Shown here: positions 1 through 64,000 of the stretch, one piece after another
Layout of the letters: each line of letters begins with the position of its first letter
How positions within the stretch are numbered: the first letter of the stretch is position 1
Assembly: GCA_048938855.1 (NCBI GenBank)
Contig: JBHLLT010000005.1
Location: forward strand, 64,001-128,000
DNA length: 64,000 bases
Source: Promethearchaeota archaeon
Lineage (GTDB): Archaea > Asgardarchaeota > Lokiarchaeia > Sigyniarchaeales > SOKP01
Reading direction: 5' to 3'
The notes under the pieces: generated by a model
Told to the model about the DNA's origin: nothing
Database searches by the model: none
Seen by the model: the letters and a program-made list of their open reading frames with translations, nothing else
Made by a program: the position numbers and the translations under genes

Positions 1-157
1 CTAAAAGTTTTGAAATTCTCACAGCATCATCATAGAAAAATTCATAGAAATCGCCCATTCGGTAAGCAATAAGGTTTTCTGAATATTTTTTCTTAATACT
101 ATACCAATGTTGAAGCATAGGTGTTAATTCTTTAAATTTAATATCCTTGAAAGTCAT
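1..157 (-). CDS. mutS: DNA mismatch repair protein MutS, 5' end only (continues beyond window start; alternative in-frame ATG at 169)
   Basis: Manual translation [52 protein letters not shown] matches the MutS1 domain I signature TPM...[10 protein letters not shown].DA. Confidence 0.93.
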
Positions 158-271
158 ACTTTTGAGCATTAAGAATTTTAATCGAAATTTAGAATTAAAT
201 GCTATAAGTGTCTTAGTTTTTTATTGAAAATATTACTATTTATTATATTTTTAATAATTTTTATTCCTATT

Positions 272-394
272 CTAAATCCAAGGGGTTGTATCTAGAGTTT
301 CTCTCCATAGTTCTGGCATATCAAATAAATCAGGATAAAATTTCTGAATTTCTGCGATCGCTTCTAAACAACCGGTTAATTTATGAGTATTATA
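272..394 (-). pseudogene. Possible orphan 3' gene fragment (40 codons, no 5' start codon)
   Basis: Reads YNTHKLTGCLEAIAEIQKFYPDLFDMPELWRETLDTTPWI*; coding-like composition in an AT-rich spacer, preceded by stops. Confidence 0.35.
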
Positions 395-463
395 TCAAGA
401 AATGAGTCAAGATTATATTTATTCATATCAAAAAGTTAAAATTTATTAAAATAAAAAAAGGGT

Positions 464-3232
464 TTATATTTTTAGAATTCGCTTTTCTAATGTTAAATCA
501 TAAGCCTCTTTCATTGCTTCTTCATATATATCAATTTTGTATCTACTATGGAATGGACTAATTTTACTACCAAGTTTAGCTAATCTATACATTGTTTTTG
601 GGAAAGCCCTAATTCCTCTGGTAGTCACCAAGGAAGTTGCTCTTTGGAACTCTTCTAATGTATTGTCATCATACCCCCCTAATAATCCATCTAAGAAAGC
701 ATAGAAGAAGATAAAAACAAAGATACCCAATATGAACAGTATAGCGGTGTTAATGATTTTATCTCCAAGAGGAAGTGTCCAGATTAACTCACCTAAATAG
801 TATAATACAACAAAATTTATAATCGCTGAAAGAACCGGAGTTATAAACGTTTTAAATGGATACAGTTTAAATTTAATTATTTTTTTTCTGACAATCCACC
901 ATCCTATTACATCCTTTATAAATACAGCCGGAATGTAGGCGATTATTACAAGCACCATGTCTCTAAATAGAATAACAAATAGAAACATAAGTAATGCTCG
1001 AGTCGTTTGTTCAATAATCCACACCACCATGGCATAATTCGTATGCCCTGTACCTTGAAATACAGGATCAACTAACCAAGAGTATATTCCACCTGCATGG
1101 AAAAATAGTAATGGTATTAAGAACTTAACCGCAGGAGCACCGTACTCTTCACCAGCAGCTCCAACTAAAAATTTAGCTCCAGTCGCAAATAAAACAGAAA
1201 TTATGAAAAAAGCAAAATAGTTCCCCCATCTGAAAGCTTGATATATATATAATTTTGTAAGGGTTTTTTTATTATGAGAAAAAGATTCGCTATATGCCCC
1301 TAATAACGTATTCGAGTATAGAGATACAAGTTGAACAATTAATCCTAGTGTCCAGGTAAGATTAAACCAACCTAAATTATTAGAATAGTTTGCTACAAAG
1401 GTAGATGTAATTATTACTTGTATAAACCATCCTATCTGTACAAAACCTTCTCCTATCCCTAATCTTGAACCATACACTAGAGATTCTTTAACTTCTTCTT
1501 TAGAGAAATCAATTCTAAAACACGTTTTAGGTGAAAATCCCTGTTTTCTAAAAATTAAAATGGATATTAAAAATGTCATCCAGAAATCAAAGCACCTTGC
1601 TATAGCATATCCAATTCCCGCCCCTAAAGCTTCACCAAAAATAGGATTAGCAGCTCCCCATAACCGCCCAATGTAACAGAACGTAACTTGACCTACCAAT
1701 AAAAATACTACTTCCCAAGCAATATACAATATTAAGTAATAATCGGAACGTTGCATTCCTTGAAAAGTATACATGAATACTAAAAATACACCGGGATATT
1801 GTACAAAAGAATACACCACAAAAATCCAGCTCATGTGAGCAAGATTGGTATAAGGGAATATTATTGACCCAATAAACGCTATTAATGATATTTGAATAAT
1901 TCCAGTAAATATTTGCCACCATACATAAATTTGGATGTAATGAATTGCTTTTCTTGGATTGTTAACCCGATGTTGGGCAAAATATTTAGCTAATGCAAAA
2001 CTCGTTCCAAAGTCAAATAAAACCCATATGATTTGAAAGAAATTGTATGCATAATTATACCAACCCGCTGCTTGTGGATAAGGTTGTATAAATTGAGGCA
2101 TAATGTAATTTGAAACTAATAATTGTGGTAAAACTAAAATTAATCCTAAGAATAGTGTAAAAAGAAATCCACCTAATTGACGATGAACTCCTATTACTTC
2201 CCAATCATCTTTCAAATCTACGTGTTCTTCCAGTTTTTTCTCCAATGCTTCTGCTTCTTCTAATTTCTTTTTTTCTTCCTCTTCCGCTTTTAGTTTTAAA
2301 GTCTCGATAGCTTCTTGATCTATGGCAGTCCTTGATCTTTTTTTGACAACAATGAATAAACCAATCGCTAACACAGCTAAAATCGCAATAATTATTCCTA
2401 TTATTATTTGGTCTAAAAGATGAGGAACTGGTGAATAAGGCCATACTGGATAGATTTGATAAGATGAGGATAAACTTTCAAAGATTAAACCATATAATAG
2501 ATAATTAAAATAAGGCCACACTTTAAAATCTAAATTCGCATTAGCTTCTAACCATCCTGAAAACAATATTACTTTCCCGCTTCCTTTTGTTCTTTCTATC
2601 ATAAGAGGTTGTCGATATAAGTCAATTTGTAAGTTTTTTGATGCTGGATAAACATCAACCATTCTTTTCACAGAGGAATTTAAACTAGCTATTGGAATTA
2701 TCGTCATATTATTAACTTTCATCTCAGGAGCGGAATTCCAATCTATATTCTTAGAAATTGAATAAGAAGCATTATTTACAATTGAAAGCATAATTTCTTG
2801 GTTCTTACTCTTTTCCGCTTCAAATAATGCGTTGTCTATTAAACCAAGCTCCTCCAATAAGGTAGCATTCTCATGTAAATTTTGACCCATAAAAATTATA
2901 ACAGATCCTCCTGTATTAACAAAATTAGATATAATTTGTTGTTCTGAAGAATTAAATTGAACATCGAATAGAATAATGGTTTCAATCCAAGAGCCAATGG
3001 ATACTAATGGTTCACTATCAGAAATAGTTGAGATATTAAAATTTTCCTTATCAATCCCAAGACTCTGAGCAAACAAACTATCGTTTCCTTTGCTGATAAA
3101 TAATATGTTTTTTGCCTCTGTTGCTTGAGCGAAAGATGGTTTTATCAAAAAAAATACAAAGATATTGCTAGCTAGTAATACTAGTAAGCTAATTACTAAT
3201 ATTTTTGAGATTTTGTGGTTAGATTTTGACAT
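464..3232 (-). CDS. Membrane protein: signal peptide, extracellular class-I GATase-like-fold domain, TM/coiled linker and MOP-superfamily (Wzx/MurJ/MATE-like) flippase domain
   Basis: N-terminal hydrophobic helix; 'IILFD..FVNTGGSVIIF..GSGKVILF' GATase-like pattern; about 12-14 TM helices with 'DFGTSFALAKYFA' Wzx-like motif. Confidence 0.65.
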   Translation of the reverse strand: MSKSNHKISKILVISLLVLLASNIFVFFLIKPSFAQATEAKNILFISKGNDSLFAQSLGIDKENFNISTISDSEPLVSIGSWIETIILFDVQFNSSEQQIISNFVNTGGSVIIFMGQNLHENATLLEELGLIDNALFEAEKSKNQEIMLSIVNNASYSISKNIDWNSAPEMKVNNMTIIPIASLNSSVKRMVDVYPASKNLQIDLYRQPLMIERTKGSGKVILFSGWLEANANLDFKVWPYFNYLLYGLIFESLSSSYQIYPVWPYSPVPHLLDQIIIGIIIAILAVLAIGLFIVVKKRSRTAIDQEAIETLKLKAEEEEKKKLEEAEALEKKLEEHVDLKDDWEVIGVHRQLGGFLFTLFLGLILVLPQLLVSNYIMPQFIQPYPQAAGWYNYAYNFFQIIWVLFDFGTSFALAKYFAQHRVNNPRKAIHYIQIYVWWQIFTGIIQISLIAFIGSIIFPYTNLAHMSWIFVVYSFVQYPGVFLVFMYTFQGMQRSDYYLILYIAWEVVFLLVGQVTFCYIGRLWGAANPIFGEALGAGIGYAIARCFDFWMTFLISILIFRKQGFSPKTCFRIDFSKEEVKESLVYGSRLGIGEGFVQIGWFIQVIITSTFVANYSNNLGWFNLTWTLGLIVQLVSLYSNTLLGAYSESFSHNKKTLTKLYIYQAFRWGNYFAFFIISVLFATGAKFLVGAAGEEYGAPAVKFLIPLLFFHAGGIYSWLVDPVFQGTGHTNYAMVVWIIEQTTRALLMFLFVILFRDMVLVIIAYIPAVFIKDVIGWWIVRKKIIKFKLYPFKTFITPVLSAIINFVVLYYLGELIWTLPLGDKIINTAILFILGIFVFIFFYAFLDGLLGGYDDNTLEEFQRATSLVTTRGIRAFPKTMYRLAKLGSKISPFHSRYKIDIYEEAMKEAYDLTLEKRILKI

Positions 3233-3306
3233 TTATATCAATATTATTTAATTAAATTCAATAAATAGTAATGAAATATCACATTATTTATAACTTTATT
3301 ATTATT

Positions 3307-4152
3307 TTATAAATGCTTCTGGAGCCATACGTACATATCTTGATATACTTGAGCTCTATTTTTTTCATTCCACAAATCATGCAAGAAATCGGCATATTCT
3401 TTATAGGTTTTATCACTACTTCTAGCCTTATCAAAGAATTCTTTAGTTTTTGAAGAGTCTGCTATTTTGTCTGAACCCGATTGCATGATTAAGGTTGGAC
3501 AGAGTAGATTTGATGCATTATCCATTGCCCATTTTGAAAATTGATCAATATCCGTTGCAGATTTTGCAGACATGACGTTAATCTTGTTTTTATCTGCAAT
3601 ATACTCTCTTAATATTTTTAAATCACTTGTTAATTGATTTTGATCAACGTTATAGTCTAACATTTTATTAGGTGACAATTTAGTAATAGTTTTAGATATA
3701 GATTTTATTACTTTTTTACCCAATGATAACTTTAAGTACATTCCTAATAACGGAGATGAAACTAATACTCCTGATAAATTCGGATGATGAATAGCAAAAA
3801 CTAGACTAATTAAACCCCCAAACGAATGACCCATCATAAAGATTTTTTTCTCATTCGCAATGGTTTTGATGAAATCCATAAAAAGAAGAATATCTTTTAA
3901 GATGTGATCCACACTGTCAATATGACCAGGTATATTCCCTGTATTTTTCCCATGCCCTCTTAAATCAAAAGCATAAATAGCATATCCATTTCCAGTCAAA
4001 TATTCTGAAACGTTTTTTAATCTGTCAGAACTAGTTCCCCAACCATGGAGAGCTATAATATATGCCTTAATTTCTCCAGTATCCGGTAGCCAACATTGAT
4101 AGAATAATTTTTTCAATTCTCTTCCTTCAAAAATTCCTGTTTCATTTTTCAT
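3307..4152 (-). CDS. Alpha/beta hydrolase, lysophospholipase/monoacylglycerol lipase-like
   Basis: HG oxyanion motif, DLRGHG, GHSFG nucleophile elbow, D..HDL triad residues. Confidence 0.9.
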   Translation of the reverse strand: MKNETGIFEGRELKKLFYQCWLPDTGEIKAYIIALHGWGTSSDRLKNVSEYLTGNGYAIYAFDLRGHGKNTGNIPGHIDSVDHILKDILLFMDFIKTIANEKKIFMMGHSFGGLISLVFAIHHPNLSGVLVSSPLLGMYLKLSLGKKVIKSISKTITKLSPNKMLDYNVDQNQLTSDLKILREYIADKNKINVMSAKSATDIDQFSKWAMDNASNLLCPTLIMQSGSDKIADSSKTKEFFDKARSSDKTYKEYADFLHDLWNEKNRAQVYQDMYVWLQKHL

Positions 4153-4358
4153 ATTACAATCACATAGACTTTAGAAAACCTTATTTTTGATTTATTGAAT
4201 TATAATCTCTTTTTCTTATAAATATTATTTCATTTAATAAATTGACAATCAAATTAACTTTTTTTAAAGTTAACCTACAAAGAAATATAAAAAAATTTTA
4301 TATTGTTCGGTAAACTTCATAATAAATAATATTTAACCAATTTTCTTCATTTTGAAAT

Positions 4359-4946
4359 ATGATTGAATCAGAAAATATTGAAATTATCATCCATGGGCGA
4401 GGAGGTCAGGGAGCGGTGACCGCCTGTGAGATTATCGCAGAGGCTGCTTATTTAAGTGGAAATTTTGTTGATGTACATGCATATCCTTCATTTGGAGCAG
4501 AAAGACGGGGTGCTCCCGTGCAAGCATTTGCAAAACTCTCTCGAACTGAGACTATTTGGGATAGAGCACAGATAGAGCGACCAAATGTTCTCATTGTATT
4601 TGATGAAACTGTACTGAATCAAGAAATTGTTTCTTCCCTTAGAGAAGGTGGGATATTTATTATTAATTCTGATAAAGACCCTGAATTTTTTATTACTAAG
4701 TTCAATATAAGCGGAGATACAAAAATAGTTGTGGCTGATATAAGCAACTTAGCAATTGAAAAAGATTTAACTATAGAGGGAAATCCAGTAATTAATACAC
4801 CCATTCTGGGTCTACTTTCAAAAGCTTTACCTGATCTTTATTTAGAAAATTTAAAATCTGTAGTTCTTAAACGCATGGGAGAAAAATTGGGCAAAATAAA
4901 CTATGAATTGATTGAGCAAGGATATAATTTAGCAAAAATTAAGTGA
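4359..4946 (+). CDS. porG: Pyruvate/2-oxoacid:ferredoxin oxidoreductase gamma subunit
   Basis: HGRGGQGAVT, PSFGAERRGAPV, NTPILG motifs. Confidence 0.93.
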   Translation: MIESENIEIIIHGRGGQGAVTACEIIAEAAYLSGNFVDVHAYPSFGAERRGAPVQAFAKLSRTETIWDRAQIERPNVLIVFDETVLNQEIVSSLREGGIFIINSDKDPEFFITKFNISGDTKIVVADISNLAIEKDLTIEGNPVINTPILGLLSKALPDLYLENLKSVVLKRMGEKLGKINYELIEQGYNLAKIK

Positions 4947-4951
4947 TATTT

Positions 4952-7900
4952 TTATTTAGAGTGTAATGAATTGTATGGTAATTTTACAATAAACGAACTA
5001 CCCATATTTCTACCTTCTGATTCTGCCCTAATTGTCCCTCCATGTAAATTCACAATTTCTTTTGAGATAAATAGTCCCAATCCCGAACCTTGAATATTGA
5101 TATATTCTAATCCATTTCCATATCTTTCTAATTTTCCAAATCTAGTAAAAAGAATATTCATTTCATCTGTTGTTAATCCTATTCCTGTATCAGATACAGA
5201 GATTTCCACCCAATTATCTATTTTCTTTAGTCTAACAGTAATATTTCCGTTAGGAGGTGTGTTCTTTATAGCATTAGATAAAAGATTTAGTATAACTTGT
5301 TCCATTCTTATTCTATCAATTTCTAAATATAAACTATCCGCAATGTCAAGTTTTAAAGTTAGATCTCGCCTTCTTATGAGGTACATTAATTCTTTTATAC
5401 ACTCTTTTATTATTTGGCTGAAATCATATAAATCTTTTTCCAATTTGAATTTCTGATATTCTATGCGTGTTATATCAACCAAATTATCGACTAAATATTT
5501 CAACCGTTTTCCTCCTTTTTCAATCATCTCAATAAGCTCTTTTGGCTCATCTTTAAATTGATCAATAAAAGAATCTAAAAGAAGTTCGGCAGCTCCACAA
5601 ACAGAAACCAAAGGAGTTTTCAATTCATGAGAGACTCGTGAAATTAAATCCTTTCTTATTTGATCTAATTCTTTTAATTTGATAATTTCTTCTTCTATAA
5701 GGAGATCGGCTTGTTTTTGTTCAGTTATATCATTTATAACTGTCTGTAATAAAATTTCATTACCTAATTTGACTAGAGATGATTGGTATTCTATCCAAAT
5801 TAAACTCCCATTTTTTTTATATAATTGCATTTCTAATGGAGGTAGAATTTCACCCAATAAAACCCTTCGAAATCGTTTTAACAATATTGGTACATAATCA
5901 GGATGAATTGCTGGAAGATCTTTAAACTTGAATCCAACTAATTCATCTCGACGAAATCCCAACATTTTTTCAATAGAGGGATTACAATAAACAATTTTTC
6001 CCAATTTATCAATTAAAGCTATTGAAAATGGGACAGATTCAATTAAATTTCTATATCTTAATTCTGATTCCTTTAACTTCTTTTCCAATTCAAATTTCTC
6101 TGTAATGTCTGAAATTACTCCCTGTATTAGAACTGGAATGGCTTCATTTTTTCTGATTATATGAGAGTTTATTTGTACAACTATTTTTTCACCATTTTTC
6201 TTTACTGCATTGACTATATAATTTTTAACGAAACCTTTATTTTTTAATTCCGTTAAATAAACTTCTCGTTCCTCTGGTTTTTGCCAAAATTCATGGATAT
6301 CCTTATTTATTAAATCTTCAGAGGAATCATATCCCAATATCTCACAAAATCTAGGATTATGGTTTACCAACAATCCTTCCCAATTTAGTTGATAAAATCC
6401 TAAATCTAAATGGTTAATCATATTCCGATATTTTTCCTCTGATTCTTTCAGTTTTTGTTCTGTTTTTTTTCGCTCTTCAGTTACTCGCGTAATTAAAAGA
6501 ATTTTTAACTCTTCATTTTTATCTTTAATTGCTGATCCACTGGTTTCTGTCCAAACATACCTCCCATCTTTATTCTTTATTCTTGCCTCAACAAATCCGC
6601 CTCTGGACTTGAAAGATTTTACAAATTCTCGTAAAACAATTTCCCGATCATCTGGATGGATCAAATCGAGTCCTTTTCTTCCAATAACATCATCTTCGAC
6701 ATATCCCATTACTCTTTTATGAACTTGTTCATTTATATATTCGATTTTCATCTTTGTATCTGTTATAGTGATTAAATCATTAGCATTTTCTGAAATAATT
6801 CGATATTTTTCCTCGGATTCTCTCAATTTTTGCTCTGCAATTTTACGATTGGTAATATCATTAATAAAAGCAAAGGATCCCTTAAACTCTCCACTTTCAT
6901 TAAAAATTGGAGCGGCATTTATACTTGTACTTAATAGTGTTCCATCTTTTTTTATAAGATCAAGTTCATAAGTATCCTTAAACCCCTTTTCCCTTCGTTT
7001 TCGATAGCTGTCGATTAATTCTATCATTGAATCCTTTAAAAATAAATGTAGACTTTTCCCCATTAACTCCTCTCTAGTATATCCCAGCATTTCGCACAAT
7101 TTTGGATTAACAAAGATGGTAATGTCGTTTTTATCCACTGCCCACACACCTTCATGGGCATTTTCTACTAAATTCCTATACTTTTCTTCAGATTCTTTTA
7201 ATTTCTGCTGAGTTTCTTTTTGTGCTGATATATCCATTAGTACAATTTGAATGAATTCGTTCGTTCCAATTCTAATCTTTGATGCTGTAGCAGAATTCCA
7301 TATTACTGGACCTATTGTACGATGGATTGGAAATTCAAAATTTAAAGTCTTCCCAGTTTTAATTAATTCAGTAAATATTTTGTTAAATAAATCAATTAAA
7401 GGTTTTTCCTTATCATTGTAGGACCAAAACACTCTATAGTTTTTTCCAACATAATCTTCTAACGTATGGGTAGATAATAAGGTATTTGAGGCACTATTGC
7501 AATCTAATAAATTACCTTCTAAATCAAATAAACCTATAGGATATGGAGCTTTATTGAACAATTGATAAAACTTCTCTTCTGATTCCATTAATTTTTTTTC
7601 AGCTGATTTTCGTTCAGTAATATCTATTACAGTGACTAAATTTGCTGATCTTCCCTTGTATAAAATTGTTTTCGAAAAGTTTTCTAACCAAATTGTTTCA
7701 CCTGTTTTTTTAATTAAACGATATTGATAATAATGTTTAACATCTTTTGCTCCAGCTTGTTTTTTTCTTGCTTGTTCTACAACCCAGCCTCTATCTTCAA
7801 AATGAATTACATTTACAAACCATCCAGGTTCCCAATTCTTTACTTCTTCAACCGTGTAACCTATTAAATCAGCCAATTTTTGATTCATATATTTGATTAA

Positions 7901-8401
7901 ATCATCTTGAATAATACATATACCTAATAAAGACTGATCGGTAATTGGACGATATATTTCTTCTGATTCTCTTAATTCTTGAGTTTTTAAATTGATTATT
8001 TGTTCTAATTCTTTTCTATACTTTATTTCTTCCTCTCTTTTTTTAGTTATATCACGAAATAACCCATAAAATCCGACTTTATTCCCATTAGAATCATGTT
8101 TTAAATAGACAGAAGTTTCACCAATAACTTTTTCTCCCGCTTTATTCTTAAATTGATATTCAAAATCATTTAGTGGGACTCCAGTATTGTAAACAGAATT
8201 AAATCCATCATACACTATCTTACTGTTTTCTTCATCAGCGATACTTTTATAAGATAATCCTAATAGTTCTTCTCTTGAATAACCTGTGAGTCTACATAAT
8301 GAATCATTAAAAAAGGTAAAATTGCCTTTTAAATCAACTTCGAAATAAGCCTCATTAATGTTCTCAATTATTAATAGAAATTTATCTTTGGAAAATTCCA
8401 A
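4952..8401 (-). CDS. Cytoplasmic sensor histidine kinase with 7 tandem PAS domains
   Basis: Repeated 'ESEEKYR...DITE.K' PAS/PAC units; H-box SHELKTPL; N-box NLLSNAIK; G1 DTGIG; G2 GSGLGL; no TM helices. Confidence 0.95.
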   Translation of the reverse strand: MEFSKDKFLLIIENINEAYFEVDLKGNFTFFNDSLCRLTGYSREELLGLSYKSIADEENSKIVYDGFNSVYNTGVPLNDFEYQFKNKAGEKVIGETSVYLKHDSNGNKVGFYGLFRDITKKREEEIKYRKELEQIINLKTQELRESEEIYRPITDQSLLGICIIQDDLIKYMNQKLADLIGYTVEEVKNWEPGWFVNVIHFEDRGWVVEQARKKQAGAKDVKHYYQYRLIKKTGETIWLENFSKTILYKGRSANLVTVIDITERKSAEKKLMESEEKFYQLFNKAPYPIGLFDLEGNLLDCNSASNTLLSTHTLEDYVGKNYRVFWSYNDKEKPLIDLFNKIFTELIKTGKTLNFEFPIHRTIGPVIWNSATASKIRIGTNEFIQIVLMDISAQKETQQKLKESEEKYRNLVENAHEGVWAVDKNDITIFVNPKLCEMLGYTREELMGKSLHLFLKDSMIELIDSYRKRREKGFKDTYELDLIKKDGTLLSTSINAAPIFNESGEFKGSFAFINDITNRKIAEQKLRESEEKYRIISENANDLITITDTKMKIEYINEQVHKRVMGYVEDDVIGRKGLDLIHPDDREIVLREFVKSFKSRGGFVEARIKNKDGRYVWTETSGSAIKDKNEELKILLITRVTEERKKTEQKLKESEEKYRNMINHLDLGFYQLNWEGLLVNHNPRFCEILGYDSSEDLINKDIHEFWQKPEEREVYLTELKNKGFVKNYIVNAVKKNGEKIVVQINSHIIRKNEAIPVLIQGVISDITEKFELEKKLKESELRYRNLIESVPFSIALIDKLGKIVYCNPSIEKMLGFRRDELVGFKFKDLPAIHPDYVPILLKRFRRVLLGEILPPLEMQLYKKNGSLIWIEYQSSLVKLGNEILLQTVINDITEQKQADLLIEEEIIKLKELDQIRKDLISRVSHELKTPLVSVCGAAELLLDSFIDQFKDEPKELIEMIEKGGKRLKYLVDNLVDITRIEYQKFKLEKDLYDFSQIIKECIKELMYLIRRRDLTLKLDIADSLYLEIDRIRMEQVILNLLSNAIKNTPPNGNITVRLKKIDNWVEISVSDTGIGLTTDEMNILFTRFGKLERYGNGLEYINIQGSGLGLFISKEIVNLHGGTIRAESEGRNMGSSFIVKLPYNSLHSK

Positions 8402-8695
8402 TTTTAACCCTTACCTGCTATTTTTTTGATTCTTATTGAAAAAATGCGACTAAAGATAGAAGTGGTAACTTTTTACTATAGGTTTAATAAAATATTTAGT
8501 ATTTAATTTTAATTTAAAAAGCAATTTTTCCATTATACTTGAAATTCTATACTTATCTTAATAATTTTAAAGCTAATCTTAATAAACTAAGTTAAACTTG
8601 CTGTACTCTTTTATTTTTATAAATGGTAAGAATTAAAAACTTACGTACGTTTGATTCCATACAGAATCTCATTTATAACTACTTTTGATGTATAG

Positions 8696-8995
8696 ATGAC
8701 TGACTCAAAAAAAGATTATCAAAAAATATTAGGATCGGTCCAAAAACCGGTAATTGGTGAAGCAGGCGAAACTGGAACATGGAGTTCAAAAAAACCAATA
8801 ATCAATTTAGAAAAATGCATACCCGTTAAATCTGGAAAGCCTAGTTGTTTTAATTGCTGGCTTTATTGTCCTGAAGCAGTAATAACGAGATCAATTCCTC
8901 CTAAGATCGATTTGGTCCATTGTAAAGGATGTGGAATTTGTATGGAAGAATGTCCAGTGAAAGCGATTAAAATGGAGGAGGTGAAAACTGAATGA
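8696..8995 (+). CDS. porD: Pyruvate/2-oxoacid:ferredoxin oxidoreductase delta subunit (2x[4Fe-4S])
   Basis: TGTW..KP, C..CFNCWLYCP and CKGCGICMEECP motifs. Confidence 0.92.
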   Translation: MTDSKKDYQKILGSVQKPVIGEAGETGTWSSKKPIINLEKCIPVKSGKPSCFNCWLYCPEAVITRSIPPKIDLVHCKGCGICMEECPVKAIKMEEVKTE

Positions 8996-10290
8996 CCATA
9001 ATTGAAGAGGAAAAAAAACATATGAGCGAAAATGTCATGATTTTAACTGGAAATCATGCTGCAGCCCATGCTTTTAGGCAAGCTAGAGTAGGTGTAGTAT
9101 CCGCTTATCCAATCACACCCCAAAGTCCTGTCGTTGAAAAAATTGCTGAATTTATATATGAAGGAAAATTAAAAGCTAGGTTCGTCAAGGTTGAATCTGA
9201 ACATTCAGCTTTAGCCGTATGTTGTGCTGCTTCCGCAACAGGATCTAGAGTTGGGACTGCAACATCTGCTCATGGTTTAGAATTAATGTATGAATTACTT
9301 CCATGGGCGGCAGGAAACAGACTACCTATCATCATTAATCTCGCAACAAGATCTCTTGGAGCGCCATGGTCAGTTTGGACAGACCATTCTGATTTTATTA
9401 CAATAAGAGATGTTGGCTGGATACAGTTTATGTGTGAAAATAATCAGGAGATCTACGATACAAATCTTCAAGCATTTAAAATTGCTGAAGATTCACGAGT
9501 TTTTCTGCCTGCGATAGTAGCATATGATGGATATATCCTAAGTCATACTATGATGCCAGTTAAATTAGAAAATCAAGATAGTATTGACAAATTTTTACCT
9601 CCTATAAACCACCACATTAATTTGTCTGATATTTCTCAAGTAAAAGGTATAGATCCCGTAACAACACCTCATATAGTTAAACGCGCTGAAGGAACTGCTC
9701 CTGGCTATTATGAATATCGATATGCTCTACAAAAATCGTTGGAAAATTCAATTGATATAATAAAGGAAGTTCATGATGAGTTTGCTGCCAAATTTGGAAG
9801 ATCTTATGGGAACGGGATATATAAAGAAGTTCAAACTGAAGATGCTGATACAATTATTTTTGCTATGGGATCAGTTGCATCTCAAGCGAGAGTTGCAATC
9901 AAAAAATTAAGAGCGGAAGGTTTAAAGATCGGGATCTTAAGTCTTAAGTTATTTAGACCCTTTCCACATGAAGAAATGAAAGAATTCTTCAAAGATAGAA
10001 AGAATATAATTGTTTTTGATAGGGATATTGGATATGGTTACGAGGGGGTGTTATCTTATGAATTAAAAGCTGCTCTTTATGGATTAAAAAACAGACCAAA
10101 TATTAAGGGTTTTATTGTAGGATTAGGGGGTAGAGATGTAAAAACTGAGCATATTATTGAAGGTGTTTATAAAGCTTTGGATGAATTTAACAAGGGAATA
10201 TCCACCAATAAAACTGATTTCTTAGGTCTGAGATTAGATGAATTGAAAGATTATGATGAATCAACATATTTTAAAAGTGGAGGATGTTAA
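8992..10290 (+). CDS. porA: Pyruvate/2-oxoacid:ferredoxin oxidoreductase alpha subunit
   Basis: GNHAAA, AYPITPQ, ESEHSA, TATSAHG, FRPFP, GLGGRD. Confidence 0.95.
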   Translation: MTIIEEEKKHMSENVMILTGNHAAAHAFRQARVGVVSAYPITPQSPVVEKIAEFIYEGKLKARFVKVESEHSALAVCCAASATGSRVGTATSAHGLELMYELLPWAAGNRLPIIINLATRSLGAPWSVWTDHSDFITIRDVGWIQFMCENNQEIYDTNLQAFKIAEDSRVFLPAIVAYDGYILSHTMMPVKLENQDSIDKFLPPINHHINLSDISQVKGIDPVTTPHIVKRAEGTAPGYYEYRYALQKSLENSIDIIKEVHDEFAAKFGRSYGNGIYKEVQTEDADTIIFAMGSVASQARVAIKKLRAEGLKIGILSLKLFRPFPHEEMKEFFKDRKNIIVFDRDIGYGYEGVLSYELKAALYGLKNRPNIKGFIVGLGGRDVKTEHIIEGVYKALDEFNKGISTNKTDFLGLRLDELKDYDESTYFKSGGC

Positions 10291-11192
10291 AAATGGTAAA
10301 TGTTATGGATCTTCCTGAAGAAGAATTTATATATCCTGGGACTCGTGCTTGTGCAGGATGTGGAATGGCATTGATCTACAGAATGGCTCTTAAAGCACTA
10401 GGGCCTAAGACAATAATAACCGTACCAGCATCATGCTTAACTGTATTGCATGGAATGCAAGGATTTTGCTCAACAAAAATATCTGTTTATCATACACCTT
10501 TTGCCACTACTGGTGCTTCAGCATCAGGGATCTTAGCATCTTTAGAAGATAAAGGTTTAGCAGATGAAATCACTGTTCTTGCTTTTGCCGGAGATGGTGG
10601 AACAACCGATATTGGAATACAGGCTTTAAGTGGAGCCGCAGAAAGAGGAACAAACTTTATTTATGCATGTTATGATAATGAAGCATATATGAATACAGGA
10701 GTTCAGAGAAGTGGTTCTACTCCTCTTGGTGTTCGAACTACAACTACTCCAGAAGGAAAGGAAGTTCATAAAAAAAATATGCCAAAAATATTAGAAGCAC
10801 ATGGCATCCCATATGTCACTACTGCTAATGCTGCTTACCCTCTTGATTTATATGAAAAATTTAAGAGAGCAAAAACCATAATTGGACCGAAATATTTCCA
10901 TATTTTATCACCTTGTCCCCCTGGATGGGGATATGATCCAAAAGATACGATGTTGATCGGCAGATTAGCAAATGAAACAGGTTTTTGGCCTCTTTATGAA
11001 GTTATTGAGGGTAAATTTGAATTATCAAGACCTAGCAATAGATATTTAGATTCCTCTAAACGTAAACCAATAAATGAGTATTTGAAAATGCAAAAAAGAT
11101 TTAAATCTATTGATGATGCCACAATTAAATTATATGAAGAATATATTTCTAAAATGTGGGATGATATAAAGCAAAGATTAGATAACCAGTAG
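10284..11192 (+). CDS. porB: Pyruvate/2-oxoacid:ferredoxin oxidoreductase beta subunit (TPP-binding)
   Basis: ACAGCG, GDGG..DIG, DNEAYMNTG.QRS, SPCP.GW. Confidence 0.95.
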   Translation: MLKMVNVMDLPEEEFIYPGTRACAGCGMALIYRMALKALGPKTIITVPASCLTVLHGMQGFCSTKISVYHTPFATTGASASGILASLEDKGLADEITVLAFAGDGGTTDIGIQALSGAAERGTNFIYACYDNEAYMNTGVQRSGSTPLGVRTTTTPEGKEVHKKNMPKILEAHGIPYVTTANAAYPLDLYEKFKRAKTIIGPKYFHILSPCPPGWGYDPKDTMLIGRLANETGFWPLYEVIEGKFELSRPSNRYLDSSKRKPINEYLKMQKRFKSIDDATIKLYEEYISKMWDDIKQRLDNQ

Positions 11193-11308
11193 TATTTGTT
11201 TTATAAAAAATTTGTTTTAATTTAATTTATTTTTAAATTTCATTTTACTTAACCTAAGATTTTAGAAAAAAATAAAAGCTAAATCTAGTTAAGTTAAGTA
11301 GATATTAG

Positions 11309-12091
11309 ATGCTAAGAACATTCATATTTGATGAAACTAAATCTCATTGGATCGAAGAAGAGCAACATTTACTATCTCAAGATATTTGTGCAATTTTAGA
11401 TGAAGAAAATGTCATTTTATATCTTTGGAATGGCCCAAAAAGCAAAAAGAAGAAATTTAGGAAAGCATATAAACAACTAAAGCTATTGATTGCTAATTAT
11501 CGAGAGTTAAATATCCAGTTAATTATGTCTAAGAAGAACTTTCCTCTACAAATTCAAGACAAACTAAACTCATTTTTAGATTCTTTGAAATCAGGAGAAA
11601 AAATGAATTTAAAATTTAGTAGGTTTATAACTATAAGACTTTATAGCATTTCTATCATAATTGCAGTACTATTACCCATCATATCGTTTCTAAATTTAAG
11701 TACATCGTTTTTTTGGTCAAAATTTTTAGGAAATTATGAAGTAAATAGCATAAATTATACAAATTGGATAAATTTTTCAAAAATAATCACTTTAATTGCC
11801 TTAATATTTTTTAGTATCAACCTTGTAATTGGCATTGTTGAATATGAAAATCAAGTTATTGTATTTTCATTAAATAGCATAATTATTTCAATAGGAATCG
11901 TGTTTTACTTAAATCAAGGAGTTTTTCTTTTTTTGTTTCAAGAAGGCTCAACATCCACTACTTATTTTATATTACCGAAAGATGTTTTCATCTTCTTACT
12001 GTTGAATTTAACAGCTCTTCTGGTTTTTGAAATTCCTAATATATATAAATTATTATCTTTTTTCAAAACTTATCGAAAATTCATATTTTAG
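11309..12091 (+). CDS. Gelsolin-like domain fused to a ~4-TM membrane domain
   Basis: 'LLSQDICAILDEENVILYLWNGPKS...FRKA' fits the gelsolin repeat pattern L.S.D..ilD....iy.W.G..s; C-terminal half has four hydrophobic helices. Confidence 0.62.
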   Translation: MLRTFIFDETKSHWIEEEQHLLSQDICAILDEENVILYLWNGPKSKKKKFRKAYKQLKLLIANYRELNIQLIMSKKNFPLQIQDKLNSFLDSLKSGEKMNLKFSRFITIRLYSISIIIAVLLPIISFLNLSTSFFWSKFLGNYEVNSINYTNWINFSKIITLIALIFFSINLVIGIVEYENQVIVFSLNSIIISIGIVFYLNQGVFLFLFQEGSTSTTYFILPKDVFIFLLLNLTALLVFEIPNIYKLLSFFKTYRKFIF

Positions 12092-12102
12092 TTGATATAA
12101 GT

Positions 12103-12978
12103 GTGCAAGTAGCAAATCTACTTACTGAACTTGAAAAGGAAGATCTTCGAATCCTCATGGCGATTGAAATTGGGATGAAGAGGTCTAAGTTTGTTACCGT
12201 AAACAATATTAAATTCTATTCTCGTTACAAAATGGAAGAAACACTTTTCCGATTAAAAAAAGTTCATAAACTTGATTTAATTATCAGAGACGCTTCTAAG
12301 CATGAAATTGCCTATACGCTCAATTCTAAGGCTTATGATTTACTTGCACTACATGCTTTAGTCGAACAAAACATAATTAGCCAATTAGGGCCTCTTATAG
12401 GTAAAGGTAAAGAATCAGATGTGTATAGCTGCATGGATGATCACGAAAATATTTTCGCAGCGAAATTTTACCGAATGGGGAGAACAAGCTTTAAAAGTAT
12501 AAAACAACTTAGAGATATTATCGGAGAACGGGGACACCTTTCTTGGCTTTATGTGAATAGACTTGCTGCAAAAAAAGAGTATGAAGCTCTTGAAAAGATA
12601 TATCTACTTAAACTAAACACTCCAAAACCAATAGGTTATAATAGGCATATAATTATAATGTCTTACTTGAGAGGAAAAGAATTAGTTTACTATAAATATA
12701 TAAAAAAACCTTTAAAGATCTTTACTAGAATTATTAAGCAATACAAATTAATATATAAAAAAGCAGGTATGATACATGGAGATTTAGGTGAATTTAATAT
12801 TGTTTTGGATGAAAAAGGAAACATTTTATTAATTGATTGGTTACAATGGGTTCCAGCTGATCATCCTAATGCAAAATCACTTTTGGAAAGGGATATTGAA
12901 AATATATGTAATTATTTTCAAAAAAAGTATAATATCGAAAGTAAAACAGATGAGATTCTTAAATCTTTTTATAAATAA
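12103..12978 (+). CDS. rio2: RIO2 atypical Ser/Thr kinase
   Basis: N-terminal wHTH, GKGKES.V, KFYR.GRTSF, HGDL.EFNI, IDW. Confidence 0.93.
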   Translation: MQVANLLTELEKEDLRILMAIEIGMKRSKFVTVNNIKFYSRYKMEETLFRLKKVHKLDLIIRDASKHEIAYTLNSKAYDLLALHALVEQNIISQLGPLIGKGKESDVYSCMDDHENIFAAKFYRMGRTSFKSIKQLRDIIGERGHLSWLYVNRLAAKKEYEALEKIYLLKLNTPKPIGYNRHIIIMSYLRGKELVYYKYIKKPLKIFTRIIKQYKLIYKKAGMIHGDLGEFNIVLDEKGNILLIDWLQWVPADHPNAKSLLERDIENICNYFQKKYNIESKTDEILKSFYK

Positions 12979-13594
12979 TTGGTCTAAAAGTTTTTAGCTG
13001 AGAAATCTTACCCTGGATTATTATATCTTCTAACTTTTCTTTTTCTATTACGATTATGTCTTTCACGTAAAGTTCTAATATTTTTAGTAAAGAATTTAAA
13101 TCTAAGTTCTTTTTAAGGATAGAAAATATGAAGTCGGTATTATTTTTACATACTCTTGTTAATTCTTCAATTCCATTTCTAATACTTGGTAAATTTTGGA
13201 ATGATGTAAATGTAAATATCATATCGAATGTATTTTCTCTAAAAGGTAAATGATCAATATCTGATAATATAAAATTTGGTAGATGGCCAAAATTATCATC
13301 TTTGAAAGTTTTTGATTTAAATTTTAACAACATATTCCAGGAAATATCTACCGCAATATAATTACTGTTTGTAATATTCTTCGCAACATTTGTTTTTATT
13401 AAATACTCAAAAAATAAACCTGTACCACACCCCAAATCTAAAATTATTCTGTTGAAATCTCTATAATTATTTAAAATTACCTCATACTTCTCTTTTTGTA
13501 TCGCTTCATATCTTTTGTCATAAAAATTTGCTGTCTTATTATAATCGCTAATAATTTTCTTTTTCTTATTTTGATTTTTATGTTTATCCTCCAA
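12959..13594 (-). CDS. Class I SAM-dependent methyltransferase
   Basis: ILDLGCGTG, VDIS..ML, LPFR...FD motifs. Confidence 0.9.
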   Translation of the reverse strand: MEDKHKNQNKKKKIISDYNKTANFYDKRYEAIQKEKYEVILNNYRDFNRIILDLGCGTGLFFEYLIKTNVAKNITNSNYIAVDISWNMLLKFKSKTFKDDNFGHLPNFILSDIDHLPFRENTFDMIFTFTSFQNLPSIRNGIEELTRVCKNNTDFIFSILKKNLDLNSLLKILELYVKDIIVIEKEKLEDIIIQGKISQLKTFRPIIYKKI

Positions 13595-13718
13595 TATGAT
13601 AACCAGACAAATTTATTTTTGATTTTTCAATGTCGTAAGGTTTTAATTCAAAAAATTCTATCTTTAAATTATCTTTTCTATAAATATAATAATAATATTT
13701 TTGATATAAGGATTAAAA

Positions 13719-13982
13719 ATGTCAAGTAGAAATAATAATCAACAGAGATCAAAAAACCCTTTACAAATATTACAAAATAGCCAAGGTTCAATAATATTAC
13801 TCCGATTAAAAGATGGGACTGAATATAGAGGACTTTTAAAGGAAATAGATGCTTATATGAACATGATTCTTGAGGATGCTACTGAACTTTTAGATGGGAC
13901 ACCTATGGCCAAATATAACGAAATTTTCATTAGAGGTAATAATCTTCTATTTATAAAGCCTGATGCCTCTCAACTTACGTAG
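13719..13982 (+). CDS. Sm-like (Lsm/SmAP) RNA-binding protein
   Basis: Sm1 'EYRGLL..ID.YMN.IL' and Sm2 'IFIRGNN' motifs. Confidence 0.93.
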   Translation: MSSRNNNQQRSKNPLQILQNSQGSIILLRLKDGTEYRGLLKEIDAYMNMILEDATELLDGTPMAKYNEIFIRGNNLLFIKPDASQLT

Positions 13983-14063
13983 GGATTCTGATTAATCTAT
14001 AGCTAATTTTTACAGTATATATCAGATTTTAGATAATAATATAAATATTATTTAGAATTAGTT

Positions 14064-14963
14064 TTACAGCTCTAAGAGTTTTGGTATAACCTCATCATTT
14101 TTAATTATTGCATAAGATGCAGGATTAGGAGAATATTCACCTCTATAATTCGCAGATGAGAATATTGATAACAATCTATTGTTGAAGAACCACCGATATC
14201 CCTCAGGAAAACATTCATGGGCTCTTATAAGAAAATTTAGATTATTATATTTCATAAACTCCTTAAAAGCGTCGTTTCCAAAAAATTTTATACCTGGACC
14301 CCTAAAACTGTCGGAAAAACCTTGTAAATCTGACTTAGGGTCATTCCACATAATTTGATATATACTTTGTGCATTTGAGGTAAAGACTTGACTAAAATCT
14401 TTGCATTTATGGCCTTTAAGCTTACCTAGAATTTCAATATCTTGTGGGATTCCTCCATGTAAGCATAAAGTTGTCTCATTAACTAAAATACATAGAGGGA
14501 GAGTGTTATATACTTTAATAATATCAATAAACTTACTCTGATCTTTGAATCTTAGAAGAAAATCTTGAAAAAAACCATAATATTGATTTATTTCAAGAGT
14601 TTCATGATTTCCTCTTATGATATAATATTTTAAAGGGAATAGAATTTTTAACGCATATACTATAATTAAACATTCTAATTGCTTTGGACCACGATCAACA
14701 ATATCCCCAAGAAAAATTACTATTTTAGGATTATTTTTATTAATAATTTTAATTAATTCCATCAAGGTTTTTAAGTTTCCATGAATATCTCCTATAACGT
14801 AAATTACGTCTGTTTTACTGTTAACACTGAGTTCTAAAAGTAAATTTTCAACCTCAAATAATTCTTTCACGGTCTTTAATATTATTGATATAATATCAAA
14901 GTTTAATTTGGAAATTTTTTGAGGATTATTGATTAGATCAAGTAAAAATGAATTTTCTATCAA
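14064..14963 (-). CDS. PPP-family Ser/Thr protein phosphatase (PP1/PP2A-like)
   Basis: GDIHG, GDIVDRG, RGNHE, HGG, WNDP, RG.G, RAHE, FSSANY. Confidence 0.95.
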   Translation of the reverse strand: MIENSFLLDLINNPQKISKLNFDIISIILKTVKELFEVENLLLELSVNSKTDVIYVIGDIHGNLKTLMELIKIINKNNPKIVIFLGDIVDRGPKQLECLIIVYALKILFPLKYYIIRGNHETLEINQYYGFFQDFLLRFKDQSKFIDIIKVYNTLPLCILVNETTLCLHGGIPQDIEILGKLKGHKCKDFSQVFTSNAQSIYQIMWNDPKSDLQGFSDSFRGPGIKFFGNDAFKEFMKYNNLNFLIRAHECFPEGYRWFFNNRLLSIFSSANYRGEYSPNPASYAIIKNDEVIPKLLEL

Positions 14964-15086
14964 CTTGAAATTTATTTAAATTGTATATATTAATTATTTT
15001 ATAGTTGTTCTATTATTTTATTATTGTTTTTAGTATTTTAATAAATAAAGAAATAAAAAATGAAATCTAAATAGTTAATTGATGAT

Positions 15087-17174
15087 ATGCAAGCTCAAAA
15101 GCTTATAAAATTCATGGAAAATCAAATTCAGGACTTTGAAAATCAAAAAGCACTTCAGCAAAATAAAAATCGTAATCTTGGAATCATCTATACTCCAAAT
15201 GAAATTGTAGATTATATAGTTTCCAATATATTCAGAATCTTTTTCCGTGAATATTTTACTTCTCTAAAAATCAATCAGGTAGATGTCAATATAGAAAAAT
15301 TAGTTGATATTTTAGGTAGAAATCCAGAATTTAAAGTTAAGATATATAATATAATTAAAAATTTGAGAATTTTAGATCCCTCTTGTGGTTCTGGGAGATT
15401 TTTAATATCAATAGCAGAAAAATTATATAAAATTTATCAAGTAGTAAATCCTGGATTATCGCCTCTTGAACTTAAGAAATCAATTATTGAGAGAAACCTA
15501 TATGCAAATGAAATTGATCAATCCGCTATTGTTATTGCCAAGTTACGGCTAATTCAGTGGCTTTTATCTAATGATCCTAATAATATTACCTACTATATTC
15601 CCAACTTTAAGAGTTTCAAAGCTACAAATATTAATCATTTCATTGAAATATTAAATCTCAAATTTAATATTTACAACTTAGATTTCCTCTTAGAATTTGA
15701 CTCTGATAAATTCGATATTATTGTTGGGAATCCACCATATGTCGAAAACAAGCGGATAAAGGATAAAGAATTTAAAAAAAAACTGATAAATAGATATCAA
15801 TCGGCATATCGATTATTCGATCTTTCAATCATATTCATCGAGAGATCTTTAGAGTTATTAAATATTGGAGGATATCTCTCACTAATTTTACCAAATAAAT
15901 TTCTATCTGCAGATTATGGTATTAAAATCAGATCGTTATTGCTAAATGAATCAGAAATCAAAGAAATCATAAATATCTCATCGTTATCTGTGTTTCAAAA
16001 TGCAGCTACATACCCTATAATATTATCTTCGAAAAAAACTAATCAAATCAAAAAGAAAGAAATTGTTATTAAATCATACAAGAAAATAAGTGAATTAGTT
16101 AATAATGCCAAAAATATGACATTATATCTTAACCAGAGTCAAATTGACTATCTACCTTCAAAAGTAATTCCTCTCTCAGATAATATAAATTTATTAACAT
16201 TTTTATTTAAAAACTTTGAAGCTTTTGATGAAACCTTTAAAGATTTGAAAATCATTTATCGACCATTTGGTTTTTTAAAATATGGTAGACATTATGATAA
16301 CATCAGTAATAAACCTCAGTCTGATAATGATTTATTATTAATTGGAACTAGTAATGTAGGAAAGTTTCATATTAAATTCGATAAAAGAATAAAAATTATG
16401 GGGAACGATCTTGAAATATCATACTTTAATTATAATTCTAACTTTGAGCATATCTGGAATGATCTCAATAGTGAAAAACTTATTTTTAGAGAAATCGCGA
16501 AAGATTTAACATTTTTTTATGATCCTGGAGTATTTACTAATATAACTGGTCTCTATTTTATTAAAATTCCCTCATTAAATACTGATCAGTTATTTGGTCT
16601 TTTAACAATATTAAATTCTGAATTTATGAACTCGGTGTTTAAATCACTATTTAGTACATTACATATGGCAGGGGGTTATTTAAGATTTAATGGCAGCTTT
16701 ATTAAAAGATTACCCATGCCAAGAATATTTCCTATGTTTTTATCACAATTGGGGAAAATTCTACAATTTCTTTCCCAATTAAATTATAGTTTCAACTCAT
16801 CTAATTTTAAATATGCAAGAAATAATGAATTAGAGCAATTTAAGGATAAATATAATAACAAAATTAATGTTTCTCTTACTTTTTTCAATAAACTTAGTAA
16901 TTCTCTAGTCAAATTATTATTCCTTGATGAATTTTACTTAAAAAATAATATAGATTATAACATTCTAAGAGATTTATTGGACTTAAGAGGAGATTTTCAA
17001 AAAATACCAGCAAAATTTTTAATTCCGGTCTTCCATTTAAAAAATTATAAAGTTTTCTCCTTTAATGAATTAGATTGTATTTTGACTGAAATTGTCAAAT
17101 TTTGTAGAAGACTACAGTGCAATAAAGAATTATTAAAACAAGTAGATAACCTATTAAAAACTAATTTCAGTTAA
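15087..17174 (+). CDS. Solitary N6-adenine DNA methyltransferase, gamma class (Eco57I/TaqI-like)
   Basis: GIIYTP, LDPSCGSGRF, IVGNPPY, LPNKFL..DYG..IR, C-terminal target-recognition domain; no nuclease domain seen. Confidence 0.88.
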   Translation: MQAQKLIKFMENQIQDFENQKALQQNKNRNLGIIYTPNEIVDYIVSNIFRIFFREYFTSLKINQVDVNIEKLVDILGRNPEFKVKIYNIIKNLRILDPSCGSGRFLISIAEKLYKIYQVVNPGLSPLELKKSIIERNLYANEIDQSAIVIAKLRLIQWLLSNDPNNITYYIPNFKSFKATNINHFIEILNLKFNIYNLDFLLEFDSDKFDIIVGNPPYVENKRIKDKEFKKKLINRYQSAYRLFDLSIIFIERSLELLNIGGYLSLILPNKFLSADYGIKIRSLLLNESEIKEIINISSLSVFQNAATYPIILSSKKTNQIKKKEIVIKSYKKISELVNNAKNMTLYLNQSQIDYLPSKVIPLSDNINLLTFLFKNFEAFDETFKDLKIIYRPFGFLKYGRHYDNISNKPQSDNDLLLIGTSNVGKFHIKFDKRIKIMGNDLEISYFNYNSNFEHIWNDLNSEKLIFREIAKDLTFFYDPGVFTNITGLYFIKIPSLNTDQLFGLLTILNSEFMNSVFKSLFSTLHMAGGYLRFNGSFIKRLPMPRIFPMFLSQLGKILQFLSQLNYSFNSSNFKYARNNELEQFKDKYNNKINVSLTFFNKLSNSLVKLLFLDEFYLKNNIDYNILRDLLDLRGDFQKIPAKFLIPVFHLKNYKVFSFNELDCILTEIVKFCRRLQCNKELLKQVDNLLKTNFS

Positions 17175-17292
17175 TTATTAATTCTTATGTTGTTTTCCTT
17201 CATACAAAATCGAATTAAAATTATATTTTAGTAAAAATTATATAATAAAACGAATAATTAGTAAAAATCAATTAAAAATTTAAGTGAGAGAT

Positions 17293-17607
17293 ATGGCTAA
17301 AAAAAAGAGTGCACCAAGCGGAGAAGATGATTATGAAGTTCCCACTGGGAAAGTAGATGAAGATGGAGATGAAGTAATAGATCTAAATGAGTGGAAAGAT
17401 GATTTAGAAGAAGATGTAATATATGAAATCCCTGATGATGATGACATGATTGAAGACGAAACCGAAGATGAAGAATTTGGCATGGAAGTCGATGATGTTG
17501 TAAAAATGTTACGAGATGTTAAATGTAAGCCCTGTCCTGGTTTAAGAAGTAAACCAGATTGTAAAATTGCTCATGATTATGGATGTCCAAAACCAAAAAT
17601 GCCATAA
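17293..17607 (+). CDS. Small highly acidic protein with C-terminal Cys4 motif (ORF track starts at GTG 17284)
   Basis: D/E-rich core; CKPC-x8-C-x7-C; followed by T-rich terminator. Confidence 0.75.
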   Translation: MAKKKSAPSGEDDYEVPTGKVDEDGDEVIDLNEWKDDLEEDVIYEIPDDDDMIEDETEDEEFGMEVDDVVKMLRDVKCKPCPGLRSKPDCKIAHDYGCPKPKMP

Positions 17608-17638
17608 TTTTTATTTTTTATTTTTTTGTTATTTTGTT
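17608..17638 (+). terminator. Oligo-T archaeal terminator
   Basis: Consecutive T runs immediately after the stop codon. Confidence 0.55.
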
Positions 17639-17677
17639 TACTAAATCGCGCTGGATTAAAGTTGTTAAGGGAATATT

Positions 17678-18676
17678 TTGCTTTCAAATATATTAAAACG
17701 CTTAATATTGATAATTATTGATATTCTAATAAGCTGGTATATTTGGGAAGTGAATGTTTCATTCGGAAATCCCTGTTACACGTCAGCTTTTTCAAAATGT
17801 TTTACTTTATCGGTTACAACATTTCTAATTATTTATGTGCCTTTTGAGATTTACTGGTCCTTTAGAGACCTCTGGTTTGATCGCTGGAGAAAAATTATTC
17901 TCAAGGATCTAAATGTTTCAAATAAACAAATTAAAGTCTCTGATGGGTCTCTATATGCAAGCATAGTCACAAATCAGGATAAAAACAAAATTAACCTAAA
18001 AAATTCTATTATTATTGTTTGTCATGGTTTTTCTGATACAAAAGAGACACTTCAATATTTATATTTCCCATTCGCTTATCAAGGTTATGTGGTTTTAGCA
18101 TATGATGCGAGAGGTACAGGAAAATCAAAAAAAACGGGAAAAAGAAGTGATTTTTTAAAAAGAATTGAAGATTTTTGCAAAATAATTGAATGGGTAAGAA
18201 CACAAGAAGAATACGCAACTAAAAAAATTTATTGTATTGGATTTAGCATAGGAGCAATAACAGTTCTATCTGCAACTTCTGTTATTAGAGATATTGACAA
18301 AATAATTGCAATCTCATCAATGTCTTCTTACAAACAAAATATCCCTAAATATAATCCAGTAATCATATTAGACTATTTAATTAAGGGTGTAAAATTGTTT
18401 CCAAGTAGTGAAGAAAATATCCAGTTATCTCCATTTCAATCAATAAAAAAAATGAAAGACGAGTTAAGTTTAGAGGAATGGAAAATCTTCTCTAAAAAGA
18501 TTATGTTAATACATTGTAGAAATGATAGAATTATAAAATTTAAAAATTTAAAAGAAAATAGGTTGATATTAGAATCCCCTGATAAAAATGTTCTTATATT
18601 AAAGAAAGGAGGGCATTCACAGAAGAAAAATGAATGTATATTAGTTGGAGCTTGTCTTAATTTCTTTAAATCATGA
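17678..18676 (+). CDS. Membrane-anchored alpha/beta hydrolase
   Basis: Two N-terminal hydrophobic segments; HGF, YDARGTG, GFSIG, D..GGH. Confidence 0.85.
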   Translation: MLSNILKRLILIIIDILISWYIWEVNVSFGNPCYTSAFSKCFTLSVTTFLIIYVPFEIYWSFRDLWFDRWRKIILKDLNVSNKQIKVSDGSLYASIVTNQDKNKINLKNSIIIVCHGFSDTKETLQYLYFPFAYQGYVVLAYDARGTGKSKKTGKRSDFLKRIEDFCKIIEWVRTQEEYATKKIYCIGFSIGAITVLSATSVIRDIDKIIAISSMSSYKQNIPKYNPVIILDYLIKGVKLFPSSEENIQLSPFQSIKKMKDELSLEEWKIFSKKIMLIHCRNDRIIKFKNLKENRLILESPDKNVLILKKGGHSQKKNECILVGACLNFFKS

Positions 18677-18687
18677 AACTAGAAACT

Positions 18688-19848
18688 TTAATATGTATTA
18701 ATCATAACTTTAATAGCTTCAAGAGCTAATTCTATACTAACATTAATAAGATTAAGTTTTTTTTTGAAGTAATCAAGATCCGAATTTGATTTATCAATTT
18801 CTTCAAAAATGTTAAAAAAATGTTTCTGGGACTCTAATTCCATAGAATAAATATTTGGTCGAGATGTTAAATTACTCATATTGACAAAACATCCATGATT
18901 TACGAAATTATGATTAAAAGCAGGGAAATAAGTTTCCCATAATTTTTCTTTCAAATTATTATATACAGTATTAGCTAACTTTAAGCAATAGTCTTTACTC
19001 TTATCATTATAGCAGAAATAAAAAGGTAATTTACCTATTCCGTGATTTCTCAAATTATATTCTTTTAATTTTTCAAAAACTATCTCAAATTGTTTATGAG
19101 TTAAATTTAAGTGTGCATGATCAGCAGAAGGGCTGCACTTGAAGAATAACGGTTTGCAATAATAAGGAATATCATATAATTTCATAATGTTTAAGATTAT
19201 CCCTTCCTTAAGCCAATGATCAAACTTATAATACGGATTGAGACTGTTAACCAATTCAATTTGAAAGCGTTCTAATAAAGAAGTCTCATGAAAATCAAGT
19301 ATATATAAATTTACGTCATGTTTATCCCAATATTTTTGTAGTATCTGTTTAACAATATTTACTTGTCCGGGTAAAGTTTTACACTTTAAATCGTTATTTT
19401 CATTACTAATATTAGGAATAAATGCTTTACACCAAAATCTATTAAGATTTGTACCATCTTCCAGATAATAGCCAGATTTGTTTGATTTACTAGGATTTTT
19501 GAAACCATAAGGATTTAATAATGGTATAAAAATTAAAATCTGATTTGATCTCGCTACATCATTAAGTTCTATTTTTTTTTCTCGTAGCAATTCAAAAAAT
19601 TTTAGCATACTAAATAAACCATTATATTCATTATGTTGAGCACCTATAAAGATTTTTACGTGATTACAATCATCTAATTTAGTATTCTTGGCAATTTTAA
19701 TAACAGGTATAATGATCTTAGAACTTTTATATATCTGATAACTTATGAAGTTTAAATTTTTAACTAATTCTAATTCATTTAGAATTTCTTTAAATAACAT
19801 TTCTCGGTTAGAAATATCCAATAAAGCTTTTAATGTTTTAAGTTTCAT
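18688..19848 (-). CDS. M14-like zinc carboxypeptidase (AstE/AspA/CCP fold); start reassigned to ATG 19848
   Basis: GAQHNE (variant of HxxE), PLLNPYG, GTNLNRFW, LDFHE, C-terminal SMELE; ATG lies 1 bp after the upstream stop. Confidence 0.75.
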   Translation of the reverse strand: MKLKTLKALLDISNREMLFKEILNELELVKNLNFISYQIYKSSKIIIPVIKIAKNTKLDDCNHVKIFIGAQHNEYNGLFSMLKFFELLREKKIELNDVARSNQILIFIPLLNPYGFKNPSKSNKSGYYLEDGTNLNRFWCKAFIPNISNENNDLKCKTLPGQVNIVKQILQKYWDKHDVNLYILDFHETSLLERFQIELVNSLNPYYKFDHWLKEGIILNIMKLYDIPYYCKPLFFKCSPSADHAHLNLTHKQFEIVFEKLKEYNLRNHGIGKLPFYFCYNDKSKDYCLKLANTVYNNLKEKLWETYFPAFNHNFVNHGCFVNMSNLTSRPNIYSMELESQKHFFNIFEEIDKSNSDLDYFKKKLNLINVSIELALEAIKVMINTY

Positions 19849-19849
19849 A

Positions 19850-21295
19850 TCAAACAATAATTTTTTTCCAGTCTGAGAAATTGATGATCTTATTATAATT
19901 TTTTGCGATTGTTGCGAATAAAACGCAGCCAATACAGAACATATTAGCAAAATCTTCTTTTGTCAAGTTTAACAAACCACAATTTTTTTCTGAAAATCCT
20001 ATTCCACGTTCAACTTCAATTTGGCCATTATAACCCGATAAATTTACTACAAATTCTTGTTTATTTAATTTAACTTTATTAACAAATTCTTCTCGTGCAA
20101 TTCTTGCTAATCCTCCAATAGGGATAACTTCACCTTTTCGTTGAGCTAGATAGATTCGTAAATCAAAAGTATGGTTCCCTCCTTTCCAATCGATTAAGGA
20201 AAAATTAGCCATCTCTTGAATGGTGTATGGGAATGGGTCACGATTTTCCATAAATTTAGCATAAAATTCATTCTTACTTTTTTCAACTAAATTTTTAATA
20301 TTATGAAGATCTTCATCTTTTGAAATAGGTATAACTCCTGCTCCTCCAGAACCTCCACTAGGTTTAATAATAAATGATTTTTTATATTCTTTAATGAGAA
20401 AATTCAATTTTTCAACTAATTCCTTCTCACTAAATGCTTTTGTGAACAATAGGTACTTTAAATTATATTTTTTAAGTAAATCTTTACTAAAATAGCTAGC
20501 TAAATATGTTAGAGACTTATCATCAGTGATATTAAAAATAGGATTCACTAAAATTGAATTTACTTTGTGGAAATCTTGTTTAACTAATTTTAAAAATTTT
20601 TTATTGTTGAAACGTCTTGTTATACCATCTCCTATTAATACACTTACCTTTTCTCCTTTATATTTAATCCAATTATTAGAAAATGAAAGTGATTTAGATA
20701 ATTGTTTATAATCAGCAATTAAAAATACAATTTCAGCTCTAAAATATTTGTCGTAATTATCAATATTAAAAATTTTAACTGAATGTTCATTAGCTTTAAA
20801 ATAATTTCTAAAATATTCTATCATTATTATTTTTTCATGGATTAAACCATCATTAACAGGTACTCCAACTATTACAAAAATTTTGTTAACTGTATGCTTA
20901 TTTCGTATAATAGCTCGAGTAATTGCTTCAATATAACCATCATATAAAAGAGATTGTTGTTTCTTAGTAATTATTGAAAGACCTCGGTGAGATCCACCAT
21001 TGGTTTCCAAAAGAAAGAATTTTTTCCCATTAGGATCATCAGATACCATAAAATCAATGCTACCAGCATAAAATGAATCTGCATCAATTAATGTGTTATC
21101 ATTTCCGATTTCCATCATTGTTAAAGCTTTATCTCTAACGTCATCTATAAAAGTATCTTCTTGTGAGGCTCTCAAATCGGCGAATGACACCAAATCAAGA
21201 CCTAAAGATTTTCCTAAGTTGATTAATTCTAAATCTGAATCTGATATTTTTGAAGACATTAGTTTTAGGAACTTTGTGAGAAGATCCTCATCCAT
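19850..21295 (-). CDS. Circularly permuted ATP-grasp amide/peptide ligase (CP_ATPgrasp_2/COG2308-like)
   Basis: D...ExN strand pair (SIDFMV...LLETN) at the N-terminus, then VNP..DDK, IKPSGGSGGAGV, TIQE, FDLRIY, GGLARIA, VVNLS. Confidence 0.82.
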   Translation of the reverse strand: MDEDLLTKFLKLMSSKISDSDLELINLGKSLGLDLVSFADLRASQEDTFIDDVRDKALTMMEIGNDNTLIDADSFYAGSIDFMVSDDPNGKKFFLLETNGGSHRGLSIITKKQQSLLYDGYIEAITRAIIRNKHTVNKIFVIVGVPVNDGLIHEKIIMIEYFRNYFKANEHSVKIFNIDNYDKYFRAEIVFLIADYKQLSKSLSFSNNWIKYKGEKVSVLIGDGITRRFNNKKFLKLVKQDFHKVNSILVNPIFNITDDKSLTYLASYFSKDLLKKYNLKYLLFTKAFSEKELVEKLNFLIKEYKKSFIIKPSGGSGGAGVIPISKDEDLHNIKNLVEKSKNEFYAKFMENRDPFPYTIQEMANFSLIDWKGGNHTFDLRIYLAQRKGEVIPIGGLARIAREEFVNKVKLNKQEFVVNLSGYNGQIEVERGIGFSEKNCGLLNLTKEDFANMFCIGCVLFATIAKNYNKIINFSDWKKIIV

Positions 21296-21391
21296 AAATA
21301 ATTATAATTATATCAAAATTTAAAAAAATTAGTCTTATTACTCATATATAAAGATTGAAATTAGGAACTAGTTTAATAAGAAGATAAAAAA

Positions 21392-22618
21392 TTAGAGATA
21401 CAAATACCCTTGATGATTTCCTTTAATGCTTAATCTAAGAGAACCAATAAGTATTTTCTTTACCTTAAGTTGTTCCTTATAAGTCAAGTTTGAATAAAGT
21501 AAGATGTAATTCTTTTCAATATTTATTGTAAACAGAAGTCCAATTTCAATCAATTCAGATTTTTCAGTCATTAAACCAATTATTACATAATGATAAGGAA
21601 GATTAATAAGTTCATAAATATCTAACTCTTTTTCAAAAATTTGATCTGCTTCCTTATCAAATTCTGTTTTTATGAACTTAATATCATCAATAGGAATCGA
21701 AATTTTTCGGAACTCTTCAAATTTCTTAGAAAATTGGCTTTGGCGTAAAAATCTTCTTTCGTCTTTATCTTTTTCATAAAAATATTTATTTTTCTCTTTA
21801 ATTAGAAAGATCTTTCTATCTTTCCTAGTACTTGATGAAGTCTTTTCAATTGTTTGAAGTTCCTCGACTGTTTCATCCTGAAAAATTATCAAAACATCTG
21901 GATCAACTGTGTTAATAAAAAAATTTTTATAAAGGATCCCTGCCTCAGTTTTAATCCAACCATCTGTATCAATTAAAACAAAATCAATGGGCTTATTCTT
22001 GTTAACGTAGTTATCAATTAGATTCCTACATGAATGAGAAACAATGAATTTATAATCTCCTTTTGGAAAAGTAGCTCCAATAAAAATAGTTTTCTCAGAG
22101 ATAATATCTTCACTTGAAACAATAAAATCTCCGATAGAACCAATGTTTATCGTAGTGGGAATATATATTATTTGTTGACCCAGATCAGAATCAAGATATC
22201 CTCCTTTCAACCCTTCTTTTAGGAAGTGGTTTGCTAAATACTTGATAAAAGTTGTTTTTCCGCTACTAATCCCTAATACCATGATTTTAAGCTCAGCGCC
22301 TTGTTTTTGTTTTAGAATTTTTATGATAGAATCTTTTATCTCACTCCAATTTGAAGAAATCGAATTTTCTTCAATATTTACAAGATTTTCTTCAGATCTA
22401 ATATATATATCTAATTTTGATTTCTCTACAGCATAAATAGGATAACTTTGTGCACTTGGTACTATTAATACATTATTTAGATTTGATACATCGGAGGATG
22501 ATTCCTCTTTCTCGGGAGTAAGTATTTTTCCAAAAACATCGACTTTTCCCTCTAATAAGGTTAATCTTGCTGGACCTTTTACTAGTAAGGTATGTCCTTT
22601 ATTTATATTTTTAATCAT
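21392..22618 (-). CDS. Clp1/Nol9-family polynucleotide 5'-OH kinase
   Basis: N-terminal 'LLVKGPARLTLLEG.V.VFG', SGKTT, DSDLGQ, IDTDGW, RR..RQ clasp/lid. Confidence 0.87.
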   Translation of the reverse strand: MIKNINKGHTLLVKGPARLTLLEGKVDVFGKILTPEKEESSSDVSNLNNVLIVPSAQSYPIYAVEKSKLDIYIRSEENLVNIEENSISSNWSEIKDSIIKILKQKQGAELKIMVLGISSGKTTFIKYLANHFLKEGLKGGYLDSDLGQQIIYIPTTINIGSIGDFIVSSEDIISEKTIFIGATFPKGDYKFIVSHSCRNLIDNYVNKNKPIDFVLIDTDGWIKTEAGILYKNFFINTVDPDVLIIFQDETVEELQTIEKTSSSTRKDRKIFLIKEKNKYFYEKDKDERRFLRQSQFSKKFEEFRKISIPIDDIKFIKTEFDKEADQIFEKELDIYELINLPYHYVIIGLMTEKSELIEIGLLFTINIEKNYILLYSNLTYKEQLKVKKILIGSLRLSIKGNHQGYLYL

Positions 22619-22820
22619 AAATGTTTCATCTTAATTTAAAGTGTTTTAATTCTGTTATTCAATTATGATTTTCATTATTATAGGTTGTGTTATTAAAAAT
22701 AAAGAATTTATATCCAGTGAATATATTTACTAGTTTTTCTCTAATCATAATTTTAATTTTTATACAAAATTCAAATATCCTATCTTGATATTTTTAGTAA
22801 TTTATCTAAAGATAAATAAT

Positions 22821-23585
22821 TTAAGTACAAAGTTCATTAATGAATTTTATCAGTTCAGATACAATTTGTTTGTGATCTGGGCTATCTAATATTGGATGAC
22901 AGTTATTTGGAAGCCAAATTTTCTTCTTATTTCTAGATTTAATGTTATTGAAAATATATTCCATGCTTTGGCTTTTAATTTCAGAATCATTTTTTCCTTG
23001 AAATATCAAAACAGGGCAACTAATTTTGTCTAAGGATAGTTTCATCTCCTTCATTAAACCTTTTAGTTTTGTGGCAATATTTAGTGGAATCTTCTTATAC
23101 CCAACCCATTTTCCATTAGTGTCTTTAATAAATTTCTCCGAATCAACAGAATGGTATTTTATAAAAATTTTAAATAAGGGAACCAGATAAAATAAAAAAT
23201 TCTGTATTCCGATTGGAGCACTAATCGTAAAAATCCCATCTAGGTTATAATTTGCTGCTAATATCAATGCTAACACCCCTCCCATGGAATGACCCCCAAC
23301 AAACACATTTTCACATTTATTATTTAACATAGATAATTCACTATATAAAGCGGATTTCCAATCTTCAATCTGTATGTTTCTCAAATCCTTAGGTGTAGTT
23401 CCAAATCCTGGAAGTAAAGGAACAGTAATAGTAAATCCTCCTTTTGAATGTAAATCTTCTGCTAGAGGTTTCAAATCAGCACAGGTTCCACCACCTCCTC
23501 CATGTATTAAAAGAATTCCGGTATTATTTCCTCTATAATAAAATGGACCAGCACCAATTAAGATCTTTTCATTTTTCTCTTTCAA
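22821..23585 (-). CDS. Carboxylesterase (Est30/YvaK-like alpha/beta hydrolase)
   Basis: GILLIHG, LPGFGT, GHSMG, D..H. Confidence 0.9.
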   Translation of the reverse strand: MKEKNEKILIGAGPFYYRGNNTGILLIHGGGGGTCADLKPLAEDLHSKGGFTITVPLLPGFGTTPKDLRNIQIEDWKSALYSELSMLNNKCENVFVGGHSMGGVLALILAANYNLDGIFTISAPIGIQNFLFYLVPLFKIFIKYHSVDSEKFIKDTNGKWVGYKKIPLNIATKLKGLMKEMKLSLDKISCPVLIFQGKNDSEIKSQSMEYIFNNIKSRNKKKIWLPNNCHPILDSPDHKQIVSELIKFINELCT

Positions 23586-23694
23586 TATTACTCAAACATC
23601 TCAAAATAATTAGTAATTAATTAAACGACCAAAAACTTTTCAATTCAAAGAAAATTACCTTCAAAATTCCTTAATTTCCAGAATTTTTCTAGTA

Positions 23695-24222
23695 TTAACC
23701 TCTCATTTTTTTATAACAAGGAATGCACATTTCAGAGCCATTATACATCATGATCCTACTACTCATAGTAGGTTCTCCACATACCTCACAGGAGATAGAT
23801 TGTTCAACAACTGCTAACTCTGGAGGATTAAATTCGATTTCATATATATTAAATATGTCTTCAGGTTTTGAATTCAACAATAGCTGAATTTTTTCATCTC
23901 TATTTAATTTTTTATTTTCAAATTCGAGACTTTTTAGAGCTAATCTAATTCCTTTTTTAGTTCTTCTATCATAAAAATAATAATTCATCTTTCCATAATC
24001 TTTATGGACAAGATTCCCCTTCCCATATGTTGTACCTAATATTGCTTGAATTGCGTCTACACTACAGTTATCATTCTCGACAACAGCAACTAACTCTTCA
24101 TTTGGTGAATAATCAAATCCATGTTCTAAAATATATTTTGAAGCTAAAACACCAATTGTTAGGCCAGGACATATATGTCCGTGAAACCTCACAGCTTTTT
24201 CCATTAATTTACTAGCTTCCAT
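23695..24222 (-). CDS. FmdE-family protein with C-terminal zinc finger
   Basis: FHGHICPG, NCSVDAIQ, GKGN, CEVCGE...CIPC. Confidence 0.9.
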   Translation of the reverse strand: MEASKLMEKAVRFHGHICPGLTIGVLASKYILEHGFDYSPNEELVAVVENDNCSVDAIQAILGTTYGKGNLVHKDYGKMNYYFYDRRTKKGIRLALKSLEFENKKLNRDEKIQLLLNSKPEDIFNIYEIEFNPPELAVVEQSISCEVCGEPTMSSRIMMYNGSEMCIPCYKKMRG

Positions 24223-24322
24223 TTATATCCATTCAAATTTTGATTATGATTAAATATATTTTATTAAAATTAATATATTTAATTTAATTCAGAATTATTT
24301 ATTAAATGCTTAACCTTTTATT

Positions 24323-24817
24323 ATGAAATTTTTAACGGACTCAATGTTCGGTAAATTAACACGATTCCTACGTATTTTTGGATATGACACAGTGTATGCC
24401 AATGATTTAACTAATTTTTTTAATATAGATCCTGTTCCTGACGATTATTTAATTGAATATGCTGATAATAACAATAGGATTATAATAACAAAAGATTTAC
24501 CTCTTTATCAACGATATAAAGATAATAGTATCTTTATTAAAGGTGAAGGGATATATAACTACCTCAATCAACTCAATAAGCAATTTGGGTTAAATTTTGA
24601 ATTTAATTTTAAAAAAGCTAGATGTTCCATATGTAATTCAAAACTAGAAAGAGTTGAAGACAAAGCTTTAATAAAAAATGAGGTTCCTGAGGAGACTTAT
24701 AATCATTTCAATGAATTTTATAAATGTGTAAATCTTCAATGTAAAAAAGTATACTGGCAAGGGACTCATATTGAAGATATTGAATATAAATTAGGAAAAA
24801 CTTTAGAATTTGAGTAA
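24323..24817 (+). CDS. Mut7-C RNase domain protein (PIN plus Zn ribbon)
   Basis: FLTDSMFGKLTRFLRIFGYDT, RCSICN, C..KVYWQGTH. Confidence 0.92.
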   Translation: MKFLTDSMFGKLTRFLRIFGYDTVYANDLTNFFNIDPVPDDYLIEYADNNNRIIITKDLPLYQRYKDNSIFIKGEGIYNYLNQLNKQFGLNFEFNFKKARCSICNSKLERVEDKALIKNEVPEETYNHFNEFYKCVNLQCKKVYWQGTHIEDIEYKLGKTLEFE

Positions 24818-24822
24818 TTTCT

Positions 24823-25068
24823 TCACTTTTTAAAATATTTTTCTTTGATTTCTAAGAATCTTTGTTTTGTCTTTTCAGCAAGTTCAGTATAATTACCCTT
24901 TATATACATTCCATAAGCTTGGTTTAACAATTCAAGACATTTACGATATTCTACATTTTTAAAATGATTTTCAGAAAGAGATACTAAATAATCTCCTTTC
25001 TTTTTATAAAATTCTATAAATTGCTTTGAAGTATCAATTTTCTTTTCCATTCTAATCAATCTATCCAA
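24823..25068 (-). CDS. Small helical (TPR-like) hypothetical protein
   Basis: 81-aa helical ORF filling the gap; 'EYRKCLELLNQAYGMY..GNY..LAE' is TPR-like. Confidence 0.55.
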   Translation of the reverse strand: MDRLIRMEKKIDTSKQFIEFYKKKGDYLVSLSENHFKNVEYRKCLELLNQAYGMYIKGNYTELAEKTKQRFLEIKEKYFKK

Positions 25069-25138
25069 ATTTTACTTTATAAGATATTGTATGATATTAA
25101 TTATAATAACTTATTTATATTTGTTTGTAGAATATTAT

Positions 25139-26563
25139 TCAGAGAAGTTCTGATTTCTTACGAAAGTCCTCCATATTGACTACAATCCCTTTTAATCGAG
25201 ATTCATTAGCAGCAAAAGCCATTAGATGGCTTTCCAGACATTCTCTAGCATTTGTTAGAGGTTGTTCAAGGTAGGGTTTTCTTATTGACTCAAGGAATGC
25301 TTCAATTAATTTTTTATCTCCCCCACCATGCTCAACTGTTTGGAGAGATAACTTTTGATTAAAAATTACTTTTTCTTTTCCCGAATAATGATTATAGATA
25401 GTTAATTTCTTATAGGCATCATGAAATTCACCTACTAATGTTGCTTCTGTACCATCAATTCTTAAAGTCCTACCTTCTTTCTCACTGAAGCCATGTACTG
25501 TAAGATTTGCTGTAACACCATTTTCAAACTCGATATTTACTACTTGATGATCACAAACATCATTATTACAATAATAAACGCATTTACCATAAGGACTTGT
25601 TTTTAGAATCTGAATTTTTGCCTCATCAGAGAAATCTTCATCATGCTCTCTGTATAAATAATAAACCGGCCATTCACTCCAATATCGTATTCGTCTAATT
25701 AGCGAACTTATCTTAGCTAAAAAAGTTAGTAATTTAACATGGTTTTTTCTCAGATTCCCTACAAATCTCAAAATTCTATTTTTTCCTTTTTGCATAATCT
25801 GAATTATTGGTAATATGTCTACATAGGTTCTCGGAGCGTAATATTTACAACTTTCTTTTACTGGACACCCCTCTAAACAATATTTTGGTGCTCCCTTGGG
25901 AGCGTTTTCTGGTCGAAAATATAATAAACTGCCAAAAGAATTTATCTTCTTTGGTAAGGAATCTATCATCCAATATAATAAATCCAAATCATGACAAGCT
26001 TTAGCTAGAATCATCGGTGAAGATTCCTCTACTTTTGCCCAAGGTCCTCTTACATAACTATGGGCCATATGATACCATGAAATATTTTCTCGTTGTGAGA
26101 TATTAACAATATCTCCAAGGAGTTTTGATTTAATAATTTTGAAGATAGTAAAAAAAAAATCAGTATACCTTAAAACATGGCTAACTCCTAAAATTCTACC
26201 TGATTCTTCTACTTTTTGTACTATTCTAATACAATCTTTTAACTTATTTGCCATAGGTTTCTCTAACAAAACATGATATCCCTTATCCAATGCTAGTAAT
26301 GTAGGTTCTGTATGCATTTGGTCTTGCGTACAAATAAATGCAACATCTGCGAGTTTTTCTATTGAAAGTAAATCCTCCCATGATTCATAACATCGATTAG
26401 GAGGAATATTATGTAGTCTGGCAAAATTTTCACGCCTTTTTTGTATAGGATCTGCTACCGCAACAAATTTTAGTTTTTTTTTATTGTTTTTAGCATAAGT
26501 ACCATAGACATGAAAGCCTCTTCTTCCTGCTCCTAATAAAACTGCTGTAATTGTTGTATTCAC
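25139..26563 (-). CDS. Gfo/Idh/MocA-family oxidoreductase
   Basis: GAGRRG, LEKPMA, HSYVRG.W, KACHDLD, HGGGD. Confidence 0.93.
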   Translation of the reverse strand: MNTTITAVLLGAGRRGFHVYGTYAKNNKKKLKFVAVADPIQKRRENFARLHNIPPNRCYESWEDLLSIEKLADVAFICTQDQMHTEPTLLALDKGYHVLLEKPMANKLKDCIRIVQKVEESGRILGVSHVLRYTDFFFTIFKIIKSKLLGDIVNISQRENISWYHMAHSYVRGPWAKVEESSPMILAKACHDLDLLYWMIDSLPKKINSFGSLLYFRPENAPKGAPKYCLEGCPVKESCKYYAPRTYVDILPIIQIMQKGKNRILRFVGNLRKNHVKLLTFLAKISSLIRRIRYWSEWPVYYLYREHDEDFSDEAKIQILKTSPYGKCVYYCNNDVCDHQVVNIEFENGVTANLTVHGFSEKEGRTLRIDGTEATLVGEFHDAYKKLTIYNHYSGKEKVIFNQKLSLQTVEHGGGDKKLIEAFLESIRKPYLEQPLTNARECLESHLMAFAANESRLKGIVVNMEDFRKKSELL

Positions 26564-26672
26564 TACTAATACCTAGGAAATTATTTTAATAGATAAAAGA
26601 AATAAACTTGATCAAAATAATTGTATGCATTAATCAATTTAACTCTAATTTGAAATATTATTAACCAATTTC

Positions 26673-26912
26673 TTATTTACTTTTTTTAGTTTCAAATTTT
26701 TCTCTATATTTGAAAACCATTTTAGCTATTTCTCCCAAATATTCAGAGGGATTCATATCCTTTCCACATTTACTACATTTGAAATCTAACATTCCATCAA
26801 TTGAAAGTAATGTACCATTCTCACAATGAGCACATTGCTCAAATGACCATCTATCTATAATTCTTATCACATCTTCAATGAATTTTTTTTGATCTGATTT
26901 AGGCATGATCAT
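26673..26912 (-). CDS. Small zinc-ribbon protein
   Basis: CAHC...CSKCG. Confidence 0.65.
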   Translation of the reverse strand: MIMPKSDQKKFIEDVIRIIDRWSFEQCAHCENGTLLSIDGMLDFKCSKCGKDMNPSEYLGEIAKMVFKYREKFETKKSK

Positions 26913-26988
26913 TCACTTATTATTATAGACTAAATTATTGGTATTTTAATTTTTTTTTTAAAAATAATAGCCACTATCGAATTTTCAT

Positions 26989-28104
26989 TTAAGATTTTAG
27001 AATTCTAGGAATAAATCCTTCAAGTAGTAGAATATCAAGTAAAACATTTGCAATCATTGCCTCTACAACAGGAATTACCCTAGGTACAATACATGGGTCA
27101 TGTCGTCCTGAAAATTGTATATCTACATTCTCTTTTGTCTCAATATTAACCGTTTTCTGAGAAAGTCCTATGGATGCAGCCGGTTTAACTGCAACAGTAA
27201 ATTCAATGGGCATACCAGTTGAAAGTCCTCCAATAATTCCCCCAGCATCATTCTTAGTTGTTTGAATTTTTCCATTCTTTATAATCCAAGGATCATTATG
27301 TTCAGATCCTTTCATTTTAGCAGCATTAAAACCTGCTCCAAATTCAATACCCTTTATTCCTGGAATTGCAAATATAAATTTACTGATGTTCGCTTCAATA
27401 CTATTAAATACAGGTCCCCCCATCCCAGCTGGGAAATTTATAATTATACATTTTATAGTCCCCCCAATAGAATCATTATTCTTTTTAACACCCTTAATTA
27501 ATGATTCCATTGATTTAGATATTTCTTGATCAACAGCTCCAATAATAGATTTTTCTCTTAATTCAAATAATTTATTCATCTCATTAGGGAGGTATTCTCT
27601 TTTATCAACAATGTCTCCTATACTTTTGGTGTATGCAAAAATCTCAATTCCATACTTTTTTAAAATCAGTTTAGCGATTGCTCCTGCCATGACAAATCCA
27701 GCAGTAATTCTTCCTGAAAAACGACCTGATCCTCGTAGATCAGAAAAGCCATGATATTTTTTTAATGCAGGATAATCAATATGGGAAGGACGTAAAAATT
27801 TTCGATATGTTTCATAAATTGATGAATCAATGTCAGTATTTTCTATAATTAAACAAATAGGAGCTCCTGTTGTTTTGTTTTCAAAAATACCTGATAGAAC
27901 TTTTACTCTATCTTCTTCATGACGAGGAGTTGTTAAATGTGAGCGTCCCGGTCTTCTCCTATCCATTTCACTTTGGATATACTTTAAGTCAAAATCTAAT
28001 CCGACAGGTACCCCATCTACTATAATACCTATTAAGTCTCCATGACTTTCTCCGAAAGATGTAATTCTAAAAATATTGCCGATTGAATTATCCAAATTTT
28101 TCAC
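26989..28104 (-). CDS. aroC: Chorismate synthase
   Basis: FGESHG, RRPG, RPSH.D, SGR.TA, GG..GG.S.G, GRHDPC. Confidence 0.97.
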   Translation of the reverse strand: MKNLDNSIGNIFRITSFGESHGDLIGIIVDGVPVGLDFDLKYIQSEMDRRRPGRSHLTTPRHEEDRVKVLSGIFENKTTGAPICLIIENTDIDSSIYETYRKFLRPSHIDYPALKKYHGFSDLRGSGRFSGRITAGFVMAGAIAKLILKKYGIEIFAYTKSIGDIVDKREYLPNEMNKLFELREKSIIGAVDQEISKSMESLIKGVKKNNDSIGGTIKCIIINFPAGMGGPVFNSIEANISKFIFAIPGIKGIEFGAGFNAAKMKGSEHNDPWIIKNGKIQTTKNDAGGIIGGLSTGMPIEFTVAVKPAASIGLSQKTVNIETKENVDIQFSGRHDPCIVPRVIPVVEAMIANVLLDILLLEGFIPRILKS

Positions 28105-28185
28105 ATCAGTTATGGATTAATTAAACCATGGTTTAACATGATTATTTAATTAATATTATATCTATTATTTTCTATTTATTAGTTA

Positions 28186-29502
28186 ATGAATTTGAAAATT
28201 AATCCAATGACTAGTAGTTTAAATGGTGAGATCACTGCACCAGGATCTAAAAGTTATTCACATAGAGCCTTTATTGCTGCTAGTCTTGCTGAGGGAATTT
28301 CTATTATTAAAAATCCCTTATCCAGTGGAGATGTTGCTTACACACTAAAAATCTTAGAATTACTAGGAATTAAAATTTTAAGAAAAAGCAAAAACACATT
28401 CATTATTAAGCGGAGTAAAGAAGCATATAAAAAATTCAAAAAGCCTTTGGATTGTGGAAATTCTGGAACGACGATACGAATCTTCAGCGCTTTAAGTTTG
28501 ATTATTGATGGAGGACTTACATTAAAGGGGGAGTTCTTAAGACTTAAGAGACCAATAATCCCGTTATTGAATTCATTACGCCAATTAGGCGCTGAGTTCA
28601 AATTAACAAACAAAAAACTTAAAATTAAACGAGTACAAGAAATTTGTGATAAGGTTCAAATTCAAGGAGACTTAAGTTCCCAGTTCATAACAGCTTTGCT
28701 TATCTTAAGTCCTTTATTAAAATGTAAGAATAAAGATTCCATTGAAATAGAATTAACATCTCCTTTAGTTTCAATACCATTTGTACAAATTACTTTGGAT
28801 GTGCTAGAAGCATTTGGTATAAATGTACAAGCTAATTTTGAGTCTGGAAAATTTTTCATAACAACTGAACAAGGTTATCGTTCCCAATCTTACGATGTAC
28901 CTGGAGATTTTTCTTCAATGGCAAACATTATTGTGGCAATAGTATTGTCAAAAAAACCATCATCAGTAATTATTAATAATCTTTTATTTGAAAATAAGCA
29001 AGGAGACAAAAAAGTAATTGAAATCCTTGAGAAGATGGGAGCAAATATCGAAATTAACAGAAATAATAATCAGATTATCATACGAGGGGGATCAACAAAA
29101 AATTTGCTAAAAGGGATTGAGATTGACTGTACCGAAATTCCCGACTTATTTCCAATCTTATCTGTTATCGGAGCTTTTGCTGAGGGAAAGACCGTCCTTT
29201 ATAATGCATCTAATCTCCGATTAAAAGAATCTGATAGAATAACTAATATGGCAGGAGAACTAAGGAAAATGGGAGTTAAGATTATTGAAGAAGATGATAA
29301 ATTAACGATCTTCCATTGTGATAAACTCAATGGAATTTTAATAAACCATAGTAATGACCACAGAATTGCAATGGCATGTAGTATAGCAGCTTTATATGCA
29401 GATTCTAGCTCAGCCATTCAAAGAAGTGAAATAGTAAACGATTCATATCCCACTTTCTTTAACGATCTGAAAAATTTAGGTGTTCAAATAGAAATAGATT
29501 AA
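28186..29502 (+). CDS. aroA: 3-phosphoshikimate 1-carboxyvinyltransferase (EPSP synthase)
   Basis: PGSKS.SHRA, CGNSGT, SSQF, RLKESDR, DHRIAM. Confidence 0.97.
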   Translation: MNLKINPMTSSLNGEITAPGSKSYSHRAFIAASLAEGISIIKNPLSSGDVAYTLKILELLGIKILRKSKNTFIIKRSKEAYKKFKKPLDCGNSGTTIRIFSALSLIIDGGLTLKGEFLRLKRPIIPLLNSLRQLGAEFKLTNKKLKIKRVQEICDKVQIQGDLSSQFITALLILSPLLKCKNKDSIEIELTSPLVSIPFVQITLDVLEAFGINVQANFESGKFFITTEQGYRSQSYDVPGDFSSMANIIVAIVLSKKPSSVIINNLLFENKQGDKKVIEILEKMGANIEINRNNNQIIIRGGSTKNLLKGIEIDCTEIPDLFPILSVIGAFAEGKTVLYNASNLRLKESDRITNMAGELRKMGVKIIEEDDKLTIFHCDKLNGILINHSNDHRIAMACSIAALYADSSSAIQRSEIVNDSYPTFFNDLKNLGVQIEID

Positions 29503-29513
29503 TATTTATTATT

Positions 29514-29924
29514 TTATCTGAATGATTTTTGGCGACGAGCTCTTGGTTTTTTACCACCAAATTTTTTCGGCTCTGTTCTTCTTGAATCACCAGATAATAA
29601 TGAATCATCATATTCTCTGAAGGTTTTCTCAATTGCTTTCGTACCAATAAACTTATTAATAGATTTAGCAATTGCTATCCGAACGGCATCTGTTTGGCCC
29701 ATGATTCCCCCTCCCTTCACTTTAACATTAATATCACACTTTTCAAGTTTAGGATGATTAATAATTTCTAAAACCTCTTGAATTCTTAATCTTGCGATTT
29801 CAGGCCCATAGAGCTGCAAAAGTACATTATTTATCTTCACTTGACCTTTTGCAGGGTGTTTTAAAACAGCTCTGGCGATAGCAGCTTTCCTTTTTCCAGA
29901 TGTTTGAATTACCTTCATTGACAT
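29514..29924 (-). CDS. rps9: 30S ribosomal protein uS9
   Basis: GKRK.A.ARA, GGG..GQ, D.RR.EPKKFGG..RARRQKS.R. Confidence 0.97.
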   Translation of the reverse strand: MSMKVIQTSGKRKAAIARAVLKHPAKGQVKINNVLLQLYGPEIARLRIQEVLEIINHPKLEKCDINVKVKGGGIMGQTDAVRIAIAKSINKFIGTKAIEKTFREYDDSLLSGDSRRTEPKKFGGKKPRARRQKSFR

Positions 29925-29948
29925 TTATTAAACCTCAATTTGACTATT

Positions 29949-30407
29949 TTACCAACCTATTCGTTGACATAGATTTTCTAAAGTAATATACCTGTTATAA
30001 TATGATAACCTTTTTTTATCTACATTCGCAATTTCATTAGGGTTCAGTATCTGATACCTTACTTTAAACCGTTCCGGAATATCTGAAATATAAATATGAA
30101 TTCTTCTAATTGCTTCTTTTCCTCTAAGCTTTTTTCTTGGCAGCATTTGTTTTATTACTCTTCTCATGAAAGTATCTGGTCTTCTCTCATGAAAAGGCCC
30201 CCTACGCGGATTAGTTGCTGTAGATATTTTCAATTTTGATAAATATTTTTCATGAATATCTTTTCGATTACCACTAATTATGGCATCTTTTGCATTAATA
30301 ATAACTATATATTCTCCTAAAAGAGCTCTTTTAGCTATCAATGAACAGAATCTTCCTAAAATTTTATCTGTTGCGTCATATAGTTGGTATTCAATTGACA
30401 TTAACAA
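29949..30407 (-). CDS. rpl13: 50S ribosomal protein uL13
   Basis: DA...ILGR, GPFH.RRP, MLP.K..RG. Confidence 0.96.
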   Translation of the reverse strand: MLMSIEYQLYDATDKILGRFCSLIAKRALLGEYIVIINAKDAIISGNRKDIHEKYLSKLKISTATNPRRGPFHERRPDTFMRRVIKQMLPRKKLRGKEAIRRIHIYISDIPERFKVRYQILNPNEIANVDKKRLSYYNRYITLENLCQRIGW

Positions 30408-30432
30408 TTCACTTTTAATTTTTTTTGTTATT

Positions 30433-30789
30433 TTAATATATTATTTTTACTCCACTTCCGTTAGGATTTAGTTCTAGTAATTCTTCAATTGAGATTAATT
30501 TACTTCCTGAAGATTCAACTTTTTTTTTAGCAGTTTTTGAATATTCTAAACATGCGATTGTAAGAGTGTGATTCAACTCTCCCATCCCTAATATTTTTCC
30601 TGGGACGATAATTGTATCGTTCTTTTTTGTATTTTTATTTATATGATATAAATTTGCTTTAACTCTATTCCTTCTTGGGCCACTAAGTTTTTTGGAAACC
30701 GTTTTCCATATTTTTATTTTAGTTTTCCATAAATCTCTTATCAATTTTCTTATGTAAAAATTACTAGGACCCGTAATTTTATGAGACAT
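30433..30789 (-). CDS. rpl18e: 50S ribosomal protein eL18
   Basis: IW..V...L..PRR, VPGKILG.G, P.GSGV.I. Confidence 0.95.
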   Translation of the reverse strand: MSHKITGPSNFYIRKLIRDLWKTKIKIWKTVSKKLSGPRRNRVKANLYHINKNTKKNDTIIVPGKILGMGELNHTLTIACLEYSKTAKKKVESSGSKLISIEELLELNPNGSGVKIIY

Positions 30790-30858
30790 GCAAAAAACGC
30801 TCTAATTTATTAATTCTGATATTTTTAATTTTTAATATTTTAATAATTTTTTGATAAA

Positions 30859-31692
30859 TTACGATTCTATTTCCACTTCTCCAAGTTTTTCAACAAATTC
30901 ATCAATTTTTTCCAAAAAAATCTCGAATGTTTTTTTCAAAATAACATCAAAATCAAGAACTCCATCACTTTCTATTAAAAAAATATAACTATTATCTTTC
31001 CATGAGACTTTTATCGCTTCTTCTGGGCAATTATCCTGACATGAATTACAAAGTGTGCAAGTTTTCCAATAGTCTTCTAACAATTCTGGAGTTTTATTAT
31101 TAGAGAAATCATATAACCTTTCAGGGCACATTCTTGAAACAATACACCTATCTGGGCATTTTCCACATTTGGTATTATCAAAATCGATTTGAGGATAAAA
31201 TCTATAGAAAATGTTTGAAACAGCTTGCCATTTAACATGTTCTTTGGCTAAACCTAATACTGCGTAAGCTTCAATTATCACTTTATCATTCTTATCTATT
31301 TTAACTAGTGGAATATTTGGTTCTACAGGCTTTATTTTTGGATCATTTGAATTTAAATCTCTAGAATAAATTTCCATTGGTGTATTTGTTGTATTGGTAA
31401 CCTCACAAGTTAAAGAGACTTGGCATAACGCACATCCATAACCACCACACTCACACTCACGAGGAAGTTTATACGATTCTAAATCAGTGGTTAAAGGAAT
31501 CATACCAAGCCTATGAGCTATTATTTCATCGTAGAGAGGAGAATCATTCTTCAAAATAATAACCTCATCTATTGCCATGACGGGGATTTCAGAAATTATA
31601 ATCCTACGAATGGCATTTGCCATTTCAATAGATATACCATCAACTACAAACTTTAAATTGTGCTTTGTTTTCTCAAGAATTTCAAGACTCAT
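30859..31692 (-). CDS. rpoD: DNA-directed RNA polymerase subunit D (Rpo3)
   Basis: ANAIRR, NDSPLYDEIIAHRLGMIPL, G..KEH.KW, ferredoxin-like insert. Confidence 0.97.
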   Translation of the reverse strand: MSLEILEKTKHNLKFVVDGISIEMANAIRRIIISEIPVMAIDEVIILKNDSPLYDEIIAHRLGMIPLTTDLESYKLPRECECGGYGCALCQVSLTCEVTNTTNTPMEIYSRDLNSNDPKIKPVEPNIPLVKIDKNDKVIIEAYAVLGLAKEHVKWQAVSNIFYRFYPQIDFDNTKCGKCPDRCIVSRMCPERLYDFSNNKTPELLEDYWKTCTLCNSCQDNCPEEAIKVSWKDNSYIFLIESDGVLDFDVILKKTFEIFLEKIDEFVEKLGEVEIES

Positions 31693-31797
31693 AATAACGT
31701 AAGAAATTTATTTTAATCATAAAATTCGAATAACTTATAAAATCTAGCATTTTAGATAAGTTTTATTGTTCAAAAGAAAAAATAAGAATAAAAATAA

Positions 31798-33126
31798 TTA
31801 GTAAAACTTCAAATATTCATAAGCTTTATTTTGGGGCTGAAAACAATATTTTACTTCTTGAAAGTCTTTTCGAAATTCTGCTACTTCATTTTTAACTTTT
31901 TTAGGATCTTTTTCCTCAATTATCAATTTCTTGAAAAATTCAGCAATGTCCTTCATCTCGCTTTTTCCCATTCCGAGTCGAGTAACTTCAGATGTTCCCA
32001 TCCTTAAACCACCTGGATTTTGATAATGCCTTCCTTGAGAAATATCATATGGTAATAGGTTGCGATTAAGTATTATATTCGCTTCTTCTAATAATTTTTC
32101 AATATCACCACCTAAACCAATTTTTTTCTCAAATTCAGTAATATCCACCACAATTTGATGGGATTCAGTAAAGCCTTTATGTTCCATCAAAACTTTTAAA
32201 CCTAAATCAGATAGAGCTTCTCCGAGTGCTTTTGCATTTTCAATAACATTTTTATGATAATCCTTTCCAAATTCCAACATTTCTGTTAAAGCAACAGCCA
32301 GCCCAGCAACATTATGCAGATGATGATTAGATAGCAAAGCTGGAAATGCACAAGACCTTAAGTTTTCAATAAGATCTTCTCTGTTTGATACTAATGCTCC
32401 ATGTTGAGGTCCAGGAAGTGTTTTATGAGTACTCATAGTCATAGCATCTGCCCCTTCTCTTAATGGATCTTGAAAATACCCTGAACCAATTAGTCCAGCA
32501 ACATGAGCAGCATCATAACCAACATATGCTCCAACTTCTTTAGCAACATCCCCTAGCTCTTTTACAGGATGTGGAAAAAGAAATACGGAACCACCAAATA
32601 GAACTAATTCAGGTTCAAACTCTCTGATAATTTTCGCGGAAGCATCAATATCAAGATTCATTTCATCATTATCAAACGCTAAATACTCAACATTTAATCC
32701 TCTTGTAGTCCCAGCAGTACCGAAAATTTCTCTCCCACTTTTTGCAAACCTAGGACCGTGGGAAATGTGACCACCCCGAACAATAGACATACAACACATT
32801 TTACCATTATTATCCGATGTAAACGCATTATACATAACTAAATTCGCTACTACTCCTGATATAGGCCTCACATCAGCATGAATACAATCAAAATATTGCT
32901 TAGTAAGCTCCATACAAATATCTTCAATTTGATCAATGAAAGTACATCCAGCATAAACTCTTTGTCCACTCCATCCTTCTGCATACCGATGTGAGAAATC
33001 AGAAGCACATGCTTCATCAACAGCAGGGCTAGTGACATTTTCAGATGCGATTAGTGGAATTGATTTTTGAAACCATTCATGATGTTCTGATAAAAGATTT
33101 CGGATTTCACTTAGTTTTTCATTCAC
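31798..33126 (-). CDS. glyA: Serine hydroxymethyltransferase
   Basis: LIASEN, YAEG, GGHISH, DAAHVAG, STHKT (PLP Lys), GLRMGT. Confidence 0.97.
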   Translation of the reverse strand: MNEKLSEIRNLLSEHHEWFQKSIPLIASENVTSPAVDEACASDFSHRYAEGWSGQRVYAGCTFIDQIEDICMELTKQYFDCIHADVRPISGVVANLVMYNAFTSDNNGKMCCMSIVRGGHISHGPRFAKSGREIFGTAGTTRGLNVEYLAFDNDEMNLDIDASAKIIREFEPELVLFGGSVFLFPHPVKELGDVAKEVGAYVGYDAAHVAGLIGSGYFQDPLREGADAMTMSTHKTLPGPQHGALVSNREDLIENLRSCAFPALLSNHHLHNVAGLAVALTEMLEFGKDYHKNVIENAKALGEALSDLGLKVLMEHKGFTESHQIVVDITEFEKKIGLGGDIEKLLEEANIILNRNLLPYDISQGRHYQNPGGLRMGTSEVTRLGMGKSEMKDIAEFFKKLIIEEKDPKKVKNEVAEFRKDFQEVKYCFQPQNKAYEYLKFY

Positions 33127-33304
33127 ATTTAATCAATCCATTTGATTAATTTTAGACGATATTTAAATAATAACTTACCAATTTTTTAAAACTTTTTCAG
33201 ACTTGTAAATATTTAGATAAAACTATCTAAGATCATAAAAATTTTCAAAAAAAATCTACATATGAAGAATGAATGCGAAAAATTCTTAATCTATGAAAAA
33301 AACA

Positions 33305-34219
33305 TTATTCTCTGGATTCTAAGATTAACCTTGCTTCAAAAAGATTAAGTTTTTTTCCTGCTTTTTGTTTTTCCAAAGCTGTTTCTAATTGCTGCTTTCT
33401 CATTTCTTCGATCTTTTCATTTTTTTTTGCTCTTTCATCGAATTTCTTAGTAGGTATTTTTACTGGTTTATAAGGTTTCTTACCTTTGTACATCTTTTTA
33501 CTTTGATTCATCAGCTTAAGGTATTGTTCATGATAGCGATCAGCTGTTTTTTTATTCTCAATGAGTTCTTCTTCAAGTTTACGTTTTTCTCCTTTTAACT
33601 TATCTACATTCTGGAATATTTCTAACATCTTAGAATGATTTTCTTGGGATTTATCTGACCATTTGTTTAATTGTTCATAGATTTTATTAAGATTGATCTT
33701 TACTATTTCAATTTTTCTTTCAATTATGAAAATATCATTATTCTTCGGCATAGATAAATATTCTTGTTTCATCGCTGCTAATTCTCTTATCTTGTCAATT
33801 ATTGTATTTTCTTCATTTATATCGAGTTTCTCAGTTTCAATTCTTCTCTCAAGGTTTTCTATTTTACGTTCAATTTGTTTAATAGAGAGATGTTGTTTAT
33901 TAGCTTGTAAATCCTTACCAGGCTTTTGTTTATCCTTTTTTTCGTCAATTAGATTATCTAATAGTGTTTTATATTCATTTTTTTTTTCTTTAAGCTGTTT
34001 AACTTTATTATTCCAATAATCCCTTTTTTTTTTGTATTTCTCCTTAGCAATTTTTAAAGAATTAGCAATATCTATTTCAATATCTTGAAGATCGTTAATA
34101 TATTTTTTTGTTTTTTGATTTAATTCATCTCTTTTTTGCCGTATGTCTTCAATCTGATACTGAAGGTCTCTAAAAGATGTTCGGGAAGTTTGAGTTTTCT
34201 GGTTTCGTTCTTTACTCAT
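33305..34219 (-). CDS. Archaeal coiled-coil protein (COG1340-like)
   Basis: K/E-rich heptads, KRDELN, 'IE.LE..IET..L....E..IIDKI.EL', C-terminal GKKL.L.E. Confidence 0.75.
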   Translation of the reverse strand: MSKERNQKTQTSRTSFRDLQYQIEDIRQKRDELNQKTKKYINDLQDIEIDIANSLKIAKEKYKKKRDYWNNKVKQLKEKKNEYKTLLDNLIDEKKDKQKPGKDLQANKQHLSIKQIERKIENLERRIETEKLDINEENTIIDKIRELAAMKQEYLSMPKNNDIFIIERKIEIVKINLNKIYEQLNKWSDKSQENHSKMLEIFQNVDKLKGEKRKLEEELIENKKTADRYHEQYLKLMNQSKKMYKGKKPYKPVKIPTKKFDERAKKNEKIEEMRKQQLETALEKQKAGKKLNLFEARLILESRE

Positions 34220-34355
34220 AAATTAATTCATTTAAGAGGTTTTTTAAAAAAGATTTTTATAAGAATAATATTATTGAGAGTAGTGTATATTTTTTATATT
34301 TTTATATTTTTTATAAATAATGATACTCTTGATATGAAAAAAGATAGAACATAGT

Positions 34356-35222
34356 ATGAGCTCTGAAATAATTAAAGAAAATGATTTAATCTTTTTGATT
34401 CTTGATCAAAAAAGAAGATGGTTAGTTCAAGTGAAATCTGGGGGTACTTTTCATACTCATAGAGGTATAATTGAGTTTGATGATATTATAGGTAAGCATT
34501 TTGGCTCAGTAGTGTTTTCTAAACCTTATAAAACTCAAGGATATAAGTTTGTTGTATTAAAACCTTTGCCCTCCGATTATATTCTTCATATGTCGAGAAA
34601 AACCCAAATTATTTACCCAGAAGATACTGGGTTGATATTGATATATTCTGGAATAGGACCAGGAAGTATTGTTATTGAAGCAGGGTGTGGTTCTGGGGCA
34701 CTAACATGTATATTAGGTAATTTAGTCCGTCCAAGAGGACATATATATTCATATGATATTAGCGAAAAATCAATAAAGAGAGCTAATTTAAACGTAAAAA
34801 AAGCAAAATTAGAGGATGTTGTCACAATTCAATTTGGAGATATTTTACATGAAGCTCTTCCTCATAAAAATGCAGATGTTGTAGTGTTAGATATAGCTAC
34901 ACCTTGGGATGCAATTACAAAAATTAAGGATTACTTAAAATATAGTGGTATCGTAGTATCTTTTTCTCCAACCATTGAACAAGTGAAAAAAACTGTCTTT
35001 TCAATGAAAGAACAAAATTTTGTGGAAGTAAACACGTATGAATTAATTAAAAGAAAAATTCAAGTAAAAGAAAATGCTACAAGACCAGAAGTACGAATGA
35101 TTGGTCATACAGGCTATATAACATTTGGCAGAAAAATTGAAGATATAAAAAATCCGTATAGAGAACAAAAGCCAAAATCAAATGAAATATTTAGTATGAA
35201 TGGAATGCCCTTAAAGGGTTAA
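34356..35222 (+). CDS. trmI: tRNA (adenine-N1)-methyltransferase
   Basis: HTHRG, RKTQIIYP.D, EAGCGSGA, LD...PW, SPTIEQ, RP..RM.GHTGY. Confidence 0.95.
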   Translation: MSSEIIKENDLIFLILDQKRRWLVQVKSGGTFHTHRGIIEFDDIIGKHFGSVVFSKPYKTQGYKFVVLKPLPSDYILHMSRKTQIIYPEDTGLILIYSGIGPGSIVIEAGCGSGALTCILGNLVRPRGHIYSYDISEKSIKRANLNVKKAKLEDVVTIQFGDILHEALPHKNADVVVLDIATPWDAITKIKDYLKYSGIVVSFSPTIEQVKKTVFSMKEQNFVEVNTYELIKRKIQVKENATRPEVRMIGHTGYITFGRKIEDIKNPYREQKPKSNEIFSMNGMPLKG

Positions 35223-35641
35223 AATCCTTTAAGTTGAGTACCTGTTTTAAATTCTTTCTTTTTTTTAAATCTTTCTGTCGTAAAAAAATGTTTTTTCTTT
35301 TCAGGTAAAATCTCTATATATTTTCTTAGTAGATTTTCAACATAATCTTTTGTAGGCTTACTACTTGTAATTTTGCTAGGTTGAGTTAAATAATCTAATA
35401 TTTCTTTATCTGATGTTTTGTATGACAACCCGAGGTTTTTTAATGGAATATGTACAGAGTGTAAAAACCATCCAGTTGATTTTTGATCATGAGCCATTAC
35501 TTTAAGGATATTAGCATCTTCCTTTTTGATTTTAACATCTAATAGCTTTTTTCCAGGTCGAATAATTATTGATAAATATTCTGGAATTTTTGATTTGGGG
35601 TCATGAATTTTTTTATAAAAACTTTCGAGTCTCTTACTCAT
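35219..35641 (-). CDS. Hypothetical basic protein
   Basis: 140-aa ORF with host-like codon usage filling the gap; no motif recognised. Confidence 0.6.
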   Translation of the reverse strand: MSKRLESFYKKIHDPKSKIPEYLSIIIRPGKKLLDVKIKKEDANILKVMAHDQKSTGWFLHSVHIPLKNLGLSYKTSDKEILDYLTQPSKITSSKPTKDYVENLLRKYIEILPEKKKHFFTTERFKKKKEFKTGTQLKGF

Positions 35642-35767
35642 AATTAATTCAATAAATTAAAATTGTTGAAAAATAGACAATAATAAAAAGAATAAATTAA
35701 AATTTATAATTAAATTTATTATTTAATAGATTTAGCCTATATTCTTTAATAATTGAAGTAAGGCAAA

Positions 35768-36811
35768 ATGAGCTCATTAGAAACTCCACTCCAAGAGAAA
35801 TACGTATTGAAGAAAAAGATATGTGTTTTAGGTGGAACTGAAACATATAAAGATGAGTTCCAAAAACAACTGAGTTCAAATAGCCTACCAATCGAAAATA
35901 AACGAAATATTGGAGTAAACATAAGTAAAATCGACTTTTCTTTTAAAAAACATGAGATTTTCGAATTTCTTTTATGGAATATTGATTGTAGACAACCAAG
36001 ATCATATTTACGCACTATTTTTTATAACGGGGCAGAAGCTATCATCATTTTTATATCGGAAACAAAAGTAGACCAAATTCTCCAATATTTTACAGAAATA
36101 CAAGCTCGGATAACCTCAGTGACCATTATTTTTTGTATTATCCTTGAAAAATACAATAAAGAGGATATAATTAAGAAATATCTCAAAAAGAATGAATTTA
36201 TCTCAACAACGAATTCATTTAACTTCCAGGTTAATGAAATATTTGAGAGTATAGAAATTTTAAATCAGATATGTTCAATTTCACTGAAAAAAACTAAGTA
36301 TAAAGAATTAGGAAATACTTACTTTATTGATTTTATTCCTTTAAGACTCCTATTTGAAGATGACAATATAACAGACGAATGTAATGATTATTATGAACCT
36401 GAGACGCGAACTTCGAAAATTACTGTAAATATTAATACAGAAAAGTTAATTAAATATATTCTAAAATTGAAATTAGATATATATTTCGAATCTGAGAATT
36501 GGATTAAAATTAAAAATACAAAACTTGGTACTTTCTCGATATATCTCAAAAATGGTAATGTCTATTATTATCCTCGAATTTGCAAAAAATGCAAGGATAA
36601 AGCATGTCTGAAACTCAAAAAATCGCCATTTTTTATTTGTATTGAATCCGGAGAATCAAAAGGGTGGACAAATATTAACGGATTGGAACAACCTGAACTC
36701 CTCATTTTAGCAAAAATATTAGCCTTGGCAGAAGGTAATGAAAACACCTTACCGCACTCAGTATTAAAGCAAATTAAGAATTTTAATATATGTGAGAAAA
36801 GGACTAATTGA
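35768..36811 (+). CDS. Degenerate Rab-like small-GTPase-fold protein with Cys-rich C-terminal domain
   Basis: KKICVLG, IGVN, LWNI, 'LRTIFYNGAEAIII' mirror Rab strand order, but the GKT, DxxG and NKxD motifs are lost. Confidence 0.65.
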   Translation: MSSLETPLQEKYVLKKKICVLGGTETYKDEFQKQLSSNSLPIENKRNIGVNISKIDFSFKKHEIFEFLLWNIDCRQPRSYLRTIFYNGAEAIIIFISETKVDQILQYFTEIQARITSVTIIFCIILEKYNKEDIIKKYLKKNEFISTTNSFNFQVNEIFESIEILNQICSISLKKTKYKELGNTYFIDFIPLRLLFEDDNITDECNDYYEPETRTSKITVNINTEKLIKYILKLKLDIYFESENWIKIKNTKLGTFSIYLKNGNVYYYPRICKKCKDKACLKLKKSPFFICIESGESKGWTNINGLEQPELLILAKILALAEGNENTLPHSVLKQIKNFNICEKRTN

Positions 36812-36814
36812 AAA

Positions 36815-37237
36815 ATGACAACTGTATTGGAAACATTTGATGTAAAAACAAAAGCATATTGCGATGTAATTAATATAACTGAACAAGTTCAACAGTGTGT
36901 AAATAAAAGTGGTATTAGCGATGGAATCATAAATGTCCATGTAGCAGGTTCAACCGGAGCAATTTCAACGGTTGAGTATGAGCCAGGACTTGTAAACCAT
37001 GATATTAAGCAATTATTAGAAAAATTAATTCCTTATACAGAAGATTATGCTCATCATAAAACTTGGCATGATTATAATGGGGCGGGGCATTTAAGGAGTT
37101 TTCTAATTAAAACATCTCAAACATTTCCGTTTAAAAACCATAAATTGATTTTAGGAACTTGGCAGCAAATTATTTTTGTTGAATGCGATGAAAGAGGGAG
37201 ATCCAGAACAATCTATTGTATGATTGTAGGAGATTAA
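36815..37237 (+). CDS. YjbQ/UPF0047 family protein
   Basis: EYEPGL, Y.HH..W.D.NG..H, LGTWQQI.F.E.D. Confidence 0.93.
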   Translation: MTTVLETFDVKTKAYCDVINITEQVQQCVNKSGISDGIINVHVAGSTGAISTVEYEPGLVNHDIKQLLEKLIPYTEDYAHHKTWHDYNGAGHLRSFLIKTSQTFPFKNHKLILGTWQQIIFVECDERGRSRTIYCMIVGD

Positions 37238-37274
37238 ATTTTATATAAATTTTAAAAAAAATAATAATAATTAG

Positions 37275-37650
37275 TTATTTTGGTTTTGCGTTTTTTATCA
37301 AACTATCCAGTTCTGTAATAATTATCTGGTATTTGTCTCGTAATCGAATTCTTTCAAATTTATCCGAAAGATCCTTAACTGATTTATCAAATTGTTTTAC
37401 ACCCTGAGAAAATACTGGGATTTTTTTAAGTGATTTATATGTGTTTTCTTTTAGGCTGATTTGATATTCTAAATTTTCTAAAAATTTATTTTCTATTTCT
37501 ATCAACTCTTACGTTAATTAAAGTAGATTATTGAGGAAAATCAGTCTATCTGCTTTAAAAAATATAAATATCATATAAATGTCATCGAGAACCCTCTATA
37601 AATATTGGAATTTGAGCAGTTTTACTCTAAAAATAGAAAATAAAAACATA
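37275..37650 (-). pseudogene. Probable decayed gene (76-aa open 3' part 37275-37505, in-frame stops upstream)
   Basis: The open part has only a TTG start; the same frame continues upstream through three stops. Confidence 0.35.
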
Positions 37651-37814
37651 TGAATGTTATTTAGATAAGATCTTGATATTATACCGATCAATATACATTT
37701 GAGAGTCAAGATTAAAATTTTAAAATTTAATTTTGCTTTCGCAGAAGTTTAAATTAATAAAATCTATTATTTTATTAAACTCAAAAATAGCTTAATAGAA
37801 CAAGTGGAATTTAA

Positions 37815-38738
37815 ATGGAAGGGTTATTGAAAATCATTGTCAGTGGTCTTGACAACGCCGGAAAAACCTCAATCTTAACAGCATTAGATAAAAAGTATGA
37901 TTTTGCGAAAGATATCGTTCAGCTCAAGCCAACTATTAGAGTTGAGTATCATAAAATGAATTTCTTGCGCAGTAATTGTGTTATATGGGACATGGGTGGC
38001 CAAGAAACCTATCGTGATATTTATATTAATTTTCAAGATGTTTATTTTGATGCAACTGACTTACTTATCTATGTAATTGATATTCAGGATTCAGATAGAT
38101 TCGATGATTCACTAGAATATCTTAATTCGATTTTAACTTATTTTTCTGAAAGTGAAATGGATGTTCCGATAATTATAACTTTTCATAAATATGATCCAGA
38201 ATTAAAGGCTAATTCAGAAATCCGTACAAATATTAAAAAGTTACGGGAAAAAATTTTAAATGATTATCCTAATTTCAATATCCTTTTTCAACAGTCTAGT
38301 ATTTATGACATAATTTCAATTATTCAGCTTATATCTTATGGGCTTTCTGTGTTTGATCGTAAATTTTTCCAGCTTTCAGAGCTTGTAGAATATTACTTAA
38401 AAATTTTTAATAGTCAAGCCTTAATAGTTTTTGATCGTAATGGAATTATTATTTCTGAATATTACAATGATATTGAACCAGAAGTCTATGTTGAACTAAT
38501 AAAATCAATTAAAGAGCATCTTTTTTTACTTAAACGAATGGAAGAGGAAAATATAGAAGAGAATTTTGATTTTACCTCAACCGAAGGTTCACTCTTTTCC
38601 TATTTGGTTAGAACAAAAATAAAAAATGAATTATTTTTCGTGTCTGCTGTGCTAAGAGAACCACAAAAAGAGAAGTTTTTTGAGAAGTTCCCTGATTTCC
38701 TTGATGATTTAGTTAAGATTATTGAACAATTAATTTAA
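37815..38738 (+). CDS. Arf/Rag-like small GTPase with C-terminal roadblock/longin-like domain
   Basis: G1 GLDNAGKT, G2 PT, G3 WDMGGQ, G4 HKYD; C-terminal 'ALIVFDRNGIIISEY'. Confidence 0.88.
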   Translation: MEGLLKIIVSGLDNAGKTSILTALDKKYDFAKDIVQLKPTIRVEYHKMNFLRSNCVIWDMGGQETYRDIYINFQDVYFDATDLLIYVIDIQDSDRFDDSLEYLNSILTYFSESEMDVPIIITFHKYDPELKANSEIRTNIKKLREKILNDYPNFNILFQQSSIYDIISIIQLISYGLSVFDRKFFQLSELVEYYLKIFNSQALIVFDRNGIIISEYYNDIEPEVYVELIKSIKEHLFLLKRMEEENIEENFDFTSTEGSLFSYLVRTKIKNELFFVSAVLREPQKEKFFEKFPDFLDDLVKIIEQLI

Positions 38739-38927
38739 AATTAGAAGTCTCTAATATTCTAATACACCAATTATCATAATTAATTTTCATTTATTTATCA
38801 TTCTTAGGTTTTTTTTCTCTCAATATAATCTCCTATGATAAATATACAAAATTTTAAAATCCCAAAATCTAATAAAAATCAAACATTTTCCTATGGAAGA
38901 TATTTTAAAAACATCTATGATTCAAAA

Positions 38928-40088
38928 ATGCCTGATTTTATAGTTACTCCCTGGGAAGTAAGTGGTGAAATTGATTATGATCAGTTAATTAAGGAATTTG
39001 GAATAGAACCTATTGATGAAAAAGTGTTGTTCTATATTAAGGAGATAGCAAAGGAGATTCATCCTTTTTTGAGAAGGAAAATATTTTTTGCTCATAGAGA
39101 TTTTAATTGGATTCTAGATGAATATAAAAAAGGAAATCCGTTTTACCTCTATACAGGAAGAGGTCCATCTGGAAACGTTCATCTTGGGCATTTACTACCT
39201 TGGATTTTTACTAAATGGTTACAAGATAAGTTTGATGTTGAACTCTGGTTTCAGTTGACCGATGATGAGAAATTCTTATTTAATCAATCATATGAGTTAG
39301 AGGAAACATATAAATATGGATTTGATAATGCTTTGGATATAATAGCTTTAGGCTTTGATCCTAAGAAAACATTTATATTTTCAGATCTCGATCTTGCTGG
39401 AACACTCTACAGAAATGCCTTAAAAATAGCAAAGAAAATAACATTTTCTACGATAAAAGCAACTTTTGGATTTGACAACAGTTCAAATATAGGCCAAATT
39501 TTTTATACTAGTATTCAAACAGTCCCAGCTATCTTAAAAAGTGTCATAGAAGAGAAAAACATTCCCTGTTTAATTCCCCATGCAGTAGACCAAGATGCTC
39601 ATTTTCGTTTATCGAGAGATGTATTGCCTAAGCTCGGGTATTATAAACCTGCATCTATTCAATGTGTCTTTCTACCAAGTCTACAACAAAGCGGCAAAAT
39701 GTCAGCATCAGTTAAGACAACAGCAATCTTTACAAAAGACAAGCCAGATGCTGTAAAAAAGAAAATTAATAATGCATTCACCGGAGGACAAGCGAACGCT
39801 AAATTACAAAGAGAATTAGGAGGAAACCCAGCAATATGTCCCGTTTATAAATACCATTTTATGCTGTTTACATTAGATGATAATGAAATCAGAGAAATTC
39901 AATCAAAATGCACTAATGGAGAACTACTATGCGGAGACTGTAAAAAAGATTTAATAGGAAAGGTAAATAAATTTCTCAGTGAACACCAAAGAAAGAGAGA
40001 AAAAGCGAAAGACAAACTAGAAGATTTTCTCCTAAAAGAAAAAATTGACGTAAAATCAATGATACGTGAAAGATCTTCCAATAAATGA
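38928..40088 (+). CDS. trpS: Tryptophan--tRNA ligase (archaeal/eukaryal type); start reassigned to MPDFIVTPW
   Basis: VTPW.V, YTGRGPS, HLGH, DDEKFL, DQD.HF, KMSAS, AFTGG. Confidence 0.96.
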   Translation: MPDFIVTPWEVSGEIDYDQLIKEFGIEPIDEKVLFYIKEIAKEIHPFLRRKIFFAHRDFNWILDEYKKGNPFYLYTGRGPSGNVHLGHLLPWIFTKWLQDKFDVELWFQLTDDEKFLFNQSYELEETYKYGFDNALDIIALGFDPKKTFIFSDLDLAGTLYRNALKIAKKITFSTIKATFGFDNSSNIGQIFYTSIQTVPAILKSVIEEKNIPCLIPHAVDQDAHFRLSRDVLPKLGYYKPASIQCVFLPSLQQSGKMSASVKTTAIFTKDKPDAVKKKINNAFTGGQANAKLQRELGGNPAICPVYKYHFMLFTLDDNEIREIQSKCTNGELLCGDCKKDLIGKVNKFLSEHQRKREKAKDKLEDFLLKEKIDVKSMIRERSSNK

Positions 40089-40284
40089 AGATTATAACAA
40101 CATCTCAACTATGAATTTTGGTAAATTTAATCTAAATTTTATAATATTTTTATAAATAAGTGTTAAAAATTTTTCAATGAAACTTTTCCTAAATGAAAAT
40201 TTTTCTAAAATTTTATATAGTTCTCAAAATACAATATATTGAGAAATTTATTAAATATAAGTATTATATTTAGGTTCGTTCTAA

Positions 40285-40743
40285 TTGAAAAAAGAAAAAG
40301 CCTTAGACGAAATCGACCGAGATATTCTTAGAACTCTACAAGCAAATGCTCGTACTAGCTACAGAGAGATACAAGATCAACTTGGTATTTCAATTGGGAC
40401 AATTCATAACCGAATTTCAAAGCTAAAGAAGAATGGTGTTATTGAAGGATATACTCTACGCTTAAACAATGAAAAATTAGGATATAAATTGGCTTTCCTC
40501 ATAAGAATCAATTGTGATGGTAAGTTTACAGAAGAGATTTTAAACGACCTTTCAAAAATTCCTGAAGTGTGTTCTATCTTTCATACAACGGGAGAACAAT
40601 CAGCAGCGTTAATCTGCAGGTTTCGAGAAAGCGATGACGTCCATAAATTCATTCGCGACCTTAATCAAAAAGAGTATATTACCCGTACTAACTCAAACAT
40701 GATATTAAAAGAATACAAAAATTCTAGTTTCGTAGAGATCTAG
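40285..40743 (+). CDS. Lrp/AsnC-family transcriptional regulator
   Basis: LDEID..IL..LQ.NAR, HTH, RI.KL...GVI, TG. Confidence 0.92.
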   Translation: MKKEKALDEIDRDILRTLQANARTSYREIQDQLGISIGTIHNRISKLKKNGVIEGYTLRLNNEKLGYKLAFLIRINCDGKFTEEILNDLSKIPEVCSIFHTTGEQSAALICRFRESDDVHKFIRDLNQKEYITRTNSNMILKEYKNSSFVEI

Positions 40744-40848
40744 GGTTAAGTAACTTTGTTTTTAATATTTCCATAAACTTTTTTTAATTTTGTGATTTAG
40801 GGATCTATATAAATACGAATTTAAATTTACAGTAAAGAAGTGAAATAG

Positions 40849-42438
40849 ATGAGCAATGTTCCAATAATTATTTTAAAAGAAGGGACAGAAGAAGTACGTG
40901 AAAAGGAAGCACGAAAACAGAATATAACAGCAATGGTTGCGATAGCAGAGACAGTGCGGTCCACTCTAGGGCCTAAAGGTATGTCTAAAATGCTTGTTGA
41001 CTCTATGGGAGATGTAACAATTACTAATGACGGAGCTGAAATTTTATCTAATTTAGACATCGAAAATATTGCAGCAAACATGATGGTCAATGTAGCTAAA
41101 TCTATTGATGATGATATAGGTGATGGAACTACATCAGCAGTTATTTTCTCTGCTGCTTTATTAGAAAATGCTTTAGAATTAATTGAGCAAGATATTCATC
41201 CAAAACCTATTATACATGGATATAAGCTGGCAGCCGATAAAGCCTTAGAAATTATTAAAGAGATCTCAGTAAAGATCTCAAGTGGAGATGATGAAATTCT
41301 TAAAAATGCTGCGAAAACTGCAATGAATGCTAAAGATATATCCTCTTTAAAAGATTTTTTTGCAGATTTAGCATTTAAAGCAATTAAAAATATAACTGAT
41401 GATGATGGAAAAACATTCTCAAAAGTGGGTAACGTAAAAATTGTTAAAGCTCCAGGAAAATCACTTAAGGAAACAGAACTAATTAATGGCGTCTATACCC
41501 AAAAAGATAAAGTAAATTCTATGATGCCAGACACCATTAAGAACGCAAAGATCGCTGTGATTCGAAGAAAATTGGATGTAAAAAAGACTGAATTTGATGC
41601 ACAAGTTCGAATCTCAAGTCCCGCAGAAATTCAGAAATTTCTTGACCAAGAGGATAAAATTCTTACAAATTTCTTAGAAATATTCAAGAAATTAGGAGTA
41701 AATTTGATTGTAAATAGTAGTGATGTATCAGATAAATTCGGTGCATACTTAGCAAGAGAAGGAATCGCAGCCATCAAAAATGTTGGTGAGAGTGATTACA
41801 AATCAATTTTAAAAGCTGTGGGTGCTAAACTAGTAGATGATTTAACATCTCTCTCTGAGGATGATTTAGGGTTTGCTGAAAAAGTACATTTTGAGAAATT
41901 AGGTGATGATGAATACACATTATTTTCAGGCTGCAAAAATCCTAAATCTGTATCAATTTTACTTAAAGGTGGGCTTGATAAGATTCTTACAACTGCAGAA
42001 GTCTCATTACACGATGTATTATCCGTTATTGCTAAAATAATTGATACAAAAGCAGTTGTGGCAGGAGGAGGAGCAATATATATAGAACTCTCTAAATTAA
42101 TTCGAGAATACGCTAATCAAATTGGTGGAAAAGAACAATTAGCTGTTAATGCATTTGCTTTAGCACTTGAAGAAATCCCAAAAACTTTGATAAAAAACGC
42201 AGGACTTGAGGAAATAGAGAAACTCACCGAGTTAAGAGCAGCACATAAATCTGAAGCTGATAAATGGATTGGTATTGATACTATCACTAATACTGTTGGA
42301 GATAATTTTAAAAAAGGAATCGTTGAGCCTGCAGAATTAATTAACCATATTATAAAATCTGGAAGCGAGTTAGCTACATTAATTTTGAGAGTAGACAGGA
42401 TTATTAGTGCTAAGGGAAGTAGACCAGAAGGGTTATAA
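40849..42438 (+). CDS. Thermosome (group II chaperonin) subunit
   Basis: TLGPKGM.KM, TNDGA.IL, GDGTTS, GGGA, ILRVD. Confidence 0.96.
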   Translation: MSNVPIIILKEGTEEVREKEARKQNITAMVAIAETVRSTLGPKGMSKMLVDSMGDVTITNDGAEILSNLDIENIAANMMVNVAKSIDDDIGDGTTSAVIFSAALLENALELIEQDIHPKPIIHGYKLAADKALEIIKEISVKISSGDDEILKNAAKTAMNAKDISSLKDFFADLAFKAIKNITDDDGKTFSKVGNVKIVKAPGKSLKETELINGVYTQKDKVNSMMPDTIKNAKIAVIRRKLDVKKTEFDAQVRISSPAEIQKFLDQEDKILTNFLEIFKKLGVNLIVNSSDVSDKFGAYLAREGIAAIKNVGESDYKSILKAVGAKLVDDLTSLSEDDLGFAEKVHFEKLGDDEYTLFSGCKNPKSVSILLKGGLDKILTTAEVSLHDVLSVIAKIIDTKAVVAGGGAIYIELSKLIREYANQIGGKEQLAVNAFALALEEIPKTLIKNAGLEEIEKLTELRAAHKSEADKWIGIDTITNTVGDNFKKGIVEPAELINHIIKSGSELATLILRVDRIISAKGSRPEGL

Positions 42439-42481
42439 TTTTTTATTTATTTTATTTTTTATTTTCTATTTTTATTTCTTT
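42438..42481 (+). terminator. Oligo-T terminator
   Basis: Long series of T runs after the thermosome stop. Confidence 0.55.
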
Positions 42482-42613
42482 ATTGAATCATAATCATCTT
42501 AAAGATCTGAGAAAAATAAAAAAGAAAAACTAAAAAAATTTCATTTAATTCTTCTATTTACATTTAAAGATATATTAAAGTGTTCAATACTAAAATTCTT
42601 TATCTGACCTAAA

Positions 42614-44485
42614 ATGGAAGCAATTGATGATATTAACTTGGAAAAACTTAAAGCACTTAATAATCAACCTGTTTTAAATGTTGTAAATGAATTTATAGCT
42701 CTTTGTAAACCTTCTAAAGTTACAGTAATAACAGACTCTCAAGAAGATATTGATTATGTTAGAAAAAGAGCTATTGAGCTTAATGAAGAAACAAAACTCA
42801 ATTTAAAGGGTCATACAGTACATTATGATGGGTTCTTCACAATGAGTAATCATGATCAAGCGAGAGATAAAGGACATACTCAAGTTTTAGTGCCTGAAAG
42901 CGAAATAGAGTCATACCCTTGGATAAATACTATGGAACGAGAAAGGGGCCTAAAAGAAATCTTGGAAATTATGGATGGATGCATGAGAAATCATGAATGC
43001 GTTATTAGATTTTTCTGTTTAGGGCCAAAAGATTCTAAATTTTCAATTTTGGCACTTCAATTAACAGATTCTTTTTATGTAGCTCATTCGGAAGATATTC
43101 TTTATAGAGCGGGTTATGAAGAATTTAAAAATCTTAATGGATCTAATGATTTCTTCTACTTTATTCATTCTTCAGGAGAATTAACTGGTGATCCTCCTGT
43201 AACTAAAAACCTTGACAAAAGAAGAATATATATTGATTTAAAACAAGGCCGTGTACTTTCGGTTAATAATCAGTACGCTGGAAATTCACTTGGATTAAAG
43301 AAACTTGGTTTACGTTTAGGAATTTATAAAGCCAATAATGAAGATTGGTTGACAGAACATTATTTTGTCATGGGTGTCCATCCAAGAAGAAAAAACAGGA
43401 CTTCTTTCTTTTGTGGTGCATTTCCATCAGCTTGTGGTAAGACAAGTACAGCAATGTTACCAGGCCAGACTATAGTAGGGGATGATATTGCATACCTTCG
43501 AGTGTGGGAAGATGGTTATGCTCATTCGGTAAATATTGAGAAGGGAATTTTTGGAATCATAAAGGATGTAAATGCTAAAGATGATCCTGTTATTTTTGAA
43601 TCTCTTACAACCCCTCGAGAAACAATATTTTCTAATGTACTAGTTAAAAATGGAAGTTGTTTTTGGTTAGGAGATGGACGCGAAACTCCAAATAATGGAA
43701 CGAATTTCTCAGGTTATTGGTATCAAGGAAAAAAAGATGAAGATGGCAAAGAAATTCCTCATGCCCACCCAAATGCCAGGTACACAATTGGTATTGAAGA
43801 ACTAGATAACGCCGATCAAAATTTACATAATCCCGATGGTGTACCTGTTCATGGAATTCTCTATGGCGGCCGAGATAGTGATACCATGCCACCTGTACTT
43901 GAAAGTACCGATTGGGATCATGGAGTTTTTTTAGGTGCTTCAATTGAATCAGAAACTACCTCTGCTACCTTAGGAGCAGAAGGAGTAAGAACACAACAGC
44001 CTATGGCTAATCTTGATTTCTTAGTTGTTAGTTTGGGGAAATATCTCAAAAATCACCAAGATTTTGGTAAAAGGCTTAAATATCCTCCAAAAGTTTTTGC
44101 AACAAATTATTTTCTTAAAAATGAAGAAGGAAAATATTTAAACGGAATATTAGATAAATTATGTTGGGTAATTTGGGCAGAAGGACGAGTTTATAATGAT
44201 TTTACAGCAATAAGTACACCAATTGGAAATATACCTAAATTTAATGATTTAAAAACCTTATTTAAACAATACCTTGATAAAGAATATACAGAAAAAAATT
44301 ATGTTGAACAATTCTCGTTACGACCTTCAAAGTTATTAGAAAAATTGGATCGTATAGAAGCAATGTATAAAAAAGAAGAAGGAGTACCTGATTTTTTCTG
44401 GAAAATTCTTAATAAACAAAGAAGTAGTTTATCAGCATTAAAAGATAAATTTCAAGCCGAAGAAATCTCTCCTTTACTATTTTAA
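42614..44485 (+). CDS. pckG: Phosphoenolpyruvate carboxykinase (GTP)
   Basis: YAGNS.G.KK, EH, GAFPSACGKT, VGDDIA, HPNARY, GGRD. Confidence 0.95.
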   Translation: MEAIDDINLEKLKALNNQPVLNVVNEFIALCKPSKVTVITDSQEDIDYVRKRAIELNEETKLNLKGHTVHYDGFFTMSNHDQARDKGHTQVLVPESEIESYPWINTMERERGLKEILEIMDGCMRNHECVIRFFCLGPKDSKFSILALQLTDSFYVAHSEDILYRAGYEEFKNLNGSNDFFYFIHSSGELTGDPPVTKNLDKRRIYIDLKQGRVLSVNNQYAGNSLGLKKLGLRLGIYKANNEDWLTEHYFVMGVHPRRKNRTSFFCGAFPSACGKTSTAMLPGQTIVGDDIAYLRVWEDGYAHSVNIEKGIFGIIKDVNAKDDPVIFESLTTPRETIFSNVLVKNGSCFWLGDGRETPNNGTNFSGYWYQGKKDEDGKEIPHAHPNARYTIGIEELDNADQNLHNPDGVPVHGILYGGRDSDTMPPVLESTDWDHGVFLGASIESETTSATLGAEGVRTQQPMANLDFLVVSLGKYLKNHQDFGKRLKYPPKVFATNYFLKNEEGKYLNGILDKLCWVIWAEGRVYNDFTAISTPIGNIPKFNDLKTLFKQYLDKEYTEKNYVEQFSLRPSKLLEKLDRIEAMYKKEEGVPDFFWKILNKQRSSLSALKDKFQAEEISPLLF

Positions 44486-44509
44486 AACTGAGCTATTATG
44501 AGATAGAAA

Positions 44510-45241
44510 TTATACCAAATACTTTAACCCTGCTCTCACTTTATAGGTTTTATTAATTCTGTCTAATTCAATAAAACGCTTAATTTCTAAATTATTTAAA
44601 AAATCTCGCATCTCTACTTTATCTTTTTTTAATTCTTCCGCTAAACCTTCAATATTATTCTCGTAATTTCGAAGTGTCTGGAGTAAAGATGAATATTCTT
44701 CATAAATATGGTTAACTAAGTAAGTGATAGATTCTCTTATATTTAGATTAGTTTCTGTACTTGTTGGAAAAATTTTACTATCTTCTGGCAAATAATTTTG
44801 GGATCGAATTACTTCTGGAGGGCGAGCACTTTTAATATCTTGTTTATTTGCTAAATACACTATAGGAGTATTTGGAGGTAATATTTTCCTAATCGAGTTC
44901 AGTATCATTATCGCACTATCATCTTTCTCTGGAGCAGCAGCATCGAATAAAAAGATGATTCCATCTGAACCACTAGTGCAAATACTTCTCATTACAGAAA
45001 ATCGCAACAGACCTGGTGTTCCAAATAAAAAGACATCGAATCCATTTAGTTTTACGCTGCCTAAATCCATTGCAACTGTGTAAAACTTATCATCCTTACC
45101 TTTAGCTTCAACATTCAATGCATTACTGTCTAAAGCTCTTATATAGCTTGACTTTCCCGACTGAAGAGGTCCTGAAACTAATATTTTTATTTTTTTCACC
45201 ACACGATTACTAATGCAATTGAAAGTTGATTTTACTTTCAT
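44510..45241 (-). CDS. MglA/CvnD-like small GTPase with C-terminal winged-helix-like domain
   Basis: GPLQSGKS, TVAMDLG, GTPGL, NKQD; C-terminal 'LAEEL....MRDFLNNLE.KRFI......Y'. Confidence 0.85.
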   Translation of the reverse strand: MKVKSTFNCISNRVVKKIKILVSGPLQSGKSSYIRALDSNALNVEAKGKDDKFYTVAMDLGSVKLNGFDVFLFGTPGLLRFSVMRSICTSGSDGIIFLFDAAAPEKDDSAIMILNSIRKILPPNTPIVYLANKQDIKSARPPEVIRSQNYLPEDSKIFPTSTETNLNIRESITYLVNHIYEEYSSLLQTLRNYENNIEGLAEELKKDKVEMRDFLNNLEIKRFIELDRINKTYKVRAGLKYLV

Positions 45242-45756
45242 TTAGATATTATATTAATTATTTTAATACATAGATATTATATTTATTATTTTCCCAATAA
45301 TATTTTTAATAGTTATTTTGTCGTTTTAATTATAAAATCTTATTTCTCATTTCAAGTTTTTGTTTTTATCAAAGAACTTCATTATTCCCTCTGTGTTAAC
45401 CAGAAACAATGAGTTATAATTAATTTTATAAAAATTGTATCGACAAAAAAGTATTTATTTTTCCGAAATTAGTCATTTGTATATTTTTACTTAATCTAGA
45501 AATTACTTTATAAAATCAATAGTTTTTGAAGCATTGTGATCAAAGAGTTACTTTTTCTGTAAAAATCCGACCTTAAATTAATGGTTTCAATCAAAAGTAG
45601 AAAATCTTATAAATAATTTTGTCAATAATAAACAATAAAAAATATTTGAAATACTTATCCAAATTAAAAATAATTTTCAAAAATAATAAACAATTTCTAG
45701 CAAAATAATAGATTATAACAAAATCTTAATTATAAATTGAAAGAAATGGAGAACTT

Positions 45757-48700
45757 ATGAATAGTAATATAATGGTAATTGGAGGCGGAATTTCTGGGAT
45801 TGAGGCAGCATTGACTTTAGGAGAACAAGGATATAAAGTGATCTTAGTTGAGAAAACTCCCTCTGTTGGAGGGAGAATGGCACAATTAGATAAAACATTT
45901 CCCACTTTAGATTGTAGTATATGTATACTCGCACCTAAGATGGTTGAAGTGTCTAGACACCCTAACGTAGAGCTACTAGCATACTCTGAAATACAAGAAG
46001 TAGATGGTCAAGCAGGAAATTTTAATGTCAAAGTTCTTAAAAAATCGAGATATGTTGATTGGGATGTTTGTACCGGTTGTGGGCAATGCATGGAGAAATG
46101 TCCCATGAAGAAAATACCTTCAGAATTTGAAGAAGGTATGGGTAATCGTACTGCGATCTATATTCCTTTTCCACAAGCAGTGCCAAGAAAAGCCGTTATT
46201 GATGCGAAAAAATGCTTATACCTAACAAAAAACGCCTGTAAACTCTGTGAAAAAGAATGTGAAGCTGGAGCGATTAATTGGGACATGAAAGATGAAATAG
46301 TAGAATATAATGTAGCTTCTATCATATGTGCTACAGGTTACGACCAATTAGATCCAAGTGTTCTTGATCGATATCATTATGGGGAATACCCTAATGTGAT
46401 TACTGCTATGCAATATGAAAGATTATTAAGTGCATCTGGTCCTACTGAAGGAGAGTTATTACGACCCTCTGATAAAAAACATGCATATAATATTGGCTTT
46501 ATTAGTTGTGTTGGCTCAAGGAACATGGACCTTTGTTCTTATTGCTCTAAATTCTGTTGTATGTATCAAACCAAGGAAGGGGTTGTTACAAGAGAACATT
46601 CACCAGATACAAATGTTACCATCTTTTTCAATGATTCTCGAGTCATTGGAAAGAACCAAGAAGAATTCATTGAAAGAGCTAAGGATGAGTATAAACTTAT
46701 ATATTATAGAGGAATTCCTGGAGATATTCGTGAAAATCCTGAAAATCATAATCTTTACGTAAAGCATGCTAATTTAGATACAGGTGAAGTTGAGACCAGT
46801 GAATTTGACTTAGTTGTCCTTGCAAATGCAGTTACTCCACGAAAGGATGCTGAAAACTTAGCAAATATATTGGGTATTGAACAAAATGAATTAGGTTTCT
46901 TTAAAACTAGAAATTCCACAGAAGATCTTCTCTCTTCAAGAGAAGGAATTTATGTGACCGGATCATGCCAATCTCCTGATGATATCGCAAATTCAGTCGC
47001 AAAAGCAGGGGGCGCCGCTGCTTTAGCAGCTAGTCATGCAGTCCCATTAAGTGGAGAAGAAACTAAAGTAGAGCTTCCTCCTCTTAAAGCCATAAATCCG
47101 AAAGATGAACCTCATATTGGAGTATTCATCTGTCGCTGTGGTATTAATATTGCGGGATATATAGATGTTCCTTCGTTAGTTGAATATGCAAAAACTCTTC
47201 CCAATGTTGTGTATTCCATGGAAAATAAATATAGTTGCTCACAACTAACTCAAGATATTATAAAGGAAAAAATCGAGGAGTTAAATTTAAATAGGGTTGT
47301 AGTTGCAGCATGTACACCAAGGACCCACGAACCCTTGTTTCAAAAGACTATTAGAGAAGCGGGCTTAAATGAATATTTATTTAATTTCGTAAGTATAAGA
47401 GAGTTAGACTCATGGGTTCACATGAATAATAACCCCAAAGCAACTGATAAAGCTAAAGATCTCATTAGAATGGGGGTTGCTCGAGTAGCAGCACAAAAAC
47501 CAGAATTAAAGATAAAAGGAAAGGTTATTCCTGAAGCAATGGTGGTTGGTGGTGGTATAGCTGGAATGAGTGCTGCTTTGGAAATTGCTAATAAAGGATT
47601 TAAAGTGCATTTAGTCGAGAAAGAGGATAAATTAGGTGGACAATTAAACTCTATTTATAAAATTAACTTTGATAGGATTGATTCAAAGGAGTTCTTAGAT
47701 GCTAAATTAAAGGAATTTAATGAACAAAAAAATCTTAACGTATATTTAAACTCAGAAGTCATTGATGTAAAAGGATCAATCGGAGATTTTAAAGTTAAAA
47801 TAAGGGAAAATAATGAAGGAAAAGATATTAATCTGAATATTGGTACTATAATTGCTGCAACAGGTGCATATGAATATAAACCTAAAGGATGGTATCATTA
47901 TGGCGAAAATGATAATGTAATGACTCAACTTGAATTATCTGATAGACTCAAGAATAACGATCTTAAGGATGGAGAAAGTATTGTTTTTATCCACTGTGTG
48001 GGATCTAGACAACCAGAAGGAGGGAATGGAGTTACATATTGCTCATTAATCTGTTGTTCTGAATCAATTCGACACGCCTTATATGTAAAAGAAACATATC
48101 CAAACTCAACTATTTATGTCTTATATAGAGATATCCGAGTGGGTACTGCTGAAGAAGCTTATTATTGGAAAGCACGTGAAAATGTAAATTATATACGATT
48201 TAATGAATATCCTACTGTTGATCCTATTAATGGTAAGTTAAATGTAAATGTTAAAGATATTTTAACTCAAACGGACCTTACTATTGAAGCTGACAAAGTG
48301 GTTTTATCAACCCCTTTAATACCTCATGATACCCAAAAATTAGGTGAGATGATAAAATGTGCCAGAGATCAAAATGGTTATTTTCTAGAAGCTCACGTGA
48401 AATTAAGACCTGTTGATTTTGCCACTGATGGTATATATTTAGCAGGTACTTGTCATGGTCCTAAAGGTATTGCGGATTCAATCTCACAAGCTCGAGGTGC
48501 AGCAGCTCACGCTTTAATTCCTCTAATATCTGGAGAAGTGGAGAATGAACCTCTTATTTCAGTAGTAGATCCTTCCTTATGTATTGCATGCCAAAAATGT
48601 GAAGAGGTTTGTAACTTTGGAGCTATAGGAGTGAATTTTGATAACGACATATTAGTTTCAGAATCTAATCCACTTTTATGTAAAGGTTGTGGAGACTGTT

Positions 48701-49239
48701 CGGCCGCATGTCCTGCAGGAGCGATCACAATGAGTCATTTTGCAGATAATCAAATATATCCAATGATACGTGAAGCCGTTAGGGGCGAATATAAAGATGA
48801 AAGACCTAGAATTGTAGCATTCTTATGTAATTGGTGTAGTTATGCTGGCGCTGATACCTGTGGAGTAAGTCGTTTCCAGTATCCAACGAATATTCGACCA
48901 ATAAGAGTTATGTGCACTGGGAGAATACCAAAAAGTTTTATTTTACAAGCATTTCTGGAAGGAGCTGATGGTGTGCTTGTTGGGGGATGTCATATTGGTG
49001 ATTGCCACTATTTAGAAGGTAATTATGACATGCAGCAACGTTATAATGAGTTAAAGGACATACTTGAAAGTGTAGGCATCAATTCTGACAGATATCGCCT
49101 TGAATGGGTGAGTGCATCAGAAGGAAAGCGATTTTCTCAAATTGTCACTGAATTTGTTAACCAAATTAAAGAGTTAGGGCCACTCCCTAAAATGGGTGAT
49201 AAAGTTGGAAAAAAAGAAAAAGCTAAGGAGGGAGTATAA
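45757..49239 (+). CDS. hdrA: Heterodisulfide reductase A-like flavoprotein (two FAD modules) fused to MvhD
   Basis: Two GGG..G FAD motifs, DKTFPT.DC, ferredoxin motifs, CRCG.NI, ACTPRTH, CS..CC; C-terminal FLCNWCSY.GAD, RVMCTGR, GCH.GDCHY, SASEG. Confidence 0.95.
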   Translation: MNSNIMVIGGGISGIEAALTLGEQGYKVILVEKTPSVGGRMAQLDKTFPTLDCSICILAPKMVEVSRHPNVELLAYSEIQEVDGQAGNFNVKVLKKSRYVDWDVCTGCGQCMEKCPMKKIPSEFEEGMGNRTAIYIPFPQAVPRKAVIDAKKCLYLTKNACKLCEKECEAGAINWDMKDEIVEYNVASIICATGYDQLDPSVLDRYHYGEYPNVITAMQYERLLSASGPTEGELLRPSDKKHAYNIGFISCVGSRNMDLCSYCSKFCCMYQTKEGVVTREHSPDTNVTIFFNDSRVIGKNQEEFIERAKDEYKLIYYRGIPGDIRENPENHNLYVKHANLDTGEVETSEFDLVVLANAVTPRKDAENLANILGIEQNELGFFKTRNSTEDLLSSREGIYVTGSCQSPDDIANSVAKAGGAAALAASHAVPLSGEETKVELPPLKAINPKDEPHIGVFICRCGINIAGYIDVPSLVEYAKTLPNVVYSMENKYSCSQLTQDIIKEKIEELNLNRVVVAACTPRTHEPLFQKTIREAGLNEYLFNFVSIRELDSWVHMNNNPKATDKAKDLIRMGVARVAAQKPELKIKGKVIPEAMVVGGGIAGMSAALEIANKGFKVHLVEKEDKLGGQLNSIYKINFDRIDSKEFLDAKLKEFNEQKNLNVYLNSEVIDVKGSIGDFKVKIRENNEGKDINLNIGTIIAATGAYEYKPKGWYHYGENDNVMTQLELSDRLKNNDLKDGESIVFIHCVGSRQPEGGNGVTYCSLICCSESIRHALYVKETYPNSTIYVLYRDIRVGTAEEAYYWKARENVNYIRFNEYPTVDPINGKLNVNVKDILTQTDLTIEADKVVLSTPLIPHDTQKLGEMIKCARDQNGYFLEAHVKLRPVDFATDGIYLAGTCHGPKGIADSISQARGAAAHALIPLISGEVENEPLISVVDPSLCIACQKCEEVCNFGAIGVNFDNDILVSESNPLLCKGCGDCSAACPAGAITMSHFADNQIYPMIREAVRGEYKDERPRIVAFLCNWCSYAGADTCGVSRFQYPTNIRPIRVMCTGRIPKSFILQAFLEGADGVLVGGCHIGDCHYLEGNYDMQQRYNELKDILESVGINSDRYRLEWVSASEGKRFSQIVTEFVNQIKELGPLPKMGDKVGKKEKAKEGV

Positions 49240-49241
49240 AA

Positions 49242-49772
49242 TTGACAGAGATGATTAAGAAAAATTCTAAAAATTTAGACCATAATTTTCGCTATGAAAT
49301 TAGTAAAAAAGTTGGCGCAAAATCGCTTCTAAACTGTATTCAATGTGGAGTATGTAGCTCAGGTTGTACTGTAACTGAATATGTTGATATGCAACCTCAT
49401 CGAGTTGTTGCATCTTGCCTTTTAGGCTTAAAGGATGATGTTCTTTCGAGTCAAGCAATTTGGACTTGTTCTTTATGCCATAGATGCACTGAACGATGCC
49501 CAAAGAATGTAGACTACTCTTTTATTCTTGCTATTCTTCGAAACATGTGTGTTAAAGAAGGAAAAATACCCAAAGAATACTCTGGCACTGTTGTCACGAT
49601 ATATGATAATGGATTTGTAGTGCCATATAGTGGTAGCTTAAAAGACAATATAGATAGAAGAAGAAATAGGATGGGACTACCTCAACTCACAGCTCCCAAT
49701 CTAGATGAAATTAGATTTATAATAGAAGAAACGGGATTAGGAGATCTCGCAAAAAAAAAGGAGGATGAGTAA
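49242..49772 (+). CDS. hdrC: Heterodisulfide reductase subunit C-like
   Basis: CIQCGVCSSGC and IWTCSLCHRCTERCP. Confidence 0.92.
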   Translation: MTEMIKKNSKNLDHNFRYEISKKVGAKSLLNCIQCGVCSSGCTVTEYVDMQPHRVVASCLLGLKDDVLSSQAIWTCSLCHRCTERCPKNVDYSFILAILRNMCVKEGKIPKEYSGTVVTIYDNGFVVPYSGSLKDNIDRRRNRMGLPQLTAPNLDEIRFIIEETGLGDLAKKKEDE

Positions 49773-50656
49773 TGAAAGAACTCGCATTATATTTAGGATG
49801 TACAATACCTTTAAAATTACCTCATTTAGAGAAGGCATTTCGAGATGTCGCAGGTATTTTGAATGTAAAGTTAAAAGAAATGGAGGGAGTAAGTTGTTGT
49901 CCTGAACCAGTATCTCTACAATCATTAAATATCGATACTTGGGTCACTTTAGGAGCAAGAAATTTGGCTATTGCTGAAAAAATGGGTTTGGACATACTTA
50001 CAATATGTTCAGGGTGCTATGAAACATTAAAAACAGTAAGTGTACTCTTAGAAGAAGATAAGGAATATCTCAAAAAAATTAATGGGATATTAAAAAAGAT
50101 TAATTATACTTATGCTGGAAAAACCAAAGTGTATCATTTTGTGGAACTCTTTAGTCAACCAGATTGGTTAGAAAAAATTAAATCTTTAACAATAAAACCA
50201 CTTGATGATTTGACTCTTGCTGTTCATTATGGCTGTCATCTCATAAGGCCTAGTAAAATTATGCAATTTGATCATCCTGAGAAACCTGAAAAAATAGATA
50301 TAATTCTTCAAACACTGGGGGCAAAAACCATTGAGTTTGCGAGTAAACTAGAATGTTGTGGATATTGTGCTAGGCTACAAGAAGAAATAGGTGAAAAACT
50401 TGTTGAAGATAAGATGACAGAATTATGCGAACTTGAAGAGGAAGTTGATGCGTTAATTGCAGTTTGCCCAGCCTGTACAACACAATATGATAGAAAAGAA
50501 AAAATAATTTCCAGAAGAACAGGAAAGGAGTTAACTATACCTGTTCTCTATTTAGCGGAAATTATGGCAATTGCATTAGGAGTTGAACTTCAAGATCTTA
50601 GTTTAACAAACAGAAGCGTTAAACCAAATAAATTAATAAATAAATTAACAACCTAA
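49772..50656 (+). CDS. hdrB: Heterodisulfide reductase subunit B-like
   Basis: Two CCG domains: GC, SCCP, CSGC, HYGCH, CCG, CPAC. Confidence 0.93.
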   Translation: MKELALYLGCTIPLKLPHLEKAFRDVAGILNVKLKEMEGVSCCPEPVSLQSLNIDTWVTLGARNLAIAEKMGLDILTICSGCYETLKTVSVLLEEDKEYLKKINGILKKINYTYAGKTKVYHFVELFSQPDWLEKIKSLTIKPLDDLTLAVHYGCHLIRPSKIMQFDHPEKPEKIDIILQTLGAKTIEFASKLECCGYCARLQEEIGEKLVEDKMTELCELEEEVDALIAVCPACTTQYDRKEKIISRRTGKELTIPVLYLAEIMAIALGVELQDLSLTNRSVKPNKLINKLTT

Positions 50657-50744
50657 AATGTGTAACTTTTTTTTAACACTAAGAAAACTAATAAAAATAA
50701 AAAGAAATTTTAAAATAAAATGTGAAAAAAAGGAGTAATATAAT

Positions 50745-51440
50745 ATGATAATTACACAACAAAAAGATGTAAGCGAAATATATGAATTGATAAAACCATA
50801 CGACAAAATTTTAATTACTGGTTGTGACGGGTGTTGTCAGCCTCCTCGATCTCTCAACGAAGCAAAACTTTTGGGACAATTATTAGAACTAAAAGCAAGG
50901 ACTGAAGGTAAAGAATTAAAATGGAAAGCTATTACAGTACTACGACAATGCGATGATAGGATCGTTGCTACGACATGTCGTCCTTATGAAGAAGACTTTG
51001 ATGCTGTTGTTTCTTTAGCGTGTGGACTAGGGGTTGTAATGATGAATAAAGTTCTTCCTAAGATTTTGACCTACCCTGCTCAAAATAGTATGTATGGAGG
51101 AGCTCAAGACAATAGCCAAAATAACTATATTGAATTATGTGAAACATGTGGGGATTGTATAATCGGTGAAACAGGTGGGGTGTGTCCTCGTGCGGGGTGT
51201 GCTAAACATCTCAGCAATGGACCCTGTGGAGGGATGGTTGAAGGTATGTGTGAAGTGGGTGGCTACACCATTCCCTGTGCGTGGGTACGGATATGGCAAA
51301 GATTAAAAGAATTTGATAGGCTTGATCTTTTCAAAAAATACCGAGGACCAAGAGATTATCGGAAGTCCACAAGTCCAGGTTATAGCAATATCCATAAAGA
51401 TTATACTAATATTGAAGAAAAAAAGGAGGCGAATAAGTAA
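50745..51440 (+). CDS. metV: Methylene-THF reductase Cys-rich subunit MetV
   Basis: GC.GC, RQCD, LACG.GV, C..CGDC....TGG.CP...CAK...NGPCGG...G.CEV...CAW. Confidence 0.9.
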   Translation: MIITQQKDVSEIYELIKPYDKILITGCDGCCQPPRSLNEAKLLGQLLELKARTEGKELKWKAITVLRQCDDRIVATTCRPYEEDFDAVVSLACGLGVVMMNKVLPKILTYPAQNSMYGGAQDNSQNNYIELCETCGDCIIGETGGVCPRAGCAKHLSNGPCGGMVEGMCEVGGYTIPCAWVRIWQRLKEFDRLDLFKKYRGPRDYRKSTSPGYSNIHKDYTNIEEKKEANK

Positions 51441-52394
51441 ATGGCAAAAAGACCAGCATATAGTAATTTATGTAAAGCAATTGAAGCAGGCCATTTTGTA
51501 TTTACTGGAGAGCTTGAGCCAAAGAAAATATTGAATCTTGACGAAATTATCCATTCTGCTAAAGAAATGAAAAAGACTGGTAGAATAGTAGCTGCTAACG
51601 TAACAGATGGCCCACAGGGTGATGCATACATGTCTTCAATGGTGCCAAGTTATCTTGTTCAAGAACAAGCAAATATCGAAGCTGTATGGCAAGTAACTGT
51701 AAGAGATAGAAATCGAGTAGCTCTTTTTGGAGACATTCTCTCAGGAGCAGTTCTTGGTTTAAAAAATATTCTTACTCTTACTGGAGACCATACTGCGTTA
51801 GGAGACCATAAAAAAGGACGTCCCGTATACGATATTGACAGCACACAATTTGTAGAAATGCTTTCTATGATGATTGATGAGGGTACGGATTATGAAGGAA
51901 ATGAAATTGAAGGTGGTAAAATTGAGATGAATTTTGGATGTGTTGCGAACCCTAATAGTGATCCACGCGAACCTGAAATCTTTAAGGTGGGTAGGAAGGT
52001 AGAACAAGGGGTAGATTTTATTCAAACTCAAACAGCATTCGATATTGATCAGGCTAAAGAATTTCTTAAAGAACTTGAACAATTCAATGTTCCTGTTTTA
52101 TTGGGGATCTTTCCTCTAAAATCTCATGGGATCGCATGGTACTTCGATAATTTTATTCCAGGTGTCTCAGTACCAAAGGAACTTCTTAAATCTCTTAAGA
52201 AGGCAGAGAAAGATAATAAAAGTAATAAACCTGCGAAGTATGCTGCTATTGATAAAATTAATATCGAATATTTCAAACCGTTCATTAATGAAATTAAGAA
52301 AACCACTAAAGTTGCTGGAATTCACTGCATGGCTGTTGAATATGAAAGGTTGTTCGCACCCCTTCTTGGAGATTATCCTGAATACGTAAAATAA
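51441..52394 (+). CDS. metF: Methylenetetrahydrofolate reductase MetF
   Basis: TGELEP, NVTD, Q.TVRDRNR, LTGD, G.DFIQTQ..FD, PGV.VP, G.H.M. Confidence 0.92.
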   Translation: MAKRPAYSNLCKAIEAGHFVFTGELEPKKILNLDEIIHSAKEMKKTGRIVAANVTDGPQGDAYMSSMVPSYLVQEQANIEAVWQVTVRDRNRVALFGDILSGAVLGLKNILTLTGDHTALGDHKKGRPVYDIDSTQFVEMLSMMIDEGTDYEGNEIEGGKIEMNFGCVANPNSDPREPEIFKVGRKVEQGVDFIQTQTAFDIDQAKEFLKELEQFNVPVLLGIFPLKSHGIAWYFDNFIPGVSVPKELLKSLKKAEKDNKSNKPAKYAAIDKINIEYFKPFINEIKKTTKVAGIHCMAVEYERLFAPLLGDYPEYVK

Positions 52395-52455
52395 GTCATA
52401 TATTTTGATTTTTTTATATTAAATGTTATATTTTTTTGAATTTAAATAAATAAAA

Positions 52456-52935
52456 GTGAGAAGAACCGTGAAAAATCTAGATGATAAAGATAAAAGAATT
52501 CTTGAAATGCTTCTCGAGGATTCTAGAAGACCATATCATGAAATTGCTGCAGATCCACAAGTTCAATTATCAGAATCTACGGTTAGGAAAAGAGTTATCA
52601 AATTACAAGAGGAAGGAGTAATTGAAAAATTCACTATAAAGATTTGCCGTGAAGATGAAAGATGTATAATTGCATTCCTTACATTAATTCCGAAAAGTTT
52701 AGCGGAAACAAAAGAATTATTAAGAGAAGCGCAAGTTCTACCTCAATGTGAAGAAGTTTATTTTCTTGCAGGGGAATGTGGCGTTTTAATAAAAGTAAAT
52801 GTACCTGAAATTATTGAATTAGATGCACTGATAGAGTCATTTCGTGGTCGTGCTGATGTAAAAAGCGTGGAGAGAGTTTGCGTTGTCCTTAGGCCTATAA
52901 AGACAATTATTGGGTCCCAGGGTCGAGTGCTTTAA
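52456..52935 (+). CDS. Lrp/AsnC-family transcriptional regulator
   Basis: LDDKD..IL..L..DSR, LSESTVRKRV.KL...GVI.KFT. Confidence 0.92.
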   Translation: MRRTVKNLDDKDKRILEMLLEDSRRPYHEIAADPQVQLSESTVRKRVIKLQEEGVIEKFTIKICREDERCIIAFLTLIPKSLAETKELLREAQVLPQCEEVYFLAGECGVLIKVNVPEIIELDALIESFRGRADVKSVERVCVVLRPIKTIIGSQGRVL

Positions 52936-53064
52936 ATTATTTTTAAATATTTTTTAGAAAAAAGTTAGAACTGGACTAGTCTCAATATCTTCACAGAATT
53001 CTTACTCCAAAAAAAAACATTTTTAAAAGTAAATAATATTTATTCTCACTTTAATTACTTACAC

Positions 53065-53985
53065 GTGATTTTATTGAGAAAATTTGTCAATAATGTTTAT
53101 ATAGTGAAACCTTTTAATCCTAATACACCTGATTGCTGTGTGTATATGGTTGATACTAGAAGTGAAGATGGCTTAGTATTAATTGATGTGGGGACAAGCT
53201 TTGAACCTATTCAAGATATTGAGAAAGAGGGATTTGCACTCAAGAATATTAAACACTGCCTTATAACTCATGGTCATTTTGATCATTATGGAGCTTGCTT
53301 TAAACTAAAAGAGTATAATAAAGATATTAAATTTTATGCCCATGAATTGGATGTTAAGGCTATTGAACAAGAAATAATAAATCCTAATATTGCCCAGCTT
53401 TATGCAGAGTATAAATATGAACGGATTAAAATCACCAATAAAGTAAAGGCTGATAACGAACTCTTAAAATTTGGGAATTTAGAATTTAGATGTATACATA
53501 TTCCTGGGCATACTCCTGGATCAGTTGCTTATCTCTTAGAATTGGAAGGAAAAAAGATTTTATTTGCTGGAGATCTTCCAGGTATAGCTATAAATTATCA
53601 GGGAGGTAATTTAGGAGCTTATCTTAAATCAATGCACAAGCTATTAAACTTAGAAATTGATATTAGCTGTGAAGGTCATGAAGATCTCATATTTCCAGCA
53701 GAAAGAGTGAAGAAGTACATTAAAGGATACATGAAGCTTAATGAGAAACTCAACATTGTAGTACTAGAAAACCCATCTGATATTGAATCCTTACTTGAGT
53801 TGGCAAAAGTATCAAAAGAGCTTTCATTTTATGAAAATGTACTAGATTTTAGTAATTATGTACTAGAAATTGCACCAGATAATAAGCTCGCTAAAAATCT
53901 AATTAGAGAAGCAAAGAAACATAATCCAGCAAAAATTAATTGGATTAAAGGCTTAATAGAACGAGCCTCCGAATCGAGAAAATAG
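53065..53985 (+). CDS. Metallo-beta-lactamase-fold hydrolase with C-terminal TPR-like helices
   Basis: THGHFDH, PGHTPGS, GD, GH. Confidence 0.9.
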   Translation: MILLRKFVNNVYIVKPFNPNTPDCCVYMVDTRSEDGLVLIDVGTSFEPIQDIEKEGFALKNIKHCLITHGHFDHYGACFKLKEYNKDIKFYAHELDVKAIEQEIINPNIAQLYAEYKYERIKITNKVKADNELLKFGNLEFRCIHIPGHTPGSVAYLLELEGKKILFAGDLPGIAINYQGGNLGAYLKSMHKLLNLEIDISCEGHEDLIFPAERVKKYIKGYMKLNEKLNIVVLENPSDIESLLELAKVSKELSFYENVLDFSNYVLEIAPDNKLAKNLIREAKKHNPAKINWIKGLIERASESRK

Positions 53986-54018
53986 TAATGTTTTTAAAAA
54001 ATACAGTTTATTTAAATT

Positions 54019-54621
54019 CTAGTTAAACCAATTAACAGCTGAAACTAACTTGTGCTTATAATATTTCCCTAAAATTAATCTTAGGATGTCCTCAAAACAA
54101 TCTAAAACCCCCTCTCCACTAAGCGCAATTGTAAATTTCCACTCTAAAACCCTAAATTTATCATACTTTATTTCATCTAAGAAATTTCTTGGATTAAATT
54201 TGTCTGGTAAATCTTGTTTGTTAAATGCAAGAATTATTGGTATTTCTTTGAGTGATTCACGGAAATAAGAGATAAGTTCTTGCCACGATGCTAAATTGCG
54301 CTCATATACTTCCTCTTGAGAATCAGCTATAAAAATGATACCATCAACAGCTCTTAGGGTTATTGGTCTGGTAACAAAATAAAAATCTTGTCCAGTTGTA
54401 GTATAGATGTGTAGTTTTAATTTCCATTCCTCATTTTGGAATGTAACAGTACCATAATCAAAAAATAACGTCCTATTTACTGTAGATTCAATACTTTGGA
54501 GTGCTTCTCCCTTTCCAAAGTGGGAAAACAAAGCTTTTATAGTAGTAGTCTTTCCTGATAGTGCTGGACCAAAATACACAATTTTAATGCTGATTGTCTT
54601 ATCACAGTGATCAATAATCAT
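54019..54621 (-). CDS. MglA-like small GTPase
   Basis: KIVYFGPALSGKTT, RTLFFDY, TTGQ, DGIIF.ADS, NKQD. Confidence 0.9.
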   Translation of the reverse strand: MIIDHCDKTISIKIVYFGPALSGKTTTIKALFSHFGKGEALQSIESTVNRTLFFDYGTVTFQNEEWKLKLHIYTTTGQDFYFVTRPITLRAVDGIIFIADSQEEVYERNLASWQELISYFRESLKEIPIILAFNKQDLPDKFNPRNFLDEIKYDKFRVLEWKFTIALSGEGVLDCFEDILRLILGKYYKHKLVSAVNWFN

Positions 54622-54688
54622 GATTATAGATCTAAAAGAACATTTTTAAAAGCCAATTTTTTAAAGATATTGTAATATTTAAAAATTG

Positions 54689-54724
54689 CTTGATATTATC
54701 AAGTATTTAGTAGACTTTGTCAAG
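54689..54724. promoter_or_regulatory. Tandem palindromic operator candidates upstream of the MarR-GNAT gene
   Basis: CTTGATA-T-TATCAAG (perfect 7-1-7, 54689-54703) and related GTAGAC-TTT-GTCAAG (54710-54724), 21 bp apart, abutting TTTAAATATATAA. Confidence 0.6.
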
Positions 54725-54762
54725 ATTTAAATATATAAAATCATAATATAATTTGAAAAACT

Positions 54763-55686
54763 ATGATAGCAGAATTGGAGAAAATTAGAAAAATACGTAG
54801 CTTTAACCGTTTTTACACTAATTTACTTGGTTTGCTGGAAAGAACACTCCTAAAAAGTGAATATTCTTTAACCGAAGTAAGAATAATGTTTGAGCTAAAT
54901 CGCTTATCCTCAACTACTGCTAGTGAACTTGTTAGAATGCTTCAATTGGATCCAGCATATCTAAGTAGAATTTTAAGTAGTTTTGAGAGAAATAAACTGA
55001 TTCATAAGAAACAATCAAATCAAGATATGCGTAAGCAGTTGCTTTCTTTAACGACTGAGGGAAAAAAAGTAATATCGGAACTTCAGGATAAAGCAGATGA
55101 GCAAATTAAGGATTTACTTACCAACATACCAAACAATGAACAAAATCAACTTGTAACTGCGATGAGTAATATTGAGCGAATTTTAAACCCTGAACATCCT
55201 AAATCAGGATTTTATAATATCCGCTCACACAGGCCAGGGGATATAGGATATATTATCTTTAGGCATGGAGTGATTTATGCCATGGAGTATCAACTTGATG
55301 AGACTTTTGAAGCTTATGTGGCTAAATATATGGCAGAATTTATTGAAAATTACAATAGAAACACCGAAAGATTATGGATTGTTGAGAAAGGAACTGAGAT
55401 TATTGGTTCAATCGCTATTGTCAAAAATGATGATACAACTGCACAATTACGATGGCTTCTAGTTGAACCTCATATGCGGAATAAGGGAATCGGAACAAAA
55501 CTCATGGATGAAGCACTCAATTTTTGTAAAAATCGGGGTTATCAAAAAATAATATTAGGGACATTTAGTGATCTATTAAACGCTCGTAGGTTATATAAAA
55601 AAAATGGTTTTCAATTAGTTCAATCTAAATCTCACACGATTTGGGGCCAAAACTTAACAGAAGAGCAATGGGAGTTGAAGTTATAG
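54763..55686 (+). CDS. Bifunctional MarR-family HTH / GNAT acetyltransferase
   Basis: IRSFNRFYT..LGLL, LD.AYLSRIL, RPGDIG..RHG.IY..EY, AQLRW.LVEP..R.KGIG. Confidence 0.93.
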   Translation: MIAELEKIRKIRSFNRFYTNLLGLLERTLLKSEYSLTEVRIMFELNRLSSTTASELVRMLQLDPAYLSRILSSFERNKLIHKKQSNQDMRKQLLSLTTEGKKVISELQDKADEQIKDLLTNIPNNEQNQLVTAMSNIERILNPEHPKSGFYNIRSHRPGDIGYIIFRHGVIYAMEYQLDETFEAYVAKYMAEFIENYNRNTERLWIVEKGTEIIGSIAIVKNDDTTAQLRWLLVEPHMRNKGIGTKLMDEALNFCKNRGYQKIILGTFSDLLNARRLYKKNGFQLVQSKSHTIWGQNLTEEQWELKL

Positions 55687-55772
55687 TTTCATAAAAAAAG
55701 TTCTAGAGAAGTTCAAGAATTACATCTATTTATTGAAAAAAACATATTCCAATCTATATACTAAATATAAAA

Positions 55773-56138
55773 GTGGTTGCTTTGAATATAGAAGATAGAA
55801 ACAAAATTGAAAAAATTATTAAAGATAGGAATGAAAGTGATAAAAAATTAAAAGAATTCAACTCAAAAGTTTACAGTGCTTTTTTAAATATGGAAAGACA
55901 AACATACTCGGATAGAATTCTAAAAAAAGTTTATAAAGAGTTAATAGCAGTAGGTATTTCGATTGTATTAAATTGTGAATCATGTATGGAATGGCATATT
56001 AAAGAAGCTTTAAGATCTGGGGCCTCTGAAGGACAAGTTTTAGAAGCAATTGAAGTTGGAATTGAAATGGGTGGAGGTCCTGCAACGGTTTCAAGTAGGT
56101 TCGCCTTGAAAGTATTAGAATATTACATTTCCTCTTAA
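55773..56138 (+). CDS. Carboxymuconolactone decarboxylase/AhpD-like protein
   Basis: KELIAVGIS...CESC..WH..A...GA...EA. Confidence 0.9.
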   Translation: MVALNIEDRNKIEKIIKDRNESDKKLKEFNSKVYSAFLNMERQTYSDRILKKVYKELIAVGISIVLNCESCMEWHIKEALRSGASEGQVLEAIEVGIEMGGGPATVSSRFALKVLEYYISS

Positions 56139-56313
56139 TAATCTTTAAAAAGACTAAAATTAACCCTTCATCTTCAAAAATTGTCTTAATATTTGGAATT
56201 GGAAACCTAGAAAACTTTTAATTGTTGAATTTAATTAAAAAAATAATCATAAATAATATTTTGAAAGAGGTTTTTCTAATTTTATAGAAATTTAATCTCT
56301 TCTAAAGATACTA

Positions 56314-57480
56314 ATGATCAGAGTAGCCAGAATTAAAAAAAATCTTAAACAATTTGCTTTTCCTCGATTATCAGGAACAAGATTTGAACTTGAAGCTTTC
56401 AATAAAGTAAAAAGGGAAGTAGAGAATTTAAATTTGGATTACGAAATCCAACGTTTTACATTTAGCTCTTTTTATTCGCGATTGTATCCTAAAATAGCAT
56501 TTTCATCAGGATCATTAATTTTTATATTACTATTAATATTTTTGAATATTTCTATGATTTTATCTTTAGTTTTGATTTTTGTATTACTGAGTATAGTTAT
56601 AGTGTCATTTGCCTTGACTAGAAATCCTGAAAAAATTAAAATTTATTCAAAATTGAAATCTCAAAACCTACTTACTAAGATTAAATCTAATTCAAATAAA
56701 GCTGAGAATCCTAATAGAGTTGCCTTATTTATGAGTCATTTGGATTCCAAGGGACAAAGATTCACTATCAGAATCCGGATAAGAGTAATCAAGTTATGGA
56801 TTGCCTCATCAGTTGTTCTACCTTTTTTTATTGTACTTAGAAACTTTCAATTTCTAGGTTTAGAGCTGATATTTTTAATTACAGGGCTGATTCCGTTAAC
56901 ATTAAATATATTTGCTTCTGTAATACTAGTTCTAAATAAAACTGAAAATAGTTCTATGGGTGCAGTTGATAACGCATCAGGTATAGCATGCAATTTAGAA
57001 CTTCTAAATTATTATAATAACCCTGAAAATAGATTAAAGAATTACGACATGTGGTTTCTTTTTAGTGGTGCTGAAGAATGCGGAACAATTGGTATTAGGC
57101 ATTTCTATAATAAATTAAATAATTTTGATCCTGAAAAATCAGTAATATTTAATTTTGAATCTATCGCCAATTTTGTATTTCTTTTTCCAGGAGATAATGA
57201 AGGAAGTCATCTCCAAGATATTGACCATTTGTTATTGAATAATAATAGAAGACTTCCTATCAGACATTATTTTACAAGTAGAGTATTAGGCACTCATTCT
57301 GATGGTGGTTTTTTAGGAGATAAGGGATTTCAAGGATATGGAATTGGTGAGGTTCAAGCATATGAGTATATGCACACCCCAAACGATACTATTGATAAAG
57401 TAAATACTGTAATTTTAAAGAAATTATGTTTGGTTCTTACAGATACTTTAAAAGAACATGATTCCAACTTTACGTTCTAA
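56314..57480 (+). CDS. M28-family membrane metallopeptidase
   Basis: SHLDS, GAVDNASG, GAEE.G..G, SD, HTP.D; four internal TM helices. Confidence 0.88.
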   Translation: MIRVARIKKNLKQFAFPRLSGTRFELEAFNKVKREVENLNLDYEIQRFTFSSFYSRLYPKIAFSSGSLIFILLLIFLNISMILSLVLIFVLLSIVIVSFALTRNPEKIKIYSKLKSQNLLTKIKSNSNKAENPNRVALFMSHLDSKGQRFTIRIRIRVIKLWIASSVVLPFFIVLRNFQFLGLELIFLITGLIPLTLNIFASVILVLNKTENSSMGAVDNASGIACNLELLNYYNNPENRLKNYDMWFLFSGAEECGTIGIRHFYNKLNNFDPEKSVIFNFESIANFVFLFPGDNEGSHLQDIDHLLLNNNRRLPIRHYFTSRVLGTHSDGGFLGDKGFQGYGIGEVQAYEYMHTPNDTIDKVNTVILKKLCLVLTDTLKEHDSNFTF

Positions 57481-57624
57481 GAATCATAAAAAGCATCTCA
57501 TAAAGGTATACAAGCTAATATTAACAAATTGAGTGAAATTTTGATATAGGTTATGAAAAAAAATATATATAAGATTTGGATCTTATAACGAAATACTTTT
57601 TTTCAAAAAAAATTTAAAATTTGG

Positions 57625-58395
57625 TTGAGATTTATGCCGATTGATAGAAAAAGTCTGATAGTTATAATTATGGCTATTTTTATTGCAGGAGGAGTGTCTG
57701 GTGGTTTTATAGGTTATTATTTTCCTAGATTAGGGGAAGGAAGAACGTTTAATGCCGTTGTTGACGGCAATTTTAATGCTGCTGAAGGATGGCAATACTC
57801 AGATTGGCAATTCATAGAGTATTTGCTAACTGATGATGATAATTTAGCGACACATAATTTCTTTTATGTCCATTTAACTACCGATTCACTATATATTCTA
57901 ATAGATTTTGCAAGTGATATTACTTCCGACACTACTGGTGAATTTCTTGCTGTTTGGATTGATACTGACAATTCTCTTAGCGAATTTACAAGTGATATCC
58001 ATTGGAATGCCTTCGCTACAAATCCAGGACATGAATTGTTATGTTATATTCCACAAGCGGAACATATCAATTCTACTCTTAATTTAGGGGGTCATGAATA
58101 CAATACAACCTTAAATCATACAATTTCTAGAGTGGAATATGGATTCCAATCTTCAATAAATTCTCCAAATTTGCATCGCATTTTTGAAATAGAAATAGAG
58201 AGAACAGCTTTAAAAGGACTTAATTCTACAAATTTCAATGTAGCATTTCTAGGATATGGAACTGTGTTTATTCCAATATATATTGATTATGGTTTTTGGG
58301 GTGCTCCAACACTTTTTGCTTCAGAATTCTATGATCACAGTGGATGGGTGAGAGAACGGACTTACTTCAAATGTGGATATGGAGTAGAAATGTAG
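57625..58395 (+). CDS. Membrane-anchored extracellular protein, possible CBM9/DOMON-like beta-sandwich
   Basis: One N-terminal TM; VDG...W, LYILIDF, VWIDTDN, FEIEI; several N-x-T sequons. Confidence 0.55.
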   Translation: MRFMPIDRKSLIVIIMAIFIAGGVSGGFIGYYFPRLGEGRTFNAVVDGNFNAAEGWQYSDWQFIEYLLTDDDNLATHNFFYVHLTTDSLYILIDFASDITSDTTGEFLAVWIDTDNSLSEFTSDIHWNAFATNPGHELLCYIPQAEHINSTLNLGGHEYNTTLNHTISRVEYGFQSSINSPNLHRIFEIEIERTALKGLNSTNFNVAFLGYGTVFIPIYIDYGFWGAPTLFASEFYDHSGWVRERTYFKCGYGVEM

Positions 58396-58468
58396 AAAGC
58401 ATTCTTAAAACTATTTAATTTTTTTTTTTGTTAAATACTATATTTGGTAATTTCACTAAATTTGTGAG

Positions 58469-58640
58469 TTAAAATTTAAAAAGAATTATATTATCCATTA
58501 GAGAAAGAACTCCTGCTCTAAAAAAATGATCAGTAATGTGAATCGATTCAAACCCTAGTCCTTCAACTTTTAGTGTTAAATCTTTAATATCGGGATATGT
58601 ATGGTGCGTTAAATCTCTTAGTGAATATCTAAATCTCATA
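58469..58640 (-). pseudogene. 5' remnant of an LLM-class (luciferase-like, possibly F420-dependent) oxidoreductase
   Basis: 'MRF...Y.DIK.L..KVE.LGFESIHITDHFF' matches the LLM N-terminus, then the frame terminates. Confidence 0.6.
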
Positions 58641-58821
58641 AGTTTAAAAAAACAATTGATATAATCAGTCTTATCGTTTATAGGGGAAAATGATATTGCT
58701 TCATATAAAGAAGAATTTTTAAATAAAGTGAAATAATTAAAATCTTGGTACAATAATATGTACATGAATGTCCAAAATTAAAAGAATTTTAAATCAAAAT
58801 TATTTAAGAAGGTGATAATTA

Positions 58822-59118
58822 ATGGGTATATATTTAATTCTATGGGAAGTAGATTGGACTAAAATTCCAATCGATAGAAAAGAAAGAGGTATAGGCTGGA
58901 ATGGGTTATTAGCTTTAGTAAGGAAAGATATGCAAGAAGGGATAACAAAAGATTGGGGAGCATTCGTAGGTGAAACAAAGGGTTATAGCATCATGGATGC
59001 TTCAGAGGTAGAGCTTGGTAAGGCATTACAAAAATATGTTCCATTTACTAAATTTGATATAAAGGCAATCGCAACATTAGATCAAGTTCAAGAAGTTATA
59101 GATGATTTAAAAAAGTAA
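58822..59118 (+). CDS. Small DUF3303-like (ferredoxin-like fold) protein
   Basis: G..KDWGAF.G...GY.I, Y.PF..F.I pattern; GGTGA RBS upstream. Confidence 0.6.
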   Translation: MGIYLILWEVDWTKIPIDRKERGIGWNGLLALVRKDMQEGITKDWGAFVGETKGYSIMDASEVELGKALQKYVPFTKFDIKAIATLDQVQEVIDDLKK

Positions 59119-59159
59119 ACTAAACTTAGCCAAATAAGCCAAATGAATTTCGCTATCTT

Positions 59160-59352
59160 ACTTTTTTTTTTGATTTTTAATATTAATTTAACCTTTTTTG
59201 CTACTTCATAAATATCCTTATCCGTACTCTCTAGATGATCTTCAATTTTAGGGTGTTCCATGACGAATTTTCTACTATCTAAGCATAGTGTTAGCTCCTA
59301 ACTTCACTCGGGTATTTTTTTGAAAATTTTACACATCTCTTCGTATGAGAAA
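59160..59352 (-). pseudogene. Possible decayed gene fragment
   Basis: FSYEEMCKIFKKIPE*S*ELTLCLDSRKFVMEHPKIEDHLESTDKDIYEVAKKVKLIL with two in-frame stops. Confidence 0.35.
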
Positions 59353-59378
59353 CTTAAACAGTGTCAAGAAACTTAAAC
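59348..59378. repeat. 12-bp direct repeat AGAAACTTAAAC x2 with 7-bp spacer
   Basis: Copies at 59348-59359 and 59367-59378. Confidence 0.8.
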
Positions 59379-59471
59379 TTTTAATATGATAATTAAGCAC
59401 TAAACTATAAAAAATAAAATCGTAATTTACTTATTTATTTTTAAAAATAATAAATATTATTACCAAACTAA

Positions 59472-59933
59472 ATGTCAGTAAAAGGATTTAACTCAAAAGA
59501 ATTAGAAGAGCTAAAATCAATTAAAATAGGTAAATGGGATATAATCTCAGAATATCATCGAATTGACTGGGTTAAAGCTGGATATAATGAAGAAGAAGCA
59601 AAAATTCATGGTATTGTGATAGCAATTGTTGGATATCAAGCACGATTAGGAAAGGAAACTCAAAAATACAAATTAGAACAAAAAGGAAAAGAAAAAGGTG
59701 TATCAGTAGTCCATAGAAAACAAGAGAAATGGATTACGACGAAAGAATTTGATAAAATTATAAATAAAATTGGCGATAAATATTATAAAGAAGTATTCTC
59801 TCCTGCCATAGAAAACTTATATAATAAAGGTTATTCTTACGACGAGGTAAAGAAAGCAGTTGATATCCCATCAAAAATAGGAGCTAAAATAACCTTAGAT
59901 AAATTTATACCTTATCTGTCAACTTATTTATAA
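59472..59933 (+). CDS. Hypothetical protein
   Basis: 153-aa ATG ORF with host-like codon usage; no family recognised. Confidence 0.65.
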   Translation: MSVKGFNSKELEELKSIKIGKWDIISEYHRIDWVKAGYNEEEAKIHGIVIAIVGYQARLGKETQKYKLEQKGKEKGVSVVHRKQEKWITTKEFDKIINKIGDKYYKEVFSPAIENLYNKGYSYDEVKKAVDIPSKIGAKITLDKFIPYLSTYL

Positions 59934-60206
59934 TTATAAGAAAGAAAAACGATTTAACCTCATCTTCTTTGCTAACTTCTAAAATTTCCTTTATTTTTTC
60001 TTTACTAGCTTTTATATCACCCATAAATAAGTATTGTAAATTTGACGTAGAGATTTTTCTCTCTTTTATCGGAGCCAAAATATTGGTCTATTGTTTTTTT
60101 ATATAGTATCAAAAATATTAATCTAATAACCAATAAAATCGGTTTAATATATTTCATTTCGATATTGAAACATAATGAGTGAATTATAAAAATAGAAGTA
60201 TTTGTT

Positions 60207-61016
60207 ATGATAGCATCTTCAAAAAAGTATGAGCTGTCAATTCTAAAATCTATATTATTAGTGTTAGGATCCTTTATGTCCAGTTATTGTTTAGGACTTA
60301 CCATTCACGAGATAGGGCATGCTATTGCACTCTCTTTAGCTGGAGCATCTGATATAAGAATATTCGTGCATCCTTTCTCTTTATCCTATTACAATAATAG
60401 CTCTTTACCCACAGATATAATGCCATTTATAGGGAGTATGGGACCACTTTTCAATCTCGGATGTGCAACAACAATTATTCTCGTATTATGGCGTAAACGT
60501 AATCCGAAACTTTTACCTTTATTGATGTGGGTTGGTATTGCTTATTTCAGTGAGGGTGTTTCTATTATAATGAATATTTCTGATATATCAATAACAAGTG
60601 ATTGGGGAAAAGTAATCATATTCGGAGGGATATCACCTATTATACTTGGAATTATTGGAGTTTTATTCATAACTCTTGGTTGCATATTAATACTCCTTCT
60701 ATTGCCATTAGAAAATATCTCTCCTCATGACTCAATCTGGAGAATCGGGTTAACATCAATCGGTTTTGTATTTTATTTTGCCTTTTCGTTAGTATATGTC
60801 TTAGCTCTTGACCCAATCAATATAACTGGTAGATTAATTGCACTCATATCAGCTTTATTCCTATTAATTTTTATTACAACTAGTTATAAACACGTTTTTC
60901 ATTTACTAGATCGTTTCTCACATACTAAAATTTCCTCAGCTAGTTGGTATACTGTTTTAATTGCACTTGGATCTGGTGTTGCTATTATTATAATCGATTT
61001 TGCCTTCTTTTATTAA
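60207..61016 (+). CDS. M50-like membrane metallopeptidase
   Basis: TM-embedded HEIGH, GPLFN, SDW; about 7-8 TM helices. Confidence 0.75.
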   Translation: MIASSKKYELSILKSILLVLGSFMSSYCLGLTIHEIGHAIALSLAGASDIRIFVHPFSLSYYNNSSLPTDIMPFIGSMGPLFNLGCATTIILVLWRKRNPKLLPLLMWVGIAYFSEGVSIIMNISDISITSDWGKVIIFGGISPIILGIIGVLFITLGCILILLLLPLENISPHDSIWRIGLTSIGFVFYFAFSLVYVLALDPINITGRLIALISALFLLIFITTSYKHVFHLLDRFSHTKISSASWYTVLIALGSGVAIIIIDFAFFY

Positions 61017-61184
61017 ATCAAATTTCTCAATTTTGTAAACAAACAAATTAACTATTAAAAAACCTAAGTCCATTTATAAAATAAGTTTTATGTCCCTTAT
61101 AAGAAAATTTTTGGAGATCTAAAAACTTCGATAAAGGAATTCAACATTCCAAATATAAAATTAAAGAAGAATTGAAAAAAATTT

Positions 61185-61535
61185 CTACAATATACTTTTG
61201 ATTTTTCTAGCTAACCTCTTAGCGCTTTCATCAGCACTCTCAAGAATCTTAAACATCTCCTCAGGATTGACTATTAAGGCCGCATCAAGAAGTTTTTGAA
61301 GACCAATTACAGTATTAATACGTTCATTCTTCTGAAGGTGGAAAATTACCATCCCTAATTGATTTTTCAGCTTACCCTTCTCGGATTCTAATGCCAATCG
61401 CAAAAGTGCGGGACAAACCTCCTCAATAGTTTCGCGACTCACTCGCCTAGCATACTCGTAAATTTCAGCCCTTTGGGCCTCTGTGAGCTGTTCAACCTTC
61501 TCCTCCAACTTAGATACTTGATTCAATTTTGACAT
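61185..61535 (-). CDS. Small all-helical hypothetical protein
   Basis: 116-aa ATG ORF with clear BRE/TATA upstream; higher GC than neighbours. Confidence 0.75.
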   Translation of the reverse strand: MSKLNQVSKLEEKVEQLTEAQRAEIYEYARRVSRETIEEVCPALLRLALESEKGKLKNQLGMVIFHLQKNERINTVIGLQKLLDAALIVNPEEMFKILESADESAKRLARKIKSIL

Positions 61536-61618
61536 TTTTCTTACTCACATCCCATTTTTTTGATTTTATAATTTTATTTTTTAATATTTTTTGACTATTT
61601 ACTATATTCTCACTCATA

Positions 61619-61638
61619 TATATAAATGTTTTCGGTCA
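61619..61638 (-). promoter_or_regulatory. Archaeal BRE-TATA promoter for 61185..61535
   Basis: Minus strand TGACCGAAAACA-TTTATATA. Confidence 0.7.
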
Positions 61639-61815
61639 AAAAAATGATTTTTTTTCGCGAATTCTGGCAAAATAAAAATTCTCATCTTTTTAATTTCTAC
61701 AAAATGACAGAAAAATGATCATTTAATCTAAGGGGATCTTTGTGGGCAAGAATAAATTTGCTTTAAATTTGATCTAGATATACGGAAACAAAACCGGAAT
61801 TCTTTTGACCGAAAA
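61629..61815. repeat. 13-bp perfect inverted repeat TTTTCGGTCAAAA / TTTTGACCGAAAA
   Basis: Arms at 61629-61641 and 61803-61815. Confidence 0.8.
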
Positions 61816-62047
61816 AAGCAAATTATGATGGGCAATGTCACCCTTCAGTCATATGACGACAAAAAAACGATCAACAATCGACATTCCACTTTTAATTATT
61901 AACAGATTTGATCACGATCGCCGTTTTCCGTTATAAAAAATGAATATTATTTTGAATAAGAAAATTTTAATTCCGAAAAAATAGGTGATAAGATTCATTA
62001 ATTTTGGCGTTATTATGTAAAAGGATGATCGTTCTACTGCTACTCAA

Positions 62048-62073
62048 TGATCGAAAAGCGACACATTTATATA
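62048..62073 (+). promoter_or_regulatory. Archaeal BRE-TATA promoter for 62126..62395
   Basis: TGATCGAAAAGCGACACA-TTTATATA; GAGGGA RBS-like sequence before the ATG. Confidence 0.65.
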
Positions 62074-62125
62074 TCAAATTTTATTATCATAAATTGTAAA
62101 ACAATAAAATAATTGAGGGAACAAG

Positions 62126-62395
62126 ATGGGTCAAATAAATATGGAAGAAAAATTGGATGATATGATGAGCTATTATAAAAAGATTCGCGAATCCTTAGCA
62201 GGGTTATCTGATATTGTAAATCTTAATTTTCGCGAGAAGGATTTCTACTATCAAGCTGCATTTGATAATTTAAAAGCTCTTCATGATAATGTATTAGAAG
62301 TATTAAAAGCTTCCTTTACTCCTCGTGAGATTCGGATGCGTTTACGCGAGTTAGAATTTGACGAGAAAGAAGCTGAGAAAGTCTTTCCATTATAA
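62126..62395 (+). CDS. Small helical hypothetical protein
   Basis: 89-aa ATG ORF with promoter, RBS-like site and T-rich 3' end. Confidence 0.75.
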   Translation: MGQINMEEKLDDMMSYYKKIRESLAGLSDIVNLNFREKDFYYQAAFDNLKALHDNVLEVLKASFTPREIRMRLRELEFDEKEAEKVFPL

Positions 62396-62411
62396 TTTTT
62401 TATATTAATAA

Positions 62412-62792
62412 TTAATAAGTATATACTACCAAAATCTTCTCCCAAAGATTTTTTCTATTCTTAACTATGATTAAAATCATTAAACCTCCCATAATTACAT
62501 AGTTCAGAATTCTCGCATATAGAAAACCTAATTCTAGATCTCCATTTACTGCAAAGGCTAGGACTAATAGCCCAACAATATCATAAGGATTTATGAATGG
62601 CCAAAAGATAGGATTGTATGGATGCATTAGGAAATCTAAAAGAATGTGGAATAAACTTCCCAGCATACATGATAACAAAAAATTAGGAGTTAATCTACAT
62701 ACTTTCTTTAGTTTTGTTTTATCAAGAGGAAAAATAAAAGATGTTAATATGGGGTAAAAGATAAATGTCATAAAGATATATCGGTATATCAA
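62412..62792 (-). pseudogene. C-terminal fragment of a membrane metal-dependent hydrolase (YdjM/DUF4184-like)
   Basis: 'G.L.HILLD...HP..PIFWPF' is the second-half motif; the N-terminal H and PD motifs are absent. Confidence 0.55.
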
Positions 62793-62942
62793 AAATCACC
62801 GAAAAACTGGACTACATATCTCTTAAATATAATTTTACTGATTTTTTAAATAATAAAAAATTTGTATGTGGAAATATAACATTGTTGGTTATTGAATGTT
62901 TGAAATCGACAATTTTCTTATATATAAAGCGTGAAAATTCAT

Positions 62943-64000
62943 ATGAAAAAAAGTTATGTGATATTTTTTGTTTTTATTAGTTTCTTTTTATTAAATTTCT
63001 TAAATACTCGATTGAGTATAACTACGAGCGCTTCATGTTTAAACTTTAAAATTAGAAACGATTATGGAGTTTATTTTGGTAATAATGAAGATCACGCTAT
63101 TCCCCAGATTTCTAACACCGTTATAACTTTTGTACCGAATGGCTCAATATGGTATGATGGCTCAACAATAATGTATGGAGCTGCTATACTTGGCTATACT
63201 AATGTAAGTGGATTAAGTTGGTTTCAAGGAGGGATGAATGAAAAGGGATTAGCATTTGATTTAACCTCTGTACCTTATACAACGCCAAATCTTCATAGCG
63301 AGAGACCGCAGAATTTAGTCCCGGAACTATTCAGTTGTGAAACAGTTACAGAAGTTATTGATTATAAAGCAGCACATGGAGTTTATCAACAAGAGGGAAG
63401 CATTCAATCAATGTATCTTGATATCACGGGGGAATCTGTAGTGATTAACATAGGGGTGGATGGTGAAATCGATTTTTTCCGTAATAATGAAACTTTTCAA
63501 TTAGCTTCTAATTATTATTTTAATGATACTTCACGAGGTAATCCAAGTTCAGATGCAATTAGAAGATATAATGCTGCGGAACAAAAACTTAAAGATATTA
63601 ACGCAAGTAGTCCTATCTCGATAGAATATATCATAAATGTTTTAGATGCAGCTCATTTTGAAGGACCACTTGTAAATACTTTATATTCGAACATTTTTGA
63701 CGTTGAAAACGGCATTATTTATCTGTATTATTTTCACCAATTTGGAGAAGTTGTAATATTAAATCTTGAAGAAGAATTAGCTAAAGGTTGGCATTCTTAT
63801 CGAATTTGTGATTTATTTTCTCAGGATCTTGTAGATAAAGCATTAAATGAATATCAAAATTATTCAATTTTGATACGATTTTTGCCAACTGATATCCTAC
63901 TTTTATTTGCGACAATTCTTCTTGATATAATTATTAGTATATACACAATATTTCTAATTATTAAGAAATTGGTCCATAAAATTGGTAAGCCTAACCAAGA
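62943..64000 (+). CDS. Secreted/membrane-anchored Ntn-hydrolase (choloylglycine hydrolase/penicillin V acylase-like), 3' partial
   Basis: Manual translation: signal peptide, then S-C-LNF (Cys nucleophile), FGNNED, QGGMNEKGL, D..G.SVVI, TLYSNIFD, C-terminal TM; no stop before window end. Confidence 0.85.
   Translation, partial: MKKSYVIFFVFISFFLLNFLNTRLSITTSASCLNFKIRNDYGVYFGNNEDHAIPQISNTVITFVPNGSIWYDGSTIMYGAAILGYTNVSGLSWFQGGMNEKGLAFDLTSVPYTTPNLHSERPQNLVPELFSCETVTEVIDYKAAHGVYQQEGSIQSMYLDITGESVVINIGVDGEIDFFRNNETFQLASNYYFNDTSRGNPSSDAIRRYNAAEQKLKDINASSPISIEYIINVLDAAHFEGPLVNTLYSNIFDVENGIIYLYYFHQFGEVVILNLEEELAKGWHSYRICDLFSQDLVDKALNEYQNYSILIRFLPTDILLLFATILLDIIISIYTIFLIIKKLVHKIGKPNQ

Follow-up and report, generated by a model that had tools for sequence, protein, structure and literature searches.

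Genes at the locus

The window, by which we mean the whole 64,000-nucleotide stretch analysed here (contig JBHLLT010000005.1 of the Promethearchaeota archaeon assembly GCA_048938855.1), contains an intact open reading frame that starts with ATG and encodes a product of 260 aa, in which an N-terminal gelsolin-homology (GH) head is joined to a membrane domain of four helices (Table 1). The gene, GH-4TM, lies between porB (10284-11192) and rio2, and its stop codon is followed after 11 bp by the GTG start codon of rio2; an earlier sequence-only reading of this DNA had both the coordinates and the spacing right. The rio2 product comprises the RIO1 and Rio2_N domains of Pfam. We detected 202 homologues of the GH-4TM protein at E values up to 0.001, nearly all of them ~260 aa long; those with names are annotated as hypothetical proteins of Asgard archaea. 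Together with 69 representatives whose full-length identity goes down to ~20%, they show that the reading frame is a real gene. A scan for promoters and terminators by a method not suited to archaea gave results at chance level.

Table 1. Features of GH-4TM and of related loci. Plain numbers are window positions; residues are those of the 260-aa product.
Feature	Position	Strand	Evidence or remark
Whole gene: GH head and four-helix membrane domain, 260 aa	11309..12091	+	intact ORF, homologues
GH domain, residues 1-94: five strands, long helix, short C-terminal helix, D25-W40-G42 'DWG'	11309..11590	+	Foldseek, VIA, profile
Long helix with basic N-terminal patch, residues 44-63	11438..11497	+	actin-cleft helix of gelsolins/cofilins; charged at 51/52
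Linker 95-105, basic, ending in conserved R105, predicted cytoplasmic	11591..11623	+	pLDDT <50 at 95-99
Helix 106-135 with TM1	11624..11713	+	model, hydropathy
Outer loop 1: beta-hairpin 137-146 after conserved W136	11714..11746	+	model, conservation
Helix 147-178 with TM2 (~159-177)	11747..11842	+	model, hydropathy
Helix 181-202, TM3, conserved G196 and Y200	11849..11914	+	model, hydropathy, conservation
Outer loop 2, residues 203-222: L207, F208, F210, Y219, I221 conserved	11915..11974	+	alignment
Helix 223-259: TM4 (~226-243) and basic cytoplasmic tail	11975..12088	+	model, hydropathy
rio2 kinase gene	12103..12978	+	downstream; neighbour in home family only, not in B35/MK-D1
Second paralogue class	L106-L130, e.g. 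L037:6039-6830 (G147)	+	
Soluble GH gene beside GH-4TM, 422 aa	L034:8361-9629 (G279)	+	
Soluble GH gene beside GH-4TM, 799 aa	L047:1243-3642 (G282)		
Other GH ORFs of this genome	G000 contigs C44, C47, C72, C32, C6, C71, C34, C90, C74		

The order porB, GH-4TM, rio2 is found in 29 of the 30 top loci, all from the family of this genome (the home family), whose loci share a long syntenic block of por genes, rio2 and the genes of a methyltransferase, an Lsm protein and a phosphatase. Outside the home family the arrangement dissolves: in Lokiarchaeum ossiferum B35 and Promethearchaeum syntrophicum MK-D1, GH-4TM is flanked upstream by TFIIB and downstream by a DNA methyltransferase, in the genome G135 it has other neighbours, and the adjacency to rio2 is broken in G150 and G147 too. 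Since the gene sits between TFIIB and the DNA methyltransferase in B35 and MK-D1, its adjacency to rio2 is single-family synteny and uninformative on function.

Several other genes of the region were recorded. The methyltransferase gene near rio2 (12959-13594, minus strand) belongs to the block conserved across the home family, as do the Lsm gene (13719-13982, plus strand) and a gene for a calcineurin-like phosphoesterase resembling PPP Ser/Thr phosphatases (14064-14963, minus strand). Farther along, the window holds genes for an Eco57I-type DNA methyltransferase (15087-17174, plus strand) and an alpha/beta hydrolase (17678-18676, plus strand); both keep close to GH-4TM even in B35 and MK-D1, where they follow directly 3' of it, an unusual synteny for the methyltransferase. 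A Lokiactin gene lies on the same contig ~51 kb from GH-4TM, outside the window (L051:1495-2640, minus strand; G000 C79:23378-24490), and two actin-related genes occur elsewhere in this genome.

The N-terminal head has a gelsolin fold

The gelsolin repeat pattern that the sequence-only reading had recognised is present as S23-x-D25, L30-D31, Y38-L-W40-N-G42, S45 and R51-K-A53. The query sequence on its own has zero matches in Pfam or PDB. The comparison with PF00626 which that reading had proposed gives a divided result: 26 of 57 family members match this model weakly, below its curated cut-off (best E 3.3e-4), and the query itself does not. A profile of the 57 close relatives ranks the structure of the Thorarchaeota protein ProGel (PDB 7C2F) first with an E value of 4.6e-4, followed by villin and gelsolin, and a deeper profile of 47 rows recovers ProGel at 4.2e-6 and the multi-repeat villins and gelsolins at 1e-10 to 1e-8.

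The AlphaFold2 model of the full-length protein (mean pLDDT 86.5, pTM 0.62) has gelsolin topology, with head strands at residues 2-8, 13-16, 26-31, 36-41 and 70-73 and helices at 47-63 and 80-94. A Foldseek search with this model returns 7c2f_B first (E 6.2e-5), nearly all of the top 50 rows belong to the gelsolin superfamily, and VIA-align superimposes the model on 7C2F with a Z score of 10.6 and an rmsd of 2.6 over 84 aligned residues of 20% identity. Among the 47 distant family members D25 and G42 are both found in 100% and W40 in 83%, being otherwise Y or F. By profile and by predicted structure, residues 1-94 are a gelsolin-homology domain, a kind that as a rule regulates actin, and the fold expected of this part of the protein is thus borne out. 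The ESM Atlas yields matches only to the family's own unnamed cluster, and weak matches to RbcX and RVT_3 were discarded as reflecting helix composition.

Conserved residues of the head are W14, E16, H24, D25, P79 and Q83, a conservation that may be merely structural. Three of them, E16, H24 and D25 (window positions 11354-11383), are kept in 94, 83 and 100% of the distant members and could form a metal or ligand site distinct from the calcium sites of gelsolin.

The membrane domain and its topology

Averages over 19 residues on the Kyte-Doolittle scale show four hydrophobic peaks of 2.0-2.8, centred near residues 116-122, 168, 192 and 230-235, and the four peaks appear in the query and in the family average, in agreement with the four transmembrane helices counted earlier. 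The bias of Lys and Arg corresponds to an N-in/C-in orientation in 57 of 57 close and 47 of 47 distant sequences, with a mean excess of ~5. This charge bias, uniform over 104 of 104 aligned rows, supports a cytoplasmic location of both termini and hence of the GH head; the extracellular head that had been named as a possible objection is not what is predicted.

Folded alone, the membrane domain is modelled with a pLDDT of 97.3 as four long helices; on the outer side lie a beta-hairpin that follows W136 and a short strand formed by residues 218-221. The head and the bundle have no fixed predicted orientation relative to one another, because residues 95-99 of the linker are poorly predicted. The outer loop between TM3 and TM4 is the best-conserved part of the membrane domain, which as a whole reaches a mean identity of 0.33 versus 0.35 for the head. 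The transmembrane segments are nearly devoid of conserved polar or charged residues.

Searches with the membrane domain alone gave no significant match in Pfam, among PDB sequences or in Foldseek, and VIA returned generic four-helix bundles. The domain resembles claudin and TARP tetraspans in having four transmembrane helices, both termini inside and small outer beta elements between TM1 and TM2 and between TM3 and TM4. An AMPA-receptor auxiliary chain is aligned to it at a Foldseek E value of 0.23 (VIA Z 9.7, rmsd 3.2, 131 residues aligned, 4% identity) and ranks below designed and soluble four-helix bundles; Claudin_3 is matched by one of 46 members (E 0.031), and no claudin chain is among the top VIA rows. 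Longer fused forms of the membrane domain were not found, which is weak evidence.

The long helix lacks the ProGel motif and the calcium signatures

The long helix of the head corresponds to the helix that gelsolins and cofilins insert into the actin cleft. Its positions were numbered without gaps from W40, and the register is fixed by G/A53, L60 and N63-Y64-P65. A shift by one residue, which would lay K-K-F of the query onto R-M-K-F, was rejected: these anchor residues match Thor ProGel only when unshifted. In 30 soluble ProGel-type domains from the same Loki order the helix carries R48 (100%), M49 (97%), K50 (97%) and F51 (100%), with a large hydrophobic residue at position 52 in 100%; Thor ProGel carries L51-M52. 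From these 30 loci and 7C2F we define the motif R48-x-K50-hydrophobic51-hydrophobic52. From its pattern and the twinfilin-actin structure we infer that its positions correspond to the actin-contact positions of twinfilin.

This motif is absent from the query, which reads K48-K49-F50-R51-K52. Positions 51 and 52 are charged in 95% and 93% of the 57 close members, and in the 47 distant members a large hydrophobic residue is found at 51 in 9% and at 52 in 28%. The polybasic patch noticed in the sequence-only reading does exist, but it is part of the long helix (residues 44-59, net charge +9) and does not follow the domain. It is clade-specific and not conserved across the order, where the net charge of the long helix runs from -4 to +9 (B35 -1, MK-D1 +2, query +9). 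Within the head, column conservation is lowest in this helix (0.35 versus 0.39-0.57), whereas Lokiactin sequences from across the order share 88-92% identity.

The calcium residues of gelsolin G1 we take to be Glu49 (type II) and Asp61 (type I), position 49 matching the 2DGel of this genome. The query has Lys49 and Ile61 and thus lacks both signatures. Its close relatives have K (58%) or R (30%) at position 49 and I or V at 61; Glu49 appears in 15% of the distant members and in the B35 and MK-D1 orthologues, and neither a conserved Glu49 nor a conserved Asp61 was found in the family alignment. The head is a single GH domain running straight into TM1, and neither a second GH domain nor a WH2-like linker was found in the 260-aa protein. 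In a tree of 61 GH domains, built from a short alignment with few columns and containing several long branches, a 98/98 branch sets the membrane-fused domains apart from 20 canonical soluble ones. With a cleft-helix face and calcium signatures that are both lacking and not constant in the family, the sequence evidence leans against canonical actin binding by the head.

Distribution and expression of the family

A survey of Asgard genomes for this architecture, one of the checks proposed earlier, finds the family, mostly in single copy, in one Loki order, where 101 of 116 well-assembled genomes carry it. A profile of the membrane domain matches 93 of the 106 home-family genomes, among them the present one, and eight of nine genomes of the family that holds the cultured strains; with the full-length profile, matches extend to the order's two smaller families. 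Outside the order the membrane-domain profile matched none of 152 Asgard genomes with a completeness of at least 85%. Exact look-ups identified the orthologues of the cultured species as UYP46179.1 (NEF87_002464) in L. ossiferum B35 and QEE14692.1 (DSAG12_00505) in P. syntrophicum MK-D1, both labelled 'hypothetical'.

A second class of paralogues, likewise with a GH head and four transmembrane helices and ~263 aa long, is present in 25 home-family genomes; the query used for it gave no match in the present genome. Its helix pattern A47-R48-x-R/K50-x-x-A53-R/K54 is almost invariant (R48 100%, R/K50 92%, A53 and R/K54 100%), and the pair R48 and R/K50 resembles R267/R269 of twinfilin, the basic pair of cofilin and twinfilin. 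By its sequence this class would be a better candidate for actin binding than the family of ORF 11309-12091, and since it keeps R48 and R/K50, the ancestor may have bound actin.

The published B35 proteomics table carries other identifiers (bioRxiv 10.1101/2025.11.30.690169). In this table GNAMCCOK_02486, at 54.82 kDa, has the exact monoisotopic mass of the aminopeptidase UYP46182, which is encoded three genes from the orthologue, and no tRNA lies between the two genes. This mass match and the three-gene offset map the orthologue to GNAMCCOK_02483. That entry was quantified in 16 of 16 published B35 proteomes with a mean log2 value of 15.91; Lokiactin is ~55-fold more abundant, and the soluble gelsolins exceed the entry 7- to 15-fold. 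By this inferred identifier mapping, the GH-4TM protein is shown to be made in B35. Five soluble gelsolins are enriched in the Lokiactin co-immunoprecipitation (co-IP) of the same study (bioRxiv 10.1101/2025.11.30.690169), and the orthologue is absent from the rows covered here, which run from the most enriched protein down to a log2 ratio of -1.06. The absence is weak evidence, because the authors state that the procedure under-represents membrane proteins.

Comparison with known gelsolin-fold proteins

The combination of a GH head with a four-helix membrane anchor places a known domain in a new architecture. Our literature search found no description of a transmembrane gelsolin, and the accession numbers of the B35 and MK-D1 proteins occur in no paper found. 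The family may already be labelled as a gelsolin in one database: the asCOG cog.006527 'Gelsolin domain', a B35/MK-D1 orthogroup listed beside TFIIB and profilin rows in Table S2 of PMC9834061, may be the GH-4TM family.

The closest solved relative, Thorarchaeota ProGel (chain B of 7C2F; Akil et al. 2020, PMC7444086), is likewise a single GH domain of ~90 aa with the DWG motif, without calcium sites and with N-Y/F-P at the end of the helix. It differs in being soluble and in having L51-M52 (F-I in Loki ProGels) where the query has R51-K52, and the query family is fused to four transmembrane helices and forms a separate subfamily. Other Asgard proteins, namely 1DGelX, 2DGel and B35_Gel1/Gel2 (PMC7444086, PMC9433394, bioRxiv 10.1101/2025.11.30.690169), share with it an N-terminal GH domain with a C-terminal extension and occur in the same organisms, but they are soluble, their extensions being coiled-coil, disordered, a second GH domain or zinc domains, and calcium sites of types I and II occur in the 2DGels together with a WH2-like motif. 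Five soluble Asgard gelsolins co-precipitate with Lokiactin, unlike the B35 member of the query family, which shows no apparent enrichment.

Among eukaryotic proteins, the best per-domain profile matches are G3-type repeats, and the G2-G3 repeats of gelsolin, villin and adseverin share the charged helix face; these repeats, however, belong to calcium-gated proteins of three or six domains, none of which is membrane-integral. Sec23 and Sec24 offer a functional analogy in which the GH fold is reused in a membrane-associated complex, but they are peripheral coat proteins, and neither is among the sequence or structure matches listed.

Possible functions of the membrane-bound gelsolin fold

As to how Lokiactin is coupled to the membrane of Asgard cells that crawl and form protrusions, every regulator named by the published co-IP is soluble. 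The family described here is a conserved, expressed and unannotated membrane protein with a predicted cytoplasmic gelsolin fold, and because it is present in both cultured Loki species, its relation to actin is directly testable. We lean, tentatively, towards an integral plasma-membrane protein with a calcium-independent, degenerate GH docking head that is not a classical actin-cleft binder. The four-helix bundle would fix the protein in the membrane, the outer aromatic cap would contact a partner or another copy of the same protein, and the head would recruit a cytoplasmic partner through its conserved residues W14, E16, H24, D25, P79 and Q83; in the query's clade, the basic long helix may lean on anionic lipid head groups. 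A link to the actin cortex would then be indirect, through the partner, or electrostatic only, and the head would act in the way of the Sec23 GH domain, which is not known to bind actin, or of a regulatory repeat of gelsolin, rather than like gelsolin G1 or ProGel. Consistent with this are helix positions 51 and 52, which are charged or variable here and invariant in soluble Loki ProGels, the poor conservation and shifting charge of a helix whose supposed partner Lokiactin hardly changes, the lack of a conserved Glu49 or Asp61, the separation of the membrane-fused domains in the tree, the co-IP, and the precedent of Sec23a, for whose GH domain no actin binding has been shown. On the other side, the conserved residues may only be structural, even a comparison of gelsolin with ADF-H domains shows poor conservation of the helix contacts, a basic helix serves gelsolin G2 in binding to the sides of filaments, and the co-IP is biased against membrane proteins, this one being in addition far scarcer than Lokiactin. 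All Asgard GH proteins tested so far act on actin, and as ProGel does so with a Kd of 337 uM, even very weak binding counts.

A direct, low-affinity tether between actin and the membrane, the idea put forward in the sequence-only reading, is a possibility that comes close behind the docking head, because ProGel bundles filaments in spite of its weak binding, G2 binds through a basic helix and membrane confinement would add avidity. The head would bind the sides of Lokiactin filaments in the manner of ProGel or G2, with neither calcium control nor severing, and hold them at the cortex or in protrusions. The closest solved fold is a ProGel crystallised on actin, the head is predicted to be cytoplasmic and on a flexible linker, in L. 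ossiferum actin filaments are situated at the cell periphery, B35 makes the protein, and the paralogue class of 25 genomes keeps its twinfilin-like basic pair. Against the tether stand the charged and variable positions facing the cleft, the missing enrichment with Lokiactin and the restriction to one order. Since all lineages are reported to have Lokiactin and dynamic protrusions are seen in a Hodarchaeales strain as well, an order-restricted protein cannot be a general anchor. That we are dealing with the first integral-membrane gelsolin-family protein to bind actin directly, a single-chain anchor of the Lokiactin cortex whose outer cap couples it to contacts outside, we regard as doubtful. 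It is unlikely that the protein belongs, as one of the subunits, to a receptor, channel or transport complex of the membrane, with the bundle and its beta-cap as the working part, acting as a tetraspan auxiliary subunit or as an oligomer, and the head as a regulator: the membrane domain equals the head in conservation, its bundle is confidently modelled and its outer aromatic motif exceeds the needs of a plain anchor, but pore-lining polar or charged residues are almost missing from the conserved positions, genes for transporters or receptors do not recur constantly beside it, and structure searches return generic bundles only. A calcium-regulated severing or capping gelsolin at the membrane would fit the DWG motif, the invariant D25 and the Glu49 of the two cultured species; it is made very improbable by the query's Lys49 and Ile61, by the rarity of Glu49 in distant members and its absence among the common residues of close ones, and by a single GH domain without a WH2-like motif. 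Least credible is a membrane factor acting with Rio2 in ribosome maturation. The common strand, the short spacing and the recurrence of rio2 downstream would favour it, but the 29 loci represent one family with a long syntenic block, and the breaks of synteny in B35, MK-D1, G135, G150 and G147 largely refute it.

If the protein binds actin, it would be a primitive anchor of the cortex. If it does not, Asgard archaea had already reused the gelsolin fold in a non-actin membrane role, comparable to that of eukaryotic Sec23/24. In either case the restriction to one order limits the bearing of the family on the eukaryotic ancestor.

Other GH-domain genes

MK-D1 encodes a further paralogue with a GH domain and four transmembrane helices (235 aa; L036:5860-6567, minus strand), the helix of which retains the hydrophobic pair M51-M52. 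In another Asgard family (G058), a 378-aa reading frame (L045:1826-2962, minus strand) joins a truncated class-A head to a protein with many transmembrane segments; lying on a short contig, this fusion is probably mis-binned or mis-assembled. In one small family a soluble GH-domain gene is found 1.3-1.5 kb from GH-4TM, and of all soluble domains in the tree those encoded by these genes come closest to the membrane group. This genome has about eleven other GH-domain reading frames, of which none has a transmembrane segment; they include a 97-aa ProGel (C44:2610-2903) and a 2DGel (C34:284710-285735).

Follow-up and report, generated by a model that had tools for sequence, protein, structure and literature searches.

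A ligase gene and a hydrolase gene one nucleotide apart

The analysed window, a 64,000-nucleotide stretch of DNA from a Loki-type Asgard archaeon, carries two adjacent genes on its minus strand, hereafter labelled P0001 and P0002. P0001 (19850..21295) is a putative amide ligase of 481 amino acids with a circularly permuted ATP-grasp fold, and its family has no model in Pfam or NCBIfam. P0002 (18688..19848) is a divergent M14-fold zinc hydrolase of 386 amino acids, recognised by its fold and, judging by a profile-profile match, probably of AstE/AspA descent. The initial annotation placed the two genes 1 bp apart, and direct reading of the junction (TGA-t-ATG, 19846..19852, minus strand) agrees: the ligase stop codon TGA occupies 19852-19850 and the hydrolase ATG 19848-19846, leaving the single nucleotide 19849 as a spacer. 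Such a junction is compatible with translational coupling. The start codon that gives P0002 its 386 residues has the support of over 100 homologues, which are 384-389 amino acids long, and in all checked genomes with both genes the ligase match ends 5-25 nt ahead of the hydrolase match. P0001 is present as a single copy in the genome, and close homologues of both proteins are found exclusively in metagenome-assembled genomes of Promethearchaeota.

Genes for a Clp1 kinase, an alpha/beta hydrolase and a methyltransferase neighbour the pair, as does an FmdE-like gene; Alpha-E, transglutaminase-like and Ntn-peptidase genes, whose absence had been remarked on from the sequence, are indeed missing from the flanks. 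Upstream of the ligase, and possibly in the same operon, lies a homologue of the Clp1-type P-loop polynucleotide kinases (21392..22618, minus strand; PF16575, E 4e-25), the eukaryotic counterpart of which takes part in the splicing of tRNAs and the processing of mRNA 3′ ends. In 38 Promethearchaeota loci a Clp1-type gene directly precedes the ligase, separated from it by 25-210 nt. For two Loki genomes outside the family of the window this link was rejected, the upstream genes being RtcB-like and not Clp1-like.

P0001 belongs to the permuted ATP-grasp clade

The AF2 model of P0001 (pLDDT 93) matches more than 35 solved ATP-grasp chains at Z ≥8. The Mg-binding strands that are the hallmark of permutation lie near the N terminus, at residues 77-105 (20981..21067, minus strand; D81...E97-T-N99-G-G-S-H-R104), with strands E77-87 and E90-99 present in the model. 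The ATP-phosphate-binding loop K311-P-S-G-G-S-G-G-A-G320 (20336..20365, minus strand) lies in the part of the protein matched by the ATP-grasp models YheC/D and GshB. All of the motifs first read from the sequence are there and conserved: D81, E97-x-N99, D258-D259-K260, K311-P-x-G-G-S-G-G-x-G320, Q360-E361, D378-x-R380, G394-G-L-x-R398 and V416-V-N418. Across 45 relatives with identities down to 16%, D81, E97, N99, G100 and G105 are conserved at ≥90%, D81, E97, N99, K311 and R380 are near-invariant, and K311, P312 and G320 are kept family-wide; the K-P loop, D378-x-R380 and D81/E97-x-N99, conserved throughout this set, are the signatures of the ATP-grasp superfamily. The circular permutation, also proposed at the outset, is evident from structural alignment: known permuted ATP-grasps are colinear with the model from residue 16-54 to residue 435-468, whereas the canonical enzymes ArgX, Ddl, RimK and TTLL align only from residue 133-139 onward. 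Together, the N-terminal Mg strands and this colinearity place P0001 in the circularly permuted clade.

Pfam, NCBIfam and PDB sequence searches with P0001 give only sub-threshold ATP-grasp matches, among them those to the Pfam models YheC/D (25.3 bits, cut-off 26.8) and GSH-S_ATP (16.9 bits, cut-off 23). CP_ATPgrasp_1/2 (PF04174, PF14403) is not matched at E ≤1, with PF14403 found by 1 of the 45 relatives (E 0.0018), and TTL (PF03133) is likewise unmatched by P0001 and weakly matched by two relatives. Within one Loki-type Asgard family, by contrast with this lack of a name, the ligase is almost universal and 67-87% identical, which implies a conserved, as yet unnamed function.

The best structural matches are all permuted small-molecule ligases: 3k1t (Z 14.2), the GS-like 5oeu (13.3), GspS 2io7 (13.0), yeast GS (12.8), YgiC (12.7) and Cp1B (10.4), the last a dicarboxylate-amino acid ligase (PMC12568646). 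At 10-14% identity, Z scores of 12-14 mean a common topology and not thereby a common substrate. The first of these, 3k1t, represents PF08886 GshA (Thiobacillus ferrooxidans-type putative glutamate-cysteine ligase), which is also the named set nearest to P0001 in a protein atlas, with 10 of 30 matches; it shares the permuted topology over 335 residues (rmsd 4.8 Å, model residues 54-468), but is 11% identical, gives no HMM match and has other gene partners. Eukaryotic GS (2hgs, 1m0w) and the GspS/trypanothione synthetases (2io7, 2vpm; E. coli YgiC/YjfC) are permuted, have the same N-terminal E-x-N Mg site and are colinear with P0001 from ~18 to ~440 (Z 10.7-13.3), but at 9-14% identity and with no match of P0001 to PF03917 or PF03738 in the Pfam scan. 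Membership in a characterised small-molecule clade, which the initial annotation had named as a finding that would count against its proposal, therefore holds for the fold, which lies inside the glutathione/glutathionylspermidine-synthetase structural clade, and not for the sequence, which falls in none of these families.

A glutathione synthetase reading was rejected. The 97%-complete genome contains neither a GCS2 nor a Glu_cys_ligase gene for gamma-glutamylcysteine ligase, nor any other glutathione-pathway gene, so P0001 does not serve as the second step of glutathione synthesis, and it has no HMM match to glutathione synthetase. GspS is joined to an amidase domain that reverses its own product, so that a make-and-break logic would be common to GspS and the ligase/hydrolase pair, although the hydrolase of GspS is a fused CHAP cysteine amidase and that of P0001 is a separate M14-fold zinc enzyme. 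The CP_ATPgrasp_1/2 proteins are permuted like P0001 (3n6x, Z 11.6) and, as reportedly described by Iyer et al. in 2009 (Mol Biosyst), occur with Alpha-E and transglutaminase-like genes, whereas the P0001 locus has neither these nor an Anbu gene.

The initial annotation proposed that the pair may add and remove amino acids reversibly on proteins, or on a cofactor or small peptide. In a protein-tail version of this idea, the ligase would add amino acids to a protein C terminus or acidic side chain, after the model of RimK, TTL/TTLL or LysX, and the M14-fold enzyme would trim them, with the RtcB-like protein described below, the Clp1-type kinase or a translation factor as candidate targets. We consider the protein-tail version unlikely. 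ArgX and LysX, which modify carrier proteins, do align with the P0001 core at Z 12.8 and 11.6, but the best full-length matches are the small-molecule permuted ligases at Z 12-14, against 8.7-10.3 for TTLL and 9.2-9.4 for RimK. TTLL is unpermuted, and TTLL and RimK each align to no more than the core at residues 137-469 (136-469 for TTLL6/11).

P0002 is an M14-fold enzyme with an altered zinc motif

P0002 is matched by no Pfam or NCBIfam model, PF00246 and PF24827 included, and a PDB sequence search finds nothing, even with a 27-sequence profile. Its AF2 model (pLDDT 89) nonetheless has the M14 fold that had been read from the sequence (Foldseek prob 1.00; VIA Z 20-21, 258 residues, rmsd 3.4 Å), with CPA1, CPA4, CPB and CPD as the matches at Z 20-21. 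The CCP-like structures 4a37, 4b6z and 3l2n score 19.9-20.0, on a par with the A/B and N/E subfamilies, and assignment to an M14 subfamily by Z was rejected because all of them tie at ~20. M14D CCPs are defined by an N-terminal beta-sandwich domain; the N terminus of the P0002 model is mainly helical.

Four motifs, QHNE, NLNRFW, DFHETS and MELES, are invariant in an alignment of 27 homologues. They comprise a putative zinc motif with a one-residue deletion (Q71-H72-N73-E74, 19627..19638), a putative carboxylate clamp (N136-R137 in NLNRFW, 19438-19443), and a putative third zinc ligand and general base (H187 in LDFHETS and E337/E339 in SMELES, 18832..19290), all on the minus strand. From motif order and fold, H187, E337/E339 and N136/R137 would be the equivalents of CPA H196, E270 and N144/R145. 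The zinc motif is HxE and not the expected canonical HxxE: the segment AQH-NEYNG aligns to GQHGNEWNG of the canonical partner family, so that loss of one residue after the zinc histidine has turned HxxE into HxE. We know of no precedent for an HxE zinc motif, which could alter or abolish metal binding and offers a natural test of how far an M14 metal site can be remodelled.

The non-canonical motif also raises the prospect that the ligase alone is functional and that the M14-fold gene is a decaying or dead passenger, a pseudoenzyme with no substrate in common with its neighbour. The alignment makes this very unlikely. Where present, P0002 retains its full length, with 52-82% identity between clusters and ~70 invariant columns that include all catalytic positions, and QHNE is kept even in a 31%-identical homologue, which points to purifying selection on the active site. 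The catalytic constellations of both proteins are under strong purifying selection, which is a point in favour of the initial proposal.

A probable descent of P0002 is suggested by profile comparison with the AstE/AspA family members encoded beside the ligase in other phyla (hhalign probability 87.5%, E 3.6e-6, with a one-residue gap after the His); searched against the genome of the window, the profile of that family finds P0002 as its sole match (E 0.007). AstE/AspA zinc deacylases (PF24827) include succinylglutamate desuccinylase, aspartoacylase and DoeB, and share with P0002 the motifs Q-H-(G)-N-E-aromatic-N-G, NP..F, (D/N)LNR and D.H. P0002 differs in being ~70 residues longer, in having HxE in place of HxxE and in lacking a direct Pfam match. 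AstE/AspA proteins also have a C-terminal beta hybrid domain, and the C termini of the partner family match barrel-sandwich hybrid domains, whereas the P0002 model ends in helices 347-356 and 360-384 and has no such domain. As far as profiles can tell, P0002 is probably a derived AstE/AspA-type deacylase.

For a protein-tail writer and eraser the hydrolase cuts both ways. The combination of an M14 fold and an N/R carboxylate clamp is that of a carboxypeptidase, which speaks for an eraser, but the characterised members of the AstE/AspA lineage deacylate small molecules. In the tubulin glutamylation cycle of TTLL and M14D CCP, an ATP-grasp ligase is opposed by an M14-fold hydrolase, as here, and the CCP-like 4a37 and 4b6z align to P0002 at Z 19.9, a score that does not tell M14 subfamilies apart. 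A Tubulin_C search detects no tubulin in the genome, a weak test given that control genomes are equally silent.

The pair is conserved and the hydrolase is repeatedly lost

In Loki archaea the hydrolase gene, wherever kept, lies immediately downstream of the ligase on the same strand. The pair first noticed at this single locus is thus real and conserved across relatives, and the constant position of the hydrolase beside the ligase is a further argument against a dead passenger. On a quick IQ-TREE tree, however, the hydrolase gene has been lost at least five times in the Loki family, with the ligase intact each time. Five genomes of the same genus hold hydrolase pseudogene remnants with stop codons and others show clean deletions, and in one sister genus the hydrolase is kept in 8 of 42 genomes and the ligase in 36 of 42, all of which a passenger would explain. 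The repeated losses indicate that the ligase works alone, so that a shared substrate is not required. In the reading favoured below, the hydrolase of Loki archaea would be an accessory for recycling or regulation.

Loss of the presumed eraser at least five times also weighs against reversible protein tagging. Of the initial proposal, a conserved ligase/hydrolase pair with its catalytic residues kept has survived. The specific analogy to TTLL/CCP polyglutamylation is not supported: TTLL and RimK match an unpermuted core at lower Z, the hydrolase probably stems from the AstE/AspA branch, and the eraser has been lost repeatedly. As regards eukaryogenesis, the pair does not point to an Asgard forerunner of the tubulin code.

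An older module with an RtcB-like protein

The same ligase occurs beyond Loki archaea in Methanonatronarchaeia, Hadarchaeota, Thermoplasmatota, Actinomycetota, Chloroflexota and Bipolaricaulia; the homologue in the cultured Methanonatronarchaeum thermophilum is WP_086636686.1. We examined 21 such loci from 6 other named phyla, one of the loci being from an unclassified archaeon. In the conserved module the ligase is joined by a divergent RtcB-like protein and by a canonical AstE/AspA deacylase, and in some cases an HD hydrolase is present too. The deacylase gene (PF24827, E 1e-24 to 1e-27) adjoins the ligase in 16 of the 21 loci, downstream of it in the same orientation or converging on it, and the RtcB-like gene in 17 of 21, as well as in two deep-branching Loki-class genomes outside the family of the window. 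The partnership of a permuted ligase and an M14-fold deacylase is ancient and spans seven phyla. The literature searched gave no description of an RtcB-like/permuted ATP-grasp/deacylase module, and nothing relevant on tubulin tyrosine ligases of Asgard archaea or on circularly permuted ATP-grasps.

These neighbours allow a role in RNA repair or modification, in which the pair works with the putative RtcB-like ligase, the Clp1 5′-kinase and the HD phosphohydrolase, perhaps attaching an amino acid to a carboxylate carried by RNA or a nucleotide, or to a pathway intermediate, and taking it off again. Besides the RtcB-like adjacency, an HD gene lies inside the module in four genomes, the 38 Loki loci with Clp1_P directly upstream have a counterpart in one Actinomycetota metagenome-assembled genome, where a Clp1_P gene precedes an RtcB-like/ligase/deacylase module, and two Chloroflexota loci have upstream genes of U32, a family to which RNA hydroxylases belong. 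The RtcB-like motifs CGM, GNHF, HGS and PHGGG are colinear with those of canonical RtcB, but the two are only distantly related (Pfam E 7e-5, PDB E 0.26, hhalign probability 17%). To our knowledge no permuted-clade ATP-grasp acts on RNA, and a gene neighbourhood alone cannot name a substrate. We regard such a role as decidedly unlikely, even though the RNA-end neighbours (RtcB-like, Clp1 kinase, HD) point to a macromolecular or RNA-linked function over simple metabolite synthesis, which counts against the reading favoured below.

The same loci bear on modification of a protein tail. RtcB-like and ligase genes are 0-22 nt apart in the inspected non-Loki loci, which suggests a physical partnership, and single loci have translation-related neighbours (EF-P, ProRS, deoxyhypusine synthase, MetRS). 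Against this, the RtcB-like protein is encoded by 212 of 400 Asgard genomes, entire families that have no ligase among them, and its conserved C terminus (…YVLK) is not acidic. A bolder reading is likewise decidedly unlikely: the pair would be the reversible-modification arm of an undescribed archaeal and bacterial RNA-end-processing system (RtcB-like, Clp1-type kinase, HD), attachment and removal of an amino acid on one of its proteins or RNAs would act as an on/off switch, and the Loki version would have been rewired around the Clp1 homologue.

A proposed make-and-break pair for one amide bond

We favour, with a probability of about 0.5, a reading in which P0001 and P0002 make and break one amide bond, probably on a small-molecule substrate, as the Loki remnant of an older module. 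P0001 would use ATP to turn a carboxylate into an acyl-phosphate, which it would join to an amino acid or related amine through the amino group, yielding the amide, ADP and phosphate. P0002 would grip the newly attached residue by its free alpha-carboxylate through N136/R137 and hydrolyse the same amide with a metal bound by H72, E74 and H187 and with Glu337/339 as the base. A small molecule or short peptide, of the N-acyl-amino-acid kind, is a more likely substrate than a protein tail. The ancestral module would have comprised the RtcB-like protein, the ligase and the AstE/AspA deacylase; the RtcB-like gene would have moved elsewhere in Loki archaea, with a Clp1-type kinase gene now upstream in its stead.

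A permuted ATP-grasp and an M14-fold deacylase recur together in many lineages, which speaks for a general make-and-break design, and their recurrent association with RtcB-like and Clp1-type genes offers a testable tie between amide ligation and RNA-end metabolism. The ligase family, conserved yet unnamed, comprises 83 clusters among 1.84 billion representative proteins.

The gene pair and its setting

The locus is a lineage-specific variant of a recurring, uncharacterised system that pairs an ATP-grasp ligase with a hydrolase. A literature search returned no description of this ligase family or its module; the general theme of permuted ATP-grasps with peptidase or deacylase partners was reportedly set out by Iyer et al. 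in 2009. Distinctive here are a hydrolase with an HxE zinc motif, one residue short of the canonical HxxE, linkage to a Clp1-type gene, a ligase that is near-universal in one Asgard family, and natural knock-outs of the hydrolase.

In the ORF translations, both genes lie on the minus strand, the ligase P0001 (481 residues) from 21295 to 19850 and the hydrolase P0002 (386 residues) from 19848 to 18688. The ligase TGA occupies 19852–19850 and, after a one-nucleotide spacer, the hydrolase ATG begins at 19848, the junction geometry reported in the initial annotation. The hydrolase gene can also be read as a longer, TTG-started frame; the ATG is favoured because more than 100 homologues have 384–389 residues.

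Reading from left to right along the ligase strand, the order in the Loki family is a Clp1-type kinase, the ligase and, when present, the hydrolase, followed on the opposite strand by an alpha/beta hydrolase and then a small acidic protein. The Clp1-type P-loop kinase homologue (21392–22618, minus strand; PF16575, Clp1_P, E 4e-25) immediately precedes the ligase in 38 Promethearchaeota loci, with gaps of 25–210 nt. The small acidic protein (~108 aa, 17284–17607, plus strand), previously put forward as a candidate acceptor, is found at this position in 37 Promethearchaeota loci, but no other phylum has it in the module; it is therefore not a core partner. No Alpha-E, transglutaminase-like or Ntn-hydrolase gene is found near the pair, as had been noted from the sequence.

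A circularly permuted ATP-grasp ligase

Against Pfam and NCBIfam, P0001 gives only sub-threshold matches to its central ATP-grasp region (YheC/D, 25.3 bits against a cut-off of 26.8; GSH-S_ATP and sugar-transfer ATP-grasp likewise). Neither of the two circularly permuted Pfam families matched in the HMM scan, and a sequence search of the PDB gave no significant match. An AlphaFold2 model built from 45 relatives is confident (pLDDT 93, pTM 0.92), and its best Foldseek matches are human, plant and yeast glutathione synthetase, 3k1t, 3n6x, Escherichia coli glutathionylspermidine synthetase (GspS), YgiC/YjfC and the fungal ligase Cp1B. An independent VIA-align search places 3k1t first (Z 14.2), followed by a glutathione synthetase (GS)-like protein (13.3), GspS (13.0), yeast GS (12.8) and YgiC (12.7). 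These permuted structures are colinear with the model from residue 16–54 to residue 435–468, whereas alignments to the unpermuted ArgX/LysX, DcsG, Ddl, RimK, synapsin and TTLL6/11 start only at residue 133–139, which is direct evidence that P0001 is permuted. The D81 and E97-x-N99 strands, which in ordinary ATP-grasps come after the V-V-N-L-S-G loop, are at the N terminus of P0001. These residues, along with K311, P312, G320 and R380, are near-invariant in relatives down to 16% identity. P0001 is thus a permuted ATP-grasp with an intact active site, and the earlier assignment, made from its motifs, is confirmed by the fold alignments and residue conservation.

The ligase module in other phyla

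The ligase family is small: searching 1.84 billion representative proteins exhaustively with a profile gave only 83 clusters. Among the named members are a protein from a Hodarchaeales MAG and one from the cultured methanogen Methanonatronarchaeum thermophilum, the latter misannotated as a ‘TIM barrel enzyme’. A scan of species-representative genomes yielded 74 loci, including Methanohalarchaeum, Hadarchaeota, Thermoplasmatota, Actinomycetota, Chloroflexota and Bipolaricaulia. We called ORFs in all 74 loci and clustered the neighbouring proteins. None of the 21 non-Loki loci carries a P0002-type gene. A ~400-residue RtcB-like protein adjoins the ligase in 17 of the 21 (in 13 of those as its immediate upstream neighbour on the same strand), and a ~315-residue deacylase adjoins it in 16, either downstream on the same strand or convergent; an HD gene is part of the module in four genomes. 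The deacylase is a clear member of the AstE/AspA zinc family (PF24827, E 1e-24 to 1e-27), related at the family level to DoeB and aspartoacylase. The partnership of this ligase family with AstE/AspA-type hydrolases is ancient and crosses phyla.

Four Anaerolineae MAGs (loci L035, L036, L038 and L042) have two neighbouring copies of the permuted ligase, in tandem in three and convergent in L042; such doubled genes in several Chloroflexota suggest paralogues with different substrates.

An M14-fold hydrolase with a remodelled zinc motif

P0002 has no Pfam match in an HMM scan and a single weak NCBIfam match, to a Shewanella N-acetylornithine deacetylase of M14 fold; a 27-sequence profile found nothing among PDB sequences. 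Its model (pLDDT 89) adopts the M14 carboxypeptidase fold along its whole length (Foldseek probability 1.00), aligning with carboxypeptidases A1, A4, B and D at VIA Z 20–21 over 258 residues (rmsd 3.4 Å). Bacterial CCP-like enzymes score 19.9–20.0, a tie with the other carboxypeptidases. Invariant motifs include PL(M/L)NPYGF, the Asn-Arg carboxylate clamp NLNRFW, LDFHETS with the putative third zinc ligand H187, and SMELES with the putative general base. In the first zinc motif, A-Q-H-N-E-Y-N-G, the histidine is two residues ahead of the glutamate, not three. This HxE spacing is invariant, and a homologue from a different family shares it at 31% identity. That none of the catalytic positions varies speaks for an active enzyme. 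P0002 is an M14-fold hydrolase whose active site, though remodelled, is intact; metal binding by HxE is putative.

The AstE/AspA partners of other phyla carry G-Q-H-G-N-E-W-N-G, then LP..NP.AF, IDLNR and ID.HSGG, to which A-Q-H-N-E-Y-N-G, PL.NPYGF, NLNR and LDFHETS correspond in P0002. Profile–profile comparison of the two families gives 87.5% probability (E 3.6e-6) over ~190 columns, with a single gap after the histidine. In the window's genome, P0002 is the only match to the partner-family profile, and PF00246 has no match at all. Its slot, downstream on the same strand, is that of the deacylase in Methanohalarchaeum, Actinomycetota and Thermoplasmatota. We consider P0002 a probable fast-evolving descendant of the AstE/AspA partner (roughly 70%), in which case H72 would be the original zinc histidine, one residue nearer to E74.

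Distribution and recurrent loss of the hydrolase

Close homologues of both proteins come exclusively from Promethearchaeota MAGs (421 ligase and 217 hydrolase clusters). Among 400 Promethearchaeota genomes searched, the ligase is present in 121 of 134 members of the window's family, its own genome left out, and the hydrolase in 87; elsewhere in the order, one family has each gene in 2 of 14 genomes, and in another family of the class the counts are 1 and 0 of 2. The remaining ~250 genomes gave no genuine ligase match and no hydrolase; weak partial matches to another ATP-grasp in two genomes of a more distant family (E 2e-6 and 2e-4) were left out of the ligase count. The ligase is single-copy in the window's genome. 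Where present, the hydrolase is always directly downstream on the same strand, 5–25 nt away, so that synteny is strict whenever both genes occur.

The hydrolase is recurrently dispensable in Loki archaea. Of the 42 genomes of one sister genus, 36 have the ligase but only 8 the hydrolase. In the window's own genus, five genomes retain hydrolase fragments just after an intact ligase, four of them with stop codons, and in further genomes the gene is cleanly deleted, the following gene now being 78–300 nt from the ligase. When the presence and absence of the hydrolase is mapped onto a quick maximum-likelihood tree of 57 Promethearchaeota ligases, six changes are needed, and well-supported branches force five of these; the divergent hydrolase copy at locus L014 falls under the match cut-off, and scoring it as present does not lower the count.

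The genome G128, of the same class, is the only one in its family with the ligase and lacks the M14-fold partner. An M20-family peptidase gene is convergent to its ligase (L017:3189-4643) and may be a functional replacement.

Two closed single-contig genomes of the same order (G135 and G138, 4.4 and 6.0 Mb) have neither gene, so that the few complete genomes of the Loki order may lack the pair. Work in a native host may need other organisms, such as Methanonatronarchaeum.

Proposed reaction and substrate

Following the general ATP-grasp mechanism, the ligase would couple an acyl-phosphate intermediate to an amine, giving an amide; the hydrolase would cut this bond, recognising a free alpha-carboxylate. 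The substrate that we favour is a small molecule or a short peptide, because every full-length structural neighbour of P0001 is a small-molecule ligase. These include glutathione and glutathionylspermidine synthetases and Cp1B, which couples a dicarboxylate to an L-amino acid (PMC12568646). Glutathione synthesis itself is rejected, as gamma-glutamylcysteine ligase of either prokaryotic type is missing from the genome. A small-molecule substrate is also favoured because the characterised members of the hydrolase's parent family, AstE/AspA, deacylate small molecules.

The initial annotation likened the pair to TTLL writers and CCP erasers. A ligase is indeed paired with a hydrolase, but the analogy is a formal possibility without specific support, TTLL sharing only the generic ATP-grasp core. 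A search of the genome for the tubulin C-domain gave no match, with an uninformative control.

Possible links to RNA and translation

A link to RNA is the most intriguing lead: given the recurrent RtcB-like gene and the Clp1 and HD neighbours, the true target could be a protein or RNA of an RNA-end-processing pathway. The divergent RtcB-like protein belongs to no Pfam family; such matches as it has are weak and all to RtcB (Pfam E 7e-5; NCBIfam 0.002–0.005; RtcB chains alone, at E about 0.26, in a PDB profile search). Of its 30 nearest clusters in the protein atlas, 25 are the RtcB-bearing set. Its invariant motifs, N-A-C-G, (S/G)-N-H-F, H-x-S and P-H-G-G-G-Y, are colinear with those for metal binding and the guanylyl-histidine in the canonical RtcB that the genome also encodes, although hhalign against that single sequence gives a probability of only 17%. 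Beyond the window's family, two deep-branching genomes of the Loki class that carry the ligase, drawn from the two other ligase-bearing families described above, still keep the RtcB-like gene next to it or close by. In the window's genome it is next to MetRS on a contig other than the ligase's (C24:4005-5216; L022/L098), and co-occurs with the canonical RtcB on contig C81. The gene is far more widespread than the ligase: 212 of 400 Asgard genomes have it, among them entire families that lack the ligase. In most non-Loki phyla it adjoins the ligase.

In one Actinomycetota MAG, a Clp1_P gene likewise stands ahead of the RtcB-like/ligase/deacylase module (L028:5623-6501). Single-locus neighbours of the ligase related to translation or RNA, namely ProRS, EF-P, a U32 gene pair, and pyruvoyl arginine decarboxylase with deoxyhypusine synthase, are suggestive but not conclusive. 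The U32 pair, annotated Peptidase_U32, precedes the RtcB-like/ligase module at two Chloroflexota loci (L031:3368-6501 and L089); U32 is a family that includes RNA hydroxylases. The decarboxylase and synthase genes are those of the deep-branching genome G139, from the same order as the window, where they separate the RtcB-like gene from the ligase (L014:2268-3842), a polyamine/aIF5A-modification context seen in this single genome.
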